Of a stretch of 34,270 nucleotides of DNA, positions 1 to 34,270 are shown piece by piece. The notes beneath the pieces were generated by a model. It was not told the origin of the DNA. It ran no database searches and saw nothing but the letters and a program-made list of their open reading frames with translations. The stretch is from the NCBI GenBank assembly GCA_043826475.1, contig JBDRQG010000375.1, positions 1 through 34,270 of the forward strand. The letters run 5' to 3'. Positions within the stretch are counted from its first letter, which is position 1. Every line of letters starts with the position of its first letter. The position numbers and the translations under genes were made by a program. This DNA comes from a bacterium. GTDB taxonomy: Bacteria > Zixibacteria > MSB-5A5 > GN15 > FEB-12.

Positions 1-1
1 T

Positions 2-400
2 TCCTTCGAGGGTAAATTTTTTGATGGTGGCAATTTAATTCATTTAGGCGGAGGTAATCTTCAAAGTATTGAAATGGCCACTTATGAAGGTGGAAAAGTA
101 TTTGTTCAGATAGCAGGAAAATCTAATAATATCACTCCCCCATCCAACTACCCCAATCCCTTCAACAATGAAACTGTCATCACTTTTGATATTCCCATAG
201 CCAAAGAAATTAAATTCGAGATTTACAATGTTCTCGGTGAGAAGATTTATGATTTTAATAAATACTATGATGCTGGACAGATTGATATCCGATGGGATGG
301 AACAAATAATGCCGGCACAACTGTTGCCAGTGGAGTATATTTCTATCGGATAATTACCGGCGATGATATTAAAACAAGTAAGATGATCTTGCTGAAGTAG
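2..400 (+). CDS. 5'-truncated secreted protein with C-terminal FlgD Ig-like / T9SS type A-like sorting domain; paralogue of the next gene
   Basis: Frame is open from base 2 (SFEGKFFDGG...MATYEGGKV), so the ORF-track start at 74 is internal. It has the NYPNPFN...IYNVLGE...WDGTN...ASGVYFYRI...KMILLK tail. Confidence 0.85.
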   Translation, partial: SFEGKFFDGGNLIHLGGGNLQSIEMATYEGGKVFVQIAGKSNNITPPSNYPNPFNNETVITFDIPIAKEIKFEIYNVLGEKIYDFNKYYDAGQIDIRWDGTNNAGTTVASGVYFYRIITGDDIKTSKMILLK

Positions 401-407
401 GGAAAAC

Positions 408-1289
408 ATGAAAAAGACTCAACACAAATTTTATATAGACACAATTATATTACTGATTGTTATAATGCTCAGCGTCCTCCATCTAAGTTGTGACAACAAA
501 CCAACCGAACCCGAAAATTTCCTCATAGGTGATTTGAATCTCAATGGCACAGCCAATGAAATTGCCGACGCAGTCTTGTACACACATTATTTTGTATACG
601 GTGACTCGGTTTTTTCAAATCCGGAGCTGAATCTTAAAGCAACCGATGTCAACCAGGATGGCGTGTACCCGGATATTGCAGACTTGTATTTTATGATTCA
701 TTTTATAGTTGGTGATGCTCTCCCTTACCCTGAAGACAAAACAATAACTGCATATGTTGATCAGGATAATGTTCTATATGTTCATGAAGTTATTGGTGCG
801 GCTCATGTCGTTATAAGAGGAAATGTTACACCAATATTATTAGCTGATAATATGAATATGGATTACAAATATGATTTAGGCAGTGATGTCACTCGTGCAC
901 TTGTTTATTCAATGAATCTATCACAATCATTTAAGGGCAAATACCTTGATGCTCAGGGTATAGTTATAAGTTATTCAATGGCTACTACTGAAGGAGGCCG
1001 AGTTATAACTGATGCTCTGCCCAGGGATAATATCAAATTAAATCAAAATTACCCCAACCCATTTATAATCAATACAACGATTTCCTTTGAAATAGCAAAA
1101 GCTCAGGAAGTTACATTACTTATAAGAGATATAAATAATAAAATATTATTTATAAAGAATGATTTTTATGCTGCTGGATATGTAGAAATAATTTGGCCTC
1201 CTACGGATTTTAATTTAAATAGAGGATTTTACTATTATAGTGTTATTACAAAAGATGAATTTATCACCAAAACAATGATGAAATTATAG
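408..1289 (+). CDS. Lipoprotein with dockerin-like Ca-binding repeats and C-terminal T9SS type A/FlgD-like domain
   Basis: Lipobox-like LHLSC; two repeats GDLNLNG..EIADA and TDVNQDG..DIADL; NQNYPNPF...GFYYYSV...TKTMMKL tail. Confidence 0.8.
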   Translation: MKKTQHKFYIDTIILLIVIMLSVLHLSCDNKPTEPENFLIGDLNLNGTANEIADAVLYTHYFVYGDSVFSNPELNLKATDVNQDGVYPDIADLYFMIHFIVGDALPYPEDKTITAYVDQDNVLYVHEVIGAAHVVIRGNVTPILLADNMNMDYKYDLGSDVTRALVYSMNLSQSFKGKYLDAQGIVISYSMATTEGGRVITDALPRDNIKLNQNYPNPFIINTTISFEIAKAQEVTLLIRDINNKILFIKNDFYAAGYVEIIWPPTDFNLNRGFYYYSVITKDEFITKTMMKL

Positions 1290-1299
1290 AAATTATCTG

Positions 1300-2049
1300 A
1301 TGAAGCAGACTCATATAATTATAGCATTTTTCATGAACTTATTAATTACAATTTCGACGTGTTTAATAATACTTAGTTGTGAAAGTTCAATTACAAATTA
1401 TAACACTGATAATGACAATACAGGCTTTTCAATTTCGGAAAATAGCTTTAACTTTGGGTTCACCCCTCAATACTCTACAATATCACATAGATTTTGGATT
1501 TACCCCCCTGGTGAAGATTCTTTAGTAATCTATAAAATAACCCCAAGTTGCGGCTGTATAAAATACATACTTGAAAAAGATATTATTCAGGCTGGGGATA
1601 GCACTTTACTGGAAATAATCTTTGAGACGAAGACCTATAGAGGGAATATCAGCAAATGGGTAAAAGTTTTTTATGACCCTTATTCTTCTATAAGAATTGA
1701 TGTTCAATCTTATGTGTACCGTCCGCTTGACACAACCTTAGCACTATCAATTATTCCTTACAAATTAGATTTCTCACAATTTAGACAAAATATAGTTGAT
1801 AGGAACAGATTATTAATTCTTAATAATTCCGATAAAAATCAATATATGTCTATAATTGATTATCCAACAGAAATAGAATACCCGGATATCAGCGAAAGAA
1901 TTAAACCAAATGATTCCATTTATTATGAAATCATACTAAATGATATAGGGATTGGCGGCGAATTCGAGAAATCAATGACTATTCAATTATTTTCACTAGA
2001 AAATATTCGTTTCACTATACCTATAAAACGTACAATTCGCATACCCTGA
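1300..2049 (+). CDS. DUF1573 domain lipoprotein (Ig-like, CxC motif)
   Basis: Lipobox-like ILSC; FNFG...ITPSCGC motif; C-terminal RFTIPIKRTIR shared with the paralogues. Confidence 0.85.
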   Translation: MKQTHIIIAFFMNLLITISTCLIILSCESSITNYNTDNDNTGFSISENSFNFGFTPQYSTISHRFWIYPPGEDSLVIYKITPSCGCIKYILEKDIIQAGDSTLLEIIFETKTYRGNISKWVKVFYDPYSSIRIDVQSYVYRPLDTTLALSIIPYKLDFSQFRQNIVDRNRLLILNNSDKNQYMSIIDYPTEIEYPDISERIKPNDSIYYEIILNDIGIGGEFEKSMTIQLFSLENIRFTIPIKRTIRIP

Positions 2050-2153
2050 TGATAAACTTAACCTCAAATTCCCTTTACAATTACCCAAATTAGAATTACC
2101 CTTATTAATCTAAATTACCGGTTGTGTCAGGCAACATCAGGAAGGAGTAATGT

Positions 2154-3563
2154 ATGCGGTCGTTTGTGATGATCTTATCACTTCTATTAATCTTTACTAT
2201 TTCATCAGTTCAAGCGGTAGATAAAACAGCTCTCAGTGAAGATCTTATCAAAAGGCTTGAAGCCAATTTTGCCGAACAGGGTAGCAGGCAAAATCTGATA
2301 AATGCTATAACCAATAACAATATCAATGATCTCTCCCTTAATCGAGATATTATTGTTTCCCATAACAAGCAATTCAGCCATCGTCTTAATAAGAGCGGAA
2401 TTACCAATCAGAAAGGCTCCGGGCGATGCTGGCTTTTTGCCGGGTTAAATGTTTACAATCCTGACCTGATGAACAAATTGGGCCTTTCTTCGTTTGAACT
2501 CTCCCAGCCATATCTGACCTTTTGGGACAAGATGGAAAAAGCCAACACTTTTCTTGAGGAAATCATACGCCTCCGTGACCGCCCTTATGATGACCGCGAA
2601 CTGGGAATTACACTCGAAGAGCCATTCGGTGATGGCGGCTGGTGGCATTATGTGACCGCTTTGCTCGATAAATACGGAGCCGTCCCAATTACAGCTATGC
2701 CGGAGACCAAACAATCAACCTCGACAGGAACCATTAATTCCCTGGCTAATTGTAAACTGAGAATGTTTGCTTCTGAGATGCGGGAAATGCATACGAATGG
2801 CAAAACCGAAGATCAGATCAGGGAGCGCAAAAAAGAGATGCTCGAAGAAATTTATACTCTGATGGTTTTTGCTTATGGCACCCCTCCAAAAGAATTCGTG
2901 TTCCGTTATGAGAGCAAAGATTCCACTGTTTCAGAGCCTAAAACCTATACTCCCAAATCATTCTATAAAGAATTTTTAGCCGACGATGTTCTGGAATATG
3001 TTACGATCATGAATAATCCTTCAAAGGAATTTGACAAGGTTTATCAGATGCAAGCCAGCCGCAACATGGCGGATCAACCAGATATGACTATGCTAAACCT
3101 ATCTATTGATAAGCTAAAAGCCTATTCACTTAAAGCATTACTTGATAGCCAGGCAGTCTGGTTTGCCTGTGATGTTGGCAAAGGGAATTACGGTAAAGAG
3201 GGGATTTTTGCCGCTGATGTATATGATTATAATACTACTCTGGGATTGGATTTTAAGATATCCAAGAGCGACCGGATTCAATATTTTGACAGCTCCCCCA
3301 ATCATGCTATGGTACTTCTGGGAGTGGATACTACTACCGAAGGAAAGCCGGTAAAGTGGCTGGTAGAAAATAGTTGGGGTACCGATAAAGGTGATGACGG
3401 CTATTGGTATATGTATGATGACTGGTTTAATGAATATGTCTATTTTACTATTATCGACAAGAATCTGCTTGATAAGGATGATCTTGAAAAATTAAAACAA
3501 AAACCGATAATAACCCCAATGTGGGATCCGTTTTATCAGGTAATAAAAAATTCAAAGAATTAA
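2154..3563 (+). CDS. pepC: C1B cysteine aminopeptidase (aminopeptidase C / bleomycin hydrolase family) with signal peptide
   Basis: Catalytic motifs NQKGSGRCWLFA, NHAM and VENSWG; DGGWW; C-terminal PMWDP; AAGGAG RBS. Confidence 0.9.
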   Translation: MRSFVMILSLLLIFTISSVQAVDKTALSEDLIKRLEANFAEQGSRQNLINAITNNNINDLSLNRDIIVSHNKQFSHRLNKSGITNQKGSGRCWLFAGLNVYNPDLMNKLGLSSFELSQPYLTFWDKMEKANTFLEEIIRLRDRPYDDRELGITLEEPFGDGGWWHYVTALLDKYGAVPITAMPETKQSTSTGTINSLANCKLRMFASEMREMHTNGKTEDQIRERKKEMLEEIYTLMVFAYGTPPKEFVFRYESKDSTVSEPKTYTPKSFYKEFLADDVLEYVTIMNNPSKEFDKVYQMQASRNMADQPDMTMLNLSIDKLKAYSLKALLDSQAVWFACDVGKGNYGKEGIFAADVYDYNTTLGLDFKISKSDRIQYFDSSPNHAMVLLGVDTTTEGKPVKWLVENSWGTDKGDDGYWYMYDDWFNEYVYFTIIDKNLLDKDDLEKLKQKPIITPMWDPFYQVIKNSKN

Positions 3564-3569
3564 TACTGT

Positions 3570-4931
3570 ATGGATATACTGAATAAGCTGTCATCATTAG
3601 TACAAAAAGATCAGTTTTCAACTCAGGCTGACCAACTCGCAGTTGCCTCAGAGGATGAATCAACTCTGCCGGGAGTTAAACCAATAGCAGTAGTTTGGGC
3701 AATCAATTCCAAAGAAATCAGTGAAATTGTTAAAGCATGTTTTGAAGCTAAAATACCCATTACCTCAAGAGGAGCCGGAAGCGCTCTTGAAGGTTCAACA
3801 ATTCCTCTTCCCAATGGAATAGTTCTTGATCTCAGCCGGATGACTAATATAATTGACTATTGGCCAGAAGATTTGCAAGTCAAAGTGGAACCGGGAATTA
3901 TATATGACAAATTAAACCTTCGCTTGAAGCAGGACGGACTCTTCTTTCCCCCCTCTCCGGGTGGTTCCGGGGACATTGCTACTGTCGGAGGAATGGTTTC
4001 CACCAATGCCAGCGGTATCTATTCGGTCAAGTATGGGGGAACCCGTGAGTATATTCTGGAACTGGAAGTTATCACCGGAACCGGTGAAATTGTAAAACTT
4101 GGCAACAGGGCTATCAAACGTTCGAGTGGTTATAATTTGGTTGAGCTTATTTGCGGTTCTGAGGGTACTTTGGCTGTTATTTCAGCCATTACTCTTAAAC
4201 TGGCCGGTCTCCCCGAAGGACGGCATCAGAGCGCCTTTATTTTTGATAATGAGATCAATGCCTCCAAGGCGGTATCTGAGATGTGCCGCTATGGATTGGA
4301 TCTGGCTGCAATTGAATTCTTAGATCGGGCTGTTATTCAGGCGTTGAATGCTCTAAAAGGCTATGGATTGGAGGAACTCCCCTCACTTTTCCTTGAGATT
4401 CACGGACCTGAAGAAGTATTGAAGTCAAACGCCGAACTTGCTTCAGAAGTATGCTCTGAGTTAGGCGGCAGACCCCTTGTACTGGCTGATAATCAAAATC
4501 CATGGGAAATAAGGCACTGGGTTACCGAGGCTATTAAGCATAGAAAACCGGGTTATACTATCCTTAGAAATGATGTTGCTTTCCCTATCTCCCACTTGCC
4601 TGAGATGGTTGAATTCTGCCATAAAATAGCTGCTGAAAACAATATAATTATGCACACTTTCGGCCATGTTGGTCTGGGATTGCTGCATGCATTGATGTTA
4701 GCCAACCGAGATGATCAACAGGAATGGAGCAAGGCTCAAAAGATTAATGATATGATTATAAAGAAAACTATAGAATTAAGTGGAACAATTTCGGGTGAAC
4801 ATGGAATCGGGCTGGGTCATAAAGATCTTTTTGAACTGGAACATGGGGCGGCAGTTAATTTAATGAGAAAAATAAAACTGCAGTTTGACCCTGGTAGTAT
4901 CCTAAATCCGGGTAAAATATTCGATATTTGA
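3570..4931 (+). CDS. FAD-binding oxidoreductase, GlcD / D-lactate dehydrogenase family
   Basis: RGAGSALEG, TVGGMVSTNASG..KYG, GSEGTLAVI, FGH, SGEHGIG and DP..ILNPGKIF motifs. Confidence 0.9.
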   Translation: MDILNKLSSLVQKDQFSTQADQLAVASEDESTLPGVKPIAVVWAINSKEISEIVKACFEAKIPITSRGAGSALEGSTIPLPNGIVLDLSRMTNIIDYWPEDLQVKVEPGIIYDKLNLRLKQDGLFFPPSPGGSGDIATVGGMVSTNASGIYSVKYGGTREYILELEVITGTGEIVKLGNRAIKRSSGYNLVELICGSEGTLAVISAITLKLAGLPEGRHQSAFIFDNEINASKAVSEMCRYGLDLAAIEFLDRAVIQALNALKGYGLEELPSLFLEIHGPEEVLKSNAELASEVCSELGGRPLVLADNQNPWEIRHWVTEAIKHRKPGYTILRNDVAFPISHLPEMVEFCHKIAAENNIIMHTFGHVGLGLLHALMLANRDDQQEWSKAQKINDMIIKKTIELSGTISGEHGIGLGHKDLFELEHGAAVNLMRKIKLQFDPGSILNPGKIFDI

Positions 4932-5014
4932 TTTATCTTTGTTTTAAACCTTATAACTTAAATTATACCAATTAATTAAATAGAATAAATAACAGCCTCT
5001 GAACCTTAACAAAC

Positions 5015-5042
5015 TTGACAAAATTTCAAATTATAGTATTTT
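5015..5042 (+). promoter_or_regulatory. Putative sigma70 promoter for the DUF1573 gene pair
   Basis: TTGACA (5015-5020), 16-nt spacer, TATTTT (5037-5042), about 46 nt before the ATG at 5089. Confidence 0.5.
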
Positions 5043-5088
5043 CACTAAGGTTGGAACTAATGTACCGACAACATAATATAAGGAAAAG

Positions 5089-5781
5089 ATGAAAAGATTT
5101 ATAACTTTATTAATATTTACGCTGGTTATTTCTGTTAATATCAACGCAGAAGCAATTCTGGTTGCACCAGCTGATATTTTTGACTTTGGGGACATCCCCT
5201 CAGGATCAGTTCTATATAACGGATTCTGGGTAAAATCAATTGGAACTGACACAGTTATAATTGATGAAATCAAAACCGGCTGCTCCTGTGCTGTAACAAG
5301 TAAAAAAACCGACCGAATTCCCCCCGGAGACAGCTTATTGATTGATTTAGAGTGGGATGTTTCAAAAAACCGGAGTTCTATTTCCAGGTCAATACGAATA
5401 TTTTACAACGGTAAACCTGACCCAATAAGGTTATCACTAACGGGACGAATAAAGCAAACTTTTAATAATATTATACCAGTATTGATTGAACCTTTTCGTT
5501 TTGAATTTGGGCAGACAGCCCGTAAGGATATTGACAGCATACAATTTACTTTCACCAATACTTATCCCCTTGATTATGAAATAAAGGTAATTTCTACTAT
5601 ATCGGATCGATACACCATTGATTATCCTAAATCAATAAAAGCTAATGAATCAGCGAGTGGATATATAAAACTCAATGAAAAATACAAAGATATCCCCTGG
5701 CAGGCTTCAATAACTTTTTCAATAAACGATAAAGATAATACCAATATGACTATTCCGGTACGACGTAAATTTTATAAGTGA
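5089..5781 (+). CDS. DUF1573 domain secreted protein (CxC motif)
   Basis: Signal peptide; FDFGDI...IKTGCSCA motif; C-terminal MTIPVRRK. Confidence 0.85.
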   Translation: MKRFITLLIFTLVISVNINAEAILVAPADIFDFGDIPSGSVLYNGFWVKSIGTDTVIIDEIKTGCSCAVTSKKTDRIPPGDSLLIDLEWDVSKNRSSISRSIRIFYNGKPDPIRLSLTGRIKQTFNNIIPVLIEPFRFEFGQTARKDIDSIQFTFTNTYPLDYEIKVISTISDRYTIDYPKSIKANESASGYIKLNEKYKDIPWQASITFSINDKDNTNMTIPVRRKFYK

Positions 5782-5836
5782 AGAAGATAACAAATTATTA
5801 ACTGTAATATATATTTTGGAGGATCTAAGACAAATC

Positions 5837-6580
5837 ATGAAGATTAAAAATCAAATTTATTTAATTTTGATTTCAATTCTGGTATTTGCCAGTATGGCTA
5901 CCAGTGCCCCCCGCCTGACTATTGGCGAATCATCATTTGATTTCGGGTTTGTACCCCAGAATTCCAAAATCTCCCATGATTTTTGGCTGCTCTCAACCGG
6001 AGATGATGAACTGAAGATTTTGAAAGTAGTCCCTGGCTGAGGATGCACTCAAGCACCTTTGGATAAAAATGTGCTGCCTGTCGGTGACAGTGCCAAATTA
6101 GAAATCATATTTGATACTAAAACTTATAAATCAAAAGTATCCAAACGCCCTAAAATTCAGACAAATGAAGGGCCTCCGGATAAGATGGTAACCATTACCG
6201 CGACTATCACACCTCGTCCTGATTCCACCTATCCGGTGGTAATCACACCTTATAAAATTGACATGTCGCAATTCAGCGATAAGGTAATCGATGAAGCCGA
6301 ATTTACGATTAACAATGTTTCCGAACAAGTATTGGACGTTTCGATGATTGCCTATGCAAAAGATTATTTCAGTGTTGAACTTCCTGACAAGATTAAGCCG
6401 GGTGAGTCGGCCTCCGGAAAAATCAAAATAAATAAAGATTACTTGGCAAAATCGTTCGACAAATCTTTTACTCTGGAACTCAATGACCAGCAAACTTCAC
6501 GCTTTACCATCCCTGTTAAAAGGACTATTAGAGCTCCCGGCAACGAGGATCGTGTAAAGACCGTTAAGAGTGGTAATTAA
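5837..6580 (+). CDS. DUF1573 domain secreted protein with in-frame TGA at 6038-6040; probable selenoprotein (UGC motif), about 247 aa
   Basis: ORFs 5816..6040 and 6059..6580 share a frame. Read-through gives VVPG-U-GCTQAPLDK, matching ITPSCGC, KTGCSCA and TPLCDCT in the paralogues. ATG at 5837 follows GGAGGA; signal peptide present. A nonsense pseudogene is the alternative. Confidence 0.8.
6041..6093 (+). promoter_or_regulatory. Candidate bacterial SECIS element
   Basis: Directly 3' of the TGA: AGCAC-C-TTT-GGAT-AAA-AAT-GTGCT (6052-6075) with GG in the apical loop at +24/+25 counting the U of UGA as +1. Additional pairings GCACT/AGTGC and CTGTC-GGT-GACAG. Folded by eye only. Confidence 0.5.
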
Positions 6581-6597
6581 AATAATTGTCATAAAGT

Positions 6598-6629
6598 AAA
6601 AAAAGCCCTTATCATTAAGGGCTTTTTTT
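6598..6629. terminator. Bidirectional intrinsic terminator
   Basis: AAAAAAAGCCCTTA-TCAT-TAAGGGCTTTTTTT between convergent genes. Confidence 0.9.
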
Positions 6630-6670
6630 ATCATCAATTTTTAAAATTAAGAATCAGAGTTAACATCATC

Positions 6671-8110
6671 CTAATCAACAAAATCAGGGTTAATATCAAT
6701 CATGCCGGAGTTGATCACATCATCCCAGCTCCCATCATAGACTTCACCGTCTACATTAGAGTGAACCAATCTTCTAAATCCATTCTTATCCTCAAAAATA
6801 AATACCTTGCCCTCTTTGTAGCCGAAATACCACCACACTTCATAAGCATCCTGCCTCATGGGAACTTCGCGATTCTCAAGTTGATCCCATTGGCCGTATG
6901 ACATCAGTACTCTTCCCCTGTCACTATACCAACCGTCGGTTTTGTCTTCGTTTTCTGAAAAGTGCTCATTGGCAAATTTGTAATATGCTATCAGATCCCT
7001 GCGAGTGACAGGCTTTCCGAAGCGGTTTTTGGGCTTTTTATCCTTCCAGTACTGTATAAGAAAATTATTTTTCCCCTCGTCGGATAATCGATCCATAGCC
7101 TGCTTCTCCTGAACATCCATGATATAAGTCACCAGATTGATTTTACTTTCAAGACTAAGCTGGTCATATGGATCTTTGGATTGAAATTTTTCAATAGCCA
7201 AAGCTACTTCTTCTGTCGATAAAATCCGAAACATGCTCAAACTCGTATCGGTCTTATTATTGGTTAAATCGGTAGCAATAATCTGCAAGTGATACAAATC
7301 GGATGGCCAGTTATTAATCTCAAAAGATTCCGCAAGAGCGGCACTTCCACCCGGTTTATCAAATTTTCTCACTCCAAGCGTCTTATACAAAGAATCATTA
7401 TTTAAAATATTATATGATACTTGAATTTGGGAGGGATTATCAGAATCATAATCAAGATTGTATAATTCGTAGTAAAGATATACAACGGTATCTTTATCAT
7501 TGAACATAGAGACCGGGTTAGGAATAATATAGAAATTATTTCGAACCAAGCGCATATTTACCGTTTCCGTATCAACAACAGGTTTGACATTAAAGGCTAT
7601 GATCGGCCCGCCGATCGAAATGTTATTTTTCTGAGGGGGTTTAACAACTATTTTGTCGATAAAAGCATCGCCGCTTCGCTTGCTAACGACATCAATTACA
7701 TGAAGCCTCGCCGAATACACACCGGGTTTAACAAGGAGAGCTAATTTATTAAACAGTTTTATTCCCGTCTGAAGCGCTTCAGTCCTGTTATTGGTTCTAA
7801 CGGAAAAGTAGGTAGTGATTGAATCGACAGCGGTTCCAAGAGTATTAAAAAGGTCAATCTGGGCAAAAATGCGTGAGTATAAGAATTGTTCTTCCCCTTC
7901 AGGATGGAAAAACTCAAATTCATGCCTGTTAAGAGAAAACGGGAATTCTACCAGTGAAACTGAATCAAACTGAGGATCGGCCAGGACTACTGCTCCGGAA
8001 TATACTGTAAGAGAATTATCTAATTCATCCTGGGCATTTACTCCCGAGACAATTAACAAAAAAAGAATTAGGCAGATTTGATATGATTTACTAATCGCAC
8101 TTCGTTTCAT
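6671..8110 (-). CDS. GWxTD domain-containing secreted protein
   Basis: Signal peptide; C-terminal ANEHFS...GWYSDRGRVLMSYG...YEVWWY...FIFED. Confidence 0.85.
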   Translation of the reverse strand: MKRSAISKSYQICLILFLLIVSGVNAQDELDNSLTVYSGAVVLADPQFDSVSLVEFPFSLNRHEFEFFHPEGEEQFLYSRIFAQIDLFNTLGTAVDSITTYFSVRTNNRTEALQTGIKLFNKLALLVKPGVYSARLHVIDVVSKRSGDAFIDKIVVKPPQKNNISIGGPIIAFNVKPVVDTETVNMRLVRNNFYIIPNPVSMFNDKDTVVYLYYELYNLDYDSDNPSQIQVSYNILNNDSLYKTLGVRKFDKPGGSAALAESFEINNWPSDLYHLQIIATDLTNNKTDTSLSMFRILSTEEVALAIEKFQSKDPYDQLSLESKINLVTYIMDVQEKQAMDRLSDEGKNNFLIQYWKDKKPKNRFGKPVTRRDLIAYYKFANEHFSENEDKTDGWYSDRGRVLMSYGQWDQLENREVPMRQDAYEVWWYFGYKEGKVFIFEDKNGFRRLVHSNVDGEVYDGSWDDVINSGMIDINPDFVD

Positions 8111-8124
8111 TTATACTCCTCCAA

Positions 8125-9462
8125 CTAAAAATCGGGTCGTTGGTTTAAACCATCATAAGGATAAATCAACCGATAATCGCCATCTTCATTCTCATCTACA
8201 AAAGTAAATCTCCGATATGGACTTTCATCATAATAATGCCATACTTGATATGGTCTCCCATCGGTATTAAAAGGAAAATCGTCAATCTGATCCGGTTCTC
8301 CGTATTGAATTAATACTCTTCCCCGATCAGTCCGCCATCCTTCTCTTCTCATTACTGTAAATAGACGATTGGCGGTGTTGATTCGGTAATAAAATTTTAC
8401 TTTTAATTCATTAATTTCCGTTGTCGGATCGGGATCTCTGGATGCCCAGAATTTATTAAAGGCTTTAATTCTCTCCCCATTGTCCTCAATTTTCTTCAAT
8501 TCCTTTAATTCACCGGGATCAGCAATATATTCCAACTGGGATACTGCTTCATTGTAACGAAACCTGATAAGAGATTTTTGATTCCAGGGGACTTCAAACC
8601 TCTCCCTTTTTTCATCAATTTTTTTATTTCTTCTCCCCAGTAAACGGACAAAAAGGTCGTACTCCCCCGGTTGAAATCCGTCCAGGGTAATCTCTCGCAA
8701 TTGCCTCGTCACCGGCCCTTCCAACTTGGTATCAATCGTGTCTCTATACATCATGCCATTGAGATCATGACGCAAAATAGTCTCAATAGTGATCTCTTCC
8801 ATGGAATCAGTACCTTGATAAACTTCAACATAGAAAACAAATTTATCATTTTCTTCCATTCCAAAACTTTTATTCAGCGAAGGTATGATGATTAAGTTCC
8901 CTTTAGAAAAACGGCTCTCGGAGCTATCATCGATTTTTACCGCTTGGACAAATTCTATATCCGACAATCGAGGATTTTTATTATCAAATGATTTAAGATT
9001 AACTTTGAGTTCTCTTCGAAGTACTGATTGTGAACGAGGGTCAGATAAGATAAAATCAATATCATATTTTCCGGGCTGGAGTTCAAAGCTGGCTTGATTT
9101 ACCCGGAAATCACTTTTCGATTGAGCTTTATTGGAACTAGCCACCTGGACCGTTTTTTCATCGGAATAAGAGCCTGCTTTCGCCCCTTTTTCATCGTTGA
9201 TCCAGATATTTATCTCATATTTGGCTTCATGTATATTATTTTCAAGGGTGAAATGAAGGGCGCTGTTGTAAATCTGATAGTAGATTTCCAAACGGACCTC
9301 CCCAGGTTCTGAACCAGCAAAAGCCGCATAATCAATTAGCAGATCACCTTCCTGCTCAGCATATTTTCTGAAATCATATTTTTGAGCAAATAATTGAACC
9401 GGAATAGAGAATAAGATTATTGATAAAACTAATACAATTGGAATCACTTTTTTTGCAATCAT
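8125..9462 (-). CDS. GWxTD domain-containing secreted protein
   Basis: FW..RDPDPTT..NE...GWRTDRGRVLIQYGEPD...YQVWHY. Start placed at the ATG at 9462 (GGGAG RBS) rather than 9501. Confidence 0.88.
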   Translation of the reverse strand: MIAKKVIPIVLVLSIILFSIPVQLFAQKYDFRKYAEQEGDLLIDYAAFAGSEPGEVRLEIYYQIYNSALHFTLENNIHEAKYEINIWINDEKGAKAGSYSDEKTVQVASSNKAQSKSDFRVNQASFELQPGKYDIDFILSDPRSQSVLRRELKVNLKSFDNKNPRLSDIEFVQAVKIDDSSESRFSKGNLIIIPSLNKSFGMEENDKFVFYVEVYQGTDSMEEITIETILRHDLNGMMYRDTIDTKLEGPVTRQLREITLDGFQPGEYDLFVRLLGRRNKKIDEKRERFEVPWNQKSLIRFRYNEAVSQLEYIADPGELKELKKIEDNGERIKAFNKFWASRDPDPTTEINELKVKFYYRINTANRLFTVMRREGWRTDRGRVLIQYGEPDQIDDFPFNTDGRPYQVWHYYDESPYRRFTFVDENEDGDYRLIYPYDGLNQRPDF

Positions 9463-9565
9463 ATCTACTCCCATAACCACCATTACCATAACCGGTTCCA
9501 ATTAACAGACGTATTTAACCGCAGGCAACACTAAAAAAATATTTATTATTATACATTTAATATGA

Positions 9566-10816
9566 TTATTCGTACCGCAGAGCTTCAATTGGATTAAGTC
9601 GGGCGGCTTTCATGGCTGGTGCAATCCCGGATATCAGACCGACCGAAACAGCCACAACAAACCCGATTACAATCCAGAAAATTGAAACGGTCATGGGAAA
9701 ACCGGCTATTTTATTGATTATTAACCCTACACCAATGCCTAAAATGATGCCAATTATTCCCCCTGAGCAGGTAAGAGTAACCGCTTCAGTCAGAAATTGC
9801 AGCAGAATATTTGAACGCTTGGCGCCGAGTGCTTTGCGGACTCCAATCTCACGAGTCCGTTCTGTCACTGAAACCAGCATGATATTCATCACCCCGATTC
9901 CCCCCACCATTAAGCCAACCGAAGTTATAATTATCATAGCCAGATAAATGTATTTGGTGATATTATTAACCATTTCTTTAAGATTTTCCTGAGTAGAAAT
10001 GGCAAAGTTGTTATTTTTGTCAAAGGGGACGCTGCGGTAAATCCTAAGAGTATTGATAATCTCTTCTTCCGCCAGCTCCATCACTTGAGGGCTGGCACCT
10101 TTAACGATCAAAAACAGTTCTTCTTCCCAGGGATGTATTTTTTCAAAAGTGGATAAGGGAATGGTAACCTGATTGTTTTCGTTGTCATCATCGAAAGTAG
10201 ATTTTTTCTCTTCAAACACCCCAACCACTGTGAATCGATCGCCGTTGACTCTGATGACCTCATCAATCGGGCTTTTCCCTTCAAAAAGAGTTTCAGCCAG
10301 TTTATGACCGACGACACAGACATAGGCGCTGGAAAATTGATCCATATCAGTAATGAATCTGCCTGATTCTAAATTCAAATTATTTACTTTGATAAAATCG
10401 GGCCAGGTCCCCATCAGATAAGGATTGTTCCCTTTTTTATTTTTATACTTAACTTCATTTCCTCCTGGGGCAAAATAATAATTTTGTGGAGAAACACCAT
10501 CCACACTTGGACAGTTTTTGTTGATGGCCTCTGCTTCGCCAACAGTTATCGGGGGGCGGTTACGGTCCTCTTCTGAGAGCTTATCACGGTCAACATCAAA
10601 AGCATAACGGGTGATATAAAAACTGTTAGATCCCCAGGCATCAATCTCATCATTGGCCGCTTTATCCAGTCCATTTATAACCGAGGCCATAGCGATGACC
10701 GAAGCAACACCTATTAATACTCCCAAGATCGTAAGAAAGGATCGCATCTTATTAGTTCTGATAGAAGAAAGAGCCATTAAGACAGCATCTAGAATTTCAA
10801 TAGGCGTTAAAATCAT
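9566..10816 (-). CDS. ABC transporter permease, MacB/FtsX family
   Basis: NKMRSFLTILGVLIG, VGGIGVMNIMLVSVTERTREIGVRKALGA, PA.KAARLNPIEALRYE. Confidence 0.93.
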   Translation of the reverse strand: MILTPIEILDAVLMALSSIRTNKMRSFLTILGVLIGVASVIAMASVINGLDKAANDEIDAWGSNSFYITRYAFDVDRDKLSEEDRNRPPITVGEAEAINKNCPSVDGVSPQNYYFAPGGNEVKYKNKKGNNPYLMGTWPDFIKVNNLNLESGRFITDMDQFSSAYVCVVGHKLAETLFEGKSPIDEVIRVNGDRFTVVGVFEEKKSTFDDDNENNQVTIPLSTFEKIHPWEEELFLIVKGASPQVMELAEEEIINTLRIYRSVPFDKNNNFAISTQENLKEMVNNITKYIYLAMIIITSVGLMVGGIGVMNIMLVSVTERTREIGVRKALGAKRSNILLQFLTEAVTLTCSGGIIGIILGIGVGLIINKIAGFPMTVSIFWIVIGFVVAVSVGLISGIAPAMKAARLNPIEALRYE

Positions 10817-10825
10817 AATACCAAC

Positions 10826-12046
10826 TCATTCATAACTTAGAGCTTTAATGGGATCCAACCGAGCCGCTTTCATAGCCGGGTATATCCCGAAAATCAGGCC
10901 AGTCCCGGTAGAAATTGACATACCGGCTATAATGGCGACTACAGAAGGAGATATTTCCATATCAAGCATCCCCACTAATGACTTGGCGATTATAAAACCC
11001 AGCACAATGCCAATAATTCCCCCAATCATTGTAGTCAATAATGCTTCAAAAAGAAATTGTACCATAATATGTGATTTTTTTGCGCCAACCGATTTCCTTA
11101 TTCCGATTTCACGCGTTCGTTCGGTTACAGATACCATCATAATATTCATAACCACAATACCACCGACTACCAATGATATTGAGGAGATCCCTACCAATCC
11201 GTAACGGAACATCTTTGTAAACGAATTGACCATATCCAAAACGTTATCAGCAGTAATAATGGCAAAATCATCCGGCTTATTATATGGGACATGCCGCTGG
11301 GAACGGAGAATCAATCGGACATTATCCATTGTTTCATCAAGGACTTCTACAGAATAGGCTTTAATCATCAAATTAAATTGATCCCCCGGTTCACCGAATT
11401 GTTTTATATATGATGTAAATGGAATTAGCACAAAATTGTCATGATTATTTCCAAAAACCGATCCGATTTTTTTTGCAACCCCTACTACGGTATATTTTTT
11501 ACCTCCGATTCTGATATCCTTGCCTAACGGATCTACACCTGGAAATAGTTCTTCGCGAACAACATCTCCAATAAATACCACTTGTTTTCGATGAAGTGAC
11601 TCTTCAAACGAATAAAATCTTCCCTGTCCAACTTCAACATCAGCGATCTCAATAAAATTAGGATCTACTCCGCCAATCGTTACTCGCCTTAATGTCTGAG
11701 AACCCCGCTTAATATCAGCCCGGTTATAAGCACGAGGACAGACTTTTTCACAATTTTCACATCCAGCCTCAATCATATCAACAGATTCAAGACTGATAGC
11801 TTTTCTTTTGACCGCCTCTAAGTATTCTTCTTCAGATGTTATCATACCCCATTTAGTAACAATAAATGTTGATGGTCCCATTCTGTCTATCTGCGACTCG
11901 ATGGCTCCCATCATCCCCTCCAGAGCCGAGATAATCGTCATTACCGAAGTAACTCCGATAATAACCCCCAGCAGAGTCAGGGTAGTACGAAGTTTATTTG
12001 CCCAAAGGGCTCCAATAGCTATACTAAGCAGAGAAAAAGAAATCAT
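10826..12046 (-). CDS. ABC transporter permease, MacB/FtsX family
   Basis: NKLRTTLTLLGVIIG, VGGIVVMNIMMVSVTERTREIGIRKSVGA, PAMKAARLDPIKALSYE. Confidence 0.93.
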   Translation of the reverse strand: MISFSLLSIAIGALWANKLRTTLTLLGVIIGVTSVMTIISALEGMMGAIESQIDRMGPSTFIVTKWGMITSEEEYLEAVKRKAISLESVDMIEAGCENCEKVCPRAYNRADIKRGSQTLRRVTIGGVDPNFIEIADVEVGQGRFYSFEESLHRKQVVFIGDVVREELFPGVDPLGKDIRIGGKKYTVVGVAKKIGSVFGNNHDNFVLIPFTSYIKQFGEPGDQFNLMIKAYSVEVLDETMDNVRLILRSQRHVPYNKPDDFAIITADNVLDMVNSFTKMFRYGLVGISSISLVVGGIVVMNIMMVSVTERTREIGIRKSVGAKKSHIMVQFLFEALLTTMIGGIIGIVLGFIIAKSLVGMLDMEISPSVVAIIAGMSISTGTGLIFGIYPAMKAARLDPIKALSYE

Positions 12047-12048
12047 AA

Positions 12049-12753
12049 TTAAAAAATCTTTCGATCTTCTTCGCGAACTAATACATCACTGTCAATCTTA
12101 CCATCCAGGATCGACAGGACTCTCCGAGCCCGGTTGGCAATATCCTGCTCGTGAGTTACCACAATAATAGTATTCCCCTGTCGGTGGAGATTATCAAAAA
12201 GACGCATGATCTCGACTGATGTTTTGGAATCCAAATTACCTGTTGGTTCATCAGCCAAAATGAGTGATGGATTATTGACTAATGCTCTGGCTATCGCAAC
12301 TCTTTGACGCTGGCCTCCGGAAAGTTCACTCGGTTTGTGCATCATCCGATCCTGAAGTTCGACTTTAGTCAAAGCTTCTATAGCCATTTTACGCCGCTGA
12401 TCAGAAGGAGATCCATTATATATAAGAGGCAATTCCACATTATGCAGAGAGGTTGCTCTCGGCAAAAGATTAAATGTCTGGAAAACGAATCCAATCTCCC
12501 GGTTGCGGATATTTGCTAATTCATCATCATTCATGCTGCTGACCAGGCGACTGTTAAGGTGATATTCGCCCTGAGTGGGAGTATCCAGACAACCAATCAG
12601 GTTCATCAGAGTAGACTTCCCAGACCCGGACGGCCCCATAATCGCAACATATTCACCTTTCTCAATAGTGATAGAGGCTCCACGCAGAGCATGAACTTCC
12701 TCAGCCCCCATTTTATATGTCTTCCATAAATTTTTTGTTTCAATAAGTGGCAC
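12049..12753 (-). CDS. ABC transporter ATP-binding protein (MacB/LolD family)
   Basis: Walker [10 protein letters not shown], signature LSGGQRQR, Walker [12 protein letters not shown]. Confidence 0.95.
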
Positions 12754-12755
12754 TG

Positions 12756-14066
12756 CTATTCACTCTCATCTTTCTTTTTGATAATTTCAACTTCCTCGTC
12801 ATCTTTGATGGATCTGAGAACCTTGTACGGCCCCGATACAACCGAATCATCTTTCTTGAGTCCGGTAAGAACTTCAATATATTTCTGATCGGCAATGCCG
12901 GTTTCGATTAGTTCAAAAATTGCTTTACCTTCTCGAATGACATAGACTCCTTTGACATCTTTTCTCTCAACTTCATCTTCAGATTTAGTTTTAAGGGAAT
13001 CTTTATTATCATTCACAGCAGCTTGCAATCCATCTGATTCCGGTTGTTCGCTTTTAACGGTATCATCTGTTTTACTTCTCGCCTGCATTAATGAATCCAA
13101 ATCAAGCGAACGCATTACGACGGCACTATAAGGAATTGCTAAAGCATCTTTAATTTCATTTGAAGTAATATCCACTGTGGCAGACATACCGGGGCGAATT
13201 TTCTCATTTTTGTCTATGAAAATTACTTTAACTTTAAAATTTGTGCTTTGGTCAGAACTGCTGGTATAAATAGCCGTATTGCCAACCTCGACCACTTCCC
13301 CCATAAAGGTAGTATCCGGGAAAGCATCAATTTCAATCTTAGCCTCCTGCCCCAATTCCACCTTGGTAACTTCGGTTTCGTCAACTTCAACTTCGACTTC
13401 AAAAACATCAAGGTTAGAGACAGTCATCAGAGTTTTTCCCTGCGAATAAACAGTCTGAGCTGCGGCAATCTCCCCTTCTTCACAGTCAAGAAAGGTAATA
13501 ATCCCGGGCATAGGAGCAACCACTTTGGCTTTACTGAGATAATCGAGTGCTTTGTCATATCTCGCTTCAGATTGCTGAGCCTGAGCTTTGGTTGCTTCGT
13601 AAGCTGATTTGGCATTCAGATAAGCGTATTTGGAATTTTTAAATTCTGTCTCAGAAGTAAGTTTATTTTCATATAGCTTTTCCTGTCTATGAAATTCTTC
13701 CTCGGTTTGCTCCAGACTCGATTTAGCTCCTTCAAGACGGGCTGTAATTTCATTAACGGAATATTTAGCCTGATCGAGATCAGACCGAAGCTGGATCGTA
13801 TCAAGAATTAAGAGCTGATCCCCTTTATTTACATACTGCCCCTCTTTAACATACAGCTTTACAATCTCGCCGTTAATTTCCGAAGTGATATCAACCTTCG
13901 TTTGAGGCTGGATGCGTCCTGATGCAGATACGGTTTCAATTATATCTCTGGTTTGAGCCACCTCAGCATTTACTTTAGTAGCATTACTGCTCTTTATATT
14001 CAGGTTTGCAATAACAATAACTGCTACGACTATTACTATTCCTGATATTATCAACCACTTTTTCAT
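12756..14066 (-). CDS. Periplasmic adaptor / membrane fusion protein (MacA/HlyD family)
   Basis: N-terminal membrane anchor, [13 protein letters not shown], coiled-coil hairpin, APMPGII, RPGMSA. Confidence 0.92.
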
Positions 14067-14102
14067 AATAATTCCTTAACTACAAAACCCTCATTCATAT
14101 TT

Positions 14103-15524
14103 TTAAATTTTCCCCATTGCATTTTCAAGATTGGAGATAGCCAGATTCAAATCAAAATCAGCTTGAATCAGTGAGACCTGAGCCTGCTTTAATGAGACCT
14201 GGGCATCAAGAAGATCAAGAATGGTGGCGGCGCCAAGGTTGTATTTTTCCTGGGTAATTTTAAGATCTTCGTCGGCAGCATCCACATTCTCTTGTGAAAC
14301 TTTTTGTTTTTCCTTCAAACGTTCAATATCCAGATATTTTGACTTAATACTTTGACTGGTCCAATTCCGCATATCGGCGTACTCAGCTCTGGCTGTATTA
14401 AAATTAACTTTGGCGCTGGTCAGATTGTATTCCCGAGCAAAGCCATCAAAAATATTCCAATTAGCCTGGAGTCCAAAAGTCGTACTGCGGCTGGAAAAAT
14501 TAAAAGTTGCCGTATCTCCCTGGGTTCCGTCTGAAAATGTCATGGATCCGTACCCTGAAAGAGTCGGCAAATATTTTGCCCAGCGTGAACGTACCGAATG
14601 GCGATACAAGTCTACGCTTTTCTCTGATGATAACAACCCGGGATTATGATCCAGACCATAAGCCATAGCTTCCTGAAGAGTACCAGAAAAATCGCGCATG
14701 GAATAATCCATAGAAAATTCAATATCACTATTTGGATCAAGCCCAACAGTATATGCCAATGATGCTTTTCCATTGTTGACGTCGTTTTGTGCTGACAACA
14801 AAGAAAGGCGGTCATTTCCCATTTGAACTTTCTGTTTTAAGACATCTGATTTCGAAGCCGATCCAAGATCATATTTTGATTGAATGAGTTTTAATTGTTC
14901 GGTGCTTCGCTCAACCGCCTGATCCTGCACTTCGACATTTTTTACAGCCGCAAGGTAGTAATAATATGAGACTTTTACCGCATAGATAAGGTCCTGCTCT
15001 GAGCCAATTACATCCAGTTTCGCCTTAGCAAGATTTGCTTTAGACCCGGCATAATCAAAAAAGTTGGACAGGTCAAACAGTGATATATTGGCTGATAGGT
15101 TCAAACTTTTATTGCTTCGATCCTGATCAGGAAGAGGCATTTCATTAATCGTTGAAGTAACTGAATCTACTTGAGGGCTAGCTCCTAAAATATAAAAAGA
15201 GCTGTCACCGGCAGGATCATAGACTTCTACACTGTCAACCACATAAGATAAAAAAGTTTGCCTATCTTCAACATCCGATTTTATATCCCTTGATCTCGTT
15301 TCAGAATAACTATAAGAAGCATCCACCCTGGGTAAAAATGCTCCCAATGCTGCTCTTTTATTGGCGCCGGCAAGTTGTTCTCTTCCTTTGGCGGCAATTA
15401 CCGAAGCTCTGTTTTTTAGAGCCAGTTCGATACAATCATCAAGCGTTAAAAGTTCAGCAGCTTTTGTGGACTGAACCATTATCATTCCCAATAGAAACAA
15501 CGAAATACTAACAAACGACCTCAT
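14103..15524 (-). CDS. TolC family outer membrane protein
   Basis: Signal peptide, LTLDDCIELALKN, FLPRV/YLPTL repeats, KYNLGAATILDLLDAQ. ATG at 15524 with GGAGA RBS. Confidence 0.92.
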   Translation of the reverse strand: MRSFVSISLFLLGMIMVQSTKAAELLTLDDCIELALKNRASVIAAKGREQLAGANKRAALGAFLPRVDASYSYSETRSRDIKSDVEDRQTFLSYVVDSVEVYDPAGDSSFYILGASPQVDSVTSTINEMPLPDQDRSNKSLNLSANISLFDLSNFFDYAGSKANLAKAKLDVIGSEQDLIYAVKVSYYYYLAAVKNVEVQDQAVERSTEQLKLIQSKYDLGSASKSDVLKQKVQMGNDRLSLLSAQNDVNNGKASLAYTVGLDPNSDIEFSMDYSMRDFSGTLQEAMAYGLDHNPGLLSSEKSVDLYRHSVRSRWAKYLPTLSGYGSMTFSDGTQGDTATFNFSSRSTTFGLQANWNIFDGFAREYNLTSAKVNFNTARAEYADMRNWTSQSIKSKYLDIERLKEKQKVSQENVDAADEDLKITQEKYNLGAATILDLLDAQVSLKQAQVSLIQADFDLNLAISNLENAMGKI

Positions 15525-15541
15525 AATCAAAATTCTCCAAT

Positions 15542-16264
15542 CTATTTAAACATCAATGCAATTCCAGTAATTATCACATGTATTATTGCCATCATACCAA
15601 CTGATAAGACCGACAATAGGTATCCTTTGTTGCGTGAAATGCCATATATTATTGACAGACCAATGCCCACAACGATAACTTCCCATATATGAAAGAGGGA
15701 TATTTTAGACAATGCCGTATATAAGAATGACTGCATTCCCTGATCAGCAACAAGAACAGCCGGAGAAAATGTTACCATCACACTCTCTTTAATCATTATT
15801 AATGGTACATGTAAGAGAGCTCCTACTCCATACAAAATTCCACCATAGAGTGTTACCGAAAGAATTTTTTTATAAGTAGTAATTCCACCAAAAACGAAAT
15901 TACCAAAAAATAGAGCCAGACCCGAAGAGATCAATGGCAGTATTAACATAGAAAGCACACCGCCAATTAATGTCTGCCAATACATAAAGGTCTGCATTGT
16001 CGCTTCTGACATGCCGCTTTTTTCAATACTATCCTGAATTTGCGGCATTTTCATTTGTTCCATGACTATATAATCAACAGTCAAATAGAAAAACAGAAAC
16101 ATCACAATCATTAATGTGATATAAGGCACCAAAATTTTGGGGTTGTCTTTTAAATCATTGAAGAAGATCGAAGGTTGATAGAAAATTTCAGTTAATCCCC
16201 GAAAAGATAAACCGCTATTATTTTTTATCGGTTCTACAGATTGTGAGATATCGTTTGTTTCCAT
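15542..16264 (-). CDS. Yip1 (YknW-like) membrane protein
   Basis: IFYQPS.FF..LK.NP motif and about five hydrophobic segments; first gene of the efflux cluster; ATG at 16264 with AAGGAG. Confidence 0.8.
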   Translation of the reverse strand: METNDISQSVEPIKNNSGLSFRGLTEIFYQPSIFFNDLKDNPKILVPYITLMIVMFLFFYLTVDYIVMEQMKMPQIQDSIEKSGMSEATMQTFMYWQTLIGGVLSMLILPLISSGLALFFGNFVFGGITTYKKILSVTLYGGILYGVGALLHVPLIMIKESVMVTFSPAVLVADQGMQSFLYTALSKISLFHIWEVIVVGIGLSIIYGISRNKGYLLSVLSVGMMAIIHVIITGIALMFK

Positions 16265-16369
16265 CAATACTCCTTATGGTTTGCTAACGAATACTATTAA
16301 TGAAAGTTTCATATATAGTTAATATCTTTGACAATATACTTCCCATTAAGATTAATATTCATTTTAGCC

Positions 16370-16411
16370 AAAATAAAAAGGAAGCTTTCTTTGAAAAAGA
16401 TAGCTTCCTTT
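16370..16411 (-). terminator. Intrinsic terminator of the pyrophosphatase gene
   Basis: AAAGGAAGCT...AGCTTCCTTT inverted repeat with a T-rich tail on the minus strand. Confidence 0.75.
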
Positions 16412-16436
16412 GATAATTGTAGCAAGTCTATAATTA

Positions 16437-18452
16437 CTATTTAAACAATGCTGCGCCAACGACAAGTGAGACAATTGCCATCAATTTAATCAGAATATTC
16501 ATAGCTGGACCGGAAGTATCCTTGAACGGATCACCAACGGTATCGCCGACCACAGCGGCTTTGTGGGCAGGAGAGCCCTTCCCGCCATGAGCACCTGCTT
16601 CAATAAGTTTTTTGGCGTTATCCCAGGCACCACCGGCATTGGCCATCATAAGAGCCATCATCACACCAGACATAGTCGCTCCGGCCAGGAAACCACCAAG
16701 AGCTTCTGCCCCATTTTCGCCAAAAACCAGACCTACAATAATTGGAGCTAAAATTGCGGTGAGTCCGGGTACAACCATTTGTTGTAAGGCTCCGGTAGTC
16801 GCAATATCAACACATTTTTTAGTATCCGGTTTGGCTGTTCCTTCCATCAATCCCTTGATTTCACGGAATTGACGGCGAACTTCCTCAACCATTTTGGAAG
16901 CAGCTTTACCGACCGCAGTCATAGTTAAAGCAGCAATAAAAAATGGCAGTACCCCACCGAGGAAAAATCCGATGACAACATGCACCTGCAGAACATTAAT
17001 AACCTCTAAACCCACTGTTGCAGCATATGCTGAAAAGAGAGCTAAGGCCGTCAAAGCGGCAGATCCGATAGCGAATCCTTTACCGATAGCAGCGGTTGTA
17101 TTGCCCAGTGAATCCAATTTGTCGGTAATAGCTCTGACTTTCGGTCCGAGACCTGACATTTCAGAAATACCACCGGCATTATCAGCGATTGGACCATAAG
17201 CATCGACTGACATTGTGACACCGATAGTACCTAACATACCAACACCGGCAATACCGATACCATAAAGACCAGCAAAACTGTAACCGGTATAAATAGCGGC
17301 ACAAATTACAATTACCGGCAGAAGACATGATTCCATACCAACCGCCAGACCATTAATAATATTGGTTGCAGCACCAGTCTCTGAAGATTTTGCAATCCTT
17401 CTGACCGGACCGGCCGCAGTATAATATTCAGTTAATAAGCCGAGCATTATTCCAGCAACATTACCACCAATAATTGCCCAGAAAACATTATGATCAATTT
17501 TAAGGTGATCAATAATAAACCAAGCAGCAACAAGCATAAGTACCGCTCCGACATAGGTGACCAGTCGAAGTGTTGCAGCAGGGTTCATTTTTGAAAACAA
17601 TCTAACAGAAAGAACTCCTAACATTGATGCCAATGCACCAAAAGCAACAATCAATAAAGGCAGCTGCATATAAACTTCGCGATTATTAGCAATTTCCATC
17701 GAAATAGATCCGGCTACACCGGTAACAGTAGCAGCGATTGCAATTGTAGCGATAATCGAACCGACATAAGATTCAAAAAGATCAGCTCCCATACCGGCTG
17801 TATCACCGACATTATCACCGACATTATCAGCTATAACAGCAGGGTTACGCGGGTCGTCTTCAGGGATACCGGCTTCTACCTTACCAACCAGATCGGCTCC
17901 CACATCGGCAGCTTTGGTATAAATACCTCCACCAACACGGGCAAAGAGGGCAATTGATGAAGCACCCATGGCAAATCCATTAATGATTGATGCTTGGGCA
18001 GGATTTCCATAAAAATAAAATGCAATACCGACACCAATCAAACCAAGTGATGCTACCGACATACCCATAACGGCACCACCCGAGAAAGCAATTGATAATG
18101 CTTCCGGCTGACCGAAATCTTTAGCCGCGGCACAGGTACGAACATTGGCTCGGGTAGCCGCTTTCATACCGATAAAACCGGCTAACATAGAGCAGGCTGC
18201 TCCACCAAGGAAGGCAAAAGCAGTATTGCTGGGCTCGACTTTCCAATAAAGAAGACCAAATACAACGATAATAAAGATTACGAGAATGGAATATTCTCTT
18301 TTGAGGAATACCATGGCACCATCATGGATTACCTCAGAGATCTCTTTCATCAGTTCGGTTCCTGTAGGCTTGCTTCTAATCCAGAAAAACAGACCCAGAG
18401 CAAAAATAAGCCCAATGACACCAATTAACGCGGATAACAGACCTGTATCCAT
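16437..18452 (-). CDS. hppA: Membrane-bound K+-dependent pyrophosphatase, probably Na+-translocating
   Basis: [72 protein letters not shown] at 18452 with GGGGAG. Confidence 0.95.
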
Positions 18453-18539
18453 AGACAAATTCTCCCCGTTTGAGTTTCTATGTTGAGTTTAAGTTTTATA
18501 TTCTTTTTCACAAAAAAACACCCTTTCAAATCAGGCAGG

Positions 18540-18568
18540 AATATATTTGCTTGTGAAACAAAGCGCAA
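18540..18568 (-). promoter_or_regulatory. Putative sigma70 promoter of hppA
   Basis: Minus strand TTGCGC, 17 nt, TATATT. Confidence 0.55.
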
Positions 18569-18696
18569 GCAATATTTAATTTTTTAATGAAATTTTTGCC
18601 TTAACATAAAGTCTTTCTTAACATTACTAAACCTTTGGCAATCTATAAATTTACCAATAAACCTATTATTTGACAGGAATTAACTAAGTTTCAAAT

Positions 18697-18727
18697 AAAA
18701 AACCGGCTTATTAAAGCCGGTTTTTTT
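18697..18727. terminator. Intrinsic terminator of the lipoprotein gene (bidirectional shape)
   Basis: AAAAAACCGGCTT-ATTA-AAGCCGGTTTTTTT. Confidence 0.88.
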
Positions 18728-18748
18728 AATATTCTATTATTTGAAGTA

Positions 18749-20140
18749 TTAGAATCTCTTTATATCTACTTTTATAATCGGGAATCCTCTGGCCGGGTTA
18801 TTGGTATTGATCAGGCCATCCATAGTATTTTGGTCTAAAGATTCTGTATGTGGATCAAAGGGTGTTTCCGGAAGCGGGTCAAAAAATATTATTAGCGGAA
18901 AGTTAGTAGTATCAGTTACAAAATTGTCTGGTTCCAGAGAAATAAATACAACCCCCTGATTCCCAAATGGATTCGGAACCAAATTTAATGTATCAGGAGC
19001 ATTATTTGGCAAGTTAATGAAAAATTCATCACCTGGATATGGCGGAACCCTTGGCCCGATTGCATACCTAGCACCATCATCATCTGGTTCATCAATTTTA
19101 TCAAAGGTCCCGGTAGAAATAATTCCACCTTCATAACCAGGAAGGGCATCTTGGCCTGTAACCGTATAACCCCAGGCCGGAAGGGTAAAACTTCCCACAC
19201 TGGCTCCGGCATCAGAAATTGACGGTGAAACAACCCACCCTTTATAATGCCACCCAAATTTAGTGTAATCCCAGAAAGCAAAATCATCCTGGGTAAACTC
19301 GTCATAGGTTAATGGATATCCATGTGTAACTTCGAGACCCCAGAATTGAACATGTGTTGTACAATATGGCGCTTCAGTGTACGTTTCTAATTTTCGATCA
19401 TATTGAAAACTTTGGTGAATAATTGTATCTAATCCACGAACTAATTTAATCGTATCTATACGCGGGTTTAAAATGTCCATGATGACAGTAATAATAGTGT
19501 CCGCATTTCCGTTGATGGCACTAACACCGCAAGTTGTATCTATTGATATACTATCAAAGGCTATTGTATCAATTATAGTATCAGTTCTTATGTTATAAGT
19601 ACTAAACCAGAGACCAACCCCGGCATTTTCCATTCGGTTAGTATCAGATACTGTCGCCATATTATAACGGCAGGTAGCATACCACATTGAATCAGAATAT
19701 GGAAAACGAAGATCTATAGGGTCATCTGATGGATTAGTGACTCTGTCCCATAACATAGTCGGACCCGGTATTGAGGCATCATCATCAGGATTGACTTCAA
19801 CTGAAACCGCAATCCAGTCATAAGAAAAAAGGTCATCATTCAGTTTGAAGACATTTTTATCTTCCCTTTCAACGCCATCCAAATCAGTAAATTTCTTTTC
19901 AGCACGATTATAATCAAACTTCCCCATGGAAGAATATACCGTATCTGAGCCTGTTAACTTCACTGCCCACAATTCATAAGCCATTCCATCCGGTGCTTCA
20001 GGCAGTAATTGTGCAGACAAAGTCAGAGTTGTTAATGAAACCGGACTTACAATATCATCCGGTTGTGTACACCCAAAATAAAGGGTAACGACAATAACAC
20101 TTAAGGCAATGAAAAGCAACCTGTTAACACGCCTTGTCAT
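18749..20140 (-). CDS. Uncharacterised lipoprotein with duplicated RskA-like ('anti-sigma factor' annotated) domain
   Basis: Lipobox-like YFGC; repeat 1 YELWAV...MGKF...IAVSVE; repeat 2 HYKGWVV...TGTF...PPYPGDEF...FISLEP; AGGAGG RBS. Confidence 0.65.
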   Translation of the reverse strand: MTRRVNRLLFIALSVIVVTLYFGCTQPDDIVSPVSLTTLTLSAQLLPEAPDGMAYELWAVKLTGSDTVYSSMGKFDYNRAEKKFTDLDGVEREDKNVFKLNDDLFSYDWIAVSVEVNPDDDASIPGPTMLWDRVTNPSDDPIDLRFPYSDSMWYATCRYNMATVSDTNRMENAGVGLWFSTYNIRTDTIIDTIAFDSISIDTTCGVSAINGNADTIITVIMDILNPRIDTIKLVRGLDTIIHQSFQYDRKLETYTEAPYCTTHVQFWGLEVTHGYPLTYDEFTQDDFAFWDYTKFGWHYKGWVVSPSISDAGASVGSFTLPAWGYTVTGQDALPGYEGGIISTGTFDKIDEPDDDGARYAIGPRVPPYPGDEFFINLPNNAPDTLNLVPNPFGNQGVVFISLEPDNFVTDTTNFPLIIFFDPLPETPFDPHTESLDQNTMDGLINTNNPARGFPIIKVDIKRF

Positions 20141-20197
20141 CTATAAATTCCTCCTATCCATTAACTGGACAATTTTTCATTCCATAAACAATTGGGA

Positions 20198-20227
20198 AGT
20201 ATAACCAAAAATCCTCGGCACTGTCAA
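20198..20227 (-). promoter_or_regulatory. Putative sigma70 promoter of the lipoprotein gene
   Basis: Minus strand TTGACA, 18 nt, TATACT. Confidence 0.6.
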
Positions 20228-20579
20228 GCCATTATTTTCCAATGTATCCATCTTATTTAATCAGACGATCAATATTGGATAATTGTTGAATAAAAAATAA
20301 TTACATGAAAACGTTTTTTTTGGAAAATGTTCATTTTAATATTACTGACTCAAAAATTCCCCTTTATGCCCCATTTTTTATAAAAATCTCATAATAAAAT
20401 TTGAATTATCTCAAATAACAAATAATAGCAAAGACAGAAAAATAACCATATTATGCTGTACGACAACAAGTTAAATAACCACAATAGTATTGACTCCTCT
20501 CTTGTAATTCTAAAGAAATTATACAAACAGGTCGATAAAAATTATAAATCTGTTCATCAAACTAATAAAGGATTTACCT

Positions 20580-22658
20580 GTGAAAATATGTCCAGAATGT
20601 AATTTTAATCAATTATTAGAATCCGCTAAATTTTGTCCAGAATGCGGATGTAATCTAAGCGGGAGTACAAACTCGAATCAAAACGATGAGGAACTCAAGC
20701 TTGAAGTAACTGAAAAAGAATCGAAAGGTACTAATATTGTCGGAGAAGACGAGGAATTGATACTCGAAGGTCCGAACAGTTCTATTGAAATGAGTGTCGA
20801 TCCTGATCTTCAGAAAGAGTTGGAACCTGATGATGAGGAACTACAGCTGATCGGCGGCTTGGGTTCAGGTTCTAAGGATGACAAAAGCACTCAAAAAATT
20901 AAAATTGAGAATACTGATGATGATAGTACTGGCAAAATAAAAAGACTGACGGCTGAAGAAATATCTCAAATTGAGAAAAAGCTTTATAAGAACGATCCCG
21001 GATTCAACAATAATGCCATAAATGCCGTAGAAAAAGATAATAGCACCAGCCTTTTTGGAAATGCCCCTATTATCCCTCCAAAAAAAGATGAACCTGAATT
21101 TAAACCGACTCTCCCTGATAACGAACCGACTTTAGATATTCCAACTCCTTCAATGGCAGAACATGACAGTGGGGTTGCATATTTTTATAAAAGATATATT
21201 GAATTAGTCGGCAGCCATGATCTCCATCCCAATGAGGAACTTATTGTCGGCAAGAAATCCTATGAACTAAAACCGAAACAGATTAATCCAAAAGTAATTT
21301 TTGGCGGAGCTGCCGGTTTATTCGTAGTTTTACTGATAATTATTGGTTCTTTAATTTCTAACGAAGCTTCACAGGGACAGGGAAACGTCTGGGGTATTGC
21401 TCTTGACGAGTACGAACAACCATTGATAACTAATGCAAAAGCCAGATTACCGGAACTGGGAAAAACAATAGATTGTAATGCCGAAGGCTTTTTTGTTTTT
21501 AAAGATATTCCCAGTGGGACACATAAAATTCAATTGATCTGGGGGGATGAAGTTATAGGCGAGAATTTCACAACTGTTACGGACAATACCTTAACAACCC
21601 TGACTCTCCGTCCGAGCGATGAGTTTCTTGCCAAACTTGACAGCCAAACAAATACAAACTCTTCAAAGGATAAGCCCGAAGAAGTGATATCAAATTCTCA
21701 GGTTGAAGAAAATTTCGATTCAGACAAGAGCACTTCTACTCAGACAAAGACCAAGAGTACTAAAACTTCATCTTCAAGCAAATGGGCAAAATTATCATTA
21801 GCAGCTAATGTTGATAATGCCGTGATTTCACTGGATGGTAATGTTATCGGCGCTGGTAATCTTACCTATGACAGACTTAAAGAAGGTGAATATCAATTCT
21901 TAGTTAAAAAAGATGGTTACTACTCCGAAAGCGGAAATATAACCCTTCAAGCCGGAAAAACACAAAAACTTGAAATTGCTTTAAGACAATTATCCGAAGA
22001 AGATCTACGGAAAACATTTTCCAAACAGGATTTTTATGATTCGGGTAAAGAAGCATACAATACCGAAAATTATTTATTTGCTATCGATGAATTCACCCTC
22101 GCCATAAAAAAAGATCCTGCTTACATTGATGCCTATGTAGCCAGGGCTGAAACACACTTAAAATTAAAAGACTGGCAAATGGCTCATGATGACTATTTGA
22201 GAGTGGCTGAAATCTATCAGTTCAATAAAGATTATAACCAGTCAATTTCAGCCTATAATAAAGCCATAGAAATAGATGGAAATTCAGTTCCTGCATATCT
22301 GGGACGGGCAAAACTCTATGCGGCAAAAAATGAGGAAAGAGCAGCTATTCCTGATTTTGAAGAAGTGCTTAAATTGGATAAGAGGAATTCGGAAGCATAT
22401 TACGGGCTGGGTGTCGCCAGGTATAATCTGGGTTCTTACAATAAAGCTATAGAACTATTTAAGGATGCCCTGTCGCTTGATGAACGCAATGCGTTGGCTC
22501 ATCAATATCTGATGCTTTGCTATTATGCTCGTAATGATAGTAAGAACCTGAAAAAAGCATATTCAAAATTTGAGGAAAAAGTTGACAGTAAAGATGTTGA
22601 AAATTTCCGATCAAATTCTGAAAATTTCGCTGTTATTCAAATTATTGATAAGAACTAA
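20580..22658 (+). CDS. Bitopic membrane protein: zinc ribbon, acidic linker, TM helix, carboxypeptidase-regulatory-like domain, PEGA domain, TPR repeats
   Basis: CPEC...KFCPECG; TM VIFGGAAGLFVVLLIIIG; ANVDNAVISLDG...VKKDGY (PEGA-like); several TPR units such as AYYGLGVARYNLGSYNKAIELFKDALSLD. Confidence 0.8.
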   Translation: MKICPECNFNQLLESAKFCPECGCNLSGSTNSNQNDEELKLEVTEKESKGTNIVGEDEELILEGPNSSIEMSVDPDLQKELEPDDEELQLIGGLGSGSKDDKSTQKIKIENTDDDSTGKIKRLTAEEISQIEKKLYKNDPGFNNNAINAVEKDNSTSLFGNAPIIPPKKDEPEFKPTLPDNEPTLDIPTPSMAEHDSGVAYFYKRYIELVGSHDLHPNEELIVGKKSYELKPKQINPKVIFGGAAGLFVVLLIIIGSLISNEASQGQGNVWGIALDEYEQPLITNAKARLPELGKTIDCNAEGFFVFKDIPSGTHKIQLIWGDEVIGENFTTVTDNTLTTLTLRPSDEFLAKLDSQTNTNSSKDKPEEVISNSQVEENFDSDKSTSTQTKTKSTKTSSSSKWAKLSLAANVDNAVISLDGNVIGAGNLTYDRLKEGEYQFLVKKDGYYSESGNITLQAGKTQKLEIALRQLSEEDLRKTFSKQDFYDSGKEAYNTENYLFAIDEFTLAIKKDPAYIDAYVARAETHLKLKDWQMAHDDYLRVAEIYQFNKDYNQSISAYNKAIEIDGNSVPAYLGRAKLYAAKNEERAAIPDFEEVLKLDKRNSEAYYGLGVARYNLGSYNKAIELFKDALSLDERNALAHQYLMLCYYARNDSKNLKKAYSKFEEKVDSKDVENFRSNSENFAVIQIIDKN

Positions 22659-22669
22659 CAGGAATTGAT

Positions 22670-22981
22670 ATGACCAGAAAACTGTGCTGTTGGCAGTTTA
22701 AGAATTGTGGACGAGAAAAAGGGGGGTTAATGACCGGGATTTTAGGGGAATGCCCGGTCTCTACAGCATTTAAATTTGATGGTCTTAATAATGGTATTGG
22801 AGCTGGAAGAGCCTGCTGGATGGTGCCTGATTCCTGCTGCCAGTTTGAGGCTGCTAATCAGGGAAAATCAAATCCCTGCTATAATTGTGATTTTTATCAA
22901 AGAGTAGTCTTCGAAGAAGAAGACAACATCATGTTCCCATATTCTAAAAATATTGTTTCAGCTCGATTACAACTCAAATAA
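22670..22981 (+). CDS. Two-CW domain Cys-rich protein
   Basis: CWQFKNCGRE...ECP...GRACWMV...C..CDFY pattern. Confidence 0.75.
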   Translation: MTRKLCCWQFKNCGREKGGLMTGILGECPVSTAFKFDGLNNGIGAGRACWMVPDSCCQFEAANQGKSNPCYNCDFYQRVVFEEEDNIMFPYSKNIVSARLQLK

Positions 22982-23099
22982 TTTCCGGAAATTTACATTT
23001 GGGGTTTTTTAAACTTTTTGGGTTGCCAACCAATCTTTTTAAGTCTATCTTCGTTTACAATTATTAGAATAAAAACTTTTTAATGCCAGGAGCCTTAAA

Positions 23100-25055
23100 A
23101 TGATTCGTTTTTTTACTCCCCTTGCTATCTTCATGTTAGCTATCGTAATGATCTCTTGTACCGCCCAGAATGGGGCTGATATTACAGCCCCACCAGTAAA
23201 ATCCCTTCTTAGTGAAGGAAAATACATTCCCGATATCGCAACCTTCCTTCAGATTGGCGCCTGTTCCCCGTCTGGGTATACATGGGACGGCAAAACAGTC
23301 TATTTCCAATCCAGTATGTCAGGAGCTTCTCAAACCTATCGTCTGACAGAAGAAAAATGGCCCTACCAGCTTACAACATTTGAAGATGGTATTGATTTCT
23401 TTACCCTTGGATACTCAGGCGCACTTGCTATTGTAGGTGCCTCTGTCGGAGGTTCCGAACAATCACAGCTATTTCTTATGGATACACAGACCGGTAGAGT
23501 TGTTCAACTGACCCATACCGAAAATATTCAGTACGGCTCAGTTGCCTGGTCAAAAGACGACAAGTATATCTATTTCCGCTCCAACGAAGAAAATAAGCGG
23601 GATTTTATGATTTATAAAATGGACATAGCCAACGGAGAGTACTCTAAAATCTTTGGTGATACCACAGCTGTCGCAGGTTACAACTTCATTTCGGACCTCT
23701 CGCAGGATGGGACCAAAATGATTATCCTTCATTTGACTTCAAATGTTGATGACGATATCTACATCCTTGATCTTCCGTCGGGAGAATATGAAAAAGTATC
23801 TGAAGATGAAGGGGATGTGATGTATGACAACACAACCCTGATGCCTGACAACAAAACTCTCTGGTTAACCTGTAACAACAACAAAGATGGCATGCCCCGC
23901 CTGGCAAAAATGACTATCGGTTCTCCGGAAGTTGAATATATCGATGACGGCTGGCTTGATATTAAATGGGAGCTTGAATCTCTTGGTTTTTCCCGTGATT
24001 ATAAAAATATGTATGCCATTATCAATGAGGATGGTTATGCCAATCTCAAAATGCGTGAAGTTGAAACCGGTAAAGAGATAAAATCCCCGCCGACTGACGG
24101 CATTGTCAGCAGCGCTCAATTCGATCGCAATGGTGATGTCCTTTTCTCTTTTGCTTCAGCGACACGAGCTCCTGAAGTTTGGAGATGGTATCCCCGCACT
24201 GAAAAACTTGAACAATTAACTTACTCAATCTATGCCGGAATTGATCGGGAACTTTTCAGTGAACCGGAATTGATTCACTACAAATCTTTTGACGGCCTCG
24301 AAATCCCAGCCTTCCTCTATACTCCTCCCGGTTATAAAAAAGGTGATCCTATTCCCTTTATTGTTGATGCTCATGGCGGTCCGGAAGGACAGACCCGTCC
24401 CTATTTCCAAAGAAACATTCAATACCTGATCCTTAACGGCTATGGGATTCTCGCACCAAACCCAAGAGGTTCTTCGGGATACGGACTCGAATACCTGAAT
24501 ATGGATAACTACAAAAACCGTAAGAAATCTCTTCAGGACTATAAAGCAGGTGTCGAATGGCTGATTGACAATGGCTACAGTTCAGAAGGAATGATGGGAA
24601 TTCGCGGCGGTTCTTATGGTGGTTATGTGGTGCTTGGTATGATAACTGAATATCCTGAGGTGTTTTCTGCTGCTGTTGATGTGGTTGGTATTGCCAATTT
24701 CAAAACCTTCCTTGAAAATACGAGTGCTTACCGAAGAGCTTTGCGTGAATCGGAATATGGCCCTCTATCTGATCCGGAATTTTTGACATCGATATCCCCT
24801 ATTCATAAGGCGAATATTATTAAAACCCCGTTGTTAGTTGTGCATGGTGAAAACGATCCTCGCGTACCGGTCGATGAAGCCCGTCAGATTATCAAAGCTA
24901 TCCAGAAGAACGGCGGTGTGGTTGATTCATTGATTTTCCCCGATGAAGGGCATGGATCATCCAAGCGAGTAAATACAATTGCTGAATATCGCAAACAGGT
25001 TGAGTTCTTTGACAAAACCCTGAAAGCAATGAAAACGGATTCGAAGAAGAATTAG
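23100..25055 (+). CDS. S9 family peptidase (acylaminoacyl / dipeptidyl aminopeptidase-like), probable lipoprotein
   Basis: HGGPE, NPRGSSGYG, nucleophile GGSYGG, HGENDPRV, DEGHG; beta-propeller-like N-terminus; ISC lipobox-like motif. Confidence 0.92.
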   Translation: MIRFFTPLAIFMLAIVMISCTAQNGADITAPPVKSLLSEGKYIPDIATFLQIGACSPSGYTWDGKTVYFQSSMSGASQTYRLTEEKWPYQLTTFEDGIDFFTLGYSGALAIVGASVGGSEQSQLFLMDTQTGRVVQLTHTENIQYGSVAWSKDDKYIYFRSNEENKRDFMIYKMDIANGEYSKIFGDTTAVAGYNFISDLSQDGTKMIILHLTSNVDDDIYILDLPSGEYEKVSEDEGDVMYDNTTLMPDNKTLWLTCNNNKDGMPRLAKMTIGSPEVEYIDDGWLDIKWELESLGFSRDYKNMYAIINEDGYANLKMREVETGKEIKSPPTDGIVSSAQFDRNGDVLFSFASATRAPEVWRWYPRTEKLEQLTYSIYAGIDRELFSEPELIHYKSFDGLEIPAFLYTPPGYKKGDPIPFIVDAHGGPEGQTRPYFQRNIQYLILNGYGILAPNPRGSSGYGLEYLNMDNYKNRKKSLQDYKAGVEWLIDNGYSSEGMMGIRGGSYGGYVVLGMITEYPEVFSAAVDVVGIANFKTFLENTSAYRRALRESEYGPLSDPEFLTSISPIHKANIIKTPLLVVHGENDPRVPVDEARQIIKAIQKNGGVVDSLIFPDEGHGSSKRVNTIAEYRKQVEFFDKTLKAMKTDSKKN

Positions 25056-25110
25056 AATTTCGTTGGATGAAACCCTTACGGTTTCAACACGAGCTTTGTG
25101 TTTAAAAAAG

Positions 25111-25143
25111 AAAAAAGGCAGGATCCATGTGATCCTGCCTTTT
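25111..25143. terminator. Bidirectional intrinsic terminator
   Basis: AAAAGGCAGGATC-CATGT-GATCCTGCCTTTT between convergent genes. Confidence 0.85.
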
Positions 25144-25170
25144 GTACTTGTGATACAATTATATAAATAG

Positions 25171-25683
25171 TCACTTATTCCTAATCCGTGGTAACCACAT
25201 GGAGATCTTCTTCATGTAGTTTTCGTAATCCTTGCCGAACCGTTTGAGAAGTAACTTTTCTTCATAACGAGCAATAATTGTTAAAAACCAAAATATCATG
25301 CAGAAAATAACTGATGCTATCAGGGATATACTGAATATTAATAGCCCCAGATAAAGTACAAGTTCACTTAAATACATCGGATGACGGACAACACTAAAAA
25401 CACTTATATCAATAACAGATGGTACTTCTCTTACCTTCCCAAAAACAATTGCGTGTGATTTTAAAACCAGATATCCAGATATTATTATCAGGAATATTCC
25501 AATAGGAATTCTTACCCATATTGGTATATAGTCATTTAAGAATATCGAATACTTCATAAAAAAAGTATCAAGAATCCAGACTGCAATAAAGATACAAGCA
25601 AGTATAATCTGTCCGATATCTCCAATTGGATGCTCACCAGTCAAATCTTCTCTTTTATTAGTATCTTCATGATTGTGCTCCAT
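25171..25683 (-). CDS. Isoprenylcysteine carboxyl methyltransferase (ICMT/PEMT) family membrane protein
   Basis: VRHPMY and EEKLL..RFGKDYENY...W.P motifs. ATG at 25683 with GGGGAAG is preferred over 25752. Confidence 0.85.
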   Translation of the reverse strand: MEHNHEDTNKREDLTGEHPIGDIGQIILACIFIAVWILDTFFMKYSIFLNDYIPIWVRIPIGIFLIIISGYLVLKSHAIVFGKVREVPSVIDISVFSVVRHPMYLSELVLYLGLLIFSISLIASVIFCMIFWFLTIIARYEEKLLLKRFGKDYENYMKKISMWLPRIRNK

Positions 25684-25741
25684 AAAATCTTCCCCAATAA
25701 AAACATTGAAATAAAATTTGATATATTTCAAATAAAGAATG

Positions 25742-26155
25742 CTATTCTCCAATTATCTTTATCAAAACCCGTTTTCTTCGACGGCCGTCGAATTCAGCAT
25801 AATAAACCTGCTGCCAGGGTCCAAAGTCGATTTTACCCTCGGTGACCGACAGCATGGTCTGGTTGTGCATCAACAGGTTTTTTAAATGGGCATCACCGTT
25901 GTCTTCCCCGGTTCGATGGTGTTTGTAATCCTTGCCAAAAGGGGCCAGTTTCTCCAGCCACTCATCGATATCTTCGATCAACCCAGATTCAGCGTCATTG
26001 ACATATATAGCAGCAGTTATATGCATTGCGGAGACAAGCATAATCCCTTCCTGTATACCGCTCTCCTCAAGAGCATTCTCCACCTCGTGAGTGATATTGA
26101 TATAATCCCGCCTTTGCGGAACATTAAAAACAAGATGTTTTCTAAAGCTTTTCAT
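25742..26155 (-). CDS. yjbQ: YjbQ / UPF0047 secondary thiamine-phosphate synthase family protein
   Basis: [37 protein letters not shown] at 26155 with AGAGG. Confidence 0.9.
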
Positions 26156-26186
26156 ATGATGCCTCTTTAATATAAAACCAGTACTC

Positions 26187-26221
26187 AAAAAATAAAGGCG
26201 GGTCTGAAGCAGGACCCACCC
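26187..26221 (-). terminator. Intrinsic terminator after the SPOR gene
   Basis: Minus strand GGTGGGTC-CTGCTTCA-GACCCGCC-TTTATTTTTT. Confidence 0.7.
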
Positions 26222-26266
26222 TATATTAAATTTGTTGAATCCACAGGGTTTTCAACCTGTATAAAA

Positions 26267-26746
26267 TCAATTTGTGAAATCAACCCAGGCTTCAATAGAA
26301 TATTTATCATTCAGTTCGGACTTTAGGGCTTTAGCCTCACTAAATGAATCAAAAACCCCAATGCGAACCCGGTTATATAGTTGGCCGTCGACCGTCTCAG
26401 TCGTAACATACGGCTCATATCCCCGGTTCTGGTAGGTCCGAACAAGATATTGGGCATAATCACTGTTTTCACAACCGGCAACCTGAACGGTGAAACCGCT
26501 TCCGGCCGGTTTGCCTGGCATTACATTCCTATCGGATTCTTCGGGAATTGCCCCGGCGCTCATTGCTTCTTCAGCTAAAGCTATTGAATCCAATCTGGCC
26601 AGACTGTCAGCGATAGCAGTTGAGTCCAGCTCTTTCTGCCCCATCATCTCTTTTTCAAGCTGGGCGACCTCATCTTTTTTCTTTGAACAGCCAAAGACAA
26701 GTAAAAGTGACATTAAAATAACGGTTACTAAATATATCGTTTTCAT
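26267..26746 (-). CDS. SPOR domain lipoprotein
   Basis: VFGC lipobox-like motif; FTVQVAG...YNRVRIGVFDS..EA..L. Confidence 0.88.
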   Translation of the reverse strand: MKTIYLVTVILMSLLLVFGCSKKKDEVAQLEKEMMGQKELDSTAIADSLARLDSIALAEEAMSAGAIPEESDRNVMPGKPAGSGFTVQVAGCENSDYAQYLVRTYQNRGYEPYVTTETVDGQLYNRVRIGVFDSFSEAKALKSELNDKYSIEAWVDFTN

Positions 26747-26932
26747 CCTGCCTCCACAGAATTAATAATTATCCTTCACTTCCGGAAAAAAATTCCAGAC
26801 CAACAATTTTTAGTTGTATAATCTATTAAGTACCATTAGTTTCTCCTGTCAACTAAAAGCATATTGATTTTAAAACATTAAGGATTTACAGTGTATAATA
26901 ATTATGAAACTATAGTTAGAGAACAGAAGATA

Positions 26933-27904
26933 ATGAATATCCATGATAACATTCTCGATATGATCGGTAATACCCCCTTGGTTAGGCTCAGGACCGGCAT
27001 TTCTGACAATGGCCAGATAGCATGTGTTAAACTGGAGTATTACAACCCATCCGGTTCTTTAAAAGATCGGATGGCATATTATATTTTAAAAAAAGCAATG
27101 GCTGAAGGTAAAATCAAAAAGGGAGACACCGTAGTTGATAATTCTTCCGGTAATACCGGTTCGGCTATGGCTTTGGTAGCCTTACAATTAGGCTTAAAAG
27201 CTGTTGTGACTACCCCGGATAAAACCAGTAAAGAAAAAATCGATCTAATGCGGTCATTTGGCGCTGAAGTTATTGTTACCCCTGAAGTTGATGTACATGA
27301 TGATCCCAGGGGATTTTTTGCAGTAGCAAGGCGCTTGGCTAAAGAAAAGGGATATTTTGATTTGGATCAATATGACAGCCAGGTAAATGTGGAATCCCAT
27401 TATTCATCCACTGGACCGGAGATTTGGAGAGATACTGACGGACAAATAACTCATTTTATAGCTGGAATAGGAACTGGTGGAACTTTTTCAGGGGTTGCAC
27501 GGTACTTAAAGGAGATGAACCCAAAGATTAAAACCATAGCGGTTGACCCGGAAGGGTCGGTATTTACTGACTATATCCGGGAAGGTAAGAAGGTCCCCGG
27601 CCATTGTTATAAAGTTGAAGGGATCGGGTCTGATGTAGTTACTAAGGCTATGCATAAAGATCTGGTAGATGAAGTTATAACTGTCAGTGATAAAGATGCC
27701 TTTTTAAGAGCCCGTGAGATAACTATAAATGAAGGGATGTCAATTGGGGGTTCGTCTGGGGCAGTGGCTGTTGCGATGGAACAGGTATCTGCTTACCTTG
27801 ATAAAGGACATGTAATGGTTGGTATTTTTGGTGATGGCGGCATTCGCTATTTAAGCAAGTGTTATAATGATGACTGGATGCGCCAACAAGGTTTTCTGAA
27901 ATAG
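26933..27904 (+). CDS. PLP-dependent cysteine synthase / cystathionine beta-synthase family protein
   Basis: IGNTPLV, NPSGSLKDR, SSGNTG, GIGTGGT, VEGIG and a CBS-like RYLSK.YNDDWM end. ATG at 26933 preferred. Confidence 0.92.
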   Translation: MNIHDNILDMIGNTPLVRLRTGISDNGQIACVKLEYYNPSGSLKDRMAYYILKKAMAEGKIKKGDTVVDNSSGNTGSAMALVALQLGLKAVVTTPDKTSKEKIDLMRSFGAEVIVTPEVDVHDDPRGFFAVARRLAKEKGYFDLDQYDSQVNVESHYSSTGPEIWRDTDGQITHFIAGIGTGGTFSGVARYLKEMNPKIKTIAVDPEGSVFTDYIREGKKVPGHCYKVEGIGSDVVTKAMHKDLVDEVITVSDKDAFLRAREITINEGMSIGGSSGAVAVAMEQVSAYLDKGHVMVGIFGDGGIRYLSKCYNDDWMRQQGFLK

Positions 27905-27922
27905 TCGGAGGATAAAAAATAT

Positions 27923-28618
27923 ATGCATTTTCTACTCACAATTATCTCTACAGCTTTAATATTTCTTAATGGAGCTATTAATAAAGGGAGTAAATCACCA
28001 GAACTGACAATTGAAGAACAGATGTTTGATTTCGGTCATGTGGGCATTGAATATGATGTACAACATCAATATATATTTGAAAACCGAACCTCAGATACTA
28101 TCCGAATTTTAAAAACTACTCCCTTATGCGATTGTACTTCGGCATATGCTCTGGATTCGATCGTTGCCCCGGGAGATACTACCTTTATCAATATAAATTT
28201 TAGTACTAAAGATCAGTATGGCCCCACAAATAAAGAAATTGTTGTTATCACCGACAATAAACAGCTCGATTCTCTGCACTATTACTACCTCGCTATTATT
28301 GGACAATGGTTTGACGGAATACGGTCTGATCCTTCCGCTTTACTTTTCCTGCCTAAAAAGGGCCCACAAACGGTTAAAATTCCCAACTTCAATTTTGATA
28401 AAATCTCTATCTCAAGTTTTATCCAATATAGAGATTTTTTCACAATTAAACAGACTGTCAGCGAAGCTAAAAAGGGTGAGTCTTTAACTTTTGAGATCGC
28501 TCCCAGGAATGATTTAAAACCTGGGAATTATCGCTCAAATGTAACTTTACATATTGATAAAGGTGAAGACGCTGAAGAGACGATCCTGACCATACCGGTG
28601 AAAATAGTCGTATATTGA
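27923..28618 (+). CDS. DUF1573 domain protein (CxC motif)
   Basis: FDFGHV...TTPLCDCT; C-terminal LTIPVK; GGAGG RBS; 18 nt after the cysteine synthase stop. Confidence 0.85.
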   Translation: MHFLLTIISTALIFLNGAINKGSKSPELTIEEQMFDFGHVGIEYDVQHQYIFENRTSDTIRILKTTPLCDCTSAYALDSIVAPGDTTFININFSTKDQYGPTNKEIVVITDNKQLDSLHYYYLAIIGQWFDGIRSDPSALLFLPKKGPQTVKIPNFNFDKISISSFIQYRDFFTIKQTVSEAKKGESLTFEIAPRNDLKPGNYRSNVTLHIDKGEDAEETILTIPVKIVVY

Positions 28619-28650
28619 AGACTAAATATGCCATGTTTTTTAAAATTTAA

Positions 28651-28678
28651 TTGACATAACATTGATAATAATTATTCT
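28651..28678 (+). promoter_or_regulatory. Putative sigma70 promoter with no downstream CDS
   Basis: TTGACA (28651-28656), 16 nt, TATTCT (28673-28678). Confidence 0.55.
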
Positions 28679-28681
28679 TAG

Positions 28682-28761
28682 AGAATCGAGGGTGACTCTC
28701 TGCTGTCCCTGGGTAGTTTTTTAGCCCCCTCTACCCAACCAGAGTAGCGCCCTCTTTTTTT
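28682..28761 (+). ncRNA. Candidate small structured RNA (about 75 nt)
   Basis: GC-rich nested hairpin GAGGGTG/CGCCCTC, ACTCT/AGAGT, TGGGTAG/CTACCCA followed by T7, just downstream of a promoter. Confidence 0.5.
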
Positions 28762-28782
28762 ATATTTTGTAATTAAAAGCAT

Positions 28783-28810
28783 AAAAAAACCGCCTATATA
28801 GGCGGTTTTT
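28783..28810 (-). terminator. Intrinsic terminator of the ferredoxin gene
   Basis: AAAAACCGCCTA-TA-TAGGCGGTTTTT. Confidence 0.85.
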
Positions 28811-28828
28811 ATAAAAAACAAAAAAATA

Positions 28829-29038
28829 TTATTCTTCGCGTTTGACAATAGCAATACATATATCATCATCATCAACAATCGGACAAACAGAAACACACTG
28901 CTGTTCATCTTCATCTTCACATTCATTACAGGTATTAGGATTAATCACATAGATATCACCTTCTGTAATTGATTCGGTCGGGCACTCTTCCAGACAGAGC
29001 CCGCATGCTGTACATTCATCAGTAATTCTCATCGACAT
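28829..29038 (-). CDS. 2[4Fe-4S] ferredoxin (YfhL / Allochromatium-like)
   Basis: CTACGLCLEECP and CNEC-x7-CVSVCP; GGAGG RBS. Confidence 0.9.
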   Translation of the reverse strand: MSMRITDECTACGLCLEECPTESITEGDIYVINPNTCNECEDEDEQQCVSVCPIVDDDDICIAIVKREE

Positions 29039-29092
29039 AATCAGAGTCCTCCAAAAGTATAAACTAATATCACTTTCATTTCAAAGTTGCAT

Positions 29093-29122
29093 AATATACG
29101 AATTTTAAATCAAAAGATTCAA
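29093..29122 (-). promoter_or_regulatory. Putative promoter of the ferredoxin gene
   Basis: Minus strand TTGAAT, 18 nt, TATATT. Confidence 0.4.
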
Positions 29123-29241
29123 GGATTATTTTAAGAATTTTTTACATATATAAAATTCATAATTAATTAAGAGCTTGTAAGTTAGCGGGAAAAAGCTCAC
29201 GGATATGTAAAGATTATTTCGAGAGTTTAGTAATAAAAAAA

Positions 29242-29313
29242 AGGCGGCACCCAGATTCGAACTGGGGGATGGAGGTTTTGCAGACCTCGGCCTTACCACT
29301 TGGCTATGCCGCC
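29242..29313 (-). tRNA. tRNA-Cys(GCA), CCA not encoded
   Basis: GGCGGCATAGCCAAGTGGTAAGGCCGAGGTCTGCAAAACCTCCATCCCCCAGTTCGAATCTGGGTGCCGCCT folds as a cloverleaf. Confidence 0.96.
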
Positions 29314-29323
29314 ATAAAAAAAG

Positions 29324-29396
29324 AGCGGGAAACGAGACTCGAACTCGCGACAGCCACCTTGGCAAGGTGGTGCTCTACCCACTGAGCTATTCCCGC
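29324..29396 (-). tRNA. tRNA-Gly(GCC), CCA not encoded
   Basis: GCGGGAATAGCTCAGTGGGTAGAGCACCACCTTGCCAAGGTGGCTGTCGCGAGTTCGAGTCTCGTTTCCCGCT folds as a cloverleaf. Confidence 0.96.
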
Positions 29397-29410
29397 TTCA
29401 ATCACGATTT

Positions 29411-29441
29411 AATATATAATATCGGTAGTTCTTTTTGTCAA
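29411..29441 (-). promoter_or_regulatory. Putative promoter of the tRNA-Gly-Cys operon
   Basis: Minus strand TTGACA followed 17-19 nt later by TATATA/TATATT. Confidence 0.55.
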
Positions 29442-29466
29442 CTTATTTCAAATATTACTTAAATAT

Positions 29467-31347
29467 TTAATTTGTTGGATTTCTTTCCAAAAGCTTGTCT
29501 ATATTCTCTTTAATCCGTTCAACATACCAGGGAACCAGTTTTGTCACCCATTTCATATGAATTTCAGCCTTTTCAGGTTGTTTATTTAACAAGGCATAAA
29601 CATATAGGTCCATATGAGCTTCGAAAATCAATGAATCCTGTTTAACTATCGAGTTTAGCATATTTTGGGCTCGTTCATGGTCCTGAAGTAACATATGACA
29701 CTTGGCTTTTTTATAAGCGAGATACAAATACGGCGGCAGGTTTTTAAATTCTTTAAACGCCAGATTGAATTGTACCAAAGCTTTCTTATAGTCATTTTTA
29801 CTAAAATACTCCAGTCCAAGCTTGTAGTAATCTACGTAAGCAAGAGGATAAATTGGACTTATCTCACCTGTTATTGGGCGAACCTTCTTATATGCCGGTT
29901 TGAGTGATCCTTCGGTATAAGAAAGAGTTTGAAAATACCAACCAACCATTCTATATGATTGCAAAAAAGCCGGATAAAGGAGCAAAGCCTTTTCTGCCGG
30001 TGCTGAAGGTTTGATTCCGGTAGAAAAAATGATATAATCCGGTTCACGATGCAATATGTAGGCCGAATTGTGTTTCCGTTCCTTCCAGGTTGTTTCCATA
30101 CCCGCTATTTCAGGTTCAGCGTGGCGGGCTATGGTTGAATCGGTCAATCCCAGCATATCAATAATATCATGTCCAATCAGTACATATCCGAAGCTGCCTA
30201 TGGTTGGTAAAGCTACCGTGAAATTTGAGCTGTCGGTTTCTTTCATTTTCTCAGCCATCAGCCTCATCTTCTCAGTAAATTCAATTTCAAGAGCATTATA
30301 GGTTGAAACGAATTTATATGGAAGATAGACTGTAAAGGCTAAAAGAATGATTGAAACCACCGAAACAATCACGGTCTTATTCTTATTACTTATATTATTC
30401 GTCAAATAAGAAAGTGAAAGTGTTATCAAAACAGCGAATGTTCCTAAAAGCGGGATGAAAAAACGATGGGCTTTCAGTACATCACCCCCAACCAGAATTA
30501 TATAAATGAAATACAAAATGGTAAAAAACCAAATGGCTTTAACTGATGAAGTCAGTTTTTTATAAAATATCAGCGGCAGGAGTAATCCAATTCCAAAAAA
30601 TCCATAATGATATAAAAACCGAACAGCATATTCGAGTCCGCTTGATAGTTGAGCAACGCCAATACCTGTTTTGGCATAAAACGGATTGGGGAGGATTGAA
30701 CCATAGTAGAACAGTTTGAATCCGATAAACGGGAGGGATAGTACAAAAGCGGTTATCCCGCAGGTTAAAGAATATTTTGGTAGCCCTTTTCTTTGTATTG
30801 ATTCAACAATTAGAAGCAGTAATGCTGCCAATCCCCCTTCGGGCCGAATCCAAACAGCGATAAGGAGGCCAAATATCAGCCAGTGGCTCTTCCTGATAAA
30901 ACATAGCAGAGAATACATCACAAAAAAAGCAAAGGCGGCTGTTTCCAAACCTGCTGGTGCCCAATAGGCAAGTGACATATTCAACCCGACCAGATAGGCA
31001 GGCAATAGACTCAATAATTTATTTTTCTCTCCCAGTACTTCAAGCGTAATCAGGTAAGTAAGATATATTATACCCAAGCCAAACATAAAGCCAATGATTT
31101 GGGACAGCAGTATGTAATCAAATCCTAATGATCCAAATAAAAGCAGCCATACTACCCAGGCAAAATTGGTGAAACCCTCTACTCTCTCCCCAATATTATA
31201 AACCAGTCCATTCCCGTTGAGATAATTGGCGACATATCTATAAGAGATATAGGCATCATCCTGCACGAAATTAAAATGATAAGCCAAAAATGAAAAGGCC
31301 AGCAAAGCAGGTAGTAATAACAGGATTGTTTTTTTTGATAGTCGCAA
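29467..31347 (-). CDS. Multi-pass GT-C fold glycosyltransferase-like protein (AftB-like motif) with C-terminal TPR-like region
   Basis: DDAYISYRY..N...GNGLVYN.GERVEGFTN, GLET, RPEG, YYG..LPNPFYAK, IDMLGLTD..IARH; many hydrophobic segments. Confidence 0.75.
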   Translation of the reverse strand: MRLSKKTILLLLPALLAFSFLAYHFNFVQDDAYISYRYVANYLNGNGLVYNIGERVEGFTNFAWVVWLLLFGSLGFDYILLSQIIGFMFGLGIIYLTYLITLEVLGEKNKLLSLLPAYLVGLNMSLAYWAPAGLETAAFAFFVMYSLLCFIRKSHWLIFGLLIAVWIRPEGGLAALLLLIVESIQRKGLPKYSLTCGITAFVLSLPFIGFKLFYYGSILPNPFYAKTGIGVAQLSSGLEYAVRFLYHYGFFGIGLLLPLIFYKKLTSSVKAIWFFTILYFIYIILVGGDVLKAHRFFIPLLGTFAVLITLSLSYLTNNISNKNKTVIVSVVSIILLAFTVYLPYKFVSTYNALEIEFTEKMRLMAEKMKETDSSNFTVALPTIGSFGYVLIGHDIIDMLGLTDSTIARHAEPEIAGMETTWKERKHNSAYILHREPDYIIFSTGIKPSAPAEKALLLYPAFLQSYRMVGWYFQTLSYTEGSLKPAYKKVRPITGEISPIYPLAYVDYYKLGLEYFSKNDYKKALVQFNLAFKEFKNLPPYLYLAYKKAKCHMLLQDHERAQNMLNSIVKQDSLIFEAHMDLYVYALLNKQPEKAEIHMKWVTKLVPWYVERIKENIDKLLERNPTN

Positions 31348-31365
31348 TTAATTCTCCTGATATCT

Positions 31366-32829
31366 TTAACTGTTCAGCAGGTTTTTATAAAGTTTCGAAT
31401 ATTCTTTGGCTGTTCGGCTCCAGGAGAAATCTTTTTTCATTCCGACTTTCATAAATTTGGTCCATGTTCGTTTTCTGGCAAAAAGATCAACGGCTCTTTT
31501 TATGGCTGCCAGCATCGCTTTTGGATCTTTTTCTTTAAAGACAAATCCAGTGCCATTATTGTGGTCAGGGCTGTAATCGATAACAGTATCAGCCAATCCG
31601 CCCACATGGCGCACGATAGGGATAGTACCGTATCTCAGAGAGTACATTTGATTGAGTCCGCATGGCTCAAAAATTGAGGGCATTAGAAAAATATCTGAAG
31701 CCGCTTCTATTTTATGCGCCATTTGATCATTAAACTTAAGAATAGCTTTACATTTATCGGGATACTTCTTTTCCAGATCTTCAAGTAGTTTATGGTATTC
31801 CGGCTGACCTGTCCCAACGACAATTAGCTGAACATTCATCGACAGAAGCTCATCGGCAGCCTCTTTAATCAGACTCCATCCTTTTTGTTCCTCAAGGCGG
31901 GAGATTATTCCAATAAGAGGGGCAGCATCCCTTATGGGTAATTTCAATTCGTTAAGAAGTTCAATTTTATTGGTTCGTTTGCCGGAGAGATTGGCAATAT
32001 GATAGGTGGTATGGATTTTATGATCCCGCGACGGGGACCATACTTTGTAATCAACACCGTTTAAAATGCCATATATATTTTCATTTCTCTCCTTAAGAAC
32101 CCCTTCAAGTCCGCAGCCGAATTCTTTTGTCTGGATTTCCTCTGCATATTTATTTGAAACTGTAGAAATGTAGTCCGCATAGGTAATTCCGGCTTTTAGA
32201 AAATTGACTTTTCCGTAAAATTCAAAGGGCCCAATGGCTGGCGCCATTAATTTATCAGGCAATTCCAGAAGTTTAAAACGTTCGGTCTTAAATTCTCCCT
32301 GAAAAGCCAGGTTATGAATGGTAAGGATCGATTTTATACCTGAATAGAACGGATCTTTTTCAAGAGAGGTTTTTAGAAATACCGGGACAAGGGCTGTCTG
32401 CCAATCATGAGCATGAAGAATATCGGGCTTGAAATTAATCTCTTTAAGCAAGGCCAGAACGGCGCGGGCAAAGAAAATATATCTTTCATCATTATCAGCA
32501 TAATCCTTACCGGTTTTCGGATCGAGATATATTCCTTCCCTATCGAAATAATGATCAGAACCAACAAGATATACTTCCATGTTGCTTTTTTTGAATCTGA
32601 TTTTGTTTATCTTCAAAGGGTAGCTCTGGTCATTGATTTTGATTTTGCTATTAGTTTCGACCGGTATAATCTTATTATCACCAATATCAATAGCTTTGTA
32701 GTGCGGTAAAAATACATTAATGTCGTTTCCCTGCTTCTGCATTGCTTCGGGTAATGCACCGAGAACATCCCCCAATCCCCCGGTCTTAATGAAAGGAGCC
32801 ATTTCTGAGGCTGCGTAGCAAATTTTCAT
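31366..32829 (-). CDS. glgA: Glycogen synthase (GT5)
   Basis: KTGGLGDV, HAHDWQT, TIHNLAFQG, RLEEQKG, FEPCGLNQMYSLRYG. Confidence 0.95.
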   Translation of the reverse strand: MKICYAASEMAPFIKTGGLGDVLGALPEAMQKQGNDINVFLPHYKAIDIGDNKIIPVETNSKIKINDQSYPLKINKIRFKKSNMEVYLVGSDHYFDREGIYLDPKTGKDYADNDERYIFFARAVLALLKEINFKPDILHAHDWQTALVPVFLKTSLEKDPFYSGIKSILTIHNLAFQGEFKTERFKLLELPDKLMAPAIGPFEFYGKVNFLKAGITYADYISTVSNKYAEEIQTKEFGCGLEGVLKERNENIYGILNGVDYKVWSPSRDHKIHTTYHIANLSGKRTNKIELLNELKLPIRDAAPLIGIISRLEEQKGWSLIKEAADELLSMNVQLIVVGTGQPEYHKLLEDLEKKYPDKCKAILKFNDQMAHKIEAASDIFLMPSIFEPCGLNQMYSLRYGTIPIVRHVGGLADTVIDYSPDHNNGTGFVFKEKDPKAMLAAIKRAVDLFARKRTWTKFMKVGMKKDFSWSRTAKEYSKLYKNLLNS

Positions 32830-32832
32830 TTT

Positions 32833-33879
32833 TTACTTATTTTCTTCCGAAATTTCTGGTAGTGTTTTAATTCGATTAGTTGACGGGTCAATGTCTCTTA
32901 AATATTGAGCCGCCTCTTCAGGGCTGGTGGGATTTATATAAAATCCAGATCCCCATTCGAATCCGGCTACTTTGGTTAGTTTGGGCATTATTTCGATATG
33001 CCAGTGATAATATTCATGATGCTCCTTTGAAACTGGCCGCGTATGGATGACAAAATTGAAGGGTGGATTATTGAGAGCTATTTTCAGACGGGCAAGAATA
33101 TCTTTCAAACTATGAGCCAGAACGGTAAAATCTGACTCGCTCAATTCGAGGTAGCTGGACTGATGGGTTTTGGGGAAAATCCAGGTTTCAAAGGGGAAGC
33201 GTGAGGCGAAAGGTTCCAGAGCGATAAAAGAATCATAATCTTTGACAATACGTTCCTTATCTATCAATTCCTGCCGGATAATATCACAAAAAACGCACCG
33301 CTCCTTAAAGTCATAATATCTTTTACTCCCTTCAATCTCTTCTACAACCTTTTTGGGAATAATAGGCGTTGCAATCAACTGGCTATGGCCATGTTCCAGC
33401 GAAGCCCCGGCAGAGGCCCCATGATTTTTAAATACAAGAATATATTTCAATCGGCGGTCCCGTTCCAGATCAAGCATTCTCTCCCGATAAGCCCAAAGGA
33501 CATCGCGAATAGCATTGGCATCCATCCCAACCATATCCAGAGAATGATCCGGCGTCTCAACAATTACTTCGTGAGCGCCTATCCCCTGCATCTTGTCATA
33601 GAGGCCGTGCGGTTCCCTTGTAAGAGTTCCCTCGACTTCAAGAGCCGGGTACTTATTGGGGAAAACTCTCAATGACCAGCCCGCTGTATTCGGTTCGGTG
33701 CCTGATTTTCTATAAGCCAATATTTCAGGCGGTGTATTCTCTTCATGTCCAGGGCAGAATGGGCATAATGTCGCCATGCTTGGTTGAGGAATTGAACTGT
33801 AGGAGCTGGGGCGGCGGCGACGTTTAGCTGAAATTATCACCCAGCGCCCGGTGACAGGATCTTTTCTTAATTCCGGCAT
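32833..33879 (-). CDS. galT: Galactose-1-phosphate uridylyltransferase family protein
   Basis: ELRKDPVTGRWV, CPFCPG.E, NKYPAL, GASLEHGHSQ (HxHxQ), HWHIEI, AGFEWGSG. Confidence 0.92.
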   Translation of the reverse strand: MPELRKDPVTGRWVIISAKRRRRPSSYSSIPQPSMATLCPFCPGHEENTPPEILAYRKSGTEPNTAGWSLRVFPNKYPALEVEGTLTREPHGLYDKMQGIGAHEVIVETPDHSLDMVGMDANAIRDVLWAYRERMLDLERDRRLKYILVFKNHGASAGASLEHGHSQLIATPIIPKKVVEEIEGSKRYYDFKERCVFCDIIRQELIDKERIVKDYDSFIALEPFASRFPFETWIFPKTHQSSYLELSESDFTVLAHSLKDILARLKIALNNPPFNFVIHTRPVSKEHHEYYHWHIEIMPKLTKVAGFEWGSGFYINPTSPEEAAQYLRDIDPSTNRIKTLPEISEENK

Positions 33880-33888
33880 CTATATTCC

Positions 33889-34269
33889 TTAACCCTTTCC
33901 CGGTCGGTTAAAATTCATGAGACCATCAAGATCAGTAATGCCTGTACTGAGGTGCTCTAAAATAACTTTTTCATCTTCTGAAATTTCTACCCCTCGCCGT
34001 TTCATCACCACCTCGGCTGTTTCAATCGCCTTGTCAAATTTATAATCTATATAACTTCCATTCCCACCCCATTTAAACGAAGGAATCTCTTTATCGGTAA
34101 TTAAACCACCTCCAAAGATATTACAGCAGACACCAATATTAATCCCAGTATTCAGAAGGGTTCCTATCCCGAACTTGGTATGATCTCCAATAAATGATCC
34201 GATTTTATTTAAGCCGGTATCGATTGAATTACCATTAAGGGAAACCCTAATATTTGAATAATTATTTTT
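33889..34269 (-). CDS. 5'-truncated GlmU-like putative sugar nucleotidyltransferase (C-terminal left-handed beta-helix region); absent from the ORF track
   Basis: Manual translation: KNNYSNIRV...DTGLNKIGSFIGDHTKFGIGTLLNTGINIGVCCNIFG...IPSFKWG...VMKRRG. The TAA at 33889-33891 lies 9 nt before the galT start. Confidence 0.8.
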   Translation of the reverse strand, partial: KNNYSNIRVSLNGNSIDTGLNKIGSFIGDHTKFGIGTLLNTGINIGVCCNIFGGGLITDKEIPSFKWGGNGSYIDYKFDKAIETAEVVMKRRGVEISEDEKVILEHLSTGITDLDGLMNFNRPGKG

Positions 34270-34270
34270 T

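Follow-up and report, generated by a model that had tools for sequence, protein, structure and literature searches.

A conserved in-frame UGA in a DUF1573 gene of Zixibacteria: a probable exported selenoprotein with two hairpins behind the codon

The stretch of DNA that was analysed, called the window below, comprises 34,270 nucleotides of a Zixibacteria genome (assembly GCA_043826475.1, contig JBDRQG010000375.1) and contains several DUF1573 genes, one of which is interrupted by an in-frame TGA. This gene, its paralogues and its neighbours are located as follows.

1300..2049, + strand: DUF1573 paralogue of 249 aa with the motif SCGC, a Cys form (Pfam, alignment)
5089..5781, + strand: upstream tandem paralogue of 230 aa with GCSC, a Cys form, 30% identical, stop codon TGA 5779-5781
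5816, + strand: alternative upstream start TTG, giving a read-through protein of 254 aa (P0001)
5837..6580, + strand: predicted selenoprotein gene of 247 codons, with Sec as codon 68 and the stop codon TAA at 6578-6580
5837..5905, + strand: putative Sec-type signal peptide MKIKNQIYLILISILVFASMATS, with cleavage before APRL (by inspection)
5918..6208, + strand: N-terminal DUF1573 / HYDIN-VesB-like Ig domain with U-G-C (PF07610, E 2e-23; PF22544, E 1.1e-19)
6038..6040, + strand: UGA, the predicted Sec codon, in the alignment column of the first Cys in the family CxC
6248..6517, + strand: C-terminal second DUF1573/HYDIN-like Ig domain, degenerate and without CxC (Pfam scan)
6596..6631, + strand: intrinsic-terminator-like hairpin with a 16-pair stem and a T run, common to the convergent GWxTD gene
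6671..8110, - strand: convergent GWxTD-domain gene (PF20094)
27923..28618, + strand: DUF1573 paralogue of 231 aa with LCDC, a Cys form (PF07610, 59.4 bits)

As the preliminary description had it, the ORFs 5816..6040 and 6059..6580 belong to a single frame, in which they are separated by the TGA and six sense codons (GGA TGC ACT CAA GCA CCT, encoding GCTQAP). This was confirmed by translation, as was the length of the read-through protein, which counts 247 aa from ATG 5837 and contains KILKVVPG-U-GCTQAPLDK. In the alignment, the starts of the homologues are Met residues that correspond to this ATG. Likewise as described, the half downstream of the TGA shows no decay, since it is 79-95% identical to the gene calls of close relatives. 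The translations contain all four peptide pairs that had been cited for the resemblance to the paralogue at 1300..2049, and the claimed collinearity holds, the two proteins being aligned end to end with 36% identity. The TGA had further been placed at the first Cys of the motifs SCGC, GCSC and LCDC; alignment bears this out for SCGC (1300 gene) and GCSC (5089 gene), and for LCDC (27923..28618) the correspondence is one of motif position alone.

The N-termini of the homologues are hydrophobic like that of the protein encoded here and end in A-x-A or APRL, as judged by inspection of the alignment. The match to PF07610 (DUF1573) reaches 82.7 bits against a gathering threshold of 26.1 and spans the TGA, covering residues 35-131 of P0001, and the Sec column is occupied by an invariant Cys in the aligned Cys forms. 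The C-terminal domain (residues 10-99 of the translated segment 6221-6577) scores 25.4 bits with PF22544 and 22.9 bits with PF07610, just below the cut-offs when scanned alone. The gene product is a two-domain, Ig-like DUF1573 protein that is predicted to be exported by means of its putative signal peptide. Searches of PDB sequences with the single protein and with a 26-sequence profile gave no match at E <= 1.

DUF1573 (pfam07610) is the predicted selenoprotein OS_HP2 of Zhang & Gladyshev (2007, 2008) and of reviews from 2022 and 2026, with the motif UxC in the GOS table and UGC in the tables of the two reviews; the original reports, as far as they were available, comprise two sequences from worm-symbiont deltaproteobacteria and two from ocean samples. 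DUF1573 as a selenoprotein is already in print and the family is not new. Of the term 'hidden selenoprotein' used in the preliminary description, what stands is that the gene was missed by gene callers, the family having been listed since 2007-2008. The protein shares with OS_HP2 (NF041425) the Pfam domain, the Sec position and the motif, Sec opening its U-G-C as it does the U-x-C or U-G-C of the published tables. As another common trait, Sec forms are in general far fewer than Cys homologues. Its score against NF041425 was 81.2 bits for the read-through protein (hmmscan), under the curated cut-off of 100, and 55.5 bits at the same site in a six-frame search of the genome, in which 0/10 matches reached this cut-off; the Cys-form relatives likewise score below it. 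Apart from this low score, it differs from the OS_HP2 sequences of the reports in being a two-domain form of ~247 aa with a putative signal peptide, and in being near-universal in one phylum (230/285 genomes) with a fixed synteny.

The string V-P-G-U-x-x-T, which gives the thioredoxin-like OS_HP5 family (NF041383) its name 'VPGUxxT family' in a table of the 2026 review, is literally present in VVPG-U-GC-T. The read-through protein did not match NF041383 at E <= 0.01, nor did three homologues of the Cys form at E <= 10; since most matches with E above about 0.1 are lost to the HMMER filters, very weak ones would have gone unseen. Membership in this family was rejected as a motif coincidence, the short string being all that is common to both and the model giving no match.

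TGA occupies the identical codon in 30/30 orthologous loci examined, all of which read PG-U-GCT. In the phylum, the DNA motif P-G-TGA-G-C-T-x-A-P was detected in 230/285 genomes and 102/130 genera, and the reversed-pattern control gave 0 in every genome row. A match was present in 100/101 genomes of the family, and most of the best matches have exactly one in-frame TGA. The conservation of the TGA across genomes is far beyond chance, and the comparison of orthologues for TGA versus TGC or TGT, which the preliminary description had proposed, came out for TGA. The gene itself is near-universal in the phylum and is kept in most Zixibacteria-like genomes. A Sec-to-Cys exchange was found in genus g47 (locus L053). 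Among the best 120 homologues, 11 are C-terminal fragments of 169-177 aa with 61-95% identity, which represent the same split gene call made in relatives, and the database entry P0004, a homologue with 64% identity, has W at the Sec position. In many public assemblies, gene calling thus splits the gene in two; read correctly, it would be among the most widely kept selenoproteins of this candidate phylum.

The surroundings of the gene are conserved as well. In 29/29 loci of the family, a DUF1573 paralogue lies directly upstream on the same strand, and downstream there is a GWxTD homologue on the other strand. The neighbours are the DUF1573 paralogue, GWxTD genes, a FAD-linked oxidase and a C1 peptidase.

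The genome was searched for selA, selB, selD and tRNA-Sec, as the preliminary description had suggested, and all were present, selB being partial at a contig end. In the profile searches selA scored 494.4 bits and selD, which itself contains a TGA, 386.8 bits; the N-terminal part of selB scored 272.6 bits over model positions 1-261, where it is cut by the contig end, and the tRNA-Sec, with the anticodon TCA, scored 64 bits. All four exceed the curated cut-offs. A weak selB match (positions 440-575, 29.7 bits) lies on another contig (C280), and it is on this C-terminal match that the SECIS-binding part of SelB, not securely found, depends. In the phylum, selD was found in 61/61 sampled genomes.

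Two adjacent hairpins, which we designate as candidate SECIS helices, follow the UGA within the coding region.

6053..6074, + strand: helix 1, a 22-nt hairpin with 8 positions per arm and the 6-nt loop GGAUAA, beginning 12 nt after the UGA
6076..6093, + strand: helix 2, GC-CUGUC-GGU-GACAG-U-GC, with an invariant core at 6078-6090
6083-6085, + strand: GGU triloop of helix 2, 42 nt after the UGA

The sequence of helix 1 is variable and its pairing is kept: in 52 distinct sequences 81.5% of the cells are paired and 3 pairs are compensated. The covariation amounts to 0.159 compared to 0.095+-0.007 in shuffled alignments, and 0/500 shuffles reach 0.159. In the window, 7/8 pairs are formed, with a predicted energy of -4.4 kcal/mol. 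The loop lies at the canonical distance of 20 nt from the UGA. A G is among its first two bases in 27/30 loci (by-eye count), and its sequence differs among the aligned loci (GGAUAA, UGAAAA, CGAAAA, GCUAAA, UCAAAA and others).

Helix 2 is conserved in its sequence. Its core, CTGTCGG[TC]GACAG, was found in 198/285 genomes compared to 0 for the control, and each of the listed matches that was checked has a span of 53 nt. Synonymous identity is 0.77-0.93 at helix 2 and 0.41 in the rest of the gene, and the peak sits exactly at the hairpin. Alone, helix 2 folds with -6.3 kcal/mol, and both helices together with -11.9 kcal/mol. The third base of the loop is other than U in 4/52 distinct sequences (column 48). 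In family f14, most loci have a C.A mismatch in helix 2, with GCC in 17/23 loci. In family f17, helix 2 is lost and another invariant hairpin, UCCAC-GGUC-GUGGA, is found behind a longer covarying helix.

Both hairpins accompany the TGA. The GGU-loop hairpin is present in 49/68 Sec forms, compared to 1/20 Cys forms, and Gly is encoded by GGT in 29/30 Sec forms and in 3/20 Cys forms. Similarly, 6.33/8 positions of helix 1 and 6.57/7 of helix 2 are paired in the Sec forms, versus 4.05/8 and 3.35/7, respectively, in the Cys forms. The lone exception among the latter is L053, in which both hairpins are retained behind a TGC, as expected for a recent Sec-to-Cys change. The RNA downstream of the TGA is thus under a Sec-specific constraint. 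The preliminary description had read the in-frame UGA at a conserved Cys as Sec, and the machinery, the conserved TGA and the Sec-specific hairpins support this reading. With selenium insertion deduced from these data, the segment 5837-6580 is very probably one functional gene for an exported DUF1573 selenoprotein, in which the UGA at 6038-6040 is read as Sec. Decoding by SelA, SelB, SelD and tRNA-Sec would replace the C-x-C of the family by a U-G-C centre.

Other foldings of the region were considered. A long-range pairing of columns 5-12 with columns 46-54, which joins the codons after the UGA to the 3' half of helix 2, is paired in 86.1% of cells with 0 compensatory changes. It was rated below the two hairpins as the main structure, since it lacks compensation, both its variable pairs are frequently broken (paired in 19/52 and 31/52 sequences) and it does not account for the invariance of positions 42 and 45, which are synonymous and belong to the 5' arm of helix 2. 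It is possible that this pairing represents a conformer that exists before decoding. RNAalifold, applied to 30 sequences, returned helix 2 with a small invariant 5' pairing and nothing else, and single sequences folded modestly better than their shuffles (z -1.15 to -1.9). A lax-threshold Rfam scan of positions 5800-6300 gave chance-level matches and no SECIS family.

The selD genes of this lineage, which were found by their protein family, provide an independent source for a loop consensus. Sixteen loci were scanned (the 15 TGA-bearing short forms among 30 newly retrieved loci, L136-L150, and L001), two of which gave no match to the regular expression. In the 14 others, the selD SECIS is a covarying G+C-rich stem with a G(G/U)U loop located 20 nt after the UGA (GGU in 9, GUU in 4, and the 5-nt loop AGUUG in 1). 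The DUF1573 hairpin shares with it the G(G/U)U triloop on a short stem. It differs in that its loop lies at 42 nt, compared to 20 nt, and in that its stem is invariant in 198/285 genomes, whereas that of selD covaries freely.

According to the legend of Fig. 2 of the 2026 review, the bSECIS model has a loop of 3-9 nt, an upper stem of 4-16 bp, a G in the first two loop positions, a distance of the apical loop from the UGA of 16-37 nt, and an MFE <= -7.5 kcal/mol. Both helices fit the rules for loop, stem and G, with a 6-nt loop and 8 positions per arm in helix 1 and a 3-nt loop and 5-7 bp in helix 2. As to the spacing, the loop of helix 1 lies at 20 nt and the GGU loop of helix 2 at 42 nt; as to the energy limit, the values are -4.4 kcal/mol for helix 1, -6.3 for helix 2 and -11.9 for both jointly. 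The published model in full therefore describes neither hairpin alone. The SECIS of E. coli fdhF, in the accounts consulted, is a 17-nt upper stem-loop located 11 nt from the UGA and contains G23/U24. The DUF1573 element resembles both in being a coding-region hairpin just after the UGA with a small loop that opens with G and then G or U, and differs in having a GGU triloop at 42 nt and a separate, covarying 22-nt hairpin in the canonical position.

We propose that the ~50 nt after the UGA act as the recoding signal, in which the two adjacent hairpins would form at the moment of decoding. Helix 1 could serve as a self-folding spacer, whose two ends would be brought together; once its 22 nt are folded away, the GGU loop would effectively lie at 20 nt (42 - 22 = 20), which is the usual spacing of this lineage. 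Helix 2 is preferred as the SelB site because its loop matches that of the selD SECIS of the lineage, and the assignment of helix 2 as SelB-binding hairpin and of helix 1 as spacer is the reading to which we incline, with some reserve. Against helix 2 as this site stand the mismatch in f14 and the non-U third loop bases; its 3' half can also pair elsewhere, as described above, and the loop of helix 1 lies at the canonical distance. The element might even represent a new class of bacterial SECIS, in which a SelB-binding GGU located 42 nt from the UGA is registered by an inserted, covarying 22-nt spacer hairpin, a suggestion that we make tentatively and hold to be rather less probable than the assignment itself. 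A bolder extension is that the ribosome, by unwinding the long-range stem as the UGA enters the A site, would let the GGU hairpin form, which would make the element a ribosome-triggered SECIS switch. The distance from the UGA to the SelB loop is regarded as almost constant, and with their window of 16-37 nt SECIS finders could pick the wrong hairpin in such genes; the phylum-wide GGU loop, at 42 nt and preceded by a covarying hairpin, offers a direct experimental handle on how the spacing is measured.

The main alternative, which we consider unlikely but worth weighing, is that helix 1 is the true SelB-binding SECIS and that helix 2 is invariant for the sake of a ribosome pause, of mRNA stability or of a lower stem. 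Helix 1 covaries, and its spacing of 20 nt, 6-nt loop and 8-bp stem lie within the published bSECIS ranges. Similarly to E. coli fdhF, it could possibly stand atop a lower stem in which columns 5-12 pair with 46-54; the 86.1% pairing of these columns agrees with this, as does the U44C change of f14, which the stem tolerates because A50 is bulged in that form. The central helix of f17 (columns 14-26 with 33-45) also resembles a single classical hairpin, but f17 keeps a separate hairpin with a GGUC loop. Against this alternative, the loop sequence of helix 1 is not conserved, whereas the selD SECIS loop of the lineage is strictly G(G/U)U and the E. coli SECIS, in the accounts consulted, requires G23/U24. 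The broken, uncompensated pairs and the unexplained positions 42 and 45 mentioned above also argue against the lower stem. Finally, a ribosome covers about 12 nt of mRNA downstream of the A site, and on this footprint the long-range stem must be melted while the UGA occupies that site.

Neither the Zixibacteria gene nor a SECIS with a spacer hairpin was found described in the literature searched, which covered few subscription journals (PMC9312934, PMC13188914, PMC1976440, PMC2398784, PMC8318568, PMC8659212). The literature on Zixibacteria and selenocysteine, within the same coverage, contained nothing on the DUF1573 gene, and the supplementary tables of 2007, 2008, 2016 and 2026 may hold lists. 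The near-universality in the phylum, the systematic mis-annotation as a fragment of 169-177 aa and the GGU loop at 42 nt may be new.

As to the function of the U-G-C site, for which the preliminary description had suggested redox or metal-binding activity, CXC motifs are known in redox roles, such as the Cys-Gly-Cys shuttle in the tail of Erv2p and the CXC peptides that act as PDI mimics, as is the selenylsulfide of the GCUG of thioredoxin reductase, and two chalcogens one residue apart may form a strained and reactive (seleno)disulfide ring. The U-G-C resembles these motifs in having two chalcogen residues close together; the known motifs are located on flexible tails or in thioredoxin or Erv folds, whereas the U-G-C lies inside an exported Ig-like beta-sandwich of no known activity. 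That Sec is steadily used as the first residue of the CxC, beside a paralogue that always has Cys, argues for a reactive centre and not for a structural disulfide. The U-G-C might thus be a periplasmic or extracellular selenol/thiol redox centre that forms a selenylsulfide, an assignment to which we give an even chance, and the always-adjacent Cys paralogue may take part in the reaction. In the literature searched, to the extent that it was accessible, no functional study of DUF1573 was found, and Sec at the CxC gives a starting point for the function of the domain.

Alternatively, the U-G-C could be a site for soft metals (Cu(I), Hg, Cd and the like) and not a redox centre, which we regard as the less probable of the two. 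The CxC is accompanied by a His that is at least 90% conserved (H54 of P0001) and by an Asp/Ser (GDS), and the Ig-like protein Cox11 binds Cu(I) via a CFCF motif. The review tables also list many metal proteins among the predicted selenoproteins (MerP, MerT, P-type ATPase, CobW-like). However, inspection of the neighbouring genes revealed no metal-handling gene adjoining the selenoprotein gene, the upstream paralogue is without the His, and His54 would have to lie near the U-G-C.

The explanations of the TGA that do without Sec fare far worse. A reading of UGA without selenium, either by a deviant code (TGA as Trp or Gly) or by near-cognate read-through, is very improbable. The W recorded at the Sec position of P0004 speaks for it, but it could reflect the gene caller's choice of code. 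TGA is an ordinary stop elsewhere in the window, where it terminates 7/25 ORFs of at least 150 aa, including the gene directly upstream. Moreover, the genome contains tRNA-Sec(UCA) with selA, selB and selD, the codon is aligned with an invariant Cys, and Sec has been exchanged for Cys in L053. Slighter still is the chance of two separate products, a 67-aa secreted peptide that ends at the UGA and a 173-aa protein that starts at TTG 6059. Gene callers yield exactly this split, as in the 11 C-terminal fragments mentioned above; however, it would cut the DUF1573 domain at its conserved motif and leave the 173-aa fragment without a signal peptide, the starts called for the fragments vary in position and residue (V, M or L) among relatives, and the full-length Cys forms are collinear with the read-through protein. 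That the TGA is a nonsense mutation in a pseudogene, or an assembly or sequencing error for TGC/TGT, as might be suspected of a lone in-frame stop seen in a single metagenome-assembled genome, has a negligible probability and is in our view already refuted by the identical codon in 30/30 independent loci and 230/285 genomes, with no downstream decay and with Sec-specific hairpins after it.

A genome-wide scan for a TGA followed by a GGU-triloop hairpin gave 10 candidates, which are conditioned on the motif and hence do not constitute independent evidence. A candidate on contig C118 is doubtful, and selD and two genes on contig C234 are credible.

Translation showed two ORFs in one frame, as in the preliminary description: 5816..6040 is closed by the TGA at 6038-6040, and 6059..6580 opens six sense codons further on. 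Read-through from the ATG at 5837 gives a 247-aa product with a hydrophobic N-terminus that contains ...KILKVVPG-U-GCTQAPLDK.... The features concerned are:

5837-6580, plus strand: focal DUF1573 gene, proposed Sec codon at 6038-6040
6053-6074: helix 1, hairpin 3' of the UGA
6076-6093: helix 2, hairpin 3' of the UGA
3' of the focal gene: terminator-like hairpin
1300..2049: DUF1573 two-domain paralogue, Cys form, SCGC
5089..5781: DUF1573 two-domain paralogue, Cys form, GCSC
27923..28618: DUF1573 two-domain paralogue, Cys form, LCDC

In a Pfam search the DUF1573 domain (PF07610; 82.7 bits, cut-off 26.1) spanned the TGA, overlapped by a HYDIN/VesB-like Ig model that likewise crosses it; the DUF1573 domain recurs, as a weaker match, in the C-terminal half. 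In total the domain model matches the source genome at 10 places, of which only the focal gene contains a TGA. TGA is also an ordinary stop in the window, where it ends 7 of 25 long ORFs, including that of the gene directly upstream.

A protein search with the focal protein found 271 relatives, 120 of which were listed. Among the latter, 11 are proteins of 169-177 aa that comprise the post-TGA part alone (61-95% identical) and are the same split gene call repeated in other assemblies. Full-length Cys forms, with a Cys codon in place of the TGA, are 44-64% identical to the focal protein among the matches listed. One public homologue (P0004, 249 aa, 64% identical) has a W recorded at the Sec position (VVPGWGCT), possibly a TGA translated by the annotator under another genetic code. 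Six-frame searches within the family gave a match in 100 of 101 genomes, most best matches having exactly one in-frame TGA, and at all 30 loci fetched the TGA occupies the same codon (PG-U-GCT[KQ]APL). Across the phylum, a degenerate DNA pattern for P-G-TGA-G-C-T-x-A-P matched 230 of 285 genomes, among them 164 of the 198 of high quality, and 102 of 130 genera; the reversed pattern, run as a control, matched none of the genomes. In family f10 (G199-G201) and in several f1 genomes the P-G-TGA-G-C-T motif occurs two or three times per genome, which would mean that Sec is used by more than one of their DUF1573 paralogues; the helix 2 string is kept in most of these copies.

Of the Sec machinery, the source genome has selD (386.8 bits, with its own in-frame TGA), selA (494.4 bits), a tRNA-Sec with anticodon TCA and, cut by a contig end, an N-terminal portion of selB (272.6 bits). 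selD was present in all 61 genomes sampled from the phylum. Given the conserved TGA and this machinery, it is very improbable, on the evidence of the assemblies, that the TGA at 6038-6040 arose by nonsense mutation or sequencing error or that it reflects a deviant code, and these readings were set aside. In the source genome SelD is itself a selenoprotein (SCAG-U-AS; contig C246:5342-6265, L001), further selD loci being L122-L150. At 13 loci from other genomes of the phylum the selD matches lie within long frames (713-796 aa) that have no TGA and suggest fused forms of Cys type.

The 66 nt from the TGA were aligned, for the 30 family loci first and then, with a second family (f14) added, for 53. 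The sequence of helix 1 (columns 16-23 with 30-37, 6-nt loop) differs between loci but its pairing persists, 81.5% of its cells being paired across 52 distinct sequences. Compensatory changes were seen at three pairs: 18-35 (UA 28, AU 12, GU 3, GC 2), 21-32 (UA 21, GC 17) and 22-31 (UA 13, CG 10, UG 4). Its covariation score was 0.159 versus 0.095+-0.007 after shuffling (none of 500 shuffles as high), and slid controls reached at most 0.121. Helix 2 (columns 39-45 with 49-55, GGU triloop) has a core, CUGUC-GGU-GACAG, that is invariant among the 30 loci save for one GGC loop (L023), even at the synonymous third positions of its Ala, Val and Asp codons and, in 29 of 30, of its Gly codon. In 198 of 285 genomes (control 0) the exact string CTGTCGG[TC]GACAG lay 3' of the TGA, with a span of 53 nt in every listed match checked, the pattern having permitted 50-56. 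Over the whole gene, an unbiased profile of synonymous-codon identity had a baseline of 0.41. Codons +12 to +17, corresponding to helix 2, formed its one sharp peak (0.77-0.93), and identity also rose, less strongly, around the UGA. The codons of helix 1 stayed at baseline (0.38-0.44), as expected of a structure maintained through covariation.

Twenty Cys-form relatives were treated in the same way as a control. They paired at 4.05 of 8 positions of helix 1 versus 6.33 in Sec forms, and at 3.35 of 7 positions of helix 2 versus 6.57; the Gly codon was GGT in 3/20 versus 29/30, and a perfect GGU-loop hairpin occurred in 1/20 versus 49/68. The 19 Sec forms lacking the perfect hairpin comprise L023, L088 (GGA loop, stem intact) and 17 loci of f14 whose stem has a C.A mismatch (CUGCC... 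GACAG), 15 with GGU and 2 with GGA. The sole Cys form with the GGU-loop hairpin (L053, G047:C3:399208-399927) has both hairpins intact behind a TGC and has apparently exchanged Sec for Cys recently, its SECIS persisting as a fossil; in its genus, g47, the TGA motif is absent from two of five genomes. Like the 19 Sec forms above, two further results fit a simple picture less well. Folded singly, the window's own sequence surpassed shuffled versions by only a modest margin (z -1.15 to -1.9), with -4.4 kcal/mol for helix 1, -6.3 for helix 2 and -11.9 for both together, and an Rfam scan around the UGA gave no match.

The bacterial SECIS model of a 2026 review has a loop of 3-9 nt with a G among the first two bases, a stem of 4-16 bp, a UGA-to-loop distance of 16-37 nt and an MFE of <= -7.5 kcal/mol; the E. 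coli element is described as an upper stem-loop of 17 nt, 11 nt from the UGA, with conserved G23/U24. As a classical SECIS, helix 1 would be well placed (20 nt), but its loop sequence is not conserved, whereas the loop of helix 2 fits and its position, 42 nt from the UGA, does not. The selD SECIS offers an independent view of the SelB target in the same lineage. In 14 loci it has a covarying stem (CCAAA/UUUGG, CCGGC/GCUGG, CCAAC/GUUGG) capped by GGU (9), GUU (4) or AGUUG (1), the G(G/U)U starting 20 nt past the UGA (in the AGUUG locus, 21 nt). The length of helix 1 is exactly 22 nt, and 42 - 22 = 20. In family f17 all 14 genomes have the TGA motif and none the helix 2 string; the central helix is longer (columns 14-26 with 33-45, five compensatory pairs) and another invariant hairpin, UCCAC-GGUC-GUGGA, lies behind it. 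From the selD spacing, the helix 1 length and the f17 hairpins we favour, with moderate confidence, a reading in which SelB probably binds helix 2 and helix 1 is a spacer that closes on itself; the rival reading takes helix 1 for the classical SECIS. A third possible pairing, columns 5-12 with 46-54, is 86.1% paired with no compensation, and both its variable pairs are often broken. A ribosome over the codons just past the UGA would melt it and free the strand for helix 2, speculatively a recoding switch.

The preliminary description had called the gene a hidden selenoprotein. The observation is confirmed and the reading supported, but its novelty is reduced, DUF1573/pfam07610 being an already listed selenoprotein family. 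OS_HP2 was reported with 2 sequences in an Olavius symbiont study, the GOS study lists 2 Sec and 354 Cys sequences under 'OS_HP2 pfam07610 UxC', and reviews of 2022 and 2026 name a 'DUF1573 domain-containing protein, UGC' among selenoproteins. The focal protein scored 81.2 bits with the NCBIfam OS_HP2 (seleno)protein model, under the cut-off of 100, and by this score is a relative within the same Pfam family, not a curated OS_HP2 member. The gene is thus a divergent new addition to a listed kind. Its phylum-wide conservation, its routine mis-annotation and a two-hairpin SECIS with a distant GGU loop were not found in the literature searched; the main point of interest is the SECIS architecture.

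At 29/29 family loci the gene stands between a DUF1573 paralogue, immediately upstream in the same orientation, and a convergent GWxTD-domain gene downstream; an FAD-linked oxidase gene is located further upstream at 20/29. The f14 and f17 Sec forms are merely 27-41% identical to the focal protein and have other gene contexts. Conserved polar residues near the U-G-C motif include His54 (numbered from the TTG at 5816) and G-D-S. A sequence search of the PDB detected no solved structure for the protein, and no functional study of DUF1573 was found in the literature searched. C-G-C/CXC redox motifs and CxC copper sites are the available analogies for U-G-C, and by these an exported selenol/thiol redox centre seems somewhat more likely than a soft-metal site. 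The string V-P-G-U-G-C-T (6029-6049) is also the name motif of the unrelated NF041383 'VPGUxxT family thioredoxin-like' selenoprotein, a model that did not match the focal protein; the likeness would be either coincidence or convergence around Sec.

Elsewhere in the window, the ORFs at 2-400 and 408-1289 (plus strand) both end in a ...NYPNPFN..T.I.F... segment, which we take to resemble a type IX secretion sorting domain; Pfam gave no match for ORF 408-1289. A MacB-type ABC efflux cluster (9566-15530, minus strand; two MacB/FtsX permeases, an ABC ATPase, an HlyD-type adaptor and a TolC-like outer-membrane protein) is followed by a membrane H+-pyrophosphatase (16437-18458). On the minus strand of another contig of the source genome (C234, L108:1-3017), a pair of adjacent paralogues encode exported proteins of ~456-465 aa, each with an in-frame TGA within a W-U-P-x-C-P motif, then PKD and dockerin-like domains. 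A GGU-triloop hairpin lies 18 nt past each TGA, the stems differing by compensatory changes (AGCGUG/CACGCU versus GGCAUG/CAUGCC), and the pair are likely further exported selenoproteins.
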